The translations under genes and the position numbers were made by a program. Below, piece after piece: positions 1 to 64,000 of a stretch of 64,000 nucleotides of DNA. The stretch is from Paramoeba atlantica (taxonomy: Eukaryota; Protista; Discosea), in NCBI GenBank assembly GCA_977017575.1, contig CDRNVI010000021.1, positions 496,001 to 560,000 on the forward strand, given 5' to 3'. Under the pieces are notes generated by a model. It made no database searches, was not told where the DNA came from, and saw nothing but the letters and a program-made list of their open reading frames with translations. Position 1 is the stretch's first letter. Every line of letters starts with the position of its first letter.

Positions 1-2
1 TG

Positions 3-695
3 CATCGCCAAAACTTTCAGCAAGAAGAAGCTCTCTCTTCTTTTACTGAAAATATAAAACGAAAATTGGATCAAGCGTGCTTTGCTTTGGAATTGTTGGC
101 ATCAAATATTGAGACTCTTTCTGACGCGTTCGGCTCGATAGGCACGACTCACTCATCACAAGCAAAGGAACTATACGAAACTATCGAAGAACAAAAGTCT
201 ATTTCTACAAACATTCTACGGACGCTCTCTTCTAACATTTTTTTGACATCTAATGAGAACGAAGTCGAATCACGCACTCAAGTCGACTCAAATTATACGC
301 CTCCACAAAACCAAAATGATGTCGTGACTCAGAAATACACAGAATCTAGAACTAGATTTGGCACTGCGGCTCACGTACAACTTATGGGAAGCGCGGAGCC
401 GTCGCGCGATGTTTCTCCTCCATGTATTGTGGAAGATAAATCCGAAAGCGAATTGAAATTTGATTTAGTGGCCTCTAATCGCACGGATGAAGATAAGCTC
501 TCGACCGAACACGAATTACCGGGCCAAGCAGCGTCAATTCTCAGTGAACGTGCAGAGGAGGCAAATGTCTCTTTGGCGAATACTCACGTACCTAGAGCGG
601 AGAGTCAATTACACGAACCCTCCGTAGATAGTCAACTACATGATACGGCTTCGACTGATACGCTGGGAGAGACTAATCCTTGGTGGCTATTCTAA
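3..695 (+). CDS. 3' part of a hypothetical protein (helical segment, then an acidic low-complexity tail ending NPWWLF); the gene starts upstream of the window
   Basis: The frame of ORF 66..695 has no stop back to position 3; stop TAA at 693-695; same strand as all neighbours. Confidence 0.7.
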   Translation, partial: HRQNFQQEEALSSFTENIKRKLDQACFALELLASNIETLSDAFGSIGTTHSSQAKELYETIEEQKSISTNILRTLSSNIFLTSNENEVESRTQVDSNYTPPQNQNDVVTQKYTESRTRFGTAAHVQLMGSAEPSRDVSPPCIVEDKSESELKFDLVASNRTDEDKLSTEHELPGQAASILSERAEEANVSLANTHVPRAESQLHEPSVDSQLHDTASTDTLGETNPWWLF

Positions 696-1080
696 TAAGT
701 AAAACTGAAACATAAACTTTGTCCAAAATTGGTATAAGAATCTAGTCAACGCGTGCTCATGTTCTCGGGAAATCATGGGGTGTACTTACTAAATGGGCTT
801 GTGTGTTAGTTGAAAAAATGAGTTGAATCACACACTTACAGTGTGGATGTACAGTGTGGATGTAGCTCTAATAGGTTTTTCGGGTCAGTGCTACGTAAAG
901 CGTCCGAAACTTGATATGCCTTATATTAATTTGATATAAGGTGTATTAATTTGATAAGTGCTGCATGTTTCAGAGTAAATCAATTCATTGCAACTGTTGT
1001 TTTAATCTTATATTGTTAATTTCTAAAGGCTATATTCGAGTCTTGGCTTTAATAATAAATAATTTGAAAGCATCCTTCCA

Positions 1081-1695
1081 ATGTTCTCCCTTACGCGTAC
1101 CGCATTGTACTATGGAAAAAGGGAGCTTTTCGAAATGTCTCGTCTTCTAACTGGTCGAGGCAAGCATGAATCGAGAATAGGAATCACCTACGTACGTGCT
1201 CATCTCCGCATCACCACTAACTATCGCTTATATTTAAAAAGCCGTTATGAGAGGGGGCTGCGACGGTCCTTGCTTCAGGGCGCTTTTTATGAGCATGGAA
1301 CCGACTACGTTAGAGCCATAAACGACATCGCTAGGCAGAAAATAGGTTTTCTTCCCATATCCTTGATAACTTTGGCCCGATATGAGCCCATGGCATTTCG
1401 GTCTCTGCTAGAATTGGTGAGCAGTGGGATCTCACCTCCGCCTCACCAAGCTGATCCATATCAAGTACAAGATACATCTACCTCATACGTTGATACCATG
1501 ATTAGCGAGTTACGCAAATTTGGGGAATATGGTAATCCCGTCTCGAAGATTGCACCTCAGGATTTGAAAAATACGTGGAAGGAGTTCCTCGACGACGATG
1601 AACTGAAAGAACTTGAGTCTTCTGAAAACGATGAAATGAGGGGCTATGCAAAATCTGTTGCCTCGGGAAATTTAAATAGGATTAATCAAGGTTGA
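1081..1695 (+). CDS. MRPL20: Mitochondrial ribosomal protein bL20m-like
   Basis: LARYEPMAFRSLLELV resembles the L20 C-terminal LA.YEP..F.sL motif; Arg-rich N-terminus resembles a targeting peptide. Confidence 0.65.
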   Translation: MFSLTRTALYYGKRELFEMSRLLTGRGKHESRIGITYVRAHLRITTNYRLYLKSRYERGLRRSLLQGAFYEHGTDYVRAINDIARQKIGFLPISLITLARYEPMAFRSLLELVSSGISPPPHQADPYQVQDTSTSYVDTMISELRKFGEYGNPVSKIAPQDLKNTWKEFLDDDELKELESSENDEMRGYAKSVASGNLNRINQG

Positions 1696-1879
1696 ATGAA
1701 ATGGTTGTAAAAACATTATTCAAATCATTAAAAAAAATTACTGAACCATTTCTGAGAGTGTTAGTATGATAGTGAGCGCTTCCTTTTTTTATTACATTGG
1801 TGTAGTTTAATACTATTTCTGCAATAAATATAATATTTACACAAACCTACCATTTTTGTTTACATACAGCATTTTCTCC

Positions 1880-3145
1880 ATGAAGTTTATACCTAATTTT
1901 GGGATACGCGAAAGGTGCCATCCTTCGAATATAGTATCCAGAAAACGCCTTATGTCGTTTGGGGTCCGCGGATACTGCGACCCGCCAATTTCGCAAGTCG
2001 CTATACACAAAGAAGCAGAGTCGCGTTCGTTGTGCACGTTTTCTTCGCGATTTTCCTCGCCGCTAAGTCTTCCCTGCGCGTCATTCGTAGAAGATAGTCT
2101 ACGACCCCTTAATCTCACTAAGGCGGGGCCCTCTTCTCATTTGAAATGTTGCGAGCGTTTCCCTCAACTTTCCACAAATTCTTCCCCCTCCGAGACACTC
2201 TCCACAACCGCATTTTACTATGGCGCAGACAATTGGCCAGAGCAGCACGTCCATCACGACATTCGACACAAACTGTGCTCTCAACTCTTACCCTCCAATG
2301 GTCGATATGTCGTGCTTCTCTCTCGACTGGGTCAATCGACGCTGTACAAGGCCCGCAACGATCGTGTGCTTCACGAGAGCGTCAAGCTTCCCTCCGTGAT
2401 GAGCTCCGCCGCGACACTACGTTGGTTTCTCTCCACCCACCTCGGGGATCTCTCCCGTCTGCGTCATCTTTTCTTTTGTAGTCACAGCACAGGATACCAT
2501 TTACACTGTGATGACCTCTCCGATGGGGATCATTCTTTGGGGATTCGTGAAATTGGTCGAACCCTTGAAGAGCTCGGCGTTCACCTTGATTGCCTCTACT
2601 TCGATGCGTGTTGTTGTGCTAACATTGATGTTCTGTATGCGGTGCGTAACGTCACCCGTAATGTTGTGGCGTTTCAAACCTACTGTCCTTGGGAGGGATT
2701 GATTTCATCTTCCTCAATGATCAATCCATGTCCGTTGGATATTGCCAGAAATCATCTGGAAAGGTATGACAGTCGAGCGCAACACTCCGACGAATGTCCT
2801 TCTGATATATCTGTGCTTTCTACGATAGGTGTTGAAGAAATTTATCATGAAGTCAAAGACATGCAAAAGGAATTGTGTTTGTTTAATGAGCCTCTTGCAT
2901 ATCCGGAATACCCTCATCATGAAGAGGCCAGGGAAAGGATGTACGACATCATTACTGCGCTACGACGGCAAAGGGAGTTGTTTCCTTCTAAAGCAGTGCG
3001 AAGCAGCTCTTTGGAACGTGAGATACTAAATCGACTTATACTTTATTACGGTAAATCCAGAGGACACACACTTAGAACTCATGGTTTATCAATGTTTCTT
3101 TCTGGACCTTCAGACGTGTATTTCGAAGAGAAAAGACGAATTTGA
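1880..3145 (+). CDS. Clostripain-family (C11) cysteine peptidase, PNT1-like
   Basis: His motif FFCSHSTG (His codon 2483-2485) and Cys motif LYFDACCCANIDV (Cys codon 2609-2611), followed by VVAFQTYCPWEG, match the C11 pattern HGxG ... FDAC.M..iEv ... vvaS...P..G. First ATG is at 1880; the start is uncertain. Confidence 0.7.
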   Translation: MKFIPNFGIRERCHPSNIVSRKRLMSFGVRGYCDPPISQVAIHKEAESRSLCTFSSRFSSPLSLPCASFVEDSLRPLNLTKAGPSSHLKCCERFPQLSTNSSPSETLSTTAFYYGADNWPEQHVHHDIRHKLCSQLLPSNGRYVVLLSRLGQSTLYKARNDRVLHESVKLPSVMSSAATLRWFLSTHLGDLSRLRHLFFCSHSTGYHLHCDDLSDGDHSLGIREIGRTLEELGVHLDCLYFDACCCANIDVLYAVRNVTRNVVAFQTYCPWEGLISSSSMINPCPLDIARNHLERYDSRAQHSDECPSDISVLSTIGVEEIYHEVKDMQKELCLFNEPLAYPEYPHHEEARERMYDIITALRRQRELFPSKAVRSSSLEREILNRLILYYGKSRGHTLRTHGLSMFLSGPSDVYFEEKRRI

Positions 3146-3714
3146 ATGGCTTCTTGGACTCAAAGCGCTGATTTCGGTTTTACGTTTTGCATATCTTAAT
3201 AAAAGTTATTTCAGGTCTTTTAACATCAATAAACTTGTTGAACTTAATCACACACACATTTATATTAATGCCATCCAGTTTGTACGTGCGTATAGCGTCT
3301 ATTGATTTTTGCAAGAGTTAATGTATTTTGTTTGTTGTGCTCTACTTTTTACTCCTCGTCCCCTAGAGTTAGATTTGTACAAATTATATTAGATTCAATG
3401 GTGTGTCCCTAAAAATTAGAAAGAGTCAATCGGATTGCGAATTGGTAACGAACCAAGTGAAATGTTAAATGTATTTGCTCCTCAAAACTTCATCCGATCA
3501 TACTTCTCACCAGGTAACACAACTGTATTTTGGAGCACTGCACAAAGGCGAACACCTGATTTTCTGTTTTGATCTTTTACAATTTTGCAATTTTTATACC
3601 AAACTACTTTTATAAGATCTTTTGAGCGTAACAATCTGGCAATTTGAACGACAACTATGAAACATTTTACCAGTGCTATACCATATGCAAATGTACATGT
3701 AATAGAACGCAAAA

Positions 3715-6027
3715 ATGGTTCGCCAAGGAATTCTTAAAGGAGCGGTACCTACCAAAATATTCGCGCACCATAAGTTAGGTGTTCGTAGACTGCCTCTTTC
3801 CCACGCACTTAGTGCTTGCTCCGTTTCCGATGTGAGCTCTATTATGCAGCGCGCTGTTTCAAGTGGTGAGCTTACTCAGAAAGTCCTTCATGGCATTTTT
3901 ATTTACCTTCGAAAAAAAAATCAAATTAGCAAATGCAAACAAATTGCTGACCTGTGGTCAGATGAATACGGGAGAGTGCTAAACAGTCTGCACTTAGGAA
4001 CACTCATGACCTCAGTTGTTTCGAGAGGCGAATGGAAATGGGCACTTGAATATTGGAATATTTTAACGAATAATCCGAAAAACGTGATTAGCTCACATCA
4101 TTATACTGCACTCATTGGTGCGTATCGCTGCGCTGGACTTTGGCAAGAAGTGCTCAGTGTTCTCTCGGAAATGGAATCCGAGCTCGGCAGAGCCAATGTG
4201 CAAGCGCAGCACTCTTCCCTAGTAGCGCTTCGAAATCACGCACCATGGAAAACTGCGTTATCGTATGCTCTGAATTTAAGTTTACAGGTGCTTGCCTATC
4301 AGGAGCATTCAAAGTGCAGATCGTTGACTACATCAAACCCAACTTACTCATACGAAGAGGAAGGCACAGAACTTCAGGATGCCAAAAGTGGTGACGCCCA
4401 TCTAGTAGCTGAAATTTTTCATGTAATCAATCGTAGCCTTCATGAAATCGGTTTGCGAGTATCTCAGCAAGACCGACGTCAAGAATTTTGCACTCCTTCT
4501 AGTACAGCTGACCAAAATTGGATAAGGCATGAACTCTTGATCAGAGCCCTCAAGCTCTACAATGCCGTTCCATCAGTGGATCGTTCAACATCGATGCGTA
4601 ATGCATGTCTAGAGATTGTAGCATCGGGGGGTCACTGGCGAAAGGCGTTTTCTCTGGTATCTCATGGAGTAGAACAATCATTGAAGCACCGCGTGCTTAC
4701 ACCAGAGACGCTTGACATTCTTGTTTCTTGTTGTCGTACAGACATATCTAAACTGTCGAGTATTCTTCGCCTGGCATGTGATCATAAAATTACAGCCCCG
4801 CGATCATTGCTTTACGCTATGCTCTATGCAATGCTCTGTCGTTCTTCTGCAGATACTAACTTGGTTACGAAGAATGAGATCATCCCTCCAAGAATTAATG
4901 AGGCAATGGAATTTTTCATGCGAATACGACAACGTAGTCTTTTAGAATGCGTGCAGAGCAATGAACTTTCACTTAGTACTCTTTATGAAGCAATTCTTGA
5001 TGTTCTTCTTAAGATGAAAGATGCGGACGCGGCACTGTACGTCGCTATACAATTGCAGGAGTATCTCGCCCCAGCAATTCCAATGATTACATCTGGCATC
5101 TGTGTTTTTGGTTCTGAACACAAGCGTATTATAGTCGAAGGACGAGTCGCTGTTCTCGACTCACACCTCTATGTAAGTCCTGAGTTAAATGCAAGAGAAC
5201 TGGGCTCCATTTTTGATACTTTGCTCGTACCGTATACACACGTGCGAAATCTTTTCTGCTTGCATGAAAAGGCAAAAAAACTGCATTTGAATAAAGAGAG
5301 CGAGACGTACTCTCGTCAGATGAAAGTTCTATCTCAAAAAAATCACGGTAAACTAAACAAAAAGCTTTATATAATGTCGTTCATTGATCAGCTTCGTGCT
5401 CATAGGCATTTTTACGGACATTCCCAGAAATTATCATCGTTTACTGAGAATCTTTTCGAAGGATTTCGATCGTCACAGCGCGTCTGTGCACCGAAAGAAA
5501 AAAATGAACGTGTTCTGCTTGGATTAAGGGACACTGCTTCAAAAAGTGATTTTGGAATTCGGCCTTCAAGTTTTTCTACCTCTAGTGCGTCACTCAGTGA
5601 CACAAGGACATTGTGTCAAAGTCACAAAGGCAAATACGAAAAAGAGAATACGAAACCGGTGGAGCAAGCTTTGAGTATGAAGGAGCCTGGTTTTACCAAA
5701 TCTCGTGGACACGGGACTGCAATGAGGCTTCTTGCTATTGCTAATATGATTCACGACTTAAATCCCGAATGCGAGGTTTATATACTTTCTCGAAAAGGTC
5801 ATATAGCGCAACACTGTAGAGACATATTATCTTCTTTGCCGAAAACTTCTGGAGCACAAGGCATTTGCATTGTGGAATCAAATTCGTATGAAGACATTCG
5901 GAAACATTTTGAAAAATATCCGGGAGCATATCCCTTTCGCATTAACGAATCTGATTCACCACATGATTCGTTGCTGTCCGAAACCTATGCAATTAATGAG
6001 GATCACGCGCTTTTGAATATCCTCTAA
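3715..6027 (+). CDS. Pentatricopeptide-repeat (PPR) protein, probably mitochondrial, with a possible degenerate PIN-like C-terminal domain
   Basis: PPR-like motifs such as HHYTALIGAYRCAGLWQEVLSVLSEM and MRNACLEIVASGGHWRKAFSLV; 770-aa ORF. Confidence 0.7.
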   Translation: MVRQGILKGAVPTKIFAHHKLGVRRLPLSHALSACSVSDVSSIMQRAVSSGELTQKVLHGIFIYLRKKNQISKCKQIADLWSDEYGRVLNSLHLGTLMTSVVSRGEWKWALEYWNILTNNPKNVISSHHYTALIGAYRCAGLWQEVLSVLSEMESELGRANVQAQHSSLVALRNHAPWKTALSYALNLSLQVLAYQEHSKCRSLTTSNPTYSYEEEGTELQDAKSGDAHLVAEIFHVINRSLHEIGLRVSQQDRRQEFCTPSSTADQNWIRHELLIRALKLYNAVPSVDRSTSMRNACLEIVASGGHWRKAFSLVSHGVEQSLKHRVLTPETLDILVSCCRTDISKLSSILRLACDHKITAPRSLLYAMLYAMLCRSSADTNLVTKNEIIPPRINEAMEFFMRIRQRSLLECVQSNELSLSTLYEAILDVLLKMKDADAALYVAIQLQEYLAPAIPMITSGICVFGSEHKRIIVEGRVAVLDSHLYVSPELNARELGSIFDTLLVPYTHVRNLFCLHEKAKKLHLNKESETYSRQMKVLSQKNHGKLNKKLYIMSFIDQLRAHRHFYGHSQKLSSFTENLFEGFRSSQRVCAPKEKNERVLLGLRDTASKSDFGIRPSSFSTSSASLSDTRTLCQSHKGKYEKENTKPVEQALSMKEPGFTKSRGHGTAMRLLAIANMIHDLNPECEVYILSRKGHIAQHCRDILSSLPKTSGAQGICIVESNSYEDIRKHFEKYPGAYPFRINESDSPHDSLLSETYAINEDHALLNIL

Positions 6028-6555
6028 GTACAGACACCATGAACAGTGCGACCCAACTCCTCGCAATGGGTTCAGAAGGCAACACTCTCCTCTGGACTTA
6101 CATTACATGTGTGATACATTCTGGATTCCATATCCGGCATATATGGAATACAGTATCTCTCCATGACAACCAGACTTTCTTAGCAAATTCTTGGACAGAG
6201 CATCGAGTTGTCAGCCATGTACACGTATATTTCCACAAACGCTGTCTATGTGCTACAGTAACACATAGGCTCCAGTCATGGGATTTTTTCTGGATTTGAG
6301 GTCGGAATAAGCATTATTGAATAGCTCGAACTTTTACTTTTAGGTAAGTGCCAGTTTTCGGACGAATATCCTTTTGACCAAGTAGGAAAGGTTCTCACAA
6401 GAACATACTGTATCCCCTGTATTAAATATGCAGTGCGCCCTCTTAGTTGTTGAGAGATATACATGTACTTCATCTAAGTTGAAACGTCTATGCCGTTGAT
6501 TGTCCGAAAAGTTTATCATCTATGCCGTATTTGTATAGTCCTCACATAACTTTAC

Positions 6556-7014
6556 ATGACTATTCTTTTCGTTCTGTTGGTCAACAAGCACGGACAAACT
6601 CGCCTGGCACATTACACGAAATGGGTTCCTATTTCAGAGCGTTCAGCACTAGAGGGCGAAGTAGTACGTAAATGCCTACAGCGAAAAGAATCACACTGTA
6701 ACTTTTTAGAGCACTTGGGTCACAAGCTCATATACCGGAGGTATGCTTCATTGTTTTTTATCGTTGGTGTTGACGAAGAAGAAAACGAACTTGCTGTTCT
6801 AGAATTTATTCACTGCATGGTGGAGACGTTTGATCAGTATTTTGATAATGTTTGTGAGCTTGATCTGATGCTTCACCTAGAGAAGGCGTATCTTATTCTT
6901 AATGAAATGGTTGTGGACGGAAAGATTGTGGAAACTAACCGGGAAAATATTTTACAGCCTATTTTAGAATTGGGCGCTTCTTTAACTGAACCAACAATCA
7001 GGCACACTGCTTAG
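6556..7014 (+). CDS. AP4S1: AP-4 adaptor complex sigma (small) subunit
   Basis: LLVNKHGQTRL, IYRRYASLFFIVGV, ENELAVLEFIH and VCELDL are clathrin-adaptor small-chain motifs; the NKxGQTRL start is typical of sigma-4. Confidence 0.85.
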   Translation: MTILFVLLVNKHGQTRLAHYTKWVPISERSALEGEVVRKCLQRKESHCNFLEHLGHKLIYRRYASLFFIVGVDEEENELAVLEFIHCMVETFDQYFDNVCELDLMLHLEKAYLILNEMVVDGKIVETNRENILQPILELGASLTEPTIRHTA

Positions 7015-7227
7015 CTGCTTGAAAGCCGAGTCTTGTCTTTGGAAATGTCACTACACATGCCGTGCATGTATCCACATTCTGTCGCACGAAATTATTGATG
7101 GTGTATCTTGTTGTATGGCGCACTGTACCTTTTTTGTTTGTAATTGCTTTTCCTTCTTTGTTTAGCCACAAAAATCTAACACTGGTAATATTTTATCTAT
7201 CTGTTATGAAAATATCTTAAAATACAT

Positions 7228-10200
7228 ATGTTGTTCTCTGGGCTTCGGTTTACTTCATCAGGCTTCTCGATAAATAAAAGATCTGAATTACGGGAGTTAG
7301 TAGAATCACGGGGTGGAAACTTTTCTGCCGACGCCGCTACCGACCTAACGCATATCGTGGCGAATCGGGGGTCGACAAAAAAATGTGTTGCGGCGCGGCA
7401 GTTGGGTAATGTTGCTCTTGTTGCGGAGACATGGGTGCGCGAGTCTATTCGTTGCAATAGGATCCTTGGACTTAGTGTGGCACAAAGACCAATGTCCCTA
7501 GGTGGTCAGGAACACCCCGAACACACCCATATTTCTCCGCCAAAACCTGATTTATCGTCCAATTTTAGTGTTAAGCCTCTTACTGGATATTGCATTTGTG
7601 TTACGGGACACAGCCCCTCTTCCAGAGCTTTACTTGCTGACAAGGTTCGCGATCTAGGGGGAATTTATCAAGGTCATTTGACGGTCAATGTGTCTCATTT
7701 GCTTGTTGATCGAGACTTCAACTGGCGAATGAAAGAGAAAAATGCCAAGGTTGTATTTGCTGAGCGTCACAACATTTCGGTTGTACATGATTGTTGGCTC
7801 GTTGCTCTGCAAAGTGGACTTGTCGTCGAATGTGAAATTACGGATATATGTAGAGCCACCCCATTTTATGATTTGGCTGGAGATTTAGAAACTGATATTA
7901 AAAAACCTAGAATTGAGTCTTCGAAGCGCTCCTCAAGCAAGACGCCGGTAAAATTATCTGGAATTTCAAAGGAAACTGGGACTACCTCTTTGGAAATTAT
8001 TGAGCCTTTCAGCTACGACGAGGCGCAAGAATACTGCGGTGTGCTTCTCAAAGAAAACGCGAGGAAAAATTTCCAGGAAGCTGATGCACGTCGAGCGTTG
8101 TATGAAGAGTTTCGTACCACCCATGCGAAGAGTAACATGGTGCCACACTTTGAGCAACACGCCTCACACTTTAAACGTTTGACTACTAATCTTTTGGAAA
8201 AATTATTCGATGCTTTGACAACATTTTCGAGTACGCCTTTTCTCTCAGGATGCGTCACGTACTTCTTAAGTACTGTGGCAACTGAAATTCAGAGTTCAAC
8301 ACCTCGAGTGGATGCCGTACCTTTTTCTTCCGATGTTAAAACTCAAAGCACGCAGCCCGATGTGGGTTTAAATACATGGTCTGCAACGGATATCATGACC
8401 ATATTACAGTCCTACAGTCCATCACATCTCCATGGAGACGCTAGGGAACAGATTTCAAGTATACTGCACTCATTAGAACGAAATTTCTTTTTACTACGTC
8501 GAGGTGGTATACTTGCTGGCTCAGTCATTACACCATGTCTTTTACCACTCTGTACACATATCGTTATTGTTCATTCAGAAACACAAACTCGGCTTTCCTC
8601 TCACGTGGAAGATTCCTTGCGCACACTGCTTTCTCGGTATTGTATACCCTTAAGTCGTGTTGTCACGAGTCGCTGGATAGTAGACAGTCTCTTAAACCGA
8701 AAAGAAGGTTTTTCTGATATGTACGTCTACCCTTTTAACCAAGTAGATATTTCTTCCAAGGCTGATACTTCGGAAGCTGATGCGCGCCACAGGTCACTTC
8801 CTTCAACAACAAGCGAAAAGGAGGTGTCTGTCAGTCCTCTCGTCGAGATGCCTATTATCTCTGCTTCACACGATGGTGTGAAAACTCGAAAAAATGAAGC
8901 TCTGAACGAAAGCACGTGGTCGGAAGGCGGGAAACCCTCTAAAGAATCACAAGACGAGATTCTGATGGAATCAGAAACGTTTCTCGGAGTTTCTTTTACT
9001 TTTTCTTACGAATTTGTTCATGAAAGACTGCAAGAACTCGAAAACCTTGTTATGAAACATGGAGGGCGAGTGCTTAGCTTGTCCTCGGAAAAGGCAGTAC
9101 CATCCTGTCATGTCGTTCCACATTCACATGAACGCTTGATGCCTCATTCAAATTTTTCGCCAAGCATAGCGATTCAGCCAACTCCTCCTTGGGTATCTTT
9201 TTTAGAAGCAAACTCTCCTTTGGGTACTCCTTCAGATGTCACACAGCGTTCTTCCACTGGTGCTCCGCTTAAAGTAACTTCCACGTGGGTTGAAATGTGT
9301 GTCGAGCGGAAAAGCTGTGCCCCTGGGGGATTATCGGTTCAAAACGATAAGGTTGCATCCGCGAATGGTCTTAATGAGCATGACATTAATACCGCGTCGT
9401 GTTCCATTTCATGGATATGGTACTTTGAGCCTATTATGCCAAGACCGCGACGAGCGTCACCACCCCCGTCCATGTACTCCGGCACAATTATCATACACAT
9501 TGATCGGGAACTGAGTACAGAACTTACTCCCATACGCATGGCTATTACAGCCCTCGGGGGAATGATCTGGGATAGTCCCGCCGGGGCTTCCCATGTGGTT
9601 CGCGCGACGGCAGACAGCTCAGTGAGACGTCCTCTAGTGGTGGATCCATCCTGGATCGAGCGCAGTGCGCGTGCGGGTTACTTTGTGAGAGAGTACGCCG
9701 ATGGAATTCCCCCACCTGCTCCACCCGACGACTCCCCCATTGAAGATCGCTGGGACGAAGCCGTACACCAAACCACCGTTGGAGAAAATTTTCCGCAGTA
9801 CGAAGGACAGACAACTGGAATAGGTGCGAAAAAACAGCAAAACTTCACTTCAAATGATCATGTACCTTGCGCTGAGCCCAGGAGCGACCCAATAGTGCAC
9901 AGCTTGGAAAGAAAAGGTACTGACTCCAAGGAAGACGATGCCACTTTAGCTCCTGCTGACTATCAATCACAGGATCAAACCCATTCACCACCATTTAATG
10001 ATCCCTCTGGAAATGAAGAATTGAAAGTCACCCCCTCACCCGAAGCGGCAAGAATGCTGCGTTTTTCTCCTTCACGAGAAATATCGACAACAAATGTCAA
10101 TTCTCCAACAAAATCGGAAAATAGATGCAACTCGATTGAACGGAAACAAAGTTTGGATCCTGTTCAAAGTGAAATCAAGTCTTTCGATTCTGTGAAATCA

Positions 10201-11034
10201 GCTCAAAATCGAAGGTTGGTCTTCAGTTTACTTTCCTATGATCACTCTCATGTGGTCATACTTCGCGATGCAATGCAAAAACTGGGAGCTTCTGTTGATT
10301 CTGATGACATCTCTACGGCGACTCACCTTATCTGCACAGATCCTAGTCAACGAGAATCTGTTCTAACTGCTCTCGCACGTGGCATATGGGTTCTCCGTCC
10401 CGTTTTTCTTGATGATTGTGCGCGTCACATGACATGGCTACAGGAAGCAAACTACGAGTGGACCAGAAGCAAAGTAGGACTTAAGGCGCGCTGTGCCACT
10501 TTACATCTGGCTGATGCCTGCAAAACATGGCGAGAGCGTAGAGAAAAAACGGGGCAACTTGCGTTTCACGGGTGTCGTTTGTTAGTGTGCGCAACGGGGC
10601 CCTGCACAGAGTCCTATCTTCGAATTTTGCATTCCGGCGGTGCGCAGCAAGTTCATCACGTACAGGAGATATCCAGCAAGTCCCAGTGTCTTCAGTACAC
10701 ACATGTGCTCTTTGACAAGACATCTTGGAACGCAGTTAATCAAGGAATTGTGCAAAGTCCAGCGGACAGCAAACTTACTCCACCGATCAAAAGAAGTGGC
10801 GACATAAAAGATTCCGAGGAAGGAGGTCACTCCACACTGCCGACAAGGTTCTTATTGGTGGACTGGATTACATACCACTTGCAGTGCCTCCCGGATGGAG
10901 CTTGCGTGTTATGGCCAAAGCGTCCTTCCTCTTCAAAGCAGTGCGCTCGCCCAACCACGACGTCAAATTCAAATCATCATTCTATACCCGCGAAAGAGAA
11001 TGCAAAAGCGGATTCGGATGAAGAAGTCGGGTAA
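7228..11034 (+). CDS. Multi-BRCT protein, TOPBP1/Dpb11/Rad4-like
   Basis: Several BRCT-like units (LTHIVA...WVRESI; ICVTG...LGG.Y...VSHLLV...WL; LGASV...ATHLI...GIWVLRPVFL); 1268 aa. Confidence 0.7.
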   Translation: MLFSGLRFTSSGFSINKRSELRELVESRGGNFSADAATDLTHIVANRGSTKKCVAARQLGNVALVAETWVRESIRCNRILGLSVAQRPMSLGGQEHPEHTHISPPKPDLSSNFSVKPLTGYCICVTGHSPSSRALLADKVRDLGGIYQGHLTVNVSHLLVDRDFNWRMKEKNAKVVFAERHNISVVHDCWLVALQSGLVVECEITDICRATPFYDLAGDLETDIKKPRIESSKRSSSKTPVKLSGISKETGTTSLEIIEPFSYDEAQEYCGVLLKENARKNFQEADARRALYEEFRTTHAKSNMVPHFEQHASHFKRLTTNLLEKLFDALTTFSSTPFLSGCVTYFLSTVATEIQSSTPRVDAVPFSSDVKTQSTQPDVGLNTWSATDIMTILQSYSPSHLHGDAREQISSILHSLERNFFLLRRGGILAGSVITPCLLPLCTHIVIVHSETQTRLSSHVEDSLRTLLSRYCIPLSRVVTSRWIVDSLLNRKEGFSDMYVYPFNQVDISSKADTSEADARHRSLPSTTSEKEVSVSPLVEMPIISASHDGVKTRKNEALNESTWSEGGKPSKESQDEILMESETFLGVSFTFSYEFVHERLQELENLVMKHGGRVLSLSSEKAVPSCHVVPHSHERLMPHSNFSPSIAIQPTPPWVSFLEANSPLGTPSDVTQRSSTGAPLKVTSTWVEMCVERKSCAPGGLSVQNDKVASANGLNEHDINTASCSISWIWYFEPIMPRPRRASPPPSMYSGTIIIHIDRELSTELTPIRMAITALGGMIWDSPAGASHVVRATADSSVRRPLVVDPSWIERSARAGYFVREYADGIPPPAPPDDSPIEDRWDEAVHQTTVGENFPQYEGQTTGIGAKKQQNFTSNDHVPCAEPRSDPIVHSLERKGTDSKEDDATLAPADYQSQDQTHSPPFNDPSGNEELKVTPSPEAARMLRFSPSREISTTNVNSPTKSENRCNSIERKQSLDPVQSEIKSFDSVKSAQNRRLVFSLLSYDHSHVVILRDAMQKLGASVDSDDISTATHLICTDPSQRESVLTALARGIWVLRPVFLDDCARHMTWLQEANYEWTRSKVGLKARCATLHLADACKTWRERREKTGQLAFHGCRLLVCATGPCTESYLRILHSGGAQQVHHVQEISSKSQCLQYTHVLFDKTSWNAVNQGIVQSPADSKLTPPIKRSGDIKDSEEGGHSTLPTRFLLVDWITYHLQCLPDGACVLWPKRPSSSKQCARPTTTSNSNHHSIPAKENAKADSDEEVG

Positions 11035-11230
11035 GTGTTTCCTTTATGTTCATTGATTTCTTATGTTTTTGGTATTTTTTATTCAGAAACATAAAAAACA
11101 TTTTGAAGGGTACATCAAAGGCGCCAAAAAAACTCAGATTTTATTTCTTAGCCTTACCATAAACTATAAAATTAGAATAAACTATAGAATAGTGAATAAA
11201 AAAGTTATAGAATACCCATAGCTGTCGCGA

Positions 11231-12604
11231 ATGCCGCGCGAGCTTCTCACACTTCAATGTGGCCAATGTGGAAATCAAATTGGTTCCGAGTTTTGGCGTC
11301 AACTGTGCCTGGAGCACGGCATCGGTCCAGATGGTATGCCGATGCCAAGCCCATCTAATACAGATATGGTGATTGATCACAAAGAGATTTTCTTTTATCC
11401 CGCGGACGACAACCATTATATTCCTCGTGCTATTCTTCTAGATTTAGAGCCCAGGGTAATTCACGGCGTGCAACGCAGTTCTCTTGGAGCTCTGTTTAAT
11501 CCAGAGAATATTTATATTCACCCAGAAGGGGGTGGTGCCGGAAACAACTGGGCAACCGGTTACGAATTGGCCGATACCGTCTCCGAACACCTATTTGACA
11601 TGATCGATCGCGAGGCTGAAAACACAGACAACTTCGAGGGTTTTCTCCTCACACACAGTATTGCCGGGGGTACCGGCAGTGGTCTCGGATCCTATCTCCT
11701 AGAACAAATCTCAGAGCGCTACCCGAAAAGACTTGTACAAACCTACAGCGTGTTTCCCAACCACAGCAAAACCGGGGAGTCGGACGTCATCGTACAGCCC
11801 TACAACAGTATCCTCACCCTCAAACGTCTCACCCAACACGCCGACGGGGTAATCGTCCTCGACAACACCGCCCTCAACCGCATCGCCACCGAAGTCCTCC
11901 ACCTTACCGCCCCCAAAGTCGACGAAATGAACCGCATCGTCTCCACCGTAATGGCCGCCACCACCGCTCCCCTCCGTTTCCCGGGGGTAGTCCCCACTGA
12001 CCTCTGGAGTCTCCTCGCCACCCTCGTCCCCCTCCCCCCCTGTCATTTCCTTATCCCCAGCTACGCCCCCCTCCACCTGGGTAAACCCAACCACCCCCCG
12101 GGGATTCAAAAAACTTCCGTACAGGATATTATCCGACGTGTGCTCTCCCCAGCCAACCACATGGCAGGCAACCCCTCCCGTCACACCAACCCCTCCGGAG
12201 CCTACACCGGGATGGTTCATCTCCTCCAAGGTGAGGTGGAGGCGTTGGAGATTTCCAATGCGATCTCCCGGATCAAAGCCACCAACCCCCCCGGCTTTGT
12301 CCCCTGGGTTCCCGGATCCCTCCACGTCGGGGTGAGTCCACCGAGCCCTTTCGTGGACTCCCCCTACAGGGTACGGGGGCTCATGCTGGGGAACCACACC
12401 GGGATGGGCGGGGTGCTGCAGCGTATGCTGCGGCACTTTGACCAGTTGTGGCACCGGGGGGTGTTTTTGGAGAATTATAAAAAACATGCCATGTTTCGGG
12501 AGGGGATGGAGGAGTTTGTGAGTTCGAGAGAGGTGGTGGAGGGGGTGGTGAGGGGGTATAAGGGGGTGGAGGAGACGATGGGGGGAGCGTTGGTGGGGCA
12601 ATGA
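11231..12604 (+). CDS. TUBG1: Gamma-tubulin
   Basis: [57 protein letters not shown] and [13 protein letters not shown] are diagnostic gamma-tubulin motifs. Confidence 0.97.
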
Positions 12605-12765
12605 AGAAAAGGGGGAAGGGGGGGGGGGTCAGGGGTTTGATGTACAAGGTATGATGGTTCTTTCACGTCGGTAGCGTTCTAGAAATTTGGGGTTGTTCAA
12701 GTAGAGTTGTGAAAAAGCAACATGGTGGGAAAATACTGTCTTGATTGCATTTTTAGAATGCATCT

Positions 12766-13347
12766 ATGAATCTACGCGTACTTGAGTGTTTGAGTTTATT
12801 AGACTTAATACTCACAATAACGACAATGACAGATCCAGAGTTAGTTGATCACGCAGCAAAGTGGGAAACGCAATGGAAAGATATGCAGCACTCGGACGAC
12901 CTATGGACAGCTCGTTTCGCACAATTTTACGGGATTAGCATTGGGATTTTACTCACTGGAATACACTTGTATTTTTTTCATACTCAAGAAAGCTTTGGGC
13001 ATCATCGAGTGTCGCCGATGTTTCTTTGCATTGCACATGGAGTTACTGTTCTTACGTGCATTGCTTTGGCCTTATACGTTGTCTTCCCGAAATTACAAGA
13101 AGAAAGCGAATGTATTGTGTTACTTGCCGTCGGCTGCGCCGCACACACCACGCTTTGGTTGTTTTACACTTTTTACCTTCACGGAATCGCAACTTTGAGA
13201 CTCCCGCAAACGCTTGTGGCTTTCTGGCTTCCCATATTAGGCATTTTGACCGTTCACGTGATACAAAATAACCGATTAGTAAAATCATCAATGACGGAAC
13301 TAGGCACTTTATTTCCTCAATCAGAATCACACATGAAGAGCGCATAA
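12766..13347 (+). CDS. Hypothetical multi-pass membrane protein (about 4 TM segments)
   Basis: 193-aa ATG-initiated ORF with four hydrophobic stretches, co-oriented with the cluster; no family recognised. Confidence 0.55.
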   Translation: MNLRVLECLSLLDLILTITTMTDPELVDHAAKWETQWKDMQHSDDLWTARFAQFYGISIGILLTGIHLYFFHTQESFGHHRVSPMFLCIAHGVTVLTCIALALYVVFPKLQEESECIVLLAVGCAAHTTLWLFYTFYLHGIATLRLPQTLVAFWLPILGILTVHVIQNNRLVKSSMTELGTLFPQSESHMKSA

Positions 13348-13581
13348 ATTCTCGCAAGAGGTCCCTCTGCGGCAGTTTGCCCATCCATGTAAGTGCTTTT
13401 ATAGTGTTCAAAGCGCATAAGAGTCGTATGCACGTGTCTGGTTTGTGGCAATTAATCTGTATTGGATTATACAAAGATGTTCATAGGGAACGGTCAAACT
13501 GTATGTGTGTGAAAGTGGAAAACGTCTCCAGTGGGGCTAAACGTACGGGAACACTTGTAATGCGTATAGTATCCTGTATTA

Positions 13582-14375
13582 CAGGGGGTGGCACGAAAAT
13601 ATGGGGGGGGGTCAAAAATCGTATAAATTGTCCAATTTTGGAAAGTAGCACCGCATTCGAGAGCTCTCGCAGTGATACGTGTCACCTGCTATTGCGTTTC
13701 CCTTGTTTTTAATTTTTTTAATTTTGGACAAAAAAATACGTTTTCGGAACTTGCAATTTTCTTCAATTTCATTGATTTTTTCGGTATTTTAGGTATTTTC
13801 CCTCTTTTTCTTATCTTTCCGCCGCGTTATGCCACAGAAATGGGCTTGTTCCAATAGCAAGGGTGCACAGCACCGTGATCGGCATTGTTAGTCCTCGTGG
13901 ACAGCTTAAGGTCACCCACCGCACACTTTTAGTAAAGAAGTATGAAGAAACGGGGTCCTTTTCTGCCTTTATGTCCCACAAGCTCATTATGCCCCACAAA
14001 TTGGTCAGAATTGCGATCGGCGATCGCATCTGGATTGAATTGTTGAAAGGTGAACAGAACAAAATATTTTTAAACACTTTGAGGACTGTTCCAACTCGTA
14101 TTAAGATTACATTACAAAAAAATGAAGGTCGTGTATATTATGAAGGTCGTGTATATAATGAAGGTTGTGTATATTAAATGACATATTTTTCATAATTTCA
14201 AACTTGCAATTGCTGTTTTCAGCCCCTTTGGCATAGGGACCTGCCCCCCTGGATACGGGAAACGCAATAGCAGGTGACACGTATCTCTGCGAAAGCTCTC
14301 GAATGCGGTGCTATTTTCCAAAATTGTACAAGTTATAAAAATTTTGACCCCCCCATATTTTCGTGCCACCCCCTG
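13582..14375 (+). mobile_element. Internally deleted non-autonomous Tc1/mariner-like element (794 bp)
   Basis: ~120-bp imperfect TIRs starting CAGGGGGTGGCACGAAAATATGGGG (13582.. and ..14375); TA at 13580-13581 and 14376-14377. The interior fuses transposase N-terminal (SPRGQLKVTHRTLLVKKYEETGSFSA) and C-terminal (LLKGEQNKIFLNTLRTVPTRIKI) fragments homologous to the element at 19510-21071. Confidence 0.92.
14122..14175. repeat. 18-bp tandem repeat x3 (ATGAAGGTCGTGTATATT) inside the deleted Tc1 element
   Basis: Units start at 14122, 14140 and 14158. Confidence 0.85.
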
Positions 14376-14566
14376 TATGTGTACGTTTTCTCACTTTTAC
14401 CAATTTCTCTCCGGCTTTCTTGGTTGTGTAAATATTAAGATACATCGCACGTTAAATGTAGTTTTGGAAACAAAATTGGATGTGCAATATTATAAACTAT
14501 ATTTACTACGCATTATGTGTGTCCACGTACTAAAACTTATGAACAATTTTCCTAAAAATTCATCAT

Positions 14567-15415
14567 ATGCACACCATGACAGATGCAAAGTCATCTCGAT
14601 CTCAAGAAAGTTGTGTCGAGAGTTCTGTAACTCCCAGCAGTATCAACAAGTCAAAGTTGCATGCAATTTATGTTCCCAACACTGTACATACCACTTATGC
14701 GTCCGTACCTTGGTATGTGGGTAAAGGCACCGACTCTTCTCTACGACATCATAAAATGCCTGAAAAGCAAAAAAACGTGCAGGAAGGTCAGAGGAATTAT
14801 TTTCTGAAATCAAATAAACCAAAGCGTTGGCGTCCTGGGTGTTGCTCGAATTGTGGAGCACCCGGTCACAACTCACGAGAGTGCGTGGAACCCCCACGAA
14901 AAATTGGAGCAAAATATACGGATGCAAACTTGCAACGTGGCCAACGTGTGCAAAAAAATGAGCATCTCACTTTTGAAACTAAACATGATCGTTGGACTGG
15001 AGCTTCGGTTGACGAAGTCGTTAAGCCCTTGCTTTCTGAAAATTCAAAATATCACACAAACATTTTAAACAAGAGAAAAATAGAAGATAAAATCAACTTT
15101 TCAGGTAGAGAGGACTCCGATTCTTTGAAGCAACCCGCCTCAGCGTCCCTTTCCTTGCGAGATTGTTCCGATCTTCCTATTTATATGACAGACAATTTGG
15201 TCCAATATGATCCAAGAACTCACGCCGCACACACTAGTGTGTTCTCCGACAGCATAATTGGGGATGATGAGCGAGTCGAGAAGGTCCAAGAGATGAAAGA
15301 AAAAGTTGAAGCTATCGAACAAATGCAGCTTATGGGGCGTAGTGGTGCAATGCCTTCTCAATTAAAGGACCTCATGCAAAATCAAAATACAGATATGAAC
15401 CAAAATGGTGGGTGA
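14567..15415 (+). CDS. SLU7: Pre-mRNA splicing factor SLU7
   Basis: VPWY...LRHH, zinc knuckle CSNCGAPGHNSRECVEPPRKIGAKYT, KHDRWTG and YDPRTH match the SLU7 motif order. Confidence 0.88.
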   Translation: MHTMTDAKSSRSQESCVESSVTPSSINKSKLHAIYVPNTVHTTYASVPWYVGKGTDSSLRHHKMPEKQKNVQEGQRNYFLKSNKPKRWRPGCCSNCGAPGHNSRECVEPPRKIGAKYTDANLQRGQRVQKNEHLTFETKHDRWTGASVDEVVKPLLSENSKYHTNILNKRKIEDKINFSGREDSDSLKQPASASLSLRDCSDLPIYMTDNLVQYDPRTHAAHTSVFSDSIIGDDERVEKVQEMKEKVEAIEQMQLMGRSGAMPSQLKDLMQNQNTDMNQNGG

Positions 15416-15672
15416 ATATACAGTGATTGATGGCACGTCTTCCGACCAAAAGATATCGAGTTACGGGCAGCGTTACCTCAAGTTTTCTCATAGATTCCCT
15501 TTATCGATGCTACTTCCTTTGAAAGATCTTATAGGGGACGTAGATTTCTAATATACAGTAGATAAATTGTAGATTATTTGTAGATAAATCTAAGTAGAAG
15601 CTTAAATTTTAATTGGGGGCTTCGTATTTCTACTATTCTTACATTTTGTTTTGAGTATTTTTTGCACTCATA

Positions 15673-16701
15673 ATGCCACTAGATATTTCGCTACGCTTTC
15701 TTCGAAGTGTAGAATTTAGTGTAGAGCATACCCAGGATTTTAAATCTATTCTTGATCGGAGACATACCACAAGTACTGAGTACTCACTGCCCCAGAAAAC
15801 AGACATAGAGCGCATCGTAACACATGTTCAGAATAGAGAATACCCATTCATTGATCCTAAATTTTTCAAAGATTTTTCTGCCAAAAGGATCGCCTCTCTT
15901 TTGATTGACGTAAACCAATTATTGAACTCTCCGGAGCTCGACAGCCCTGCTTTTCTTGTGTTTTTGGCTTTGCAACGACTAATACAAATCAAAACGCAGT
16001 TTTACTCGGGGTCCACATTTTTCCCGAAAGCGGAATCCAGATTTTTAGATTTACGAGAGTTATTATCGAAACACAGTTTTTTATCCTCCTGTTTTTACTC
16101 ATCAAAAAAGATGCGCTCAATCGGGATTTCCGCCGAAATTCCTAAGCAGTGCCTGGAACGCGAGCCACGAAATATCACACGAAAGGAAGTACTCCCGTGC
16201 GACTTGCAAGAAAAACCGATACGAGCCGTGTGCCCTTTCTTTTTAACCTCCGATGCGTTTTCAATGCCGGGGACAGCGAAACGCCCTCGAGTAGATCCGA
16301 GAAGTCTTTTGCGCCCTGTGGCTCGATATTACGTCAATAATAAACTTGCTTTTGAGCAATGCACAAGCATTCTCATTTTGGGAAGGGGGACACAAAGGAA
16401 AGAGACAAGTGTTCAACATCGTGATTCCAACGACGTAGTATCGCTATCTTTCTTTGACCTTACGTCGAAAAGCGTATCGCAGGCAAATCTTGAAGAGCGC
16501 ACGCTGAACTTGAAACTAATATCGCGCTTTCATGCTTGTGTGTACTATGACGAAATCAAAAAAGAGTTCTGGGTCATAAATTACGGAAAATCGGGCGTTT
16601 TTGTTGACAATAGGAGGTACACTATGGAAACTCTTCAGTTAACTAATGACATGCAATTTTCTATTGGAAGTGTCTGCATTCGTATTGAAATTAGATCGTA
16701 A
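15673..16701 (+). CDS. C-terminal FHA-domain protein (MCRS1-like)
   Basis: FHA core ILGRG...ISRFHA...FWVINYGKSGVFVD at the C-terminus. Confidence 0.7.
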   Translation: MPLDISLRFLRSVEFSVEHTQDFKSILDRRHTTSTEYSLPQKTDIERIVTHVQNREYPFIDPKFFKDFSAKRIASLLIDVNQLLNSPELDSPAFLVFLALQRLIQIKTQFYSGSTFFPKAESRFLDLRELLSKHSFLSSCFYSSKKMRSIGISAEIPKQCLEREPRNITRKEVLPCDLQEKPIRAVCPFFLTSDAFSMPGTAKRPRVDPRSLLRPVARYYVNNKLAFEQCTSILILGRGTQRKETSVQHRDSNDVVSLSFFDLTSKSVSQANLEERTLNLKLISRFHACVYYDEIKKEFWVINYGKSGVFVDNRRYTMETLQLTNDMQFSIGSVCIRIEIRS

Positions 16702-17086
16702 AATGAACTATGCGCTTTTTTTCTGCGTCTGTTACTTTCTTGATTTTCAATCCCTGTCTGCAGGTTCTTTTTTAAGTTATTTTGCCCGATTACTTGTTTC
16801 ATGTATCATAGCACTACTCGAAGAATAGAATTCTGAGTAGTTACTACGTAGGACGAGATTCATCACTTCGTCATTTCAGCTTTGGAACCAAGGAAATTGA
16901 TAAGTCTCAATTTGTACTGGCTCGTCTATGGGTGACAGCAATACAGGAACAAAAATATTATTCGGTGAAATACGGTTTTTTTGTTTATAGAGGAGAAGTT
17001 GAGTAGAGGAAATGCTTCCTTGAATCCTTTTTAATAAAAGGTACAAGACTTATATGGATTGTAGTGGTTTTTCCATCGCATGATCA

Positions 17087-18586
17087 ATGAGACTTGCAGT
17101 ATGGTGGCTGATTGCTTCTTATCTTCTTCAAATGCTAGTTGTAGCGCATACTTTGGGACTTTCAGAATACTTTTCTTGCCTTACTAGCCCAAAAGAAATT
17201 TCAGTCGAAACTGCTGTTATTGAATCATCTGAACATGTGCTTTCTGAACATGGAATCCGGTTTTCTTCACGCGTCACGCAACTTTGGAACAATCTGCTCT
17301 ACCCACGTAAACGAAATGAAAAGAGCGTTCTACACTATCTGAATCCAATACGTACAAATACTACTTATCTTGAAACTTCGTCAGAAAATGTGATACACAA
17401 CTTAACGAAAGATGCTCGGCTTATTTTTCCTGAGGTATATAGATCATTCGCCATAAATACTAGAAGTAATCCGATCTCTTCGATTCATCTATGCGTCAAT
17501 TTTTTCGCAACATCTCCAGAAAATCAAGGAGAGAAAATTGCTGTAGGAGCACTGGAGGCGTACGTGGCACGTGGACACATTGCCAAAAATGTTGCCTTTA
17601 TTACACCATATGTAGAAAGTGTGTTGGCGCAGACAAAGAACTTTCTATCTTTAATATTGCCAGTCACGTGGGACTACGAAACTCAATTTATTTCCGCACA
17701 GTGTTTCTCAGCTTTGGTAAATACAAAAGCATTGTTCCACCCTCCTCTGTCCTCGTATGCATATACGTGGAAGGAATTGTTTTCTAAGAACATAACGAAT
17801 TGCATACGTGCACTAAATCAACAAAGTTCTTGCGCCAATCTGAAATCGCATCCACTATGCCAGGACAACGCTTCCTCATATTCGCCTAGTATGAGAAAAA
17901 TATACTTAAACTTTGTAGTGTTGCCATTGAGGTACATGCCATTAGCTTGGCATCCTTCCATGAATACATCAAATGAAAGATTTACTCCTTGTGCTGCATT
18001 CGGAGTCGAGGGTCTTATGTGTTACCTTCCGGAAACTTCAATTTTGCGCGACTTAAATCGTACTTCCCTTCAAATGCCTGCGAATTCTTCTCTTCCTTCG
18101 TGTAATATTTATTCAACGATTTTACAAGCGTATCTTTGTGCTATGTTGGGTTTATCCTGTTCAAAGAAGAAACGGGAATTGTCGTCACAAAGCGACGAAA
18201 ATATATTAACACACCTTGTAGAATCTATGCATCAAGCAACTGCTACTAACCAAGAAAAGATACGGGACATGGTATTGTTTCAGGGATCAATCACCCCTCC
18301 TAATGATTTTATATCGTCTTGCATTGCACTTCGGGACTGCTTAAGCAAGAATTCATCAACTGCATCAGATGTTAGACATTGCTATCTAAAAAGTGAAGCT
18401 CTACTGAAGCACGAATTCCTATATACGAGTATGAAGGAAGATATTCCGCAAGCCATAGTTGCACTGTCCCCATTGCTCATTCCAATACTGCTCTGTATTC
18501 TTTCTGGATGGATTCGACCAACTTTTAAGAATCATCGAAGTCATGTGCTCAACAGTGGATCGAAAACAACAAGTTCAGCAAGTTAA
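17087..18586 (+). CDS. Membrane protein with N-terminal signal/TM and C-terminal TM; possible GPI-transamidase PIG-S/TTA1-like subunit
   Basis: Hydrophobic N-terminus; the C-terminal KSEALLKHEFLY...AIVALSPLLIPILL loosely resembles the PIG-S terminus. The family call is tentative. Confidence 0.4.
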   Translation: MRLAVWWLIASYLLQMLVVAHTLGLSEYFSCLTSPKEISVETAVIESSEHVLSEHGIRFSSRVTQLWNNLLYPRKRNEKSVLHYLNPIRTNTTYLETSSENVIHNLTKDARLIFPEVYRSFAINTRSNPISSIHLCVNFFATSPENQGEKIAVGALEAYVARGHIAKNVAFITPYVESVLAQTKNFLSLILPVTWDYETQFISAQCFSALVNTKALFHPPLSSYAYTWKELFSKNITNCIRALNQQSSCANLKSHPLCQDNASSYSPSMRKIYLNFVVLPLRYMPLAWHPSMNTSNERFTPCAAFGVEGLMCYLPETSILRDLNRTSLQMPANSSLPSCNIYSTILQAYLCAMLGLSCSKKKRELSSQSDENILTHLVESMHQATATNQEKIRDMVLFQGSITPPNDFISSCIALRDCLSKNSSTASDVRHCYLKSEALLKHEFLYTSMKEDIPQAIVALSPLLIPILLCILSGWIRPTFKNHRSHVLNSGSKTTSSAS

Positions 18587-18975
18587 ACCATGGGCAGCAA
18601 TACTCTCCGCAAACTATGCGTAGGAGGCTTACTCCGCCAATACAGTGGTCGTCACCAATCTGAGAGTATGAAAATGAGAATGACTCACACAATAATGGAA
18701 AATTATCATGTCAACGTTCAACTAAAACAAGGCCCTGAAAATGAGAATGGATCAAAAGTGATGTTGTGCAATCTGGGCTTCGAAAAGTAAACATCCGCAC
18801 GAAAATTCAGCTACTAGTGGTGGAGGTGATGACCCTGCCGGAGGGGTGACGATCTTTTTGGCGGGTCTCTGGATCGAAATCTCAACGTCCGGGAATTATG
18901 GTTTTTAAAGGAATTAGTAAAGTCGCAGGTAAAATCAGTATCTAAAAATACATGTATAGGTACTAAAAGAACAAA

Positions 18976-19037
18976 TAAAGTTCCTTATGATAAAGTACCT
19001 AAACGTATAATAAAGTACCTAAACGTATGATAAAGTA
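18976..19037. repeat. 20-bp tandem repeat (TAAAGTACCTAAACGTATRA, about 2.5 copies)
   Basis: Units at 18991, 19011 and 19031 (partial), with a degenerate copy from 18976. Confidence 0.75.
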
Positions 19038-19509
19038 ATAAACTAGTCCTACTTTCTTTCCGAAACTTAGCAGCAGAACTTTAGTTAATTTGTAATTTTG
19101 AAATCCTTTCTACTTCGTCTTCCCCCTCTTCAACTTCAGATTCTGAGTCACTCACCCAGATGAAGTCTTCAACGTCGTCCTTTGACTCCAGCAAGAAATT
19201 AGGCGCTGTAGGAAATTGAATTCCTTCGTCGGGGCTGCGTGCGGAGCTATACTTCTTCTTTCCTATCCAGTTTCCCGAATTTTCATAATACTCATCGCTC
19301 TCCCAGCATGACTTTACATACCTTTGCGGGTCCCCTGGGTCCGGACCCACCCGGGTCCATGAACCCGGGTCCTCGGACCCACGGACCCACCATAGAGACA
19401 TACCATTTCTCATATCCAGTATGGAGCGTCGGTGAAGTAATTGAAGGATCGCTGCAGTATGGGGATAGCACATGTGCTACTGCATGCGCATTGTGCAACG
19501 ATTCACATA

Positions 19510-21071
19510 CAGGGGGATGCACGAAAATATGGGGGGGTCAAAATTCTTATAACTCGGCCAATTTTGGAAAATAATAGCGCATTCGAGAGCTCTCCCAGAG
19601 TTACGTGTCATGTGATATTACGTTTTATGTAGTTTCCAGGTATATGCATTCTCCTGAATACCGTAAATAGGGCAACTGCAAGTTTTTTTTTTGGTAAAAA
19701 AGTTAGTATCCACAATTTCCACCTTTTTCTCCAACACAATTTTCACACGCGTTGGAACACTCTTTAAAGTTCTCAAAAATACATCGTATTGCTCCCCCTT
19801 TAATTTTTCGACCCCACAAGCGATCGCTCGCCTCAAATCTTCACGATTCGTTGGACAAAGCGCGTTTTTATGCTCGTCCATTATTCCTCAAATGTTTTCT
19901 ATTGGGTTTAAATCTGTGGATTTGGGTGGCCAACACAACATCTTCACTCCTTCATCATTAAAGGCACGACGAGTGCTATTGTGAATTGGACAATTATCCA
20001 TAGCAACGACTGCCCCCCGATGTCTTCGTAAAAAAGATAAGAAACCGTTACGTTGTAGCATAGTTTTTTTGAAAAGGTGCCCATTCACTGAAATTTTATT
20101 ACCCTGTTGATCTTTGTTGGGGAATTCATGAAAAAAGAAACCTAGCTTAATGCTGACCCCCATCCACACCATAATACCATCACCCCCCAACCACTTTTCC
20201 CGCTCACCGGCGTGCTCCTTTGGGGGGTCTGAACGACGGCAAAGGTAGGTAATTTTGCGGCTGCCCCCGCAAGTAAATTTTTTCTCGTCTGTCCAGACGA
20301 TAGCCTCAAGCTGAGCAGGGGTCCATGTTGCCAACTCCTGGCATAGCTCTACTCGTTTCCTTTTCTGCTCCTTTGTGAGTGTAGGTTCCGGGGGACTGTG
20401 CGGGATATGATACCCTCCTTCTTGAGGGAACGTATCAGAGCGCGACGGGAGCATATGAAACCCTCTCCTACAAGAAGGTTCAGAAGGTGACCCCAAGAAG
20501 CGATACCGTAGGTTTCATTCCTTGTTGCTTGATCAATAAGATTGAGTGCTCGCTTCAACAGAGGGTCAGATATTACAGGAGATTGGCGAGTTTTATAGGG
20601 AGACCTATCGACCTCACCAGTCTCTTCGTAACGCTGCACCCAACGCTTGACAGTGTCCTCGTGACACCTAAACGTCTTGGCGACAGCTGAAAAAGAATTT
20701 GTTTCCTCAAATTTTTTAACCAAAAGTATCCTATGAGATGCTTTAAGTTGCCCACGAGGCGAATAGCAAAATCTACTCCGTTTCTGCACCTTTTTATTAT
20801 TCGAATATGACCTTTTCTGGGGCATGGCAGTGTAATAGGATCAAAAAAGTCGATAAATTCACAAAAAAAAGGTATTTTATTCAAAAAACTGCAGAATTCT
20901 GCACTTTGAAAAATCATAATTTTTTTAATTTTTTTAAAAAATTAAAAAATGCGGGAAACACATTATCACATGACACGTAACTCTGCGAGAGCTCTCGAAT
21001 GCGCTATTATTTTCCAAAATTGGCCGAGTTATAAGAATTTTGACCCCCCCATATTTTCGTGCACCCCCCTG
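19510..21071 (-). mobile_element. Full-length Tc1/mariner-superfamily transposon (1562 bp) nested inside the hAT-like element
   Basis: 108-bp TIRs (19510-19617 and 20964-21071) with 2 mismatches; TA duplication at 19508-19509 and 21072-21073; internal transposase on the minus strand. Confidence 0.95.
19618..20825 (-). pseudogene. Tc1-like DDE transposase, inactivated by one frameshift (near 20390) and one TGA (19888-19890)
   Basis: HTH-like AVAKTFRCHEDTVKRWVQRYEETG; PTLTKEQKRKRVELC; IVWTDEKKF; IMVWMGVS; AMDNCPIH; WPPKSTDLNPIENI*GIMD; LKSVPTRVKIVLEKK. Confidence 0.9.
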
Positions 21072-21394
21072 TATGTTACACTCATTAGGGCTCATAGTGC
21101 GAAAAAAGGCGTCACACGTGCACTCTTGGACTGGCCCGTGGTTTAAGGGGAAACGGACACCTTGGTGCCCCGGGCTACTAGTTAGAGATGCTAGAGATAA
21201 TTTGTTCCTGCACATGAAGAGATGTGTATCATTCTCGTTGCCTTCTTATTGCGTTGATGGACATGAAGTTCGATTAAAGTACAATTTTTAAAAAATTGTC
21301 TTTGTAGAATGATGCGATATTTGGGCTATCTTTTGGCTATACTCCTTGTACATCGTACTATATTTTCTTAGTATATAATACGTGCATGATAAAA

Positions 21395-21735
21395 TTGGGT
21401 ATGGCTCGACACCGAGAAAAACCACAGAAATTCTCAGATAGGACACAAAATGAAACGGAGCTGTGGACGCTGAATGTATTTCAACAAAAGAAACCTTATT
21501 ACAAATCCTCTTACTATGAAGTTTGGGTATGGCTCGACACCGAGAAAAACCACAGAAAATCTCGGATAGGACACAAAAAGAAACGGAGCTGTGGACGCTG
21601 CATAACAATAAAAGAAACTTTATAACAAACCCTCTTACTATGAAGCTTGAGTATGGCTCGACACCGAGAGAAAGCACCGAAATTTTCAAAAAAAAACAGA
21701 GCTGTGGACGCTGAATATGTTCTACCCTCTTACTA
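21395..21735. repeat. Three diverged ~124-128-bp tandem repeats inside the hAT-like element
   Basis: Core ATGGCTCGACACCGAG at 21401, 21529 and 21653; GAGCTGTGGACGCTG and CCTCTTACTATG recur in each unit. Confidence 0.9.
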
Positions 21736-21750
21736 TGGAGTATTGAAGTA

Positions 21751-23135
21751 TCAAATGTCATCTAAGGAATCCTCCGTCATGATACAATCGCTTTCCTGTG
21801 CACTACTCTCTGAATCACTAGAGCTACATTCTTCAAAAGATAGATATCCCAATTTCTCACAATTGGCTCTTATGAATATTTGATTTGAGATTACTGCGGG
21901 AGAAATCGAAGCCTGGCGAGAGTTGAACATATAGGCAAGAATGGATAAGATAGAATCGCACTTCGTCACAACAACTGGGATCCATAGGTAATGTCGTGCT
22001 GCGACAAACACCTTCGGGAAATACACTCTTCCGATGGTACACCACCATTCGTATTCATTTTTGATCCCACTCATAATCCTCACATTCCATATATTCCTTC
22101 CATTCCTGCTCCGATATCGAAAACAATGGCTCTTCACTAAGTCTGTCATCAAACAAATTATTGGCTTGTGCAACTGAAATGGGTTCTTGCTCGCATGGAC
22201 GCCCAAACTGAGACCCGACACAACCGATTGACACCAAGCTCTATATTTTCCAGATCATTGTCACCGACAAGAGACATACGATCTTAGATCGTCTTTAGGA
22301 ATCCCTCACAATGAACACAGGCAACGTAATTTACCGTAGAACCGTCCACCATTAAAAATTTGAGCTTGAGAAGTCGTTCTTCCCCCAAGTTGCTAGATAA
22401 ACAGTCCATAAGCTCTCTGGCCATGGCATAGCCATCATACGCCTTGTGTTTTGTGGAATAAATAGGAGGGAGAACATACTCGTGACGTTCCACGTAAAGC
22501 ACTACGTATCATTATGTGCTCAGCTTTTAAACGGTCAATACCCGTGTCTACAGCCAATCCAAAATAGGAGTACGTGTCAATGTCGGAGCACAAAATTTTC
22601 CATAATTCGTCCGCCAATCTAGCGGTAAGTGCATGCATTTCATGGAGAGCTTTGGGCCGCGCCTGCAAAAGCATTTCTGATGAGACTTTCTCATCAGACT
22701 TTCATACATATTTAAAAACCATATGTATCTACTTCCAGGAAGGTTTGTCATCGCGTATAAGCATGGTAAAACGTTTGTATTAAAATGCGTAACTTTATCC
22801 ATGTACTGTGCATGGTCGCAGAGATCTGAAGTTCGCTCAGAAGAAATTTTATCCTGACAAACACGACGATGCTCCAGATAATGATTTTTGTACTTGCCGT
22901 GCGAGGACCATTTACAGTGCTTGCACTCGTAGTGCTGCTCAAAGCCGTTGGCATTTAACGGTATGCCTTCGTGAGAGTACATACAATCTGATGCACATCG
23001 CATGAGAGAGAAGTCTTGTGGGAAGGCACCTTCCGTCATGAATTTTCGCCCGGACAATCGTCTCCGACCTGGATCCGGAGATCGGTCTTGACTTGAGTCC
23101 ATGTTCGTCGGAGGAGGCGAAGAGTGTTCCATCAA
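21751..23135 (-). pseudogene. hAT-like transposase pseudogene
   Basis: In order: BED-finger-like YECKHCKWSSHGKYKNHYLEHRRVC; YFGLAVDTG (first Asp); FLMVDGSTVN (second Asp); hATC-like WWCTIGRVYFPKVFVAARHYLWIP...ILSILAYMFNSRQASIS...IFIRAN. The pieces are in different frames. Confidence 0.7.
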
Positions 23136-24205
23136 ATAAGATTTGGCTAAGAAATAGGTTTCGAAGCTTCAAGTAATAAAAAAATTAAAGAAAACTGTAC
23201 ATACAGTACATGTATGATTGCAAAACCAACATCACTGATGAATTAGCATATATCCCAAAAGTTTTTGATAAGATTTTTTAAATAATCAGCATGAAGATTT
23301 GAGTATACATTGATTTGAGTGTATATTGATGTATTGAATGAAGATTTGAGTGTATATTACGGCTGTTACGTGGGTCCGGACCCAGGTCCGTGGGTCCCTG
23401 GGTCCGGGGACCCGGGTTCGGACCCACGGACCCATAAAAGGTATGGATTTTATTGCGCTTCCGGAAACCATATTCCAAGCCGCATTGGCTACTTGCACCA
23501 TACAGTGCAGTATTCCAGGAAGGAATGTATTGCAGAGGCGAATCGCTTTTTTCAGCTTCCAGTTGTATCAGATCCGCGTAGTTAATTTTAAACATTTTAA
23601 TAATGCTGAGATCTGTGGGTTGTCAAATGTGGGTCATACCGGGAGGGCCAAAACGAACCTCGCCTCCAGTATAGACGTCGCCGCACATATTTTCCAAAAT
23701 AGATGGAAGGTTGAGATGTCCCAAAAATCGGTTTAAAATCCAGAATACGTTTCCCGGCATTATGCTGGCCATGTGGCGAAGAGCCTGACAGCAAACGCGA
23801 GCATCCGCCCAAGCATTCTCCTGTAAGGGTTTCTCGATTTAGGATTTGGTGTCCCTTTAAGCACAAACTGGAGAGGAAGCTTTTCTCCGGCCATAGATGT
23901 GCCGACGAGTATCGTGACACGCGCTTTGGATCCTAAGTTACATAATGCGAAGGGGGAAGCGGAATTCTTTTTCGTATGTCAATGTTCAATTACGGATTCT
24001 GAGAATAGTGACGACCACTTTGGAATAAATATGATCATATTTTACATGTATTGTAGCACCAATCATCATTTAGCGCCTTTTAGAATGATGCATAATACAC
24101 TTACAGTGTATTTACCTTGAAGTTAAATCTTTATGTAACTTTGAGCGCACCAAAATACATAAAAATATCATATTCCGTCATTTTTTTCCTTTGAAATAAC
24201 GAATA

Positions 24206-25180
24206 ATGGTCATACCAGCTAAAGGAAAGATTCTAGCTCTTTCTGTGGGCGTCATCCTCACCTACTTCAAATACTTATATACAAAAATTCAAAAATATAA
24301 GAGCGAACGTGATATGCTGTGCAAAAAATATCCTCCGTCTTCCTCCATGAGTACTCCCACTCCGAAAAGCCAAGTTGCCATTATAGACGACAATATTTCT
24401 ATCCGTCTGCCTATACTACCTGCGCTTGTGGCTTTTCTCCTTCCTCTCTTTATTGGGTTAATGTGCGTAAAAACCTTTTCTCACGTTCAAATTTCTCATG
24501 TAATTAACATATTCCGAAATGTTCAGCACCCTACTACATTTCAAGGAGCAGGAGAAATCACTACCCACCTGCGCGCACTATCCGCAGCATATCCAACTAG
24601 CGTATTGAGTGTCTTAGTTCTCATTTATGCTTTTTTGCAAACTCTGTGTATTCCAGGCACTCTTGTTATCAATGTTGTGTGCGGTGCTCTCTACGGTCCT
24701 TGGATTGCATTTCCCATATGTGTATTAGCTGGTACTTTGGGTGCATGCAGCGGTTATGGGCTATCTCGGATCGTGGGATACCCTTTAATTCACTCTCTGG
24801 ATCAGTTCTTCACGAATGGTTCGTATCTTCCGTTGTTTAGACAGAAATTAAATGAACACCGTCGCCACCAATTCATTTACTTAATGTTTTTAAGAATATC
24901 ACCTTTGCTTCCAAATTGGTTTATCAACTTGGCTTCTCCCATTGTAGGTGTTCCACTTCGTCCTTATATTTTGTCCACTTTCTTGGGAATCATACCACAA
25001 AGTCTTCTTGTTGTCCGAGTCGGGTCTTTATTGGCCGACTTTGCAATTGGTCAAGCCGAAAATGGAGTCTATGGGACAAAGCCTCTCGTAGGTCTACATG
25101 AATGGGTAACTCTGGTTGTGCTGGGAATTTTTATTCTAGCGTTCATTATTTTACGACGTAACGCAGAGCGCAGAGCATAA
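24206..25180 (+). CDS. TMEM41: TMEM41/VMP1-family (VTT / SNARE-associated domain) membrane protein
   Basis: FLQTLCIPGTLVINVVCGALYG and YLMFLRISPLLPNWFINLASPIVGVP are TMEM41-type motifs. Confidence 0.85.
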   Translation: MVIPAKGKILALSVGVILTYFKYLYTKIQKYKSERDMLCKKYPPSSSMSTPTPKSQVAIIDDNISIRLPILPALVAFLLPLFIGLMCVKTFSHVQISHVINIFRNVQHPTTFQGAGEITTHLRALSAAYPTSVLSVLVLIYAFLQTLCIPGTLVINVVCGALYGPWIAFPICVLAGTLGACSGYGLSRIVGYPLIHSLDQFFTNGSYLPLFRQKLNEHRRHQFIYLMFLRISPLLPNWFINLASPIVGVPLRPYILSTFLGIIPQSLLVVRVGSLLADFAIGQAENGVYGTKPLVGLHEWVTLVVLGIFILAFIILRRNAERRA

Positions 25181-25321
25181 TTTTCTTTACGATTTTCTCC
25201 TTTTTCGGTGCTTGAATTTTTCTTTGTTTTACTTTCTCTTTCATATTATTTTTTATCTGCGATGCATACATTTACACTGATTATCATATTTTTTATCTAG
25301 ATAATAAGAGATGTCAACCCA

Positions 25322-27334
25322 ATGATTTGCCGACTGTGCAACAATGATGCAGTGAAGGTTCCCATTTGTCCGAAAGAGCATGTCTTACATTCGCTACTTC
25401 CACGAAGTGTGATAAAAGATTCTTTTGTCAACACAAAAAATCCGTCTCTAAGAAATGCACAAGCATCTACATGTAATCCGCACGGAGTAGAACAGAATAA
25501 TATTGCTGTCCGTCAAGCAGAGTCTAAAATACAATCTCTTGTACACCGTTCACATATAATTTCCTATGCTCTTATTCAAGTCAGAGATGAATCTGAAAGG
25601 CAGAGTCTTCAAAATCGAGTAAGAGCATTGGATTCGAAGGTCAAAGAGGACATTACAAAGTGGAATCAGTTTGGTGTGGAGGATATAATATCAAAGAAGG
25701 AGAAAACACCCTTGACTAGAGACAGTGTGCGCGCTACGCAACGTCCAACAGCTACATTGGCTAAAATACAAGCGAGTACACACTTGCATGATAAATCTAG
25801 TCATACGTCCTGCGACAGCCGAATTCAAAATAAAGTTACATTAGATAATGACGATGGAACTGAAAAAAATATAGAGCTAAAAGAATATAGATCGAAACCA
25901 GGCCACGTTGAATCTAGTTTTGGCGATAGACAGAAGAAAGGCGCTTCTTTTCCTTCCAATTCCAGTAAAAAGCCTGAAATCGCTAAAAAGGGAAAATCCT
26001 TTTCTCCTATTAGGCATCGAGGCAAGTCAATATCTCCTTCGCCAGAGAATCGTCATCATAAACATACTACGAATGCGAAATCTGATGACCTAGACGGTTA
26101 TAGAAGTTTGTCCGTTTCATCAGAAGACAGCTATGAATATTATGAGAAGAAAGTGTATCGAAAAGCATTAAGAAAAGCTAATCTCGGTGTTCTAGATGTC
26201 TTGGGCGCGGAACGAGACAGCCTTCTCGTAAAAGAACGTATGCTTCAAAGAGCTAAGCGCTTTGGAACGTCAAATCTGGAGGAAAATGTAAACAAGCATG
26301 TTGATGAACAAAAGAGACCAGATCAAATGGTATACAAAATTGCGACAGAATCATGTCCTGTAATAGGAAAAAGTACCGCCCTGGAAAAGACTTACACTCG
26401 TTTACAAGGACGCAGCGATCCTAATTATGTTCGTTCAGAAACTGTTCTGCGTAAATCCTTCGAATACGTACAGGAACGCGCGAAGCTAAAACCTACACTG
26501 GAAGAATCTTTAAAATATCTAGGTGAACAGTACAAATCTATTCGACAAGATCTTGTGATACAACATGTTGAAAATATATTTACGATTGAGGTTCTGGAAG
26601 CGCATGCCCGGCTGACTCTTGAGCTTGGAGATCTTCTAGAATTCAACCAATTGCAAGGTCGCATACAAGCTCTACACCGTTTACCATGTTGCTCTGCGCG
26701 TGAAACACGATACGAGTTTGGCGCACTTCATCTCATATATTGTGCTTTAATGGGTAATGCCGGCGGTATTGCCGCAGAATTCACTGCCTTAACCTTGAAA
26801 GATATGGGTCGTACGGAGATACAACATGCAGAGTGCGTTGTACGCGCCGCGGCGACAGAAAACGTGTTTAAGCTTATTCAGTTGTATTACAGTGCCCCGA
26901 GTAGGTACACTCAACTTTTACTGCGACGCTTGTTTCAGGAAAAGCGCACCAATTGGTTATTGCAGTTTTTACAATCAAGAGCTCCGAAATCAAAAATTAA
27001 ATTGTCCCAAATAAGTAGAGCGTTGGGGTTTGATGTAGAAAATGATGACACATTAATCCAAGAAGAGTCAGGGATGAAAAAAGCTTCTCTCTCAACTCGG
27101 TGTATAACGAGCAAACATGTATCTTCCAGCGAAAGCAGTGCGGTAGCTGACTTTCTAGCGAAGTTAAGCATTAGCACAAATACTGATTCTGAGCCTCTTC
27201 ACTTTTCTGATGCAAACTTCCAAGACCGTACTCTAGAGTGCTCTATAGCGGTGCGCCAGATCACGGAGCATATTAAATTTATTCATACTAGAGAGGACGC
27301 TCAACACGCGCAACGCTCTGTTTCTACTCTGTAA
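25322..27334 (+). CDS. SAC3/GANP-domain protein, THP3/LENG8-like
   Basis: IGKSTALEKTYTRL, EQYKSIRQDLVIQH and EAHARLTLELGDLLEFNQLQ follow the LENG8/Thp3 pattern. Confidence 0.82.
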   Translation: MICRLCNNDAVKVPICPKEHVLHSLLPRSVIKDSFVNTKNPSLRNAQASTCNPHGVEQNNIAVRQAESKIQSLVHRSHIISYALIQVRDESERQSLQNRVRALDSKVKEDITKWNQFGVEDIISKKEKTPLTRDSVRATQRPTATLAKIQASTHLHDKSSHTSCDSRIQNKVTLDNDDGTEKNIELKEYRSKPGHVESSFGDRQKKGASFPSNSSKKPEIAKKGKSFSPIRHRGKSISPSPENRHHKHTTNAKSDDLDGYRSLSVSSEDSYEYYEKKVYRKALRKANLGVLDVLGAERDSLLVKERMLQRAKRFGTSNLEENVNKHVDEQKRPDQMVYKIATESCPVIGKSTALEKTYTRLQGRSDPNYVRSETVLRKSFEYVQERAKLKPTLEESLKYLGEQYKSIRQDLVIQHVENIFTIEVLEAHARLTLELGDLLEFNQLQGRIQALHRLPCCSARETRYEFGALHLIYCALMGNAGGIAAEFTALTLKDMGRTEIQHAECVVRAAATENVFKLIQLYYSAPSRYTQLLLRRLFQEKRTNWLLQFLQSRAPKSKIKLSQISRALGFDVENDDTLIQEESGMKKASLSTRCITSKHVSSSESSAVADFLAKLSISTNTDSEPLHFSDANFQDRTLECSIAVRQITEHIKFIHTREDAQHAQRSVSTL

Positions 27335-27545
27335 CATTTTCGTAGATGAACATGAAACAAATGAATCATCAACGAGAAATGATGAATACAATGTAAATAA
27401 TCTAAGAAACAACTATTATTTAGGCACAAAAGGCTTTACTTTTAGCCATTGTTTAAATTTCAAGGATGCATCATGCTAGCACAAGGGCACTTTGTTTACA
27501 TGTGTTACATTTTTTTCAGAACAACACCCAGATTAAAAAGGAGTG

Positions 27546-27582
27546 AAAAATGAATGGTTTTAATTTAAAACCATTCATTTTT
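27546..27582. repeat. Perfect 17-bp inverted repeat with a 3-nt loop
   Basis: AAAAATGAATGGTTTTA-ATT-TAAAACCATTCATTTTT. Confidence 0.85.
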
Positions 27583-27708
27583 AATATAGTATAATTTAAA
27601 CTTTTAAAGCAAAACCTGTACTCCATTATTCGACATATAAATTACACAATCAACACATCTAAAGTCTTATTTTGTTTTTTATCAAATTGATTATTTTAGT
27701 AATACTTG

Positions 27709-28266
27709 AAAATGGGAAGAGAAAACGCTAAGAGAGCTTATCGTAATTCGAGGCGTCGGATCCGTCTTTATTTGATTATTACGGCGGTAATAAATATTTT
27801 TTGGCTTTTGGTATCAGGAACGCTGCGCGTAAACCTTTCCGGACTTCGCAATATTTCGGTATGGTTTCCATTGTTTTTGTGGTTGCTGCAGCAATTGACG
27901 ATGATATGGTTTTTATACAAAGCTGTATCTCCGAGCTTTGACGAGTATAACAATCTTCTAGACAGTCAGGACATTACAAACGCTCAAGTACTTGGTCTGT
28001 ACAGCTATGCGCAGGACTTTCTTTGGTTATGTTGGGTGATACAAGCAGGAAGCTTATACTCGTCCCGATTTTATATTATTTATGGGTTTATGGCGATCTA
28101 CGTAGTGTATCGAGTTCTCACTCTTTTAGGTACGTTTATTTGGGCCTGGCTGGGCACTGGATCTCATGAAACATCCGAGTCAACGTCCAACGCATCACGC
28201 AATGCTCCTCGTTCGTCGCGCACTATTGCACAGCGCCGAGCAGAAGCAGGTCGAAGAAGATTTTAG
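27709..28266 (+). CDS. TMEM208: TMEM208/SND2 (DUF788) ER membrane protein
   Basis: Three TM segments plus the D.....GL.SY.QD...L....Q...L.S..F pattern; basic C-terminus. Confidence 0.7.
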   Translation, partial: KMGRENAKRAYRNSRRRIRLYLIITAVINIFWLLVSGTLRVNLSGLRNISVWFPLFLWLLQQLTMIWFLYKAVSPSFDEYNNLLDSQDITNAQVLGLYSYAQDFLWLCWVIQAGSLYSSRFYIIYGFMAIYVVYRVLTLLGTFIWAWLGTGSHETSESTSNASRNAPRSSRTIAQRRAEAGRRRF

Positions 28267-28442
28267 AGGCTTTTTATTTTTTAGAAAACAGATTAGAGTG
28301 AGAGTGACCATAAATATATGGTCGTATGTTTCGAAACCAAGCATAGAAAGTAAGAAGCCATCATGTTCTTCGCGCTCAACTACAGCGCAGATTGATATCA
28401 ACGTTAGCAATCGTAGAAAACAATTACTCGCTTTCTAGCATA

Positions 28443-28804
28443 CAGGGCGGAAAAAAAGTTATGTCAACAAAAGTCGAGGCAACAAAAGTTGTGTCAACAA
28501 AGTCGTGTTAATGCGAAACGTGGTGAGGAACAAAAGACTTTTGTTTTTTATCATACTTTTAAAGTATGCTAAAAAATAGAATAGTTCTCTATTTTTGGTA
28601 AAATGGGTGCATATTCGCTCTTTTCCCTTGAAACGAAGGTGACTTGGCCATCGAGAGTGCGGTTTCAGGGGTATTACATGACGCTCTGGCACTGCCATCT
28701 CACTTATGGGGGGGAAATAGTTCTGGCCACATAAGTTGTGTGAACTAAAGTCGTGTTAATCCCAGAAATTAACACGACTTTTGTTGACACAACATAATCC
28801 CCCC
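28443..28804. mobile_element. MITE-like / foldback relic with repeated GTTGTGTCAACAAAAGTCGTGTTAAT motifs
   Basis: Starts TA|CAGGGCGG and ends CCCCCC|TA. Motif copies at 28458 (partial), 28488 and 28735, inverted at 28768-28793. 28735-28793 forms a hairpin with 24/26 paired arms. The outermost ends do not pair well. Confidence 0.55.
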
Positions 28805-28893
28805 TATCTTCTAGCACATTGGATTGCATCGAAATTACATAAGATTTCGAAAACGAATCAATAATTTTTTTTACATTGGTAGATCCCTAGCTG

Positions 28894-30060
28894 ATGAATG
28901 CAGAATACCGACGTTTGATGAGTGAAAAATACTCTAAGCTCACAAAAGAAGAGAAGCCGCACATTCAAATATGCGATCTGTGTCAACAACCTTTGTACAA
29001 GGAGAAAGTTTGTTCGGAGTCTGGTTTATTTCACACAAAAACGAACCAGAACACAAGAGAGATTTGTGGAATCGCTGTCGACAAAGATCAACGTTGCATA
29101 ACAGGGGCGCAGCTTACTGAGTTTATGAAAATACTTCGCATTAAGTGGGAACCTGCGCGCATACAGAAGGTAAAAATTGATCAAGATGCCATATCCATGT
29201 TTCAAAGTTTTGCAACTTTGCGGTCTTGGAGGCTTCATCGCATCGGAGTGCTCTATGGAAAAATATGCGAAAATGACACAGCCATAGAAATACACGGCAT
29301 ATATGAACCTGAACAAGAGAATACAGAAATTTCTACAAAATTATCTGCAGATTCTCGAACATGTCAGGTTGACACAATTGCCTCGCTCTTTGGTCTTCAA
29401 CGATTGGGCATTATTATCGCGCATGGCTTTCGAGAAAAATCAGAGGTCGTAATGACTGCTGAGGAGACACTTTTAGGATTGAAAGAAAGCTCCCGGTTCG
29501 GAGACTTATGTATCGTAGTGACAGTTTCTCCCAAAAAAGATTCGGCAGAGTGTGAAGTAGAAGTATGGCAAGCTTCACAGCAAGGCGTTCATTTGTATCG
29601 TTTGGGTTACTTCCACTGTTCGAATCAATCGACGGGTTTGATACATAGCAGTAAACCTTTAGAGGTAGCGGAGGCTCAAAAATCTGGTTCGGGAAGGCCT
29701 TCTATGGTTTCTAAAGCTCCTAGTCATGAAATTGATTGTCGTTGGTTAATTTCCCCAGTGGCTGTAGAACCTTTTCATTCGTCTCTATTTCGAAACCGAT
29801 TCGTACGCATATCACGCCCTGGGGAAGAGAGTCCCACTATACTTCACCTCGCACGGTGTTTCGCTGATCAGAAATATCGTGACAAACCGTTTCTTTACAA
29901 GGTAGCTGATTTTCATATTCTCATATTTCTTGCGGAATTCATTCTAGATCTGAAAAACGATATACCTGTGTTAGTAAATGCTATTCTAACGAAAGACTCT
30001 GTTGCAGCCTCCGGCATCGAATATCTAATCAAAGCATATTTAGAGAACGTGTCGCTTTAA
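28894..30060 (+). CDS. NPL4: NPL4-family (MPN-like) Cdc48/p97 cofactor
   Basis: HRIGVLYG, IHGIYEPEQE, GLQRLGIIIAH and KVADFHILIFL match the NPL4 core. Confidence 0.82.
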   Translation: MNAEYRRLMSEKYSKLTKEEKPHIQICDLCQQPLYKEKVCSESGLFHTKTNQNTREICGIAVDKDQRCITGAQLTEFMKILRIKWEPARIQKVKIDQDAISMFQSFATLRSWRLHRIGVLYGKICENDTAIEIHGIYEPEQENTEISTKLSADSRTCQVDTIASLFGLQRLGIIIAHGFREKSEVVMTAEETLLGLKESSRFGDLCIVVTVSPKKDSAECEVEVWQASQQGVHLYRLGYFHCSNQSTGLIHSSKPLEVAEAQKSGSGRPSMVSKAPSHEIDCRWLISPVAVEPFHSSLFRNRFVRISRPGEESPTILHLARCFADQKYRDKPFLYKVADFHILIFLAEFILDLKNDIPVLVNAILTKDSVAASGIEYLIKAYLENVSL

Positions 30061-30380
30061 ATCATATAAACTTTCAAAAACATTCCGAATCGTCTTTCTC
30101 CTGTATTGTCATACCGGATCAGAGAGGTAGCCTTCTCGCTTAATGAAAACCACGGCTTCCATTTCTATGCCACTTTCATTCAAATAACATCTCTTCTATC
30201 AGCATGTCTCGGATAGAACGCAACACTCCACCTCCATTATATTCCATCCTTCACCCTATAATTATTCATAAATAATATATAGGGGAAAGGATTTATAATT
30301 AGTTATTAGAGGGGGGAAACAATTGTTTTCACCCCATACTTTTCCTTTTCCCTTACCACTCTTTCTCCTCCCCTTCCTCC

Positions 30381-31103
30381 ATGCGTTCCCTCCTCCAACG
30401 TTCCCCCAAATTCCCCACCCGCCTCCTCTACCCCCTTACACCCCTCACCCCCCTCACGCGCACTGCCCTCCCCTCCCCCCTCACCCGACCCTACTGCACC
30501 CCCTCCTCCCCCCCTCCCCCCTCCCCCTCCCCCCCCACCGACCTCTGCAAAGTCCTCGACAAGGAGCTCACGGACGAGCAGGCCATCGACCGCAGCCCCC
30601 CACCTCCCCTCCCCGATGGCTGGACCCTCCAGCTCCACCCCGGCAAGAGCTTCTTCACCATGTCCCACCCCGCGGCCAGCCCCGCGGAGGCCACGCTCGA
30701 GGTCTTCTGCGCCCTCCCGAAGGGGAACCCGGACGCGGGGAACACGGAGGAGCCCGTGGAGCAGTACCCGTTTGTGCTGCGCGCGCTGCGGCACCAGCGC
30801 ACCGTGGAGTTCTCCATGCTCTCCGTGGAGAACGAGCTCGTGGTGGACAACATTGTGGTCTACCCCAGCGCCCGGGGGATTACGGATTTCTTATCCGCCC
30901 AGACGTGCCGGGAACTGGAGAGTCACTACCAGGGCCCCACGTTGGCGCACCTGGATGAGGCCGTGATTACCGTGTTGCATAGTTACTTGGAGGGGAAAGG
31001 GGTGACGGATAAGTTTGCGGTGTTTATTAAGGAGCAGTGTGAGTATATTGAGCAAGGGGAGTATGAGCGGTGGTTGCGGGATTTTAAAACGTTTGCGGAG
31101 TGA
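30381..31103 (+). CDS. Mitochondrial acidic matrix protein, MAM33/p32/p22 family
   Basis: C-terminal YQGPTLAHLDEAV...YLEGKGVTDKFAVFIKEQCEYIEQGEYERWLRDFKTF matches the MAM33 signature Y.GP.F..LD..L...l..yL..rG......f.....E..EY..WL. Confidence 0.85.
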   Translation: MRSLLQRSPKFPTRLLYPLTPLTPLTRTALPSPLTRPYCTPSSPPPPSPSPPTDLCKVLDKELTDEQAIDRSPPPPLPDGWTLQLHPGKSFFTMSHPAASPAEATLEVFCALPKGNPDAGNTEEPVEQYPFVLRALRHQRTVEFSMLSVENELVVDNIVVYPSARGITDFLSAQTCRELESHYQGPTLAHLDEAVITVLHSYLEGKGVTDKFAVFIKEQCEYIEQGEYERWLRDFKTFAE

Positions 31104-31433
31104 GGGGGGAATAGAGGGGTGGGGGGAAAGTAGAGTTTTATGTGAAGCGTTAAGGTGTATTCTTGTGGAGGTAACACATACAGGTGTAGGAGGTGGTCTG
31201 TTTGGAGTTTGATTCTTGTATAAGAAAAATCTTAAGGAATGGGCTTACGCAACTTTTCTTTGGAATAAGTAGGGAGACATTTCGTACTAGTCTACTATAG
31301 ATTGTGACTTTTGTTCTATTTGATTAAAAGATTCAAGCTTTTAGGCGCATTTATTTAAATTGTTGCAGTTTGTTTGTATGGTAAAAGAATTGTGGTAGTG
31401 AACGGTATTCAAACTAATCCCCTTAACTTAAGA

Positions 31434-33218
31434 ATGAGTTTTTTTCGCGATCTACTGGACCCCAGTTGCGGAGGGAACACATTTGCAGATGCAGCAGGGG
31501 CTATGTTTCAAGGCCCTATGGTTCCGCTTGAGACTTGGGGTGAGACACCGGAGGAATCTCATGTGAATGAAGCGCCCCCTCTATACGCTGACTTTAATGC
31601 TTTTCCCTCGAACTACAACGATGAGACGCCTCCAATAGAATACGCAGAAACGTTAATCACCCCTTTTACGGGAAATGATGAATATTTCGATGTTTCTTTT
31701 GATTCCGTATGGAATCAGGAGCGTAAATCAGGTGAACCTCCATCGCGCATGAGGGATGAATCATATGCAGAGTATGTTCCTGGTTCAGATGCTCATATTG
31801 GATTTGATGACCCAGGAGACAGCTCTGCGTGGCTTGAAAGGTTTGTAGGAGAGGCTTCGGGGCCTATCGTAAATGAACCTGTGCAAGAATTTTCTATCGA
31901 AGGCATGGGTGAACAAAATATTAATTCAGAACCCACGATACTGGATGAAGAACTTGACGAGGCTCGTTCGGAGTCAGTTAATCAAGACAACTCTTTCTCT
32001 GAAACAACCGAACATGACGTAATAAATGAGAGTGCGGTACCAGATGATTTGGAAAATACGTCATGGGCAAACCAATTTCAAGACGACGAAGGATTCTCGA
32101 CTTTTGAGGAGCAAGCTGTGGAAGAATCCTGGGCTAAAGACTTCCTTCAAAATTCGGATAACGAAGACCTTTCCTGGGAACAAGAATATGAGAACTTTTC
32201 CAAGAATGAGTTAGGACTGGATAAAACTTCCGAAGAGTACCCATTTCATCCTGACAATCCGTATCGCTTTCATGACTTTCCTTTTGAGGAAGGGAACGAT
32301 CTGTTGCACGCCGGGGCGGTAGCCTCCGCTGCCCTAGCCTTTGAGGCAGCCTGCCAAAAAGATAGTCAACACGTAGAGGCATGGCAGCAACTGGGCCATG
32401 CCCTACAAGAGAGCGAGAAAGACCCACTCGCTGTAATCGCACTACGTAAGGCTGTAGAATTAGATCCATTGTGTCTTCCCAATTATCTTTCTCTTAGCGC
32501 TTCCTTGACGAATGAGGGACATGCCGGTGCAGCACTTGGGATTTTACGTCAATGGCTGCGGTATCATCCAGAATATGCGTCGTATACTGTTGATGCAATA
32601 ACCTCCGAGGGGGACGAAATGGTATCTGAGTACCTCGAGGTAAACGCTGACGAGCACCAGGCCCTAAGTAGCTCTCTTGAGCAAGCAGCCGTCTATAGCA
32701 ACACGGACCCTGACCTCCACCTGGCGCTTGGTATTGTTCACAATCTTTCCCATGAATACGATCTCGCCGCGGCGGATTTTCAAAGCGCCTTAGCATTACG
32801 CTCCGACGATGCCATTTTGTGGAATCAACTGGGCGCCACACTAGCTAATGGGAACCGATCGCAAGAAGCGCTTCAGGCATACGACCGTGCATTAGACATT
32901 AAACCGGGTAATGTTCGGGTGCACTACAACCGCGGCATCTCGCTCTCCAACCTTGGGGAGTACGCGGAGGCTGTACGTACATTTCTTAGGGCAGTACATT
33001 TACAAAATGAAGCGACCAGTGAAACCTCTTTAGAAGATAAAGCAGATGGGCCCATGCTGCACCAGTACACACTGTTTCGCAGAGCAGAGTGTACACGCGA
33101 GATATGGAACATGATGCGTCTCACTTTACACCAGATGGATCGCAGTGACTTGATTGAGCTGACCACTAGAAATGATATTACAGCTCTTGCGAATGAATTT
33201 GGTGTAGAATTGAACTGA
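31434..33218 (+). CDS. PEX5: Peroxisomal/glycosomal PTS1 receptor PEX5
   Basis: N-terminal conserved Cys (DPSCGGN), four WxxxF/Y motifs (WLERF, WANQF, WAKDF, WEQEY), and a C-terminal TPR array (WNQLGATLANGNRSQEALQAYDRALDIKPG). ATG at 31434 is the likely start. Confidence 0.95.
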   Translation: MSFFRDLLDPSCGGNTFADAAGAMFQGPMVPLETWGETPEESHVNEAPPLYADFNAFPSNYNDETPPIEYAETLITPFTGNDEYFDVSFDSVWNQERKSGEPPSRMRDESYAEYVPGSDAHIGFDDPGDSSAWLERFVGEASGPIVNEPVQEFSIEGMGEQNINSEPTILDEELDEARSESVNQDNSFSETTEHDVINESAVPDDLENTSWANQFQDDEGFSTFEEQAVEESWAKDFLQNSDNEDLSWEQEYENFSKNELGLDKTSEEYPFHPDNPYRFHDFPFEEGNDLLHAGAVASAALAFEAACQKDSQHVEAWQQLGHALQESEKDPLAVIALRKAVELDPLCLPNYLSLSASLTNEGHAGAALGILRQWLRYHPEYASYTVDAITSEGDEMVSEYLEVNADEHQALSSSLEQAAVYSNTDPDLHLALGIVHNLSHEYDLAAADFQSALALRSDDAILWNQLGATLANGNRSQEALQAYDRALDIKPGNVRVHYNRGISLSNLGEYAEAVRTFLRAVHLQNEATSETSLEDKADGPMLHQYTLFRRAECTREIWNMMRLTLHQMDRSDLIELTTRNDITALANEFGVELN

Positions 33219-34013
33219 GAATATTTAAGGCTACCTGCATTCGAATCTCGGATTACTCTAGCTACTATAAGCGCTTGTCCATACTTTGGCCACTCTTTGA
33301 CGGCAAGCAACGCGCAGCCAGAGAAGACTTATATCGAAACACAATGGGGCCACGAATTTTTATAAGGTATTTACGTGCTTTATTCTGTGATTCCGCAAGT
33401 TCATGGTGGGGCATCTTTCACTCCGGAGATTCGGAGTTTTACTCTCGATTTCTGACAACTGTGCTTTAGATTACGTTCACTGTGCTTTACTTCCGTTCTA
33501 AATGATGCTTTTGTTTGGCTTGAGCAACGAAGCATATAAACACATATGAAACACACATAGAACAGTGTTCCCCACGAAGACTCTCCGGCATGAACGGGAA
33601 CTAGTTGTGCTCCCGTTTCGCACACCGGTCTAGTCATGTTAGTGGAAAAAATGACAAAGCGCAATAAATTTTCCAACAATTTAGACGGTCTCCAACAGAG
33701 ATATCTAGTCCATATGCGTCGTATCCTACTTATTCATGAAAATATAGATTTCAACTCATTGGTGGTACTCATTGGAAGCACTGTTTCTTTAAGTGTTTCA
33801 AAGTCTATGTTATTTTCAGAATAATTTATAGGAGAGTGGACAAGCTATAATTTAGTTTCTACATCGTCTTTGTTCGTCATGCTGTAATGTTTTTGCTTCC
33901 CGCCAAATATAATGTATGTTAGATTTTTCTTGAATTTTATTCAAAGACGTCTTACTGGATGTGTCGTGCGGAAGAAACGAAATAAGATACACAAATTAAA
34001 TTTTCTTTTCTTA

Positions 34014-34685
34014 ATGCTGTCGGGAACGCATGTGCTAGGACGGCTGTTCTCTTTTTCGATTACAAAGCTTTTTCGCGCCAGTACCGTCTGTCGGGAGCTT
34101 GCACCCGAGCATCAACTCGAGTTCAAACCCATAATCTTTGTTAAAACTATATTAGGTCCCGACGGTGGATTCGCGGGAGAAGAACGGTTAGTGAAACGTG
34201 AGGTTGCAATGAGTCACCTAGAATGCGAAACTGCAGTTGAACCTTGCGAAGAGACACTTGCTGGCGTATGGTGCTACAACCCTGAAACGGAGCAAAATGA
34301 CAAGTATGTTGCCCGAACAGCCGAATTTCTTGCTCTTGCAGCCCGAAAAAGGCAGTGGCTTGATCTTTACTGGAGGGTGAACACTGGCTACCTGTTGTTC
34401 TCTAGACGATCTTTTGGGGGAGGGTGGCGCATTAATTGTCCCTTACGAAAAAAGGATGTTGTACAAAAACTTTGGCAACAGTATCGCGTTCGTGTTGATC
34501 CTTCCTTAATTGAATTTAGAGAGAAAGATAAACTTACAGGAATTGATGTTTTAGGGCATAATTGGTGTTGGCTCTATATGCCGGGAGCGGAAGAGCTTGG
34601 CATCGAACGTGAAGTCTATGATAATAAGAGAGTAAAAGTGCGTGTACACCTTCGTAAGCCTGCGGATGGGAGAGCTCTCTACTGA
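34014..34685 (+). CDS. Mitochondrial ribosomal protein bL9m-like
   Basis: IFVKTILG..GGFAGEERLVKR resembles the L9 N-domain; RKKDVVQKLWQQYRVRVDPSLI...IDVLG resembles the L9 C-domain. ATG at 34014 is the likely start. Confidence 0.5.
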   Translation: MLSGTHVLGRLFSFSITKLFRASTVCRELAPEHQLEFKPIIFVKTILGPDGGFAGEERLVKREVAMSHLECETAVEPCEETLAGVWCYNPETEQNDKYVARTAEFLALAARKRQWLDLYWRVNTGYLLFSRRSFGGGWRINCPLRKKDVVQKLWQQYRVRVDPSLIEFREKDKLTGIDVLGHNWCWLYMPGAEELGIEREVYDNKRVKVRVHLRKPADGRALY

Positions 34686-34895
34686 TTTTATTAGACAATG
34701 TAGCAACTAAATAATGTATCATACGCAGGGCAGTTCAATTTTCTGTGGCGTGCTTATTACTACATTCGCTAACATGGAAATCATTTAATTGGCATGGCAT
34801 ATACATGATATACATAGATCATGTATAGATATGCATACATGGCATGGCATACATGTATAGATCTTTTTCTACTGTATATTCTTCCGTATGACCGA

Positions 34896-37892
34896 ATGAC
34901 GACTCCTAATATTTTCGAAAAATTGGGGCTTGAAAATTTGCTTTCTGTGAATTTTCGCACGAAAAAGGATCGACTCCAACGAAAAAGTGAAGAAAAGAGA
35001 AGTAGGGAATGCCTTTTGCGTGCATCAATGATGAAACTGCATGAATCCAAAGATGAAACCGAACAACATCACGCTTATGTACGCGAAAAGCAGAAAGCCA
35101 TCAAATTTACCAAAGCAGAGCGAAAACGAATTATGAAGGAAAAGAAACAGGGAGCTTCTTCACAAAAAGAATTAAGCTCACCATACGTTACTGATAACGT
35201 GGGTAGTATACAAGGTCAACAGACGGCAAAACGTTTGAAACGAAACACAAAGAATGACCCCGATTCTGATGTAGAAATTCCACATGTTATTCTACCAGAA
35301 AATTCCATAAAATTTCAAAGCGTACAAATTCATCGGTCACAAGCATTGGAATTGCAGCGCTCTTTTCTCCCTGCTACAAAGTATGAGCGGGAAATCATTG
35401 AAGCAGCAAAAATATCAGCATACACCGGATGTGCCTTAATTTGTGGTGCTACAGGTTGCGGAAAGACTACACAAGTTCCTCAATTTCTATGGGAATACGG
35501 CTTCCCTGATGTAATTGCCGTAACTCAACCGCGTCGTGTTGCGGTCAGAGCCATGGCTGAACGTGTGCGTTGGGAACTCGGAGAGCCTCCCATAGGCGTA
35601 GGTAGAGTGGGCTATCAGGTTCGCTACGATCGCAAAACATCACAAGATACCAGGTTACTTTTTCTTACGGAAGGCATATTGTTGAAACAAATTCAGCAGG
35701 ATTTTTCTTTGTCTCAGTATTCCGCTATTATCATTGACGAAGCTCATGAACGTAGTGTTGAATGCGACCTTCTCCTTGGCTTACTTTCACGAATAGTACC
35801 GCTCAGGTCAACTATGAATCGACCTCTGGCTGTGTTGATTATGAGTGCTACGTTACAACTTGCTGATTTTGCAAGTAACAGAAAACTTTACCCGAAACCA
35901 CCCCCCATCGTGGAAATTGAAAGTAGAACTTACTCGGTCACTGAGCATTATGCGCTGCAGAGCTCAACTTTGGATTCTTATCTTTCAGATGCTTTTCTCA
36001 AATGTATACAGATCCATACACGCTTGCCCGCAGGTGCAATACTGTGTTTTGTTCCAACCCAGCGTGACTGTGAGAATCTAACCCGAAAATTGATCGATTA
36101 TTTTTCCACAACCTCTACTAGGGCATACGATGAAACTGGTTTTCGCCACAACGTGAAGAATGGATTTTCTCACTCGCGTATGTTTGACTTTTCCGATACA
36201 GAACATGGAGAATTTCTTGACAAAACATCTGCGCAAGCACTGAGTTCGCAGATTGGGATTTCAGACCATGACAGTATCTATGATCTTGCTTCAGAGATAG
36301 AATCTAATCAAGACGATGAGCACCACGATCAAGGGATGTGCTTTGACACCTTGCATGTACTTCCCCTATATTCAAAACTGCGGTATGACTTGCAGCAAAG
36401 AATATTTCAGGAAACCCCAGAAGGAAAACGACTTTGTGTCGTCGCAACAAATGTTGCGGAAATTTCGCTCACCGTTCCATTTGTACGATATGTTGTAGAC
36501 ACAGGTTTCGTTAAAGAAAGATTATACAATGCAGATGATCATATTTATAAATATCACACTACCCAGATCAGTCAAAGTTCTGCAACTCAACGTGCGGGCA
36601 GAGCGGGACGTGTTGCTCCTGGACACTGTTATCGACTTTATAGTACGGGAACGATGTCATGCATGTCCCCGCAACAGATTCCTGAAATTACTCGAACCCC
36701 ATTAGAGCATCCTATTCTACTCCTGACAAAGTTGGGCGTTCGGACCGACACATTTCCTTTTCCAACGGAACCCCGTGTTGAGGATATACAGTGTGCGATT
36801 CAATCGTTACAAATTACGGGAGCCGTCGAGCGTAAAATGGGAACAAGCGATAGCGGTCTAGGAATTCAGATTACTACTCTAGGTGAAGAGTTGCTCGAGA
36901 TTCCGATTGCCCCTAGGTTTGCTATAATGTTATTGTCCGCTCGATCAATGCCTCCTATAGTACAATCCTACCTGGTAGATGCCGTGAGTGTGTGCTCGAC
37001 TGCTGTCGATCTCTTCGATCGTGAAAGTTATTGTAAACAAAAAGTGGAAGGTAAAAAGACCGCACCTCGTTCTTTTTCCGATCAAGGTTTCGCAGAAACT
37101 AATAAAGAGGAACCATCAAAAGCGACAGAGAAAACAAAGAACCGATTCTTGCATCCAGGAAGCGATATGTTAACTGCGGCGAATTGTTTGGAATACTATC
37201 GTAAGGCCAAAAACCGAAAATTATTTTGCAAGAAGCACAATATTATTCAGAACACCATACGAGAATCTCTTCTCCTTAGCATACAGCTTAAGAAGCACAG
37301 AAAACTATTTGGTACAACGGTGCCCTTGTGCAGTCGCGAAAATTCACATGATGAAAGACAAGAAATGTCTATGTCTAGTGCAGTGACAGATCGCAAGGAG
37401 GAACGCCAGCTGATGAGCTCACGTCACCGAATAACGCATCCTAGAGGTTTTCTTTCAAAGGACGAAGAAATTACGTTTCGACAAATTGTTTGCCGGGGTC
37501 TTTTGGATTGTGTGGCTCGACGAGCTACTTCTATGGAGTGTGAGGAACTTCACGTTCGTTGTGTATCCACCGGTCGCACTAGATATGTGGCGTATGTTCA
37601 CGTACTTCCGCTTTTCGTACGAAACGATTTTTCTCCCGTTAAGGAAGCATTATACATTCATCCTGATAGCGGGGTTAGTCGTATTCATCCTTCTCCTGAA
37701 TGGGTTGTTTTCTCCATGTTACAGAAATCATCACAAAAAAATGGGAAGAGGGAGTTTTCGAAAACTATCCCTAATCGTGCAGCGCTGGAGCACGAGAAGC
37801 CCGCTATCTATATGAAGGGCGTTACTGTAACTACGTGGCAGTGGCTTTGCGCAGTGAGATTCTTTTCTGAGCATCGTGAGCCCATAGAGTAA
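34896..37892 (+). CDS. DHX37: DEAH-box RNA helicase, DHX37/Dhr1 type
   Basis: GATGCGKTTQVPQFL, TQPRRVA, DEAHERS, MSAT, LHVLPLYS, VATNVAEISLT and QRAGRAGR. The start is uncertain (34821 or 34896). Confidence 0.85.
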   Translation: MTTPNIFEKLGLENLLSVNFRTKKDRLQRKSEEKRSRECLLRASMMKLHESKDETEQHHAYVREKQKAIKFTKAERKRIMKEKKQGASSQKELSSPYVTDNVGSIQGQQTAKRLKRNTKNDPDSDVEIPHVILPENSIKFQSVQIHRSQALELQRSFLPATKYEREIIEAAKISAYTGCALICGATGCGKTTQVPQFLWEYGFPDVIAVTQPRRVAVRAMAERVRWELGEPPIGVGRVGYQVRYDRKTSQDTRLLFLTEGILLKQIQQDFSLSQYSAIIIDEAHERSVECDLLLGLLSRIVPLRSTMNRPLAVLIMSATLQLADFASNRKLYPKPPPIVEIESRTYSVTEHYALQSSTLDSYLSDAFLKCIQIHTRLPAGAILCFVPTQRDCENLTRKLIDYFSTTSTRAYDETGFRHNVKNGFSHSRMFDFSDTEHGEFLDKTSAQALSSQIGISDHDSIYDLASEIESNQDDEHHDQGMCFDTLHVLPLYSKLRYDLQQRIFQETPEGKRLCVVATNVAEISLTVPFVRYVVDTGFVKERLYNADDHIYKYHTTQISQSSATQRAGRAGRVAPGHCYRLYSTGTMSCMSPQQIPEITRTPLEHPILLLTKLGVRTDTFPFPTEPRVEDIQCAIQSLQITGAVERKMGTSDSGLGIQITTLGEELLEIPIAPRFAIMLLSARSMPPIVQSYLVDAVSVCSTAVDLFDRESYCKQKVEGKKTAPRSFSDQGFAETNKEEPSKATEKTKNRFLHPGSDMLTAANCLEYYRKAKNRKLFCKKHNIIQNTIRESLLLSIQLKKHRKLFGTTVPLCSRENSHDERQEMSMSSAVTDRKEERQLMSSRHRITHPRGFLSKDEEITFRQIVCRGLLDCVARRATSMECEELHVRCVSTGRTRYVAYVHVLPLFVRNDFSPVKEALYIHPDSGVSRIHPSPEWVVFSMLQKSSQKNGKREFSKTIPNRAALEHEKPAIYMKGVTVTTWQWLCAVRFFSEHREPIE

Positions 37893-37927
37893 AATCAGAG
37901 ATGTCGTTTAAATTATAGAATAACGTA

Positions 37928-38147
37928 CTGTGTCCCCCCACTTATTTGTCATAGCAAGCCCCCTTACTTATTTGTCTTGCCTCTGCGCGCAACCCAAAAT
38001 TGGGGAAGACCTCCTCGTGGTCTTCCATTCGTAAACAAATATTTCGAAGTATAAAAATATTTTGACCCCCCACTTAATTTTCATAGCCTAACCCCCCCAC
38101 TTTGTCCTTTTTTCGAAGAACAGGTGACAAATAATTGGGGGACACAG
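37928..38147. mobile_element. 220-bp MITE with TA target duplication
   Basis: Left end CTGTGTCCCCCCACTTATTTGTCA; reverse complement of the right end CTGTGTCCCCCAATTATTTGTCA; TA at 37926-37927 and 38148-38149. Confidence 0.85.
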
Positions 38148-38306
38148 TATTTTAGTTTCGCTTCAATTCTTTTATCCACATCTCCGATTGTGACGTTGTT
38201 CCTCCTCCATAGTGCCCCACTAAATGTGCTTTAGTTTATTTCTTAGTGTGCGTCGCACGTTACTAGACTTACTACTATACTTTCAGATGTAACATAATTT
38301 TTTTCA

Positions 38307-39224
38307 ATGTTTCTGAAATCTATCTTGTGTCGAGTAGTTTTGCTCGCCTTTACAATGACTTGCGGAAGCACTGCAGACTTTCCTGCACAAGCCGCTTTAC
38401 GCGCACTCCCTAAGATTCTGTATGGGACAGCTTGGAAAAAACAACGCACCGCGGATCTTGTGGCTTCCGCCTTGAAGCATGGTTTTCGTGGTATCGATAC
38501 TGCCTGTCAACCGCGGCACTATCGGGAGGATCTCGTCGGCATAGGAATCATCAAGGCCTATCACGAAAATCCCGATCTGCGACGTGAAGACCTTTTCCTC
38601 CAAACGAAATTTTCTCCAATTTCTGCACAAGATCCGAGTAATATTCCCTACGACCCGCTATCTTCCATTGCTACTCAAGTGTCTTCCTCCGTGCAAACAT
38701 CCTTAAAGAATCTACAAACAATGTACATAGATAGCCTTGTGCTTCACTCACCATATTCTGATCCGCAAGACACAATAAGTGCGTGGCGAGCGATGGAAGA
38801 AGAGGTTTCTAAAGGACACGTACGTAGCCTTGGAATTAGCAATGAGTATAGCCTGAAAAACTTGCGTTGGCTTTATAGTCATGCTCGTGTCAAACCCTCC
38901 GTTGTTCAGAATCGTTTTTACCATCAATCCGGATACGACAAGGAAATACGAAGTTTCTGTCAAGAAAATGGAGTAGTTTATCAATCATTCTGGACCCTGA
39001 CGGCTAACCCACATCTTCTTCAAAGTACAGAGTTAAAAGATCTTGCTCAAAAGCGTGGTATCACAGTTGAACAAGCATTGTACCGCTTTGTTCTAGATCT
39101 TGGTATCACTCCATTGGACGGCACTACTTCAGAAAAGCACATGGACGAAGATTTGGTGGTAGCACGTTCTGTCACACCTCTCTCTGAATTTGAGCTGCAA
39201 GAAATCAATCAACTGTTACAGTGA
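38307..39224 (+). CDS. Aldo/keto reductase
   Basis: LYGTAWK, GFRGIDTA..Y, REDLFLQTKF, YIDSLVLHSP, VRSLGISN, KPSVVQN. Confidence 0.9.
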   Translation: MFLKSILCRVVLLAFTMTCGSTADFPAQAALRALPKILYGTAWKKQRTADLVASALKHGFRGIDTACQPRHYREDLVGIGIIKAYHENPDLRREDLFLQTKFSPISAQDPSNIPYDPLSSIATQVSSSVQTSLKNLQTMYIDSLVLHSPYSDPQDTISAWRAMEEEVSKGHVRSLGISNEYSLKNLRWLYSHARVKPSVVQNRFYHQSGYDKEIRSFCQENGVVYQSFWTLTANPHLLQSTELKDLAQKRGITVEQALYRFVLDLGITPLDGTTSEKHMDEDLVVARSVTPLSEFELQEINQLLQ

Positions 39225-39776
39225 TTGTTTTTTTCAATCCGTTAAAAGTTTTTCATGATATACATCCTCAACCTAAATCACCGAGATTCCATTAGGCTGT
39301 GGGCACCAGATCATAAATTCGTAAACTTTACGTTAGTAATTCGAATTGTGTATATAAAAGTCGAATTGTGTATATAGTTTTAGTTGTAATTACGAATAAG
39401 ATGAAACTCATTCTTAATGTGTAGTACATTATACATGTATTTCTTGTTTGGTTTATCCGCGACTATAATTTTTGAATGGGACATGGAAAGGCGAACGTAA
39501 TCCCCAGTCGTAAGTTTGGCTATTTCATAAGATTATCCGGATCATAAATGTTTTTATTTATGCAAATATGGTTATGAGATATAAATAATACTAAGACTTG
39601 TGAATAGAACTGAATAGAAATCGATAGTGGGAATTATTATTATGTGATACTACATTCTTAAAATTCTATATTACATTTCAAAATTAAGTTTTTGAATCAG
39701 AAATTTGCATTCCCATTTAATTGGTATTTATTTATTCGAAACATCTACAGTACAGTATTAGGCAGCAAATAAATCA

Positions 39777-40463
39777 ATGAATCTGCCGCGTATTTCTTTG
39801 TTCTTGAATGTGGACATTCATCATCATCCATATCGCGTTCGTAGCTGCATTCTTCCTCCAGAAGTAACTCTTAGGCGCTTTTTCCGCAACACATCATATT
39901 CGAGTTTATCATGGAAGGATGAAATCCCTGCTTCAAAATGGGAAGGCATTCAGTGTGATGAAACGGGATACGTGATTTCTATAGATCTGTTTCAAAAAGG
40001 AATTTCGGGTTCTCTGTCTTGGAATCATCTTCCTTTTAGAGTACAAGATTTGGTTCTTGCTGTCAATCGATTACAAGGGGAAATATCGCTTGCCTCTCTG
40101 CCGCTCACTTGCAAAAAGATTCGCCTAGATTTTAATGAATTCTGTGGGTCATTATCACTTTCTGAGCTGCGGTACCATGGGGCGCTTAGTTCATTGATTT
40201 TGACGCGCAATAACTTCGGTGGTTCACTCGACCTCACTTGTCTGCCACATGGCCTCAAGCACCTCTGTCTGGATCATAATCATTTTTCTGGGAGTATCTC
40301 CTTTAATCATTTACCAGGCAGTCTTTCTGTTCTACTTATCCACAAAAATGACCTTGAAGGTGTACTAGACCTGGAAAAGCTTCCACACAATGTAAAACTT
40401 GTAAAGTATCATGTAAATGCTTTTGATTTGGTGAAAAGGAATCAGGCTGATCCTAGTACGTAA
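39777..40463 (+). CDS. Leucine-rich repeat protein (LPxxLxxLxLxxNxFxGxxxL type)
   Basis: N-cap WEGIQCD followed by about six 23-24-aa repeats such as LPHGLKHLCLDHNHFSGSISFNH. Confidence 0.85.
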   Translation: MNLPRISLFLNVDIHHHPYRVRSCILPPEVTLRRFFRNTSYSSLSWKDEIPASKWEGIQCDETGYVISIDLFQKGISGSLSWNHLPFRVQDLVLAVNRLQGEISLASLPLTCKKIRLDFNEFCGSLSLSELRYHGALSSLILTRNNFGGSLDLTCLPHGLKHLCLDHNHFSGSISFNHLPGSLSVLLIHKNDLEGVLDLEKLPHNVKLVKYHVNAFDLVKRNQADPST

Positions 40464-40757
40464 AAACTTACGATCTTATGCCCGCCGTCCTCCATTGGTG
40501 GTCTCTCTATCCTAGCATTGTCACAGCAGAGTCAAGGTTATGTCGTCGTTTTAGGGAAGTGAATCCTGCTGCGGAGCGACACAATTTTTTGACTCATTGT
40601 ACATTGTATATTGTTTATTATCAGCGTTGTTTATTATCAACGTTGATTATCATCAGCGTTGTTTTTACCAAAACAGGACAATGCAAGGGGAGACGATTTC
40701 ATACTATACGAATGCTTTCGACACATCATACTTTTCCATAGAAGGTCTTTATTGTGG

Positions 40758-41393
40758 ATGTCTGGTAGGCCTCGTAAGCAAGCGAAAACTGGAAAGGGTT
40801 CTGAAATCAAACTTGGAGATGTATGCAAGTTTGATGCACAAAAACAAATAACAGCAGCGGCTTCTTCCTCAACTACACGGAGTTCAATAAAAGGTGTTGG
40901 TTTTATCTCAAATGTGGGACATCTGTCGAATGGCACAGATTACGTGCGTGTATGCGACTTTGTGCGCAAGTCTAATGCTTTTCCGCCATATCATCGCCGG
41001 ATAAGACATATCATACAGGGGAATTTGTGCAATTATTCGTATTCATATTGCTCACAGATTCCTGTGAGAAATAGTTTGTGTATGAATAGTGATCAATCAG
41101 AATCCTCCCGTGTAAATCATGTTCGCACTTCTCTTTCGGGCTTTCAAAAAAATCGAAATGCGATTGATACAGAAGGTCAAAACCTTTCTAATGAATTCGC
41201 AAAAATCACTACCCTTCCAAAGGTTTCGTGCATAGATATTCCTACAGCCATAAATGGCATTCAGTTTCCTGCACGAACTAGTGAGATCAATAAATCTCTA
41301 AGACAAATCCAGCTTGACTTAGTTCATCGTGCTGACCATATTTCATCCCTTACGCGCTACAAGGAATCATTAAAAATGGAAGGAATTGTGTAA
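40758..41393 (+). CDS. Hypothetical protein
   Basis: ATG-initiated ORF of about 211 aa on the cluster strand; no motif recognised. Confidence 0.45.
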   Translation: MSGRPRKQAKTGKGSEIKLGDVCKFDAQKQITAAASSSTTRSSIKGVGFISNVGHLSNGTDYVRVCDFVRKSNAFPPYHRRIRHIIQGNLCNYSYSYCSQIPVRNSLCMNSDQSESSRVNHVRTSLSGFQKNRNAIDTEGQNLSNEFAKITTLPKVSCIDIPTAINGIQFPARTSEINKSLRQIQLDLVHRADHISSLTRYKESLKMEGIV

Positions 41394-41526
41394 AAACTCC
41401 CCTATCACTAGTTATCACAATTCTTAATATCATCCTACTTCTACGTTTATTAGACGAGTTCTACAAGTGGTAAGTATTCGATGTATGTGTTCGGTTTTAT
41501 AAGTATGCTCATCTTTTGTTATTCAT

Positions 41527-42468
41527 ATGAAAACTCTCTTTGACTTCGGGATACGCACCACCACACAATTGCCTGCTCCAATCACTGATCATGAGAGAAA
41601 ATTTACATGTAGCGCATTGACCGAATGCACGGAACGATCTTCTGAAGCACATTGCGTCGATCAAGGTCTTACGATCAATGAACAGAAGACATTGTCGAAG
41701 CCTAAATCTTACACTCACAGAGAAACCAATAGTAAACTAAGACAAATGTGTTTGGATGTTGGTCAAAGTAACTTGGGTGTTTCGACCTGCAATACGTGTG
41801 GTATGGTGTACACCGCAGGAGACAAGGAAGACGACGCTTTACATCGAAAATTGTGTAGCACTGTAGATCAGTTTCCTGCAGCTCGAATAAGAAAAATCTG
41901 TACCTTGGCACCTCTGGAAATCGCACCTGCGTTGGTATTCGGATACGTCTCCCCTTCCTATTACACGTCTTTGTCTGTAAGACAGATTTGTGAAATCGTA
42001 TTCGCTGGGTGTAGTGGCTCTGGTTTAAAAGAAAGAAACTCAGAACTAATTTTAGCGATAAAAGGCAAGCGCTCGAGAAACAAGGAAACTAAAAATGGTA
42101 CCGTCGAGCTTTCGTCCACATCTCACCGCATTGCTCTATGCATGAAATTATCTAATGGCTCAACGACGTCTAATAAGGACAAAGATTTAGGCACTTTTCT
42201 AAATTCTACATTATCAAAGGTTAGTGAACATTCACTATTACCTCAGAGCTCGAGTAAAGTAAAGGAATCTTACATGTTAGTCGGATTCCTTTCATTAGAG
42301 CTCTTGACGGATACCGACATTCCTTATCTTGCTAGAATAAATCACGAGTGGATGAATCCTAAACTTATATCTAAACAAAGAGAAGTAAGGGAAGGATTGC
42401 TTCATACATTGCGATTACATTCAATGTATGGGTATATAATGAAACCAGACGATATCTCTAGTACTTAG
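41527..42468 (+). CDS. ECO1: ECO1/ESCO cohesin acetyltransferase-like protein, C-terminus apparently short
   Basis: PIP box plus zinc finger QMCLDVGQSNLGVSTCNTCGMVYTAGDKEDDALHRKLC; LLHTLRLHSMYGYIM resembles the acetyltransferase tail. Confidence 0.72.
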   Translation: MKTLFDFGIRTTTQLPAPITDHERKFTCSALTECTERSSEAHCVDQGLTINEQKTLSKPKSYTHRETNSKLRQMCLDVGQSNLGVSTCNTCGMVYTAGDKEDDALHRKLCSTVDQFPAARIRKICTLAPLEIAPALVFGYVSPSYYTSLSVRQICEIVFAGCSGSGLKERNSELILAIKGKRSRNKETKNGTVELSSTSHRIALCMKLSNGSTTSNKDKDLGTFLNSTLSKVSEHSLLPQSSSKVKESYMLVGFLSLELLTDTDIPYLARINHEWMNPKLISKQREVREGLLHTLRLHSMYGYIMKPDDISST

Positions 42469-42774
42469 CGTGGTTTGCACGTAACGGTATCCAAGATCCG
42501 CTGAAAGCTGCGTCTGATGGTTCATCTATGCACAAACGCAACTTACACTCGACAAAGTACTCGTGTGCTACAGACGTGTACGCTAGCAATTGGCCTAATT
42601 ATATTGGCCTAATTATGGCAAAGCTTATATTGATGTACATGTATCGCTACTCTCGAACCTTTAGCAGTACTATATTATTTTTAACACCGCATTTTATAGG
42701 CGTATATTTTTTCGATATGCACCCACGGAGGAGATTCGCTGCTAGATTAAAAAAAGAGCTGTCGTTGGAATAAT

Positions 42775-43521
42775 ATGACATCTCCATCCTTTAGTGTTTT
42801 GGATTTTCTAAAGCCGCCAGAAGCAGCTCTTCACTCTCCTGTACCTACCCCAGTTCTTGAAGATGCTCGCGCGAAACGAGAGCTCTTTCTTCATTCTCCA
42901 TACGAACGAGAGACAAATGTGCGCAGCCAGTCAGGGAGGCAACTAGGTGAGATTGAAATTCTTCAAAGAAAGCATTTACCTGAATTTGAGCAACTTGTAC
43001 CGTCTATTACGGAAGCGCTTTATGATACGCTTCAAGCCCACAAGTCCTCGGCTCACGTTTCTGGAACCGATACCTCCGAATCAAGAGCTTCCCTGAAACC
43101 CTTTGAAACCTCCGTCACGCCACAAATAAAGCTTTCTCAATACGTGTGGCGCATTGCGGAATACACTTATACTTCTCCTTCTACACTGTTGATTGCATTA
43201 ATCTATGTGAATCGAATACTCGATTCTCAGCAAGCCTGTTTAAGTGTCATGAATGTTTACAAACTTTTCTTTATTGCGGTTCGAATAGCGTCTAAAGTAA
43301 ATGATCTGCGCACACTTAACAACAAGAATTTTGCTGGAGTTGGGGGCATAAGCAATGAACAACTTAACGAACTTGAGGCATTATTTGTCACTCTTCTTGA
43401 TTTTAACGTATTCGTGTCTCCTCCAGAATTCTTTCAATGCGCCAATAAAGTTTTAAATCTCGATACATCCCTTTCCACACAGCAACTCTTAGATCCACTT
43501 GCAAAGCTTAGCCTGAGATAA
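42775..43521 (+). CDS. PHO80/U-type (PREG-like) cyclin
   Basis: YVWRI..Y...SPSTLLIALIYVNR, IASKVND...NKNFAGVGGIS..LNELE..F..LLDF. Confidence 0.88.
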   Translation: MTSPSFSVLDFLKPPEAALHSPVPTPVLEDARAKRELFLHSPYERETNVRSQSGRQLGEIEILQRKHLPEFEQLVPSITEALYDTLQAHKSSAHVSGTDTSESRASLKPFETSVTPQIKLSQYVWRIAEYTYTSPSTLLIALIYVNRILDSQQACLSVMNVYKLFFIAVRIASKVNDLRTLNNKNFAGVGGISNEQLNELEALFVTLLDFNVFVSPPEFFQCANKVLNLDTSLSTQQLLDPLAKLSLR

Positions 43522-43803
43522 ATTAAGGATGTCTCAAAACGATCTTGTCAATTCCGAAAAGTAAGAACAACACAGATACGATGTGTAGTAAGTGTGCTTT
43601 CACACTTAATGATGACTATTGATGTAAGATTATTTTTGATTTAGAGGATGAGCTACTCTCTGTATCTTATTATGTATGATTATCATACATATCATTGATA
43701 TTTACATCTTCAACACTTGAAGATACGATAATGTAGTCCAGTCGCAATATCGGAGTGCTTTGTATTCTTGCTATTATATTACATTTGCCTTTACGTTCTT
43801 CAA

Positions 43804-44529
43804 ATGTACGTCAAAGTGGATTTTACGCATAACGTTCACCCAGGGTGTGTAAGAGAAAAGCGTGTCTCATGGCTAATTACATTATGCGAGCTACAGAATA
43901 TGTGTCACGGATTTTTTGGCACGCCTGTGTTATCCATGCGATTACAGCTTCATAACGAAAGAGGTGAAGTGCTCTGTGATAGACTTGGGGATGTTCCAGG
44001 TACTCGCTTCAGGGATTTTTCTCTACATGAAGGACATTCTATTCATGTGATTGATCAAGATAACCTAAAAAATGCACAGGCCAGAGTATCTGAGCTAACT
44101 GATGTATCTTTAGTAGAAAAATATACTATGGACGAAGAGAGCTATAATCTGCGTCCAAATAGCATGCGTCGATACAAGGAATCGCGGATGGCCGAAATGC
44201 ATTCACTAAGACGAAATATAGGCTCAGTCGATGCAAGAGATTCCGAATCTCTTGAACAAAATTCTGACACTAGTGAGGTAAACTCTGTTGTTCTTGGAAA
44301 TCGCTGTTGTGTTTCTCCCGGAGATCGTTTAGGTAGTGTTCGATACATTGGACCTCTTCGTCATCTTGACACTGATAGTAAGTGGGTAGGTGTGGAGCTC
44401 GACGAACCCTTGGGAAAAAATGATGGTGAACTCAAGGGGTATCGATACTTTGTGTGTGGTAAGAACTATGGATGCTTTGCTCGTTTGAACCAGGTTTCCG
44501 TGGGTGATTATCCTCCGATACTGTTTTAG
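43804..44529 (+). CDS. TBCB: Tubulin-folding cofactor B (Ubl + CAP-Gly)
   Basis: IHVID, VEKYTMDEESY..R, and CAP-Gly WVGVELDEPLGKNDG...RYF.C...YG.F. Confidence 0.92.
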   Translation: MYVKVDFTHNVHPGCVREKRVSWLITLCELQNMCHGFFGTPVLSMRLQLHNERGEVLCDRLGDVPGTRFRDFSLHEGHSIHVIDQDNLKNAQARVSELTDVSLVEKYTMDEESYNLRPNSMRRYKESRMAEMHSLRRNIGSVDARDSESLEQNSDTSEVNSVVLGNRCCVSPGDRLGSVRYIGPLRHLDTDSKWVGVELDEPLGKNDGELKGYRYFVCGKNYGCFARLNQVSVGDYPPILF

Positions 44530-44903
44530 TCTTGATATTTTGCGCTGCAGAACAACACAAATCCGCGCACACATCCGACAAGAACGGATGTCTGTCACCC
44601 CTTCTGATGGCAATATGTGTGGCCATTCAGAAAGGAAATGCCCAGATCGTACAAGGGGCGGTACAGGACTGGTACCGCCGCAGGGTACGGGGTTGGGGGG
44701 CGATGTGGTTAGGGGCGGTATGTACCTGTATGAATTGTATTACACATTTGATTTGATGGAGAACACAAATACACTTGCACAACCAAATGTGGTATGCAAA
44801 TATTTGCTTATTCAAGTTAAAGAGATAGCGTCTTGGCATATAGTTTCTTAATCTTTCGATATACGAATACTTCTTTTCTATTACGCTTCCCTCTACGTTT
44901 GAC

Positions 44904-46046
44904 ATGGTAGAATCTCACAAACGAAAACGTAAAATAAAGCCGATCTCTTCAACGCTTCCTTCAAGTCTAGCCGATACTTTGTTCGGAAATCAAAATGATC
45001 TTACTACGTCGTTCTTCACTTCGCAGGGATACGTTTTACCAGATTTGCCTCTAAATGGTTCTGAAAAAGGGGTAAAAAAAGAGGAAAGAATAAATAAGGA
45101 TGTCTCGGAGTCAAGAGTTTTTCGAAAATCCGATAAGACTGCAAAGAATATACCGTCAGACACGCCTGCGGATAAATGCACCGATCGCAAATCTATGGGC
45201 AAGGCTTCAAAGAAATTGTCTCAAGACAAGATTTTACAAGAATCGCACTCCGAAGTGCCTCCGGAAAACAAAGACACTCCACATTATGACGATCCCTCAT
45301 GTACCACGTTCGTTTCCAATCTCCCTGCCAACACGACGAAAAGATCTCTCCAACGGCTCTTTCGCTTCTGTGGCGAAATACGTTCTATTCGACTGCGTTC
45401 ATTTGCCAAGTCTGCTTATTCCCGACGAACTCACTCTAGGGATGCGACGGCTCTGCGCCACAATCCAACAGGAACGATTTTTGCCTACGTGTGCTTCTCT
45501 CATCCCGACGCCGTGGTTCGCTCTCTCGAACTTCAAGGTCAGACTATTGCCGGCGGAAATCTTTTGCACGTAGATTCCTGCAGTAGTTCTCCGCAGGCTT
45601 TCGAATCCGACTCGAGCATATTCGTCGGAAATTTACCGCGAAGAGCATCGGAACAGAACGTAATCGACTGCTTCGCGGCGCAAGGGCTCGCTGACATACA
45701 TCATGTACGACTTGTGCGCGATTCCAACACGGGACTAGGCCAGGGTTTTGGGTTTGTGGCCTTTCGAGGGGCCGACAGTGCGAAACAAGCTCTGAAATTG
45801 ACCGGGGTGGAACTGAATGGACGTGAACTGCGCATTATGAAAACACGTAAAATGCAAAAAAGATCTTCGAAGGAAACAAAAACGAACGTGTCGAACAAAA
45901 TCATTCTAGGAAACGAAAAAAATAAGCGAAATAAATTTTATACGGATTCAACCATAGATCAGAAACCGTGGCAAGGTTTCACTACGGATCCTCAAAAAAG
46001 TAAAGCTTTGCCCAAACGAATTCGAAATTTGTTTAAAAAGAAGTAA
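44904..46046 (+). CDS. Nucleolar two-RRM protein (RBM34/Nop12-like)
   Basis: RRM1 TTFVSNLP...FAYVCF; RRM2 SIFVGNLP...GQGFGFVAF; Lys-rich termini. Confidence 0.8.
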   Translation: MVESHKRKRKIKPISSTLPSSLADTLFGNQNDLTTSFFTSQGYVLPDLPLNGSEKGVKKEERINKDVSESRVFRKSDKTAKNIPSDTPADKCTDRKSMGKASKKLSQDKILQESHSEVPPENKDTPHYDDPSCTTFVSNLPANTTKRSLQRLFRFCGEIRSIRLRSFAKSAYSRRTHSRDATALRHNPTGTIFAYVCFSHPDAVVRSLELQGQTIAGGNLLHVDSCSSSPQAFESDSSIFVGNLPRRASEQNVIDCFAAQGLADIHHVRLVRDSNTGLGQGFGFVAFRGADSAKQALKLTGVELNGRELRIMKTRKMQKRSSKETKTNVSNKIILGNEKNKRNKFYTDSTIDQKPWQGFTTDPQKSKALPKRIRNLFKKK

Positions 46047-46208
46047 TTTTGGTGAATTTCTTTTTCAACGAAAGAAGTGGGAATTATTTGTGTCATACGC
46101 GTGTACCATACACATGTATACATCTGATAGCAACTTCAATTTTGTGAGTGAAGATACATTAAGTCGCATAGGTGCTACATTTGTTTTTTCGTTTTATTAT
46201 TATTGCGA

Positions 46209-46706
46209 ATGCCCCGGCCTTTCGGGACGTGGCATCCTGCGACCACGATCGCTGAACTTCGTGCACGCACTCCGGCTTGGCGTGATTTTCGATTTGTTCC
46301 TCTCTGGCGATTGCACCAAGAGACGTATTATCACCCGGAGACAATGGCCATGTTCAAGAACCCCCAAGCCTTCCGTGATCACGTGGATACAGTGAAAAAT
46401 ATGAAGTATTCCAAAAAGTTCCTCGGAGACGGCGTGAAATTTCACAGGCACATGTGGATGAATTGTCTGCTTGTCATGATGGTGCAAACCGTCGTTAACA
46501 TGGGTCTCATATGGTATTACTACAACCGCTGGGTACCAGCAACCTCACCGACATGGCGAAAGTTTATGAACAAGGAGTGGGAGGAGGCCATTAACAATTC
46601 GCCTTGGGATCACCGCTCTCATGTATGGCAATACACGAAGATTAGTGCCGCACATGTTGGCTGCCTGACTTCTGCAGGAAGTAAGAAATTCTATATACCA
46701 TCATGA
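46209..46706 (+). CDS. Kinetoplastid-type cytochrome c oxidase subunit VII-like protein
   Basis: MPRPFG.W.PATT.AE.RAR and KEWEEAINNSPWDH.SHVWQY with one TM segment; recognised from memory of trypanosomatid COX VII. Confidence 0.65.
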   Translation: MPRPFGTWHPATTIAELRARTPAWRDFRFVPLWRLHQETYYHPETMAMFKNPQAFRDHVDTVKNMKYSKKFLGDGVKFHRHMWMNCLLVMMVQTVVNMGLIWYYYNRWVPATSPTWRKFMNKEWEEAINNSPWDHRSHVWQYTKISAAHVGCLTSAGSKKFYIPS

Positions 46707-47145
46707 AGCAAGTCTTTTAGGGTTTTAAAAATATGTATAATTGTCAATTAAAAAAAGAAAATTCTACATTCTGCAAAGTACAATTTTTGAGAAACTATCT
46801 ACTAAAAATTATCTTCGCAATCGAATAAGATTGTCCAGTGTACATTTATCACACGTTTTCGGCATATGACTCCGAGTGATCCTATATGTTAAATAGATTT
46901 CTTTCTTACGTCAGTGTACATGGCATTTTTTACATGATACTTTTTTCACTCTTCTGATCCACACGAACTTGTAAAATACTGATCTCAAAAGTTATTTATG
47001 GTATTCGTAAGAATATTTACATGCTTTATAAGTAGCAAATTTTGGCACTTTTTGGACAAATTGTGGGATGACCTTTACGTATTAACATATTTAGCACTCA
47101 TACTGTTAACTAAACTCTCTTTTTTATAAATTTTAAAATAAGCTT

Positions 47146-47991
47146 ATGTCGCCAAAGCACAAAATTACATCGAAGCCGAAGGTCTCTCAAAAAGGAAAAC
47201 TGAAGAAAATACAGAGCAATGCAAAGAGGTCGGTGAACTCAAAAGTAGCTTCACCTAAAAGCAAAGAGTGTCGATCAATGTTGAAAACATTACCTGAGAG
47301 TACAGAAACTCCTCCACAATGGGCTTCTACCCTTATGGAAAAAATAGACAGTCTTACAAGTCGGGTCAATGAATTAGAAAAAACACAAAACGATGCGAAA
47401 ATTTGTGAAAAGGAAAATGCGAAATCTATTCCACCAGCCTCCCAACTTACCACCCCTTCTCACATGGCTCTTCCCTTCTTTGCTCATTCGAAGTTGTCAC
47501 GTAGTGCGACATTAACTTCTGCACCTACTCAACCTTTGAAGCCCGTATACGATGAGACTAAGAGTATGAAATCATCAACTGCTATAGAAACAACCCTGAA
47601 GACCTCATGCAAACCAAAAAGTTTTCCCGGTGAGGAGACCCGATTCAGCTCGACGGGTCTTTCTCCCAAAGCAGCGCTGCAATCAAGTAAAAAGCCATCT
47701 GGGTCCTTTATGGTCATGTGTCCATGTGTCTCTAAATATCATGCTACATTTTCTTCATCTGAGCTACATGGAAGTAAAAAATGTCCTTTCTGTAGTAAAT
47801 GTCACATATTAGAAACTCTCTTCAATGGATGTAAAGAGGATTGCGGTTATGATGCACATACACCTTCATTAAGTCGCGTACAGAGGCTTCTCAATGGCCA
47901 TCCGAACGGCGTGTTGAACGTGGCCGAAAATCGTCAAAAATTATGGGAAAAGGGAAAGTCACTAGAAAAGACCAAGTTTGTGGGCTTATAG
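47146..47991 (+). CDS. Hypothetical basic protein with a short coiled coil and a C-terminal Cys cluster
   Basis: 281-aa ORF containing LMEKIDSLTSRVNELEK and CPC...H...CPFCSKCH...C..DC. Confidence 0.55.
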   Translation: MSPKHKITSKPKVSQKGKLKKIQSNAKRSVNSKVASPKSKECRSMLKTLPESTETPPQWASTLMEKIDSLTSRVNELEKTQNDAKICEKENAKSIPPASQLTTPSHMALPFFAHSKLSRSATLTSAPTQPLKPVYDETKSMKSSTAIETTLKTSCKPKSFPGEETRFSSTGLSPKAALQSSKKPSGSFMVMCPCVSKYHATFSSSELHGSKKCPFCSKCHILETLFNGCKEDCGYDAHTPSLSRVQRLLNGHPNGVLNVAENRQKLWEKGKSLEKTKFVGL

Positions 47992-48613
47992 AGAAGTAAT
48001 CTTGAAGACACCGGGTTGGTTCGTGTACAGTATGCAATATATTTTTTTGAATACAAGAAACATTCGTAGTATCAACACAATATCATACGCCGTAGTGCAA
48101 CAAGTTCTATATTTTTCAAGAAATTATTTCTTGCTTCGCTATGAAAACACCTATTGATATACAACCCTTATGATGTAATCTCTTATCATGTAGTGAAACC
48201 CGTCGACAGAAAAATACATGTGGTAAGAAGCTATTGTCCTGTTTAGTTGAGAAGCTTAAATGCGTCGGTTGATCATACAACGTAGTACGCCCGAAAAAGT
48301 GCACCTTTTGTAGTATTTAAACTTAATTACACTTCTTATTAAATACATTTATTAACAAATTGTAACACTTTGTGCAACAAGTTGTAAGTCTTGCAACTGA
48401 TTCATCTCCAATTTGATTAGTAAATACTAACTAATAAAATTTGCACGTATTCATGAGACTAGAATCGTGAGTCTTAGAATTCTTTAATTCTATTCGACCA
48501 ATCGTCGCATATCATGTATTTTCACATCCATTAATATCGAATTTCAACCCTTCCTACATTTTTATTTTCCTTAAAACTATATTTTCCCCCATTTTTAAAC
48601 CGTATTCCCACCC

Positions 48614-49180
48614 ATGCGCAACTACCGCAACTGCAACCGGGTCCGCAAGAACCCCCGCCGTCCTTTCGAACGTGAACGTCTCGACCGTGAACTCAAACTC
48701 TGCGGCGAGTACGGCCTGCGTTGTAAGAAAGAAATCTGGCGTGTCAACCTTTTTCTTTCCAAGCTTCGTCGTACCGCACGTATTCTGTTGACCCTCCCCG
48801 AGGACCACCCGCGACGACAACTCGAGGGCGCAGCCCTGTTACGACGATGTCAGGAAACAGGTCTGCTCTCTGCGGACAAACACAAGCTCGACTACGTGCT
48901 CTCCCTGGGCGTCACCGATATCCTTGAGCGCCGGCTGCAGACGATTGTGTTTAAGCTCGGACTCGCAAAGTCGATTCACCATGCCCGAGTGATGGTACGC
49001 CAGCGACATATTGCCGTGGGGAAACAGATTGTGACGGTGCCCTCGTTCATGGTACGGGTGACGAGTGAGAAGCACATTGCGTTGGCGGCACAGAGTCCGC
49101 TGGTGAGTGGCAAGATCGCACGGTGCCGCCGGGTGAAACTTGCAAAGGGTCGTGGCAGAAAGGAGGAGGAGGAAGAGTAA
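48614..49180 (+). CDS. RPS9: 40S ribosomal protein S9 (uS4)
   Basis: [53 protein letters not shown]. Confidence 0.98.
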
Positions 49181-49455
49181 GTGAGTAGTTACTCTTTCGA
49201 AAGGGGAAAGGAAATAAGCGAAGAGTAGGAAGAGGTTGGTAGAAAAGAGTTAAGGATCTAGGGATAAGTTACTGTAAAAATGCTGAAGCAAATATTTTTA
49301 CTGCAAAAAAATCATGGCTAAATGTTAACACGATGTTGAAGTGGTGTGAAAAGATGGGGTACATGAATCAAATGATTTTACCTATACAGATAGCACTTTT
49401 CTTTTTATATTTTGGTCGCTTGCTGGCAATGTCATAGTACTTTTTCGTGACGCTT

Positions 49456-51417
49456 TCAATGACTACCCCCAAGACCCATAGCAGGGAGTTTAACACGGAA
49501 CTTGAGGAGCTCCGGGAAAAGCTACGTGACCCAAAAATTAAACCAAATTCTGCACTTCGTCGTGAAGCACTACAAAATGTCCTATCACTGATGACTCAGG
49601 GTATTAGCACATCTGCACTGTTCTCGGATATGTTGCTAGCATGCGCCACAGAAAGCGTCGTAGAGAAGAAGATGGTATATTTCTATTTATCCTCCCAAGC
49701 TGAGGAAAGCCCTGAATTGGCCTTGATGGCCGTCAACACATTGCAAAAAGATTGTGGAGATCCCTCACCTGTCATACGTGGTGTTGCACTTCGTGCACTA
49801 AGTTCTCTTAACGTCCCGGAAGTCGTAGAATATTTAGCTCCCTTGCTACGAAATGGATTTAACGATCGTTCCGGATACGTCAGAAAAACGGCAGTCATTG
49901 CTGCCGCTAAGCTTTTTTATCGGGACAAGAGCGTATTCCATAGTTTACAGCTTCTAGATACGCTTATTTCATGTCTACGAGATTCCGATAACGATGTGTT
50001 ATTAAACGCGCTTATGGTTGTACAAGAGCTTCTCTTGCTAGAAAACGGAAAGGGGTTGGAACTTACGAAAAATTTAGTTTTCCGTCTTCTAAATCGAATT
50101 CGCGACTTTAACGAATGGCACACAACAATCGTGCTTCAATTGGTGACTCCGTACATTCCGTCTTCAGAAGAAGACATGTATGACATCATGAACCTCCTGG
50201 ATAACAAACTTCAGAGTGCACATAGTGGAGTGGTATTATCTTGTGTAAATTTTTTCATGCAACTTTCCCAACATGATTCAGATCTTTATAGACAAGTCAT
50301 CGATCGAGTACGGGAGCCTTTGATCACGGCCACACTTACTGCACCTTTCGAAATTTCCTATGCATGTCTTTCGCAACTTCATTTGCTTGTCGTTCGCGAG
50401 CCACGCCTCTTCATGGCACACTACCGCGAATTTTACCTGCGTCACACAGAACCGCTAAATATGAAACTCCTGAAGTTAGAAATATTATCACGTTTGGTTT
50501 TCAAATCAAACGCAGAGAATATTTTAAGTGAGATGATCGTGTACTCGGAGCAAAGTGAGTCACAGAGTGAGGTTGCCTGCAAGGCTCTGCATGCAACATG
50601 TGCTATCGCGCTAAAAATTGATGCCACAATGTCCAAAGTAGTGGGGCATATGCTCAGTATTCTGTCAACCGGGAATGAGATTCTCCGTGAAAACGCATTG
50701 ATGGCACTTCGTGACATTGCGATAAAGTACAGGTCTTCCGATGAGGTTCAACTGTGTCTTGATACCATCATTGATTTTTACATCTCTGGGTCACTTAATC
50801 TCGAAAAAGAGGATTCCCTTGCATTTTTTGTTCAACTCATTGGGGAATTGAGTTTCCGACTTGACAAATCACCTTACATTCTCGAATCCTTCGTGGAATC
50901 TTTTTCGGAGCAATGTGCGCGCGTGCAGCTAGAGATTTTAACCTCGAGCATGAAGTGTTTCTTTGCGCACCCGCCAGCAATGCAAAAAACATTGGGTAAG
51001 ATTCTCCATTGTGCCATGCGGCTCTGTCCTTCACACACAGAGGTTCACTATCACGCTCAACTTTACTACACCCTGCTAAAAAAAGATGTAGATCTTGCGA
51101 AACGTGTAGTGAGTTCTCAGCTTGACCCACAGTCCGGTTTGGCACCTGGATTTATGAATTGGGGACGAGGGGAGGTCCAGGATCTTCTTCTTGAACAGTT
51201 TAACACTCTAAGCCCTACTTTTGGTGTCACCTCAAAGTATTTTATCCGCTCTCTGGATTCCTGGAAGTCTGAACCCGAGGATGGACACGACGTCACATCT
51301 AACGAACCTGGTAGTGAAGTCGAGGAACAAAGCCCTGCAAAGCAAACAAAGGACGGGAAGGATTCTAAGATAGGGGAAGAAGCACCATTCGATCCTTTGG
51401 AAACATTGATTTCCTAG
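49456..51417 (+). CDS. AP4B1: AP-4 adaptor complex beta subunit (trunk only, no obvious ear domain)
   Basis: KKMVYFYL, PELALMAVNTLQKDCGDPSPVIRGVALRALSSL, YVRKTAV: beta-adaptin trunk with beta-4-like features. Confidence 0.8.
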   Translation, partial: SMTTPKTHSREFNTELEELREKLRDPKIKPNSALRREALQNVLSLMTQGISTSALFSDMLLACATESVVEKKMVYFYLSSQAEESPELALMAVNTLQKDCGDPSPVIRGVALRALSSLNVPEVVEYLAPLLRNGFNDRSGYVRKTAVIAAAKLFYRDKSVFHSLQLLDTLISCLRDSDNDVLLNALMVVQELLLLENGKGLELTKNLVFRLLNRIRDFNEWHTTIVLQLVTPYIPSSEEDMYDIMNLLDNKLQSAHSGVVLSCVNFFMQLSQHDSDLYRQVIDRVREPLITATLTAPFEISYACLSQLHLLVVREPRLFMAHYREFYLRHTEPLNMKLLKLEILSRLVFKSNAENILSEMIVYSEQSESQSEVACKALHATCAIALKIDATMSKVVGHMLSILSTGNEILRENALMALRDIAIKYRSSDEVQLCLDTIIDFYISGSLNLEKEDSLAFFVQLIGELSFRLDKSPYILESFVESFSEQCARVQLEILTSSMKCFFAHPPAMQKTLGKILHCAMRLCPSHTEVHYHAQLYYTLLKKDVDLAKRVVSSQLDPQSGLAPGFMNWGRGEVQDLLLEQFNTLSPTFGVTSKYFIRSLDSWKSEPEDGHDVTSNEPGSEVEEQSPAKQTKDGKDSKIGEEAPFDPLETLIS

Positions 51418-51669
51418 ATAGATTATTTAGCCATAGGTCACTGACGGATAAAGAGCTCCGAACAGCCGTTCAACACATTTCATTTTCATCATCAAAAATG
51501 AGTGCCTTAACGAAATTCCATAGAAAAGCGCGGGATTCAAGAACATATTGAACATGGAATACTGTAGTCGGAATATTGGATTGGAAAAAATAACGGTAAC
51601 TCTCAAATTTATATCATTCGAGACTTGTGTGCTCATTTTTTAAACGTTCACATTATTTTTTGAGCCAAC

Positions 51670-52503
51670 ATGTTATTGAATTCGCTTGCTGCTCAAAAAG
51701 GCATTCTGCGAGGTCTCTATATACACCCGAATCTAAAGCTTAAAAAGAGTCAGTTACATGGTCTTGGGATTTTCTTTGAGCCATGTTCATCCGACTCCGA
51801 TGATGGTTGCTCGTCTCTGAAGACAATCAAAGGATCAAAATTATTGTCGAGCTCAAAAACTACCGATTTCTTTCTCAAAGCTGGTACGCTTCTCTTACGT
51901 ATACCGCTTGAATTGTGCTATGAATCACAACCTCTCAAGCAGTCTAGTATATACACCACGGAAGACGGTGTCCTATCTGTTGCTAGGGCTCTTCAAAAAG
52001 CTGCCGCGGACCCCGAACACGCTACGTTTCTACATGCAAAAAAGGTAAAACAGCAACCAGTTCTACCTTTGCTTTCACAGGAAACTCTGTCGCGCTTGCA
52101 GACCCCCGGGGCCCGAGCACAGTGGCACTTCTACGAATCCGCAATAAGACTTCGATCCGATGTGGAACCATGGGCATTGATTGCAGTTCTCTCTCGAAGC
52201 CACTTTTCGAAAAAGAGGATCAGGTTAGTCCCGTTTCTTGATTTAGCGAATCACGGAGATTCTGTTCATGCAGCGAACACCATCTATCAAATTTGGATTC
52301 CCACACAGGAAAACAAGAACCGGGCTTCTTTTCTCGGAGTTCGCATGCCCAGTCGACCATTCATAGACGTTCATACCACGAAACCTGTTTATGCGTCATC
52401 AGAGGTGTTATACCCGTATAGCCCTTTTAATCCTCAAAGTGCAGAGGATCGGGATAGATGGCTCTTGTACGCCGGATTTCTTCCTTCTTCAGCACATGGC
52501 TGA
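51670..52503 (+). CDS. SET-domain lysine methyltransferase (LSMT/SETD-like)
   Basis: GLGIF, LLRIP, LVPFLDLANHG, EVLYPY...LLYAGF. Confidence 0.75.
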   Translation: MLLNSLAAQKGILRGLYIHPNLKLKKSQLHGLGIFFEPCSSDSDDGCSSLKTIKGSKLLSSSKTTDFFLKAGTLLLRIPLELCYESQPLKQSSIYTTEDGVLSVARALQKAAADPEHATFLHAKKVKQQPVLPLLSQETLSRLQTPGARAQWHFYESAIRLRSDVEPWALIAVLSRSHFSKKRIRLVPFLDLANHGDSVHAANTIYQIWIPTQENKNRASFLGVRMPSRPFIDVHTTKPVYASSEVLYPYSPFNPQSAEDRDRWLLYAGFLPSSAHG

Positions 52504-52604
52504 AAGTTACAATTGTAAGATTGGCACATGCTGCTATACATGATTGACTGTGTATGCCAGCTTATATTATTTGAAAATCGGACTATTTTAACATCATATT
52601 TCTA

Positions 52605-52646
52605 ATTCAATAGATTCTTAACCGTCTCTCTACACAGTTCTTTCCA
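52605..52646 (+). promoter_or_regulatory. Probable SL trans-splice acceptor region (pyrimidine tract then AG) upstream of RPLP0
   Basis: TTCTTAACCGTCTCTCTACACAG then TTCTTTCCAATG. A similar pyrimidine/AG context precedes RPL10A. The function is inferred from kinetoplastid gene organisation. Confidence 0.45.
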
Positions 52647-53618
52647 ATGGTGCGCGTCTTTTCCGAAAAGAAAGCAAACTACCTCGATCGTATGGCCGAT
52701 CTTGTCGCGACCCACCGCCGCCTTATCTTCTGTAACGTCGACAACGTGCAGTCCCAACAAATGCACAACATTCGCAAGGGGCTTCGAGGAAAAGGGGAGA
52801 TCCTTATGGGGAAGAACACTCTGATGCGCAAAGCCATTCGCATGCGTGCGTCCTCGGAAGACGCCACGCAGCAAGACAAGGAACTCCTGGAAAAGGTCAT
52901 CGAGGCTGGTTCTCTGGTGGGAAATCTCGGTATCATCTTCACCAACGAGGAGTTTGATGTCATTCAGGAAGTGATCCGTTTGAACCGCATTCAGGCTCCT
53001 TCTCGCGTCGGGGCGATCGCCCCTCTGGACGTGGTGATTCCCGCCGGGAACACCGGTCTGGAGCCCGGCATGACCACCTTCTTCCAGGCGCTCTCGATCA
53101 ACACCAAGATCGTGAAGGGGGCAGTGGAGATTCTGACCGAGAAAAAGGTTCTTACGACCGGGGACAAGGTAGACAACTCCACGGCCGTGCTGTTGCAAAA
53201 GCTAAAGATCAAACCCTTCTTCTACGGGCTAGAGATAAAGTTCGTGTTCGACAACGGCACTGTGTTTGGCTCGGACATCCTTGAGCTCAACGACGACTTC
53301 TTCCGGGAAAACATCCAGACTGCGCTGCGCAATGTCACCTCCCTAGCTCTTGCCACTGGCATCCCCACCGTGTCCTCCATGCCTCATGTCGCCACCCGTG
53401 CATTCAAGAACTTGTTGGCCATCTCGCTTGGCACTGGGTACTCTTTTCCCGAATTCAGCGGGGAGGAAATCGTGGAAGCCATTCGCAGTGGCAAATCGCT
53501 GGCCCCCGCCGCTGGGGCCGCCAGTGGTGATGCCGCCAGTAAGACAGAGGCCGCCGCAGTCCAGGAAGAGGAAGCCGAGGAAGAGGATGAGGATATGGGC
53601 CTGGGATTGTTCGACTAA
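52647..53618 (+). CDS. RPLP0: 60S acidic ribosomal protein P0 (uL10)
   Basis: DNVQSQQMHNIRKGLRG, LMGKNTLMRKAI, PAGNTGLEPG, acidic tail EEEDEDMGLGLFD. Confidence 0.98.
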   Translation: MVRVFSEKKANYLDRMADLVATHRRLIFCNVDNVQSQQMHNIRKGLRGKGEILMGKNTLMRKAIRMRASSEDATQQDKELLEKVIEAGSLVGNLGIIFTNEEFDVIQEVIRLNRIQAPSRVGAIAPLDVVIPAGNTGLEPGMTTFFQALSINTKIVKGAVEILTEKKVLTTGDKVDNSTAVLLQKLKIKPFFYGLEIKFVFDNGTVFGSDILELNDDFFRENIQTALRNVTSLALATGIPTVSSMPHVATRAFKNLLAISLGTGYSFPEFSGEEIVEAIRSGKSLAPAAGAASGDAASKTEAAAVQEEEAEEEDEDMGLGLFD

Positions 53619-53888
53619 GTAAAATTGCTGGGTTGCTGCATAAGAAGAGAAAGGGTAAGGAGTGGTGGTGAGGTGTATTGAAGTAAGGAAGTACAGATAG
53701 AAGGAGAATAAAAATCAAGTTTAAAGTATGAAATTATAAGGTTTCAAATTATAACTTTAAATTGCAAAAATCTGTTTTTACGTATTGGTAACTTTTACAT
53801 ACCTTGCAACCCACACAATTCTCCCAACGCTATTAAATATGCCTAGACTTTCAATTTTTATGTAGCGTGTACTTTCTCACCACTCCTC

Positions 53889-55577
53889 ATGATCGGAAAC
53901 GCAGAACCGATGGATAAACGGCTGCAGAGAATGCACGAAGCCCCCTACAGCACCCTGCGCAATCTCCAAGGCATCAAATACAGCCTGGGGGGGAACTCCC
54001 TCTTCCAGGGCGAACTCACCCGAGTCCAACCCGACCCCTTCGCCCCGGGCAGCCAACTCACCCTACGCTGCTCCCTCCCCTTCCTCACCTCCCTCCCCCT
54101 TAACCTCTCCGACCCCACCCACATCTCCCACATCGCCGCCGCGGACTACCTCCTTCGCCGTGCCCACGGGGCGCTCCCCAGCCCCCTCCCCCCCCTTGAG
54201 CTCCTCCCCCCCTCCCAGCACATCCTCCAGCGCTCCGCGGTGCTTCTCACCCCCGCCGGGGGCGTGGAGCTCCGCTGCCGGGTCGCGCTCCCCGGTCCCC
54301 ACCGTCGTGTCGACGCCCCGGGGTGTGCCCGGGCCTTAGTGCACGCCCCCCTGCGGGTTCTCACTCACCTCAGCCGCGTCCCCCCCGCCCACATGGGGGA
54401 CTACCTCACCCACGTGGGTGACCAGCAGGCGCTGCGGGACGCCCTCCCGGGGAGGGGGCTGTGTGGGTTCGTGGCCAATGGGGCGGTGCTCCCCAGGGCC
54501 TCGGGGACGGTGGACACGGCGCTGCCCGGGGCCCTCCCGTTCGCGTCCCCGAAGAGGCTGGAGAAAACGGTGCGGCTGCCGTCGGGGAGGGTGGTGACGG
54601 GGATGGGGATTCCGCGTGGGGTGGTTGTGATTACGGGGGGTGGGTTTCATTGGAAATCGACCCTGTTGAGGGCGTTGCAGGTGGGGGTGTATAATCATTT
54701 GCCCGGGGATGGGAGAGAGTTTGTGGTGACGGACCCGACGGCGTGTAAGATTCGAGCGGAGGATCGACGTGTGGTGACGAGCGTGGATATTGGGTCGTTT
54801 ATTAAGGAGGTGCCGTCGGGGGCGAATACGGCGGTGTTTTGTTCACCGGATGCGAGTGGGTCGACGAGTCAGGCGGCGAATATTGCGGAGGCGTTGGAAT
54901 GTGGGGCGCAGACGCTTTTGGTGGATGAGGATACCTCGGCGACGAATTTTATGGTTCGGGATGCGTTGATAGCGAGGGTCGTGGAGGCGGAGCCAATTGT
55001 GCCGTTTGTGTCTCGTGTGCGGGAATTATTTCGTACCCATGGCGTATCTATTATTCTGGTTGTTGGGGGGTCGGGGCAGTACCTGCACGTCGCAGACACG
55101 GTGTTGGGGTTGCAGGGGTACAGATGTGATGACCTTACTGATCAGGTCACAGAGATATTACGTGAGTCCCCCGGACTTTGCAGCCTCCCTCCTAAACCCA
55201 GCACTCCGCTGGTGCTTCCTCGGGATCGATGGGTTGAAGTTGGGCGCAGTTTTTGGTGTCTGAATAAAGACAGCCCAAGGGTCAAAGCTACCCGAGGCTA
55301 CATTCAGTGTGGGACGGAGGAAGTTGACATTTCTCACCTGGAACAACTTGTGGAACCCGCACAAGCGAATTTTATCGCACAAGCCTTGCTCAGGCTTGCG
55401 GAGGAAAAGCCATCGAATTCTTGCTTGAAATCCATTGGAGAAAAATTCGAGACTAGGCCAGAAGTTGAGCCCCAAACAGGCAAAAGCTGGTTTCCATTGG
55501 GGTTTTCAAGTCGTGTGCGGCGCTTTGAAATGTCCGGAGCCTTGAATCGTCTTAGGTCTCTTGTACTTCGTCTGTGA
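53889..55577 (+). CDS. ABC-class ATPase-fold protein (COG3044-type), MRB1590-like RNA-editing accessory factor
   Basis: VQPDPFAPGS, FVANGAVLPRASG, GGGFH(W)KSTLL, HLPGDGREFVV, KIRAEDRR, DASGSTSQAANIAEALE, LLVDEDTSATNFMVRD. Confidence 0.85.
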   Translation: MIGNAEPMDKRLQRMHEAPYSTLRNLQGIKYSLGGNSLFQGELTRVQPDPFAPGSQLTLRCSLPFLTSLPLNLSDPTHISHIAAADYLLRRAHGALPSPLPPLELLPPSQHILQRSAVLLTPAGGVELRCRVALPGPHRRVDAPGCARALVHAPLRVLTHLSRVPPAHMGDYLTHVGDQQALRDALPGRGLCGFVANGAVLPRASGTVDTALPGALPFASPKRLEKTVRLPSGRVVTGMGIPRGVVVITGGGFHWKSTLLRALQVGVYNHLPGDGREFVVTDPTACKIRAEDRRVVTSVDIGSFIKEVPSGANTAVFCSPDASGSTSQAANIAEALECGAQTLLVDEDTSATNFMVRDALIARVVEAEPIVPFVSRVRELFRTHGVSIILVVGGSGQYLHVADTVLGLQGYRCDDLTDQVTEILRESPGLCSLPPKPSTPLVLPRDRWVEVGRSFWCLNKDSPRVKATRGYIQCGTEEVDISHLEQLVEPAQANFIAQALLRLAEEKPSNSCLKSIGEKFETRPEVEPQTGKSWFPLGFSSRVRRFEMSGALNRLRSLVLRL

Positions 55578-55648
55578 CCTTTTTTTGCCGAGACACGGAA
55601 GTAGGACGACCGTAGCCTGTTCATAGCTTAAATTGAGGTGAATGACAC

Positions 55649-56460
55649 TCAATGACGCGAACTTTTGTAAGCTTGTGCACCCGATTCGTACGGATAAGGA
55701 TGAAACAATACCAGCGTCGTATCCTGTAAAGGCATGTGATGCAGACATACAAGGTCTGACATCCAAGAAGGACATCTCGGTAAGGCGCAGACATTGTGAA
55801 CGAGTGTGGGAGTAGACTTTGCAGATCGAATTCTAAGTTCTTTAGAGGAGCGATGAGAATGCTCATACTTCCCATCATAGTACTGCCTAAGGAACTTATC
55901 CATATCCTTAGCTAACGAGTCCACAGGTAAAACCTGAAGTACAAGTTTCCACTTGCCCTCTGGACTGTTCCATCGCCAGTAATTCTCCATCTCTCGTTCC
56001 TTAACGCCATGATGTAACGTAACGCCATTTTATGGCATCTTTGTAGAACATGAGTCCCGCGTCACGGGTCTTTGCCATCGAAACCAATACCTCAAGTAGG
56101 ATTGTTTCATCTGTAGGAATTTCGCAAAGTGTTTTTAGGCAAGTCTCTGACCCAACCTGAAGCTGCTGACGACGATCAGCAAGTATGTAGGACACCCTCT
56201 TCTATGCGCCCCATGATTTTTTGCGCAGGAAGACGTTTCTCCGCGTATTTGATCTTGTTCTTCTCTACATCCGAAAGACCAACGAAATTCAAGTTTATTA
56301 TTTCCTTGCGAGTCAAAGGCATAATCATTGTTTCGCGCAACTTGTGGCTTACCCATTTGCGCAAACGGTGGTAGATGGGAGAAGAAGAGCTGGCATACAT
56401 GTCTTCAGAAGACACAGTGTCGTCGGGAGGAAGATCCATCAAAAGGTATACAAGCTCAAA
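55649..56460 (-). pseudogene. Frameshifted antisense ORF relic of unknown origin
   Basis: Three consecutive minus-strand ORFs (56176-56442, 56001-56195, 55649-55990) chain end to end via frame changes, opposite to every host gene. Confidence 0.4.
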
Positions 56461-56485
56461 ATAAAATTTGGAACTAGAAGGTTTC

Positions 56486-56539
56486 GGATACGTTTCTACT
56501 GTATTTTCTACTCGTTTAGGATACGTTTCTACTGTATTT
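56486..56539. repeat. Direct repeat GGATACGTTTCTACTGTATTT x2 (33-bp period)
   Basis: Copies start at 56486 and 56519. Confidence 0.8.
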
Positions 56540-56703
56540 CATCAAAAAATAGTTATGCCGAAAGTTGATAGTTTTGCTGGAGAAAAAACTTCGAAAAAGT
56601 CTACTAAAAGTAGTGGTAACGTGTGCATTTCAAAATTCTGAAGCCAGGGAAGTGTATAAACTCATTCACCTCCTTGGTACTAAAACATTATAGGGAAGCC
56701 TTA

Positions 56704-56996
56704 CACCCCTCCCCAGTAATAGAATCGATTTTGGACCAAAATGACCAAATTCTTGCTACTGTGGGGGGTACGCTTTTTTGGTGGGCAAAAGCCTTTTTTG
56801 TTCATGAGTGGGTTGATTTTCTGTCCAGACAACCCCGCAACTGCGCCATTCGCTCCCGTGCAATCACCCTCACCCCGCCCAAACACCCCCTCCCCCCTCC
56901 AACCACCCTTTCGAGACAAATCCTTGTTACTGGGGGTCAGCCCAAAAATGGTCAAATCTCTGTTACTGGGGGGGTCTATTACTGGGAGGGGGGGTA
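56704..56996. mobile_element. ~290-bp MITE-like element, TA-flanked
   Basis: Left TA|CACCCCTCCCCAGTAATAGA; right TCTATTACTGGGAGGGGGGGTA|TA; internal TTACTGGGGG subterminal repeats. Confidence 0.65.
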
Positions 56997-57583
56997 TACG
57001 TTAACTTTTTTGGATCTCTACTTTATAATCCCCGCGCGCACCCGGCCACACCCGCTCGCACCGATCCCGGTCCACCCCTCTTAATATACTGGAGAGATAT
57101 GGTACGCTGGACAGTGGTTTAGTATCCGCAGATGCACGCTCTAATGAACATTTTACCTTTCTTCATTTTTTAGGGCATACGAAACGTAGAACGTAAGACT
57201 TGTGCGAAGAAGCTTAATTTTTTTCTTGTTTCGTGAGTCAATGTGATAAACCACGCTGGAATTTATAAGAGGGTGCAGGTATCATCTGTAAGTAGCAATG
57301 TTTCGTACATTTGAATCTAAGATTTTGATCAAGAAAGATTAAATCCACTAACGCTTTGTGACAAGTGGAAAACGTCAAGAATTTTTGAAACGATTTCTCG
57401 TCATTATTAAGTTGCATTTATATTGCACGGTACATCCCTGTTTTTTTAAAAATCTAAATATTTATATATTATTGTTTTTCGAGCTTCTGTAGTCAGGATA
57501 AAAAGACAGAGAAACTTGTTATCATACAACTCTGTGTTTCCATATTGTTTTGTATTGCGCTCTTTCCTTAGAAGTTAGAACAA

Positions 57584-58228
57584 ATGTCTAAAATCGCTCC
57601 GGCCACCCTTCTTGGTGCCATCAAAGAAGTGCTGAACCCGGAGAAGAAGCGAAAGTTCAACGAATCAGTCGATCTTCAGTTCAACTTGAAGAACTACGAC
57701 CCCACTAAGGACAAGCGTTTTAGCGGTTCCGTCAAACTCCCTCACATTGCTCGCCCTCGGTTCCGCGTATGTATCATTGCAGACGCCGCGCACGAGGAAC
57801 AAGCAGAGAAGCTCGGTATTCTCCACATTAACATGGATGACTTGAAGAAACTCAACAAGAACAAGAAACTTGTAAAGAAGCTTTGTGAGAGCTACGATGC
57901 CTTTCTGGCCAGCGATACCGTGATCAAGCAGGTTCCGAAAGTGGTGGGACCCCAAATGAATCGCGCCGGAAAGTTTCCTACTGCAGTCTCTCCAGGGGAT
58001 GATCTGGTCGGAAAGATAAAGGAAATCCAATCCACAGTAAAGTTTCAACTGAAGAAAGTTCTGTGTCTCGCATGTTGCGTGGGTCATTTGAAGATGGGTG
58101 ACGATGAAGTACGGCAGAACACAACTATGGCCATCAATTTCCTCGTCTCCCTCTTAAAGAAGAATTGGCAAAACCTCAGCAGTGTGTACTTAAAGTCAAC
58201 CATGGGAAAACCACAGCGACTTTACTAA
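57584..58228 (+). CDS. RPL10A: 60S ribosomal protein L10a (uL1)
   Basis: [59 protein letters not shown]. Confidence 0.98.
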
Positions 58229-58380
58229 TTTGAAGCATGCGAATGTGAATGAAGTTTGTGTGATAATGTAATGGCAAAGAACGGGGAAAGTGGACAAAGC
58301 AAAATTAGGAGATTAAATTGACATCAAGATACACAAATAATGCGCTTTTCAGGTGCGTTTTTTAAACGTGATAATCATGG

Positions 58381-58432
58381 TCATTATACGACATTTTGGT
58401 GCATTATACGACATTATACGATATTTTGGTGC
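58381..58432. repeat. Short repeat cluster CATTATACGA(C/T)ATT x3
   Basis: tcattatacgacattttggtgcattatacgacattatacgatattttggtg. Confidence 0.7.
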
Positions 58433-58646
58433 TCATTAATATAATCATGGAGTACACTCTCAGCTACATTACAATCCTTCAGTTTCAATTGGAATATATA
58501 ATAAGATATTATATTTTCATTGTAACCGCCGTTTGTTTGCCTCCTTATGAAAACTATGCAGTAATTTATACTATCAAATATCGATGCGATATCAATTGGG
58601 ATCAAATCAAGCTTTTGATAACTTCCACTGAGCGTTTAGCGCCGTC

Positions 58647-60344
58647 ATGTTCTTCCGGCAAAAACTGCAATATCACGCTGAATCATCAACCCAACATCTT
58701 ATTAAGCTCCCCTTCGTTCGTACGTTAAACTGTTCTCGACATAATACTCCAACCTATCTTTCCATACGGGAGCAATTGTTTGCCTCCAAAACTTCTACCG
58801 AAAAGGAACGACAGTATCAACGTCTTGCTTCTTCCCATGGTTATGTTCCAGGTGATGAAATTCTACACCATTTGTTGCTTTCCCACACAGCGGAGCGCAA
58901 CTATTCACGTGTCCTGATGCTTCTTCAAGAACTAGGCTCTTCCGGACGACGTCCTCTCCCGGAAGAGATTGTTGAAAAATTAGCTACTTCGGTGGGATAC
59001 CTTCACACGCTCCTCTGGGAAGGGCAAGGTCGCATTGCGCCGCATATAGCAGAGGATTTGCTACTTCCCTTATGGAGAGTGACACTAGATCTTGTCACCC
59101 GCCCTTATCTATCCAATTGCCCGTTGCAAAAGCAGCGTGCTAGTGTGCTTGGCCGCACCACACTTCGTGTTGCGACGAATAAAACGTTGTATAACTTTTC
59201 TATGGATATACTCCAGTGCTTATCTCTTTTAGGTTGTGTTCCAGGCATGAAGATTCTTCTCATGGGCATCATGGATGTGTCGGAGGGTTTTGTGGAAGAC
59301 GCCAAGGATTATGAGGCAGTTTATCGCAAGCGTGGAGCCGCGCCAGCGAACTACGCCCATTGGGATGAGATTCTTTCAATTGTGATATATGGTCTGCGTG
59401 TGTCCGGCGATGACAACTTTCTGCATATCCTGGAAAAAATGTTTCCCTCCCTTACGAGGCATCCTTTCCAGTACCCTAAAGCATCACTTTATTTTTGCGA
59501 GGCGTTATTGTTTGGGAGGAAGCATCAAGAGGCACGGGAAATGCATTGCCAATTGATACGCAGTGTGAAACCAACAGGTAAGGTGTTGACAGGCGATAAA
59601 ATAACTTCATGTTCTGAATCTATAAACCTATCCGATATAGAACTTCAATTAAAACTACAGGATAGTACAATGTCGAGCGCAGAATTGCAAAACTACATCA
59701 TGACGGAGCTCGATCCATCTGTACAGGGATCATTTGGTGAGAAATCCGTAAATGGGATAGATGTTAAACTTAGCCTAGCTGTTGAAGAGCTTGCACGGCG
59801 ACGTGGTGCTTTAAGCACTCTTTATTGGCTTACTTACATCAATTCTACGGATTCTAATAAGTCAGGTTCTTTTATACAAAGGATATTTACGTGTATCCCT
59901 GCAATACCCAGAACTCTACAAGTTCTGTGTGAAGCTCTACTGAAGTCGTTAAAAGATAAAAATGTTGTTAGTTGTAAAGGCAGAAACAGTGATCTTACAC
60001 GTAAACTTTCTCGCTGCTTGTATCAATTTCGTTCAGTTCCTGTTTCAACATCCTATAATGAATCTCACGCTGCGAATCGTCGAACATTTGCATGTGATAC
60101 AATTGAGACTGTAGAAACTCTCCTACATACACTACTAGACGTAGGTGATATTGAAGAGATTTATTATTTTATGCTTCATCTTTCGGAGACATCATTTTTC
60201 GAGTTTTTTGATCCAAGTCTGTATGTGAAGATTTCTGCGGCTGCTCGTGATCATGGACACTACGGTCTTTGTCGACACATGAGGTTTTGCAGAGCACTAG
60301 TCAGGCCGTTAGATAGTAAAATCCTTCCATTTCTGCGCAAGTAG
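58647..60344 (+). CDS. Helical-repeat (PPR-like) protein, possibly mitochondrial
   Basis: 565-aa ORF with an MFFR-type N-terminus; ILHHLLLSHTAERNYSRVLMLLQEL resembles a degenerate PPR. Confidence 0.55.
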   Translation: MFFRQKLQYHAESSTQHLIKLPFVRTLNCSRHNTPTYLSIREQLFASKTSTEKERQYQRLASSHGYVPGDEILHHLLLSHTAERNYSRVLMLLQELGSSGRRPLPEEIVEKLATSVGYLHTLLWEGQGRIAPHIAEDLLLPLWRVTLDLVTRPYLSNCPLQKQRASVLGRTTLRVATNKTLYNFSMDILQCLSLLGCVPGMKILLMGIMDVSEGFVEDAKDYEAVYRKRGAAPANYAHWDEILSIVIYGLRVSGDDNFLHILEKMFPSLTRHPFQYPKASLYFCEALLFGRKHQEAREMHCQLIRSVKPTGKVLTGDKITSCSESINLSDIELQLKLQDSTMSSAELQNYIMTELDPSVQGSFGEKSVNGIDVKLSLAVEELARRRGALSTLYWLTYINSTDSNKSGSFIQRIFTCIPAIPRTLQVLCEALLKSLKDKNVVSCKGRNSDLTRKLSRCLYQFRSVPVSTSYNESHAANRRTFACDTIETVETLLHTLLDVGDIEEIYYFMLHLSETSFFEFFDPSLYVKISAAARDHGHYGLCRHMRFCRALVRPLDSKILPFLRK

Positions 60345-60649
60345 TGGTGATACGTAGTTATTCCCTCTGAGAAGTATTTTTCACATTTTAATTGGGTATT
60401 TAGTCTTATAAATCAAATTATTATTTTGGCACTGAATTTTGGCGCTTATAGTTTTATTTTTGCTAGTGCCATCATATCTACTTATTATGAATCTGTGAAG
60501 CAGAGGTTTTTTTTTAACGAGGAACTATTTTACATGGGCTTAAATACGGCATATAACATCTCTGGTTTTTTGGGCAAACGGTGACCACTTGTTCATCGCG
60601 TTGATTTCTACACGAGCACCCCAGTTTATACGTCAGCGATCTTTTCAGC

Positions 60650-63409
60650 ATGGTAGCTGACGAACCCCGTAGAAAGTTTCCTGCTCGGGACCGTCTTCCT
60701 TCTACAGAAGCTATAAATAAGAGGCTTCTGAAGGTGTGTTCTCTGAGTTTTCCTCTAGATACCACCAAGCCTGAGTTCTTTCATTCTCTCGTAATGACGC
60801 TCGTGAATATTAGCTCAGAAACCTTTGTAGAAAAGGAAAGGCAATGGGACGCGCTAATAGCACTTCTTCAGGGTCTTACAATTGCTTTGGTCGATAATTC
60901 ATTGGAATTTGTCACTTCAGCAGCGGTGGGAATCATTGTAAAGGATGTTTTCCCGTGTGCCTTTCTTTTCAAAACTGACGGGAAGAGATCTTATTGTAAT
61001 CAACGTCTTCGAAAATTGTACGAAGATTTCAGATTTTACGTTATTGTCGTATTAGACGCCCTGGCAAGATTCTATCCGAAAGCGCTCCTTGAGCATTGGG
61101 AATATATTTTACCAAAGTACAAGGCTGAAGTAGACTCGCCGTTTGGACGTCATTTGTTTTCAATTGTGCTACATGATGACTACATACGCGCCAAATTGGC
61201 TGCTTTTAACTGCATTCATTCTTTATTCCAGCATTCGCACGATTTTCTGGATAACCTCTTCAAAGTTTATTTGGTCACGCCTCGTACTGCTACACATAAA
61301 AATCTATCATACACATCTCGCATGGACAAATATCGTAGCGTTCTTTTGTGTACTCATTATGGATTGAGGAAATTCCTTGAAAAACATGAGGACTATTCTG
61401 ACTTGCATGGAGCTTTGTGCCGCGTATGGCAGCAAATAGTTATTTCCACACCGTATAATGCAATGCCTGAAGCTTTGACAGTTCTTCTCTCTTTTCTGTC
61501 AGGTAATTTTTACTGCAGCATTATTTCTTCTAGGAGTGCGCAGTTACAAGGAGATGCGGCACAGGTACTACGAAACGTTTTTCTTAGGAAGTATCCGTCT
61601 GACAAAATTCTTCTTTTTCTTTCTTCCTGGAGCGGACACCGAATTGTCTACGAACTTATTCATATATGCCACAAGGATGATGATCGATTCGAGGAGAGCC
61701 TCAAAGTTTTATATGCAATGTACACAACTTATCCTAGCATTTTATGCTCGTCCTATATTTCGGATCTTCTATCAGCTTTTAAGCATGGGGCTAGCTCCCC
61801 TTCAAAAAGGAACCGGTATGCTACATTGCTCGGTCTCTCTCGCCTGGCACATATTTGGCGCTCTCGACAACCAAGATTTCAATTGGATACGGAGGAGACG
61901 TGGCTAGTAAGCTTTTTCATATCATTGTGTCACGCATTGGAGACACCAAGTTTGAAGTCATGCTTAGAAAATCCTTTTACTTCGCACGATGATCCTAGCC
62001 GAGAAAAGAGTACATTTACCTCACTTTCTCCATTAAGCAACTCTTCATCTCTGGATTTCGCTTGCAATCCCTTGAATGATCAACGAGATTTGTTCGCCGG
62101 TACATATTTGCATGATTTTTTATGTTGTGTTCTGTTCCTAATCCTCGCGAAGGACAACGACATTTCAACTTGTAAATTAGGCTTACATACACTTGCCTCA
62201 ATTTGCTGTGCTCTATCTGATCTTGACTCGTCCATTTGGCAACAACTGAAGATTTTTACTGAGTCTTGTCAAAACTCTGAACTTTCTATTCCATTAGTAT
62301 ACTTTGCTGGAGCGTTAGTTGACGCGATTACGACATCAAATGAAGCTTTTAGCGCAGAATGCGACGCATTCTTGTCTTTGTTCGAACGTATTCTCAAGAC
62401 TATTATTTGGAGTAACATCGATCTAGAATACCGACCTCTTGCATCGATACTCTGTGGGTTATTCGTCATGAAATCTGATCTTCTCTACAACATTCCTCTT
62501 CAAAGATTTTTAGGTTCTGCATGGAATTTCCTAATCAAATTCTCTTCAACTGCTCAAAAATCAAATGTATGTGTCTATGCCTTTAGAACTTGCAGCATCT
62601 GTCTTTTACTCTCTCTTGAACCAAAATTTGCTGTTGATACAATAGAAAATGTTTGCAGCAAGGAACATAGGCAAAAGTGGGCAACAATTTTCTCCAATGG
62701 TCTTTCTTCTGGCAACAAGACTATGATCAACGAAGTTTGCGCTTCTATTTTCTTGTGGCACGAAGCTTCTAAACATCATTCGAGAAAGTATTTCGCAGAA
62801 TACCTCGAACGAATCTTGCATCACGCAGAGTCTATTTCGCACGACGGCGGTCGTACGATCTCGCTAAGTATTTATCAAAAACTTGTGCAAATTGCAGTTA
62901 AAAATAGTATTAACGAAGATGTACATAGTGCATCGGTTCCGTTATACACTTTATATCGTCTCCACTATCCAGTTGGGTCAGAATCCTTGTTTTCTGAGGT
63001 TTCTGGACACCGAGCACATCATGTGTTACCTAAAAGTGATATTTCCTCCTGTTTGTTAGAACTGGTTTCGGCGACCCTTGACTGCTACTACTCCATACAG
63101 GAAAGCGCGACCATTTCTTTGGATCTGTTGAAGAACTCCTTCGCAAATCCAGATTCAAATCCGTTTTTAGAATATACAAAGATGGTTTATTCTTGGCCTG
63201 AGAAAAATCAGCGCCCTAGTACTTTCGAATGTTTGGCGGTTGTCACATTAAAGACATTAAACTTGTTGTCTTTTCATTGCGGTTCTATGAAACTTGAATC
63301 ATCATATCCTACTTTCAACAAAGTGCTATGTTCAATCGAAAACTTGGAACGTGTGAAAAAGCAGTTGTTACATCACGAACGGGACATTTTATTTTTCGAT
63401 GATGTTTAA
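60650..63409 (+). CDS. HEAT-repeat protein, HEATR6/DUF4042-like
   Basis: HLFSIVLHDDYIRAKLAAF..I..LF..S..FL, and H.GL...L...E...QIVISTPY.AM; 919 aa. Confidence 0.65.
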   Translation: MVADEPRRKFPARDRLPSTEAINKRLLKVCSLSFPLDTTKPEFFHSLVMTLVNISSETFVEKERQWDALIALLQGLTIALVDNSLEFVTSAAVGIIVKDVFPCAFLFKTDGKRSYCNQRLRKLYEDFRFYVIVVLDALARFYPKALLEHWEYILPKYKAEVDSPFGRHLFSIVLHDDYIRAKLAAFNCIHSLFQHSHDFLDNLFKVYLVTPRTATHKNLSYTSRMDKYRSVLLCTHYGLRKFLEKHEDYSDLHGALCRVWQQIVISTPYNAMPEALTVLLSFLSGNFYCSIISSRSAQLQGDAAQVLRNVFLRKYPSDKILLFLSSWSGHRIVYELIHICHKDDDRFEESLKVLYAMYTTYPSILCSSYISDLLSAFKHGASSPSKRNRYATLLGLSRLAHIWRSRQPRFQLDTEETWLVSFFISLCHALETPSLKSCLENPFTSHDDPSREKSTFTSLSPLSNSSSLDFACNPLNDQRDLFAGTYLHDFLCCVLFLILAKDNDISTCKLGLHTLASICCALSDLDSSIWQQLKIFTESCQNSELSIPLVYFAGALVDAITTSNEAFSAECDAFLSLFERILKTIIWSNIDLEYRPLASILCGLFVMKSDLLYNIPLQRFLGSAWNFLIKFSSTAQKSNVCVYAFRTCSICLLLSLEPKFAVDTIENVCSKEHRQKWATIFSNGLSSGNKTMINEVCASIFLWHEASKHHSRKYFAEYLERILHHAESISHDGGRTISLSIYQKLVQIAVKNSINEDVHSASVPLYTLYRLHYPVGSESLFSEVSGHRAHHVLPKSDISSCLLELVSATLDCYYSIQESATISLDLLKNSFANPDSNPFLEYTKMVYSWPEKNQRPSTFECLAVVTLKTLNLLSFHCGSMKLESSYPTFNKVLCSIENLERVKKQLLHHERDILFFDDV

Positions 63410-63489
63410 AAAATGTATTATGTGGCACGAACATTTATGCTTTTCGTGATCTTTTTTCTATGACATATTAGAGGGTTGAAACCTGTTAA

Positions 63490-63527
63490 GTTTTGCCGGG
63501 TTTTGCCAAGTTTTGCCTGGTTTTGCC
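63490..63527. repeat. GTTTTGCC x4 with exact 10-bp periodicity
   Basis: Copies start at 63490, 63500, 63510 and 63520. Confidence 0.85.
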
Positions 63528-64000
63528 TGGTTCTTATGGCAGTCTGTGACACTCATGGCAACCAGTGGCAGTCTGAACGGCCAAGTCATGTAGGGGGAAG
63601 AGTGGGGATGAAGCTCTTCACCAAGAGAACGAGATCTATCCAATGCTGCAAAAATGAGAAAAAAGTGTATAAAGAAATTCAAATTTCCGCAGGGTGGAGA
63701 TATCTTGAAACCACTGTATATGGTTAGTAGTGGACTGGAGCAGTCACCTCCCTTCATTATGGACATGTTTTCATCAACATGCTGATCTCTGTTCTTCGTG
63801 TATTCATTTTTTTGAGATGGACTTGATCGCCATCGAGAAGTAGTGTCCAATAGCTAGAAGAAGATGAAGGGTCTGTCGGCCTTTCCGGTGGCGAAAGTGA
63901 CGAAACAGATATCCAGGAAATCTATGTGGCTACCAGTGGTAGTGAAGCTGGAGAACCAGAGGACACTTCCGACTACTGAATTTTTTTTGATAATGTTTGA

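Follow-up and report, generated by a model that had tools for sequence, protein, structure and literature searches.

Background

Kinetoplastids are textbook examples of genomes which carry retroelements and lack cut-and-paste transposons. In the literature searched, Merlin elements are the only DNA transposons found in kinetoplastids, and none are found in trypanosomatids (PMC8101967, PMC12278014, PMC4728078), in agreement with the preliminary description of the locus analyzed here, according to which the well-studied trypanosomatid genomes are regarded as devoid of canonical cut-and-paste DDE transposons. Merlin relics were called the first DNA transposons in kinetoplastids in a 2021 paper (PMC8101967), and a 2025 survey of 57 trypanosomatids found no DNA transposons. 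The Merlin-related sequences reported for Bodo saltans and for Perkinsela (Lopes et al. 2021, PMC8101967) resemble the elements described below in being DDE DNA transposons of non-trypanosomatid kinetoplastids. They belong to a different superfamily (DDE_Tnp_IS1595), and are reported as few divergent copies, in Perkinsela with neither inverted ends nor target duplications. In contrast, the families described here, which belong to the Tc1, hAT and pogo/Tigger superfamilies, feature clear ends, target duplications and many copies. The large Tc1/pogo/hAT population of this genome is not described in the literature searched.

Organization of the nest

The window, i.e. the whole 64-kb stretch of DNA analyzed, contains a dead, intergenic three-layer nest, in which a Tc1-like element resides inside a hAT-like element, and the latter inside a pogo-like (DDE_1) element. 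The three elements and the flanking open reading frames (ORFs) are:

17087-18586, plus strand: upstream host ORF of 499 aa without a Pfam family; stop codon 56 nt before the nest
18643-24020, minus strand: outer pogo-like (DDE_1) element; length 5,378 bp, or 1,242 bp once its inserts are removed; internally deleted pseudogene copy
19317-23445, minus strand: hAT-like element, 4,129 bp, of which 2,565 bp remain when the Tc1 insert and its TA are excluded
19510-21071, minus strand: Tc1-like element, 1,562 bp; long inverted ends (121 nt, 5 flanking bases included)
24206-25180, plus strand: downstream host ORF, 324 aa, VTT domain; ATG 185 nt after the nest

The two host ORFs belong to an array of 22 ORFs, all on the plus strand, which includes a MRB1590-type gene. 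The transposase frames of all three layers lie on the minus strand, antisense to this array, and all three transposases are pseudogenes. Each layer features its own inverted ends and target duplication, and has relatives elsewhere in the 45.7-Mb genome, as found by searching transposases and ends across the assembly. The three-layer nest claimed in the preliminary description is present, and its assignment of the layers to the Tc1, hAT and pogo/DDE_1 superfamilies holds, on the combined basis of Pfam, same-genome relatives and tblastn. At the level of profile matches in the frames of the window, the assignment is borne out in part: a helix-turn-helix (HTH) domain of the Tc1 copy scores above cut-off, whereas the Tc1 catalytic core and the hAT dimerisation region fall below theirs, and the pogo pieces have no match (scores are given below).

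The outer pogo-like element

18641-18642: left TA target-site duplication; paralogue alignments begin at 18640/18641
18643-18677: terminal inverted repeat, 3' end in the transposase sense, CAGTGGTCGTCACCAATCTGAGAG...
19084-19316, minus strand: C-terminal coding relic of the pogo-like transposase, corresponding to aa 371-404 of an intact relative, followed by an acidic tail and a stop
23453-23984, minus strand: DDE_1 core relic of the pogo-like transposase, corresponding to aa 182-373 of the relative and interrupted by two frameshifts and two stops
23977-24020: terminal inverted repeat, 5' end in the transposase sense; terminal base mutated, T for G
24021-24022: right copy of the TA duplication, degenerate, reads TG

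The outer element had been placed at 19081-23945. These bounds are too narrow: the ends read TA|CAGTGGTCGTCAC, as do nearly all the paralogue ends listed, and the same ends (TA|CAGTGG) are found in at least 24 further genomic copies, starting exactly at 18640/18641, which sets the limits at 18643 and 24020. Forty-three nt of the 5' repeat are 100% identical to copies residing on at least 7 other contigs. Two of these (C72 and C56) contain N-terminal fragments only, and the interval 23446-23976 has no match in other DNA of the genome. Deleted copies of 0.6-1.2 kb seem to be all that survives of the outer family.

An intact relative of 459 aa, encoded by the same genome, matches DDE_1 in Pfam (63 bits) and features a D-D-D triad (D167, D277, D317), with a 39-residue spacing which we take to fall inside the published pogo range. 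Comparison of this protein to the nest by tblastn yields three collinear segments, which together extend over aa 182-404 (joint E 4e-56). Separate stop-free pogo pieces of the window have no Pfam match, and the DDE_1 assignment of this layer is supported transitively, via the intact relative. In the window copy the N-terminus is absent, and nothing is left between the 5' inverted repeat and approximately codon 181; because of this deletion the first catalytic aspartate is gone. The second aspartate is changed to N, and the third is kept.

Similarities to pogo/Tigger elements (pogo branch of IS630-Tc1-mariner) include the DDE_1 domain and the D-D-D triad of the intact relative, the QP-D-LG-IK-FK motif, the TA duplication, the CAGTG ends and the acidic C-terminal tail. 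Unlike pogo/Tigger transposases, the 459-aa relative has no CENP-B/Tc5-type HTH detectable by Pfam, which returns DDE_1 only (E <= 0.01), and the closest public relatives are only about 30% identical. A sequence search of PDB with this relative returned nothing useful.

The middle hAT-like element

19310-19316: left copy of the target-site duplication, GACTTTA
19317-19390: left inverted repeat and subterminal GGGTCC/GGACCC repeats, 7 hexamers
21347-21720: three tandem copies of a unit of about 125 bp, in the 3' untranslated part; the unit is also dispersed in the genome
21841-22937, minus strand: hAT transposase relic, in which a BED-like CxxC...H...H pattern, the first core blocks (GLAVDTGID, FLMVDG) and the C-terminal dimerisation region are kept
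23369-23445: right inverted repeat and subterminal GGGTCC/GGACCC repeats, 7 hexamers
23446-23452: right copy of the target-site duplication, GATTTTA, one mismatch

The coordinates previously assigned to this element were confirmed. The ends, CATACCTTT...AAAGGTATG, form an imperfect 32-nt inverted repeat (78%), next to a 30-nt subterminal inverted pair (93%), and the matches to paralogues break off exactly at 19316/19317 and 23443/23445. The two subterminal stretches host 14 of the 27 GGGTCC/GGACCC hexamers found in the window. The empty site is represented by six short pogo paralogues, which read ...AATAAAGTCATGCTGGGAG... without break. The in-frame join NAAWNMVSGSAIKS|CWE, also predicted earlier, is correct: after excision of 19317-23452, a single tblastn segment (aa 354-404 of the intact DDE_1 transposase) spans the restored junction in one frame.

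The duplication GACTTTA/GATTTTA measures 7 nt with 1 mismatch, and reading it as 8 nt requires reassigning one terminal base of the element. Among ten end matches in the genome, no clean duplication was found at the ends of the paralogues, including the sole short two-ended copy (L075), where none is clear.

The relic lacks about aa 274-590 of a full-length relative (some 317 codons), and features in addition stops and frameshifts. Its dimerisation piece scores 15.4 bits against Dimer_Tnp_hAT, under the 21.4 cut-off in Pfam, and aligns at E 1e-22 to 1e-25 with long ORFs of the same genome which score 28-31 bits. Long hAT ORFs, which in this genome include ORFs of 773 and 898 aa, match 22686-21841 at E 1e-16 to 1e-25. 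The CxxC...H...H pattern is visible by eye both in the window piece and in a second hAT sequence (P0018), and neither has a Pfam zf-BED match. The top 12 PDB matches to the predicted structure of one hAT relative (L057) are all Hermes transposase chains (probability 0.97-1.00, E 2e-4 to 1e-2), for a model of mediocre quality (pLDDT 60; TM 0.17-0.33 to Hermes). A PDB search by sequence with the hAT relative gave nothing useful, and no Hermes match.

The element resembles hAT transposons (Hermes, Ac, hobo) in the C-terminal dimerisation domain and Hermes-like predicted fold of its relatives, as in the short imperfect inverted ends, the subterminal hexamer arrays and the 7-8 bp target duplication. 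It differs from them in the missing zf-BED match, in a duplication which is not a clean 8 bp, in the lack of a sequence-level match to Hermes in PDB, and in the loss of the central codons from the window copy.

The inner Tc1-like element

19508-19509: left copy of the target-site duplication, TA
19717-20825, minus strand: Tc1-like transposase pseudogene, HTH N-terminus and DDE_3 core
21072-21073: right copy of the target-site duplication, TA

The limits of the Tc1-like element and its TA duplication are as previously reported. The inverted arms (19505-19625 and 20956-21076) measure 121 nt and are 96% complementary, and TA flanks nearly all the ends of the siblings checked. The genome contains at least 141 DNA matches to the element, among them full-length copies at 90-96% identity and short deletion forms. 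No paralogue extends across the insertion site, and this layer consequently has no empty-site control.

The window copy matches HTH_23 (30.3 bits, cut-off 24.6) and HTH_28 (28.7 bits, cut-off 25), and the DDE_3 score (27.4 bits) is just under the curated cut-off of 28.6. The coding region is interrupted by one frameshift near 20350-20390 and by one TGA stop in NPIENI*G (W to stop). A near-intact sibling features the residues D175, D272 and E305, and a sibling ORF matches the catalytic domain of Sleeping Beauty (SB100X) at E 3.8e-7.

The TA duplication, the ends starting with CAG, the paired-type HTH N-terminus, the DDE_3 core and the match to SB100X are shared with Tc1/Sleeping Beauty elements (IS630-Tc1-mariner). 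In contrast to these, the element features very long inverted ends (about 116-121 nt), the second D and the E are spaced by 32 residues in the near-intact sibling rather than by the canonical 34, and the window copy is a pseudogene with a DDE_3 score below threshold.

Integrity of the locus

Repeats are prone to assembly errors, and the nest block might be a misassembly, or DNA of a contaminant or host (e.g. an amoeba) placed between kinetoplastid genes. This is hardly credible. Of the six nest junctions, five (18643, 19317, 21072, 23445, 24020) are bridged by Logan contigs built from the short reads of four runs; all four runs belong to one study, and their data may be those from which the assembly was made. 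These contigs were assembled independently, and pass from unique flanking genes into the nest and over four further junctions. The three families are spread over dozens of contigs in this genome, each with its own TA or inverted-end signature, and the flanking ORFs are part of the plus-strand array. The same nest is found, at 99.97-100% identity, on contig C32, which represents either a haplotig or a duplication of very recent date, and not an independent locus. One Logan contig (run X4) joins 18753 to 23929, skipping the interior. A third locus featuring this form is absent from the assembly, and the contig could be either a chimera formed via the subterminal motif GAAAATGAGAATG, or a rare deletion allele.

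Order of insertion

The nest, now inert, very probably arose from three cut-and-paste insertions, one after the other, into a single spacer of a kinetoplastid-type polycistronic unit. The pogo-like element inserted at a TA located 56 nt past the stop of the upstream gene. The hAT-like element entered the pogo codons ...AIKS CWE..., near the end of the DDE_1 domain, duplicating 7-8 bp, and the Tc1-like element a TA located 193 bp inside the hAT-like element.

The preliminary description considered this order as fixed by the reconstruction. That the pogo-like element is the oldest and the Tc1-like element the youngest is most likely; containment is all that nesting shows, and leaves free the relative timing of the Tc1 insertion into the hAT-like element and of the latter into the pogo-like element. 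The Tc1-like element might already have been inside the hAT copy elsewhere, the non-autonomous composite jumping later into the pogo copy; the hAT copy being non-autonomous, transposase would have to be supplied in trans under either order. Such a route is unlikely: no second hAT+Tc1 composite was found, the hAT/Tc1 junction sequences occurring only on C21 and its near-identical twin C32, and the Tc1 copy looks younger than the hAT copy. Identity to the closest siblings is 94-96% for the Tc1 copy, 88-92% to the nearest paralogue for the hAT copy, and 75-86% to paralogues for the pogo copy. Relative ages estimated in this way agree with the order pogo, hAT, Tc1.

None of the three copies is expected to move by itself. 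The Tc1 copy alone could plausibly still be mobilized in trans by near-intact siblings, because its ends are 96% matched. Since the nest is antisense to the transcription unit, its effect is probably limited to making the spacer, or the 3' untranslated region of the upstream gene, 5.4 kb longer.

Genome-wide population and origin

The nest is one sample from a large and diversified population of DNA transposons. The genome contains at least 112 Tc1-like, 119 DDE_1 and 35 hAT-dimerisation matches, many with open frames; judging by these numbers, some families may still be active. Tc1-like sequences are distributed over about eight identity tiers, from 100% to 37%. The closest relatives outside the species are 30-31% (pogo), 27% or less (Tc1) and 29-33% (hAT) identical. 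One further kinetoplastid culture (EukProt PhM_4, Papus ankaliazontas fed on Procryptobia) has a hAT homologue in its transcriptome.

DNA transposons readily undergo horizontal transfer, and their distribution is patchy, trypanosomatid relatives being devoid of them (PMC12278014). A recent arrival of the three families by this route is nevertheless very unlikely, given the distance of the best non-self relatives, the spread of Tc1-like sequences over the within-genome tiers, the presence of the outer pogo family as decayed copies only, 75-86% alike, and the hAT homologue in EukProt PhM_4, which fits a long residence in kinetoplastids. The families are old and diversified in place, and accordingly nothing points to a recent horizontal transfer or to an origin in an amoeba. 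Acquisition from such a host or in an endosymbiont, put forward as a possibility in the preliminary description, is not supported, given that the families are multi-copy, spread over dozens of contigs and divided into many subfamilies, that old decayed members are only 75-86% alike, and that outside identity is 26-33%.

Taken with the hAT transcript from a prokinetoplastid culture, the diversity of this population leads us to lean slightly towards a reading in which this free-living-type kinetoplastid keeps a large, diverse and possibly active set of DNA transposons, class II elements being ancestral in Kinetoplastea and purged towards trypanosomatids. The population considered in this reading includes about eight open-frame Tc1-like subfamilies, several lineages of DDE_1/pogo type, and hAT lineages whose ORFs reach 898 aa.

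Taken alone, the nest is ordinary debris with no evident function, the interest lying in the host lineage. Because of the ends, the target duplications, the empty site and the restored reading frame, the nest is a clean structural proof that three further superfamilies have transposed in a kinetoplastid-type genome. This bears on when and why trypanosomatids lost class II elements, on the tolerance of polycistronic units to 5-kb antisense insertions, and on native transposases as possible genetic tools for bodonids.

Architecture of the nest

The window (C21:496001–560000) belongs to an assembly of 45.7 Mb, split into 248 contigs (C plus a number hereafter). The gene order in the window is that of a kinetoplastid-type polycistronic array: each of the 22 ORFs that reach 280 aa in positions 1–64000 is on the plus strand, and among them are gamma-tubulin-like, adaptin, SAC3/GANP and VTT-domain genes, together with one coding for an ABC_ATPase with a MRB1590_C domain. 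The spacer between the ORFs 17087–18586 and 24206–25180 is filled by three DNA transposons inserted one into the other, as the preliminary description had claimed; the triple nest is confirmed and extended by the data reported below. The three transposase relics are all on the minus strand, antisense to all 22 ORFs.

Elements of the nest
18643–24020, transposase relic on the minus strand, pogo-like element (outer layer)
19317–23445, transposase relic on the minus strand, hAT-like element (middle layer)
19510–21071, transposase relic on the minus strand, Tc1-like element (inner layer)

The pogo-like element

The outer layer had been placed at 19081–23945. The layer is real, its boundaries are not, since paralogue ends set the true extent at 18643–24020. 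In a self-genome search, at least 24 other copies start exactly at 18640/18641, and the 43-nt stretch 23977–24019 is common to at least 24 copies, several at 100%. In nearly all ends found in the genome the dinucleotide TA abuts the terminal sequence CAGTGGTCGTCAC. The window copy is flanked by TA at the left; the right terminus is decayed, and reads ...CCACTT TG versus the expected ...CCACTG TA. The element's 3' untranslated part contains, at 18986–19037, 2.6 tandem copies of a 20-bp unit (93% matches).

An intact relative, a DDE_1 protein (63 bits) of 459 aa from the ATG in a 462-codon open frame, is coded on C85, C3 and C2. Residues 182–234 match 23984–23826 (66% identity), residues 249–356 match the region from 23826 to about 23500 (48% identity), and the match of residues 354–404 spans the hAT insertion junction. 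Once 19317–23445 and one 7-nt duplicate are removed, the latter becomes a single in-frame alignment (CMVQVANAAWNMVSGSAIKSCWESDEYYENSGNWIGKKKY versus VMMRLARNAWNSISRDKIRSCWASGGYIPNQGTWVGQKKY), and the joint E-value of the three segments is 4e-56. The relic lacks residues 1–181, first catalytic D included; the second D is changed to N (WILNRF versus WLLDRF), the third is kept (QPTDL). Two stops and two frameshifts further interrupt the frame.

The hAT-like element

The middle element, of the CATACCTTT family, begins with CATACCTTTGCGGGTCC... and terminates with ...GGACCCATAAAAGGTATG. Terminal inverted repeats measure 32 nt (78%), a subterminal pair 30 nt (93%). GGGTCC/GGACCC hexamers occur seven times at each end, and the two ends hold 14 of the 27 found in the 64-kb window. 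Matches to other genomic copies stop at 19315–19317 and 23443–23445, and a pattern search located the terminus also on C2, C10, C12, C20, C58 and C63.

Two long hAT ORFs of the same genome, L057 and L059, score 28–31 bits for Dimer_Tnp_hAT. Their residues 7–160 and 470–591 align to 22686–22230 and 22206–21841, respectively (E 1e-16 to 1e-25). P0018, a full-length relative of 677 aa, carries the match out to 22937, over a CxxC...H...H segment; according to this alignment, the window copy lacks about residues 274–590. The C-terminal piece of the window copy alone scores 15.4 bits for Dimer_Tnp_hAT, under the cut-off. L057 was modelled with AlphaFold at mediocre confidence (pLDDT 60), and with this model the top 12 Foldseek hits in the PDB are all Hermes transposase, at probability 0.97–1.00 and TM scores of only 0.17–0.33.

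A unit of ~125 bp is repeated three times in tandem at 21347–21720, within the element. Parts of it match C52, C8, C49, C55, C100, C23, C14 and C21:323954 at 77–94%, and the unit may be a separate dispersed repeat.

The Tc1-like element

A repeat search delimited inverted arms of 121 nt, 96% complementary, at 19505–19625 and 20956–21076. The element reads CAGGGGG...CCCCCTG, with TA at either side, and TA flanks nearly all the ends of its siblings. Minus-strand ORFs match HTH_23 (30.3 bits) and DDE_3 (27.4 bits versus a cut-off of 28.6). One frameshift (RTVPRNLHSQRSRKGNE followed by a stop in the window, RTVPRNPALTKEHKRKRVEL in siblings) and one nonsense codon (NPIENI*G versus NPIENIWG) disrupt the frame.

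At least 141 DNA matches to the element were found in the genome, among them full-length copies at 90–96% and many forms made by the ends only. A near-intact sibling ORF of 369 aa matches the catalytic domain of Sleeping Beauty SB100X (E 3.8e-7) and features D175, D272 and E305, with a D-to-E spacing of 32. A 369-aa frame is unbroken in the sibling L004:1752–2858 (contig C7); the N-terminus of L004 differs from that of L003 as if by a compensated double frameshift (RFRNGVDFAIRLVGNLKHLIGYFWLK versus VQKRSTFCYSPRGLLKACHRILLVKNFEE).

Order of insertion

The empty site of the hAT-like element, AATAAAGTCATGCTGGGAG, is uninterrupted in six short pogo-like paralogues of 0.6–1.1 kb (L035–L038, L041, L042). 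In the window the element splits ...GCAATAAAATC from TAAAGTCATGCTGGGAG..., and the comparison therefore identifies GACTTTA/GATTTTA (plus strand) as the target duplication; an 8-bp reading requires that one terminal base of the element be reassigned. The same six paralogues have an internal-deletion breakpoint ~10–17 nt upstream, on the sense strand, of the window hAT site (19316/23446); a chance expectation for such closeness is roughly 1–2%.

By containment the pogo layer predates the hAT layer, and the hAT sequence is older than the Tc1 insertion, as originally proposed. Identities to paralogues agree, being 75–86% for the pogo copy, 88–92% for the hAT copy (nearest paralogue) and 94–96% for the Tc1 copy (closest siblings). 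That hAT and Tc1 jumped into the pogo copy as one composite unit is improbable, as no second hAT+Tc1 composite was found in the assembly; the succession pogo, hAT, Tc1 is preferred.

The nearest hAT paralogue, C10:192761–199675 (twin C58:176057–182969), is a nest too. Inserted in it are a segment of ~1.6 kb that contains a Tc1-like ORF (C10:197805–198923) and one of ~4.1 kb that contains a DDE_1 match (C10:196135–196443). Because this paralogue is itself interrupted, nests are common in the genome. DDE_1 matches are at least 119, many in open frames of 460–770 aa, and Dimer_Tnp_hAT matches at least 35, in frames up to 898 aa. A second Tc1-like protein has at least 112 matches, many without stops, at identity tiers of about 100–97, 63, 58, 56, 49, 47 and 38%.

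Support from reads and duplicate contigs

Logan contigs from four short-read runs of one study (X1–X4) were aligned to 18500–24400. In X1, record 1 (5,161 nt) includes 4.1 kb of the flank upstream and ends at 19413, records 4 and 7 span 21048–21424 and 23240–24006, and record 8 starts at 23990 and includes 4 kb of the flank downstream; the pieces from X2 and X3 resemble those of X1. The left Tc1 junction is absent among the Logan records listed, because contigs break in the high-copy inverted repeat. A contig of run X4 links 18753 directly to 23929, so that 5,175 nt of the nest are missing from it. The first 161 letters of this contig mismatch the window upstream of 18558, no locus with this join resides in the assembly, and the contig may be chimeric, or mark a rare deletion allele.

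An inverted copy of the nest region, 99.97–100% identical over at least 14 kb, is found on C32 (window 17200–31580 versus C32:245000–258280, 3 mismatches in 10 kb). Since C32 is either a haplotig or the product of a very recent duplication, it is not independent evidence for the nest. The contig pairs C2/C12, C19/C43 and C10/C58 resemble C21/C32 in searches; haplotigs or very recent duplications were apparently retained in the assembly.

Relatives and origin

A word-based search with the pogo-like protein retrieved nothing beyond a copy at 97% in an ENA assembly. An exhaustive HMMER search retrieved 756 relatives, the best full-length ones 30–31% identical; one of these was looked for in the genome of the window, and is absent. 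The Tc1-like protein matches ENA proteins at 43–50%, one of which is coded at 100% identity in the same genome; the next matches do not exceed 27%. Relatives of the hAT protein, same-species matches excluded, are 29–33% identical, and include EukProt PhM_4, a transcriptome from a culture in which Papus ankaliazontas was fed the bodonid Procryptobia sorokini (PMC7859406). With outside relatives this distant for all three proteins, there is no sign of a recent donor, and the possible horizontal acquisition envisaged earlier is not supported.

According to Lopes et al. 2021 (PMC8101967), the first DNA transposons described in kinetoplastids were the Merlin relics of Bodo saltans and Perkinsela. 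Trypanosomatids are regarded as devoid of class II elements, and none was found in a 2025 survey of 57 of them (PMC12278014). In the paper on the B. saltans genome, the elements named are limited to ingi, SLACS/CZAR, VIPER and TATE (PMC4728078); MULE- and Helitron-like ORFs are reported in Diplonema (PMC10161547). The literature searched, with Repbase and subscription journals outside its scope, held no further reports of Tc1, hAT or mariner elements for kinetoplastids or Bodo. The nest is made of ordinary representatives of three known superfamilies, and the locus is dead debris; the interest of the finding lies in the host lineage.
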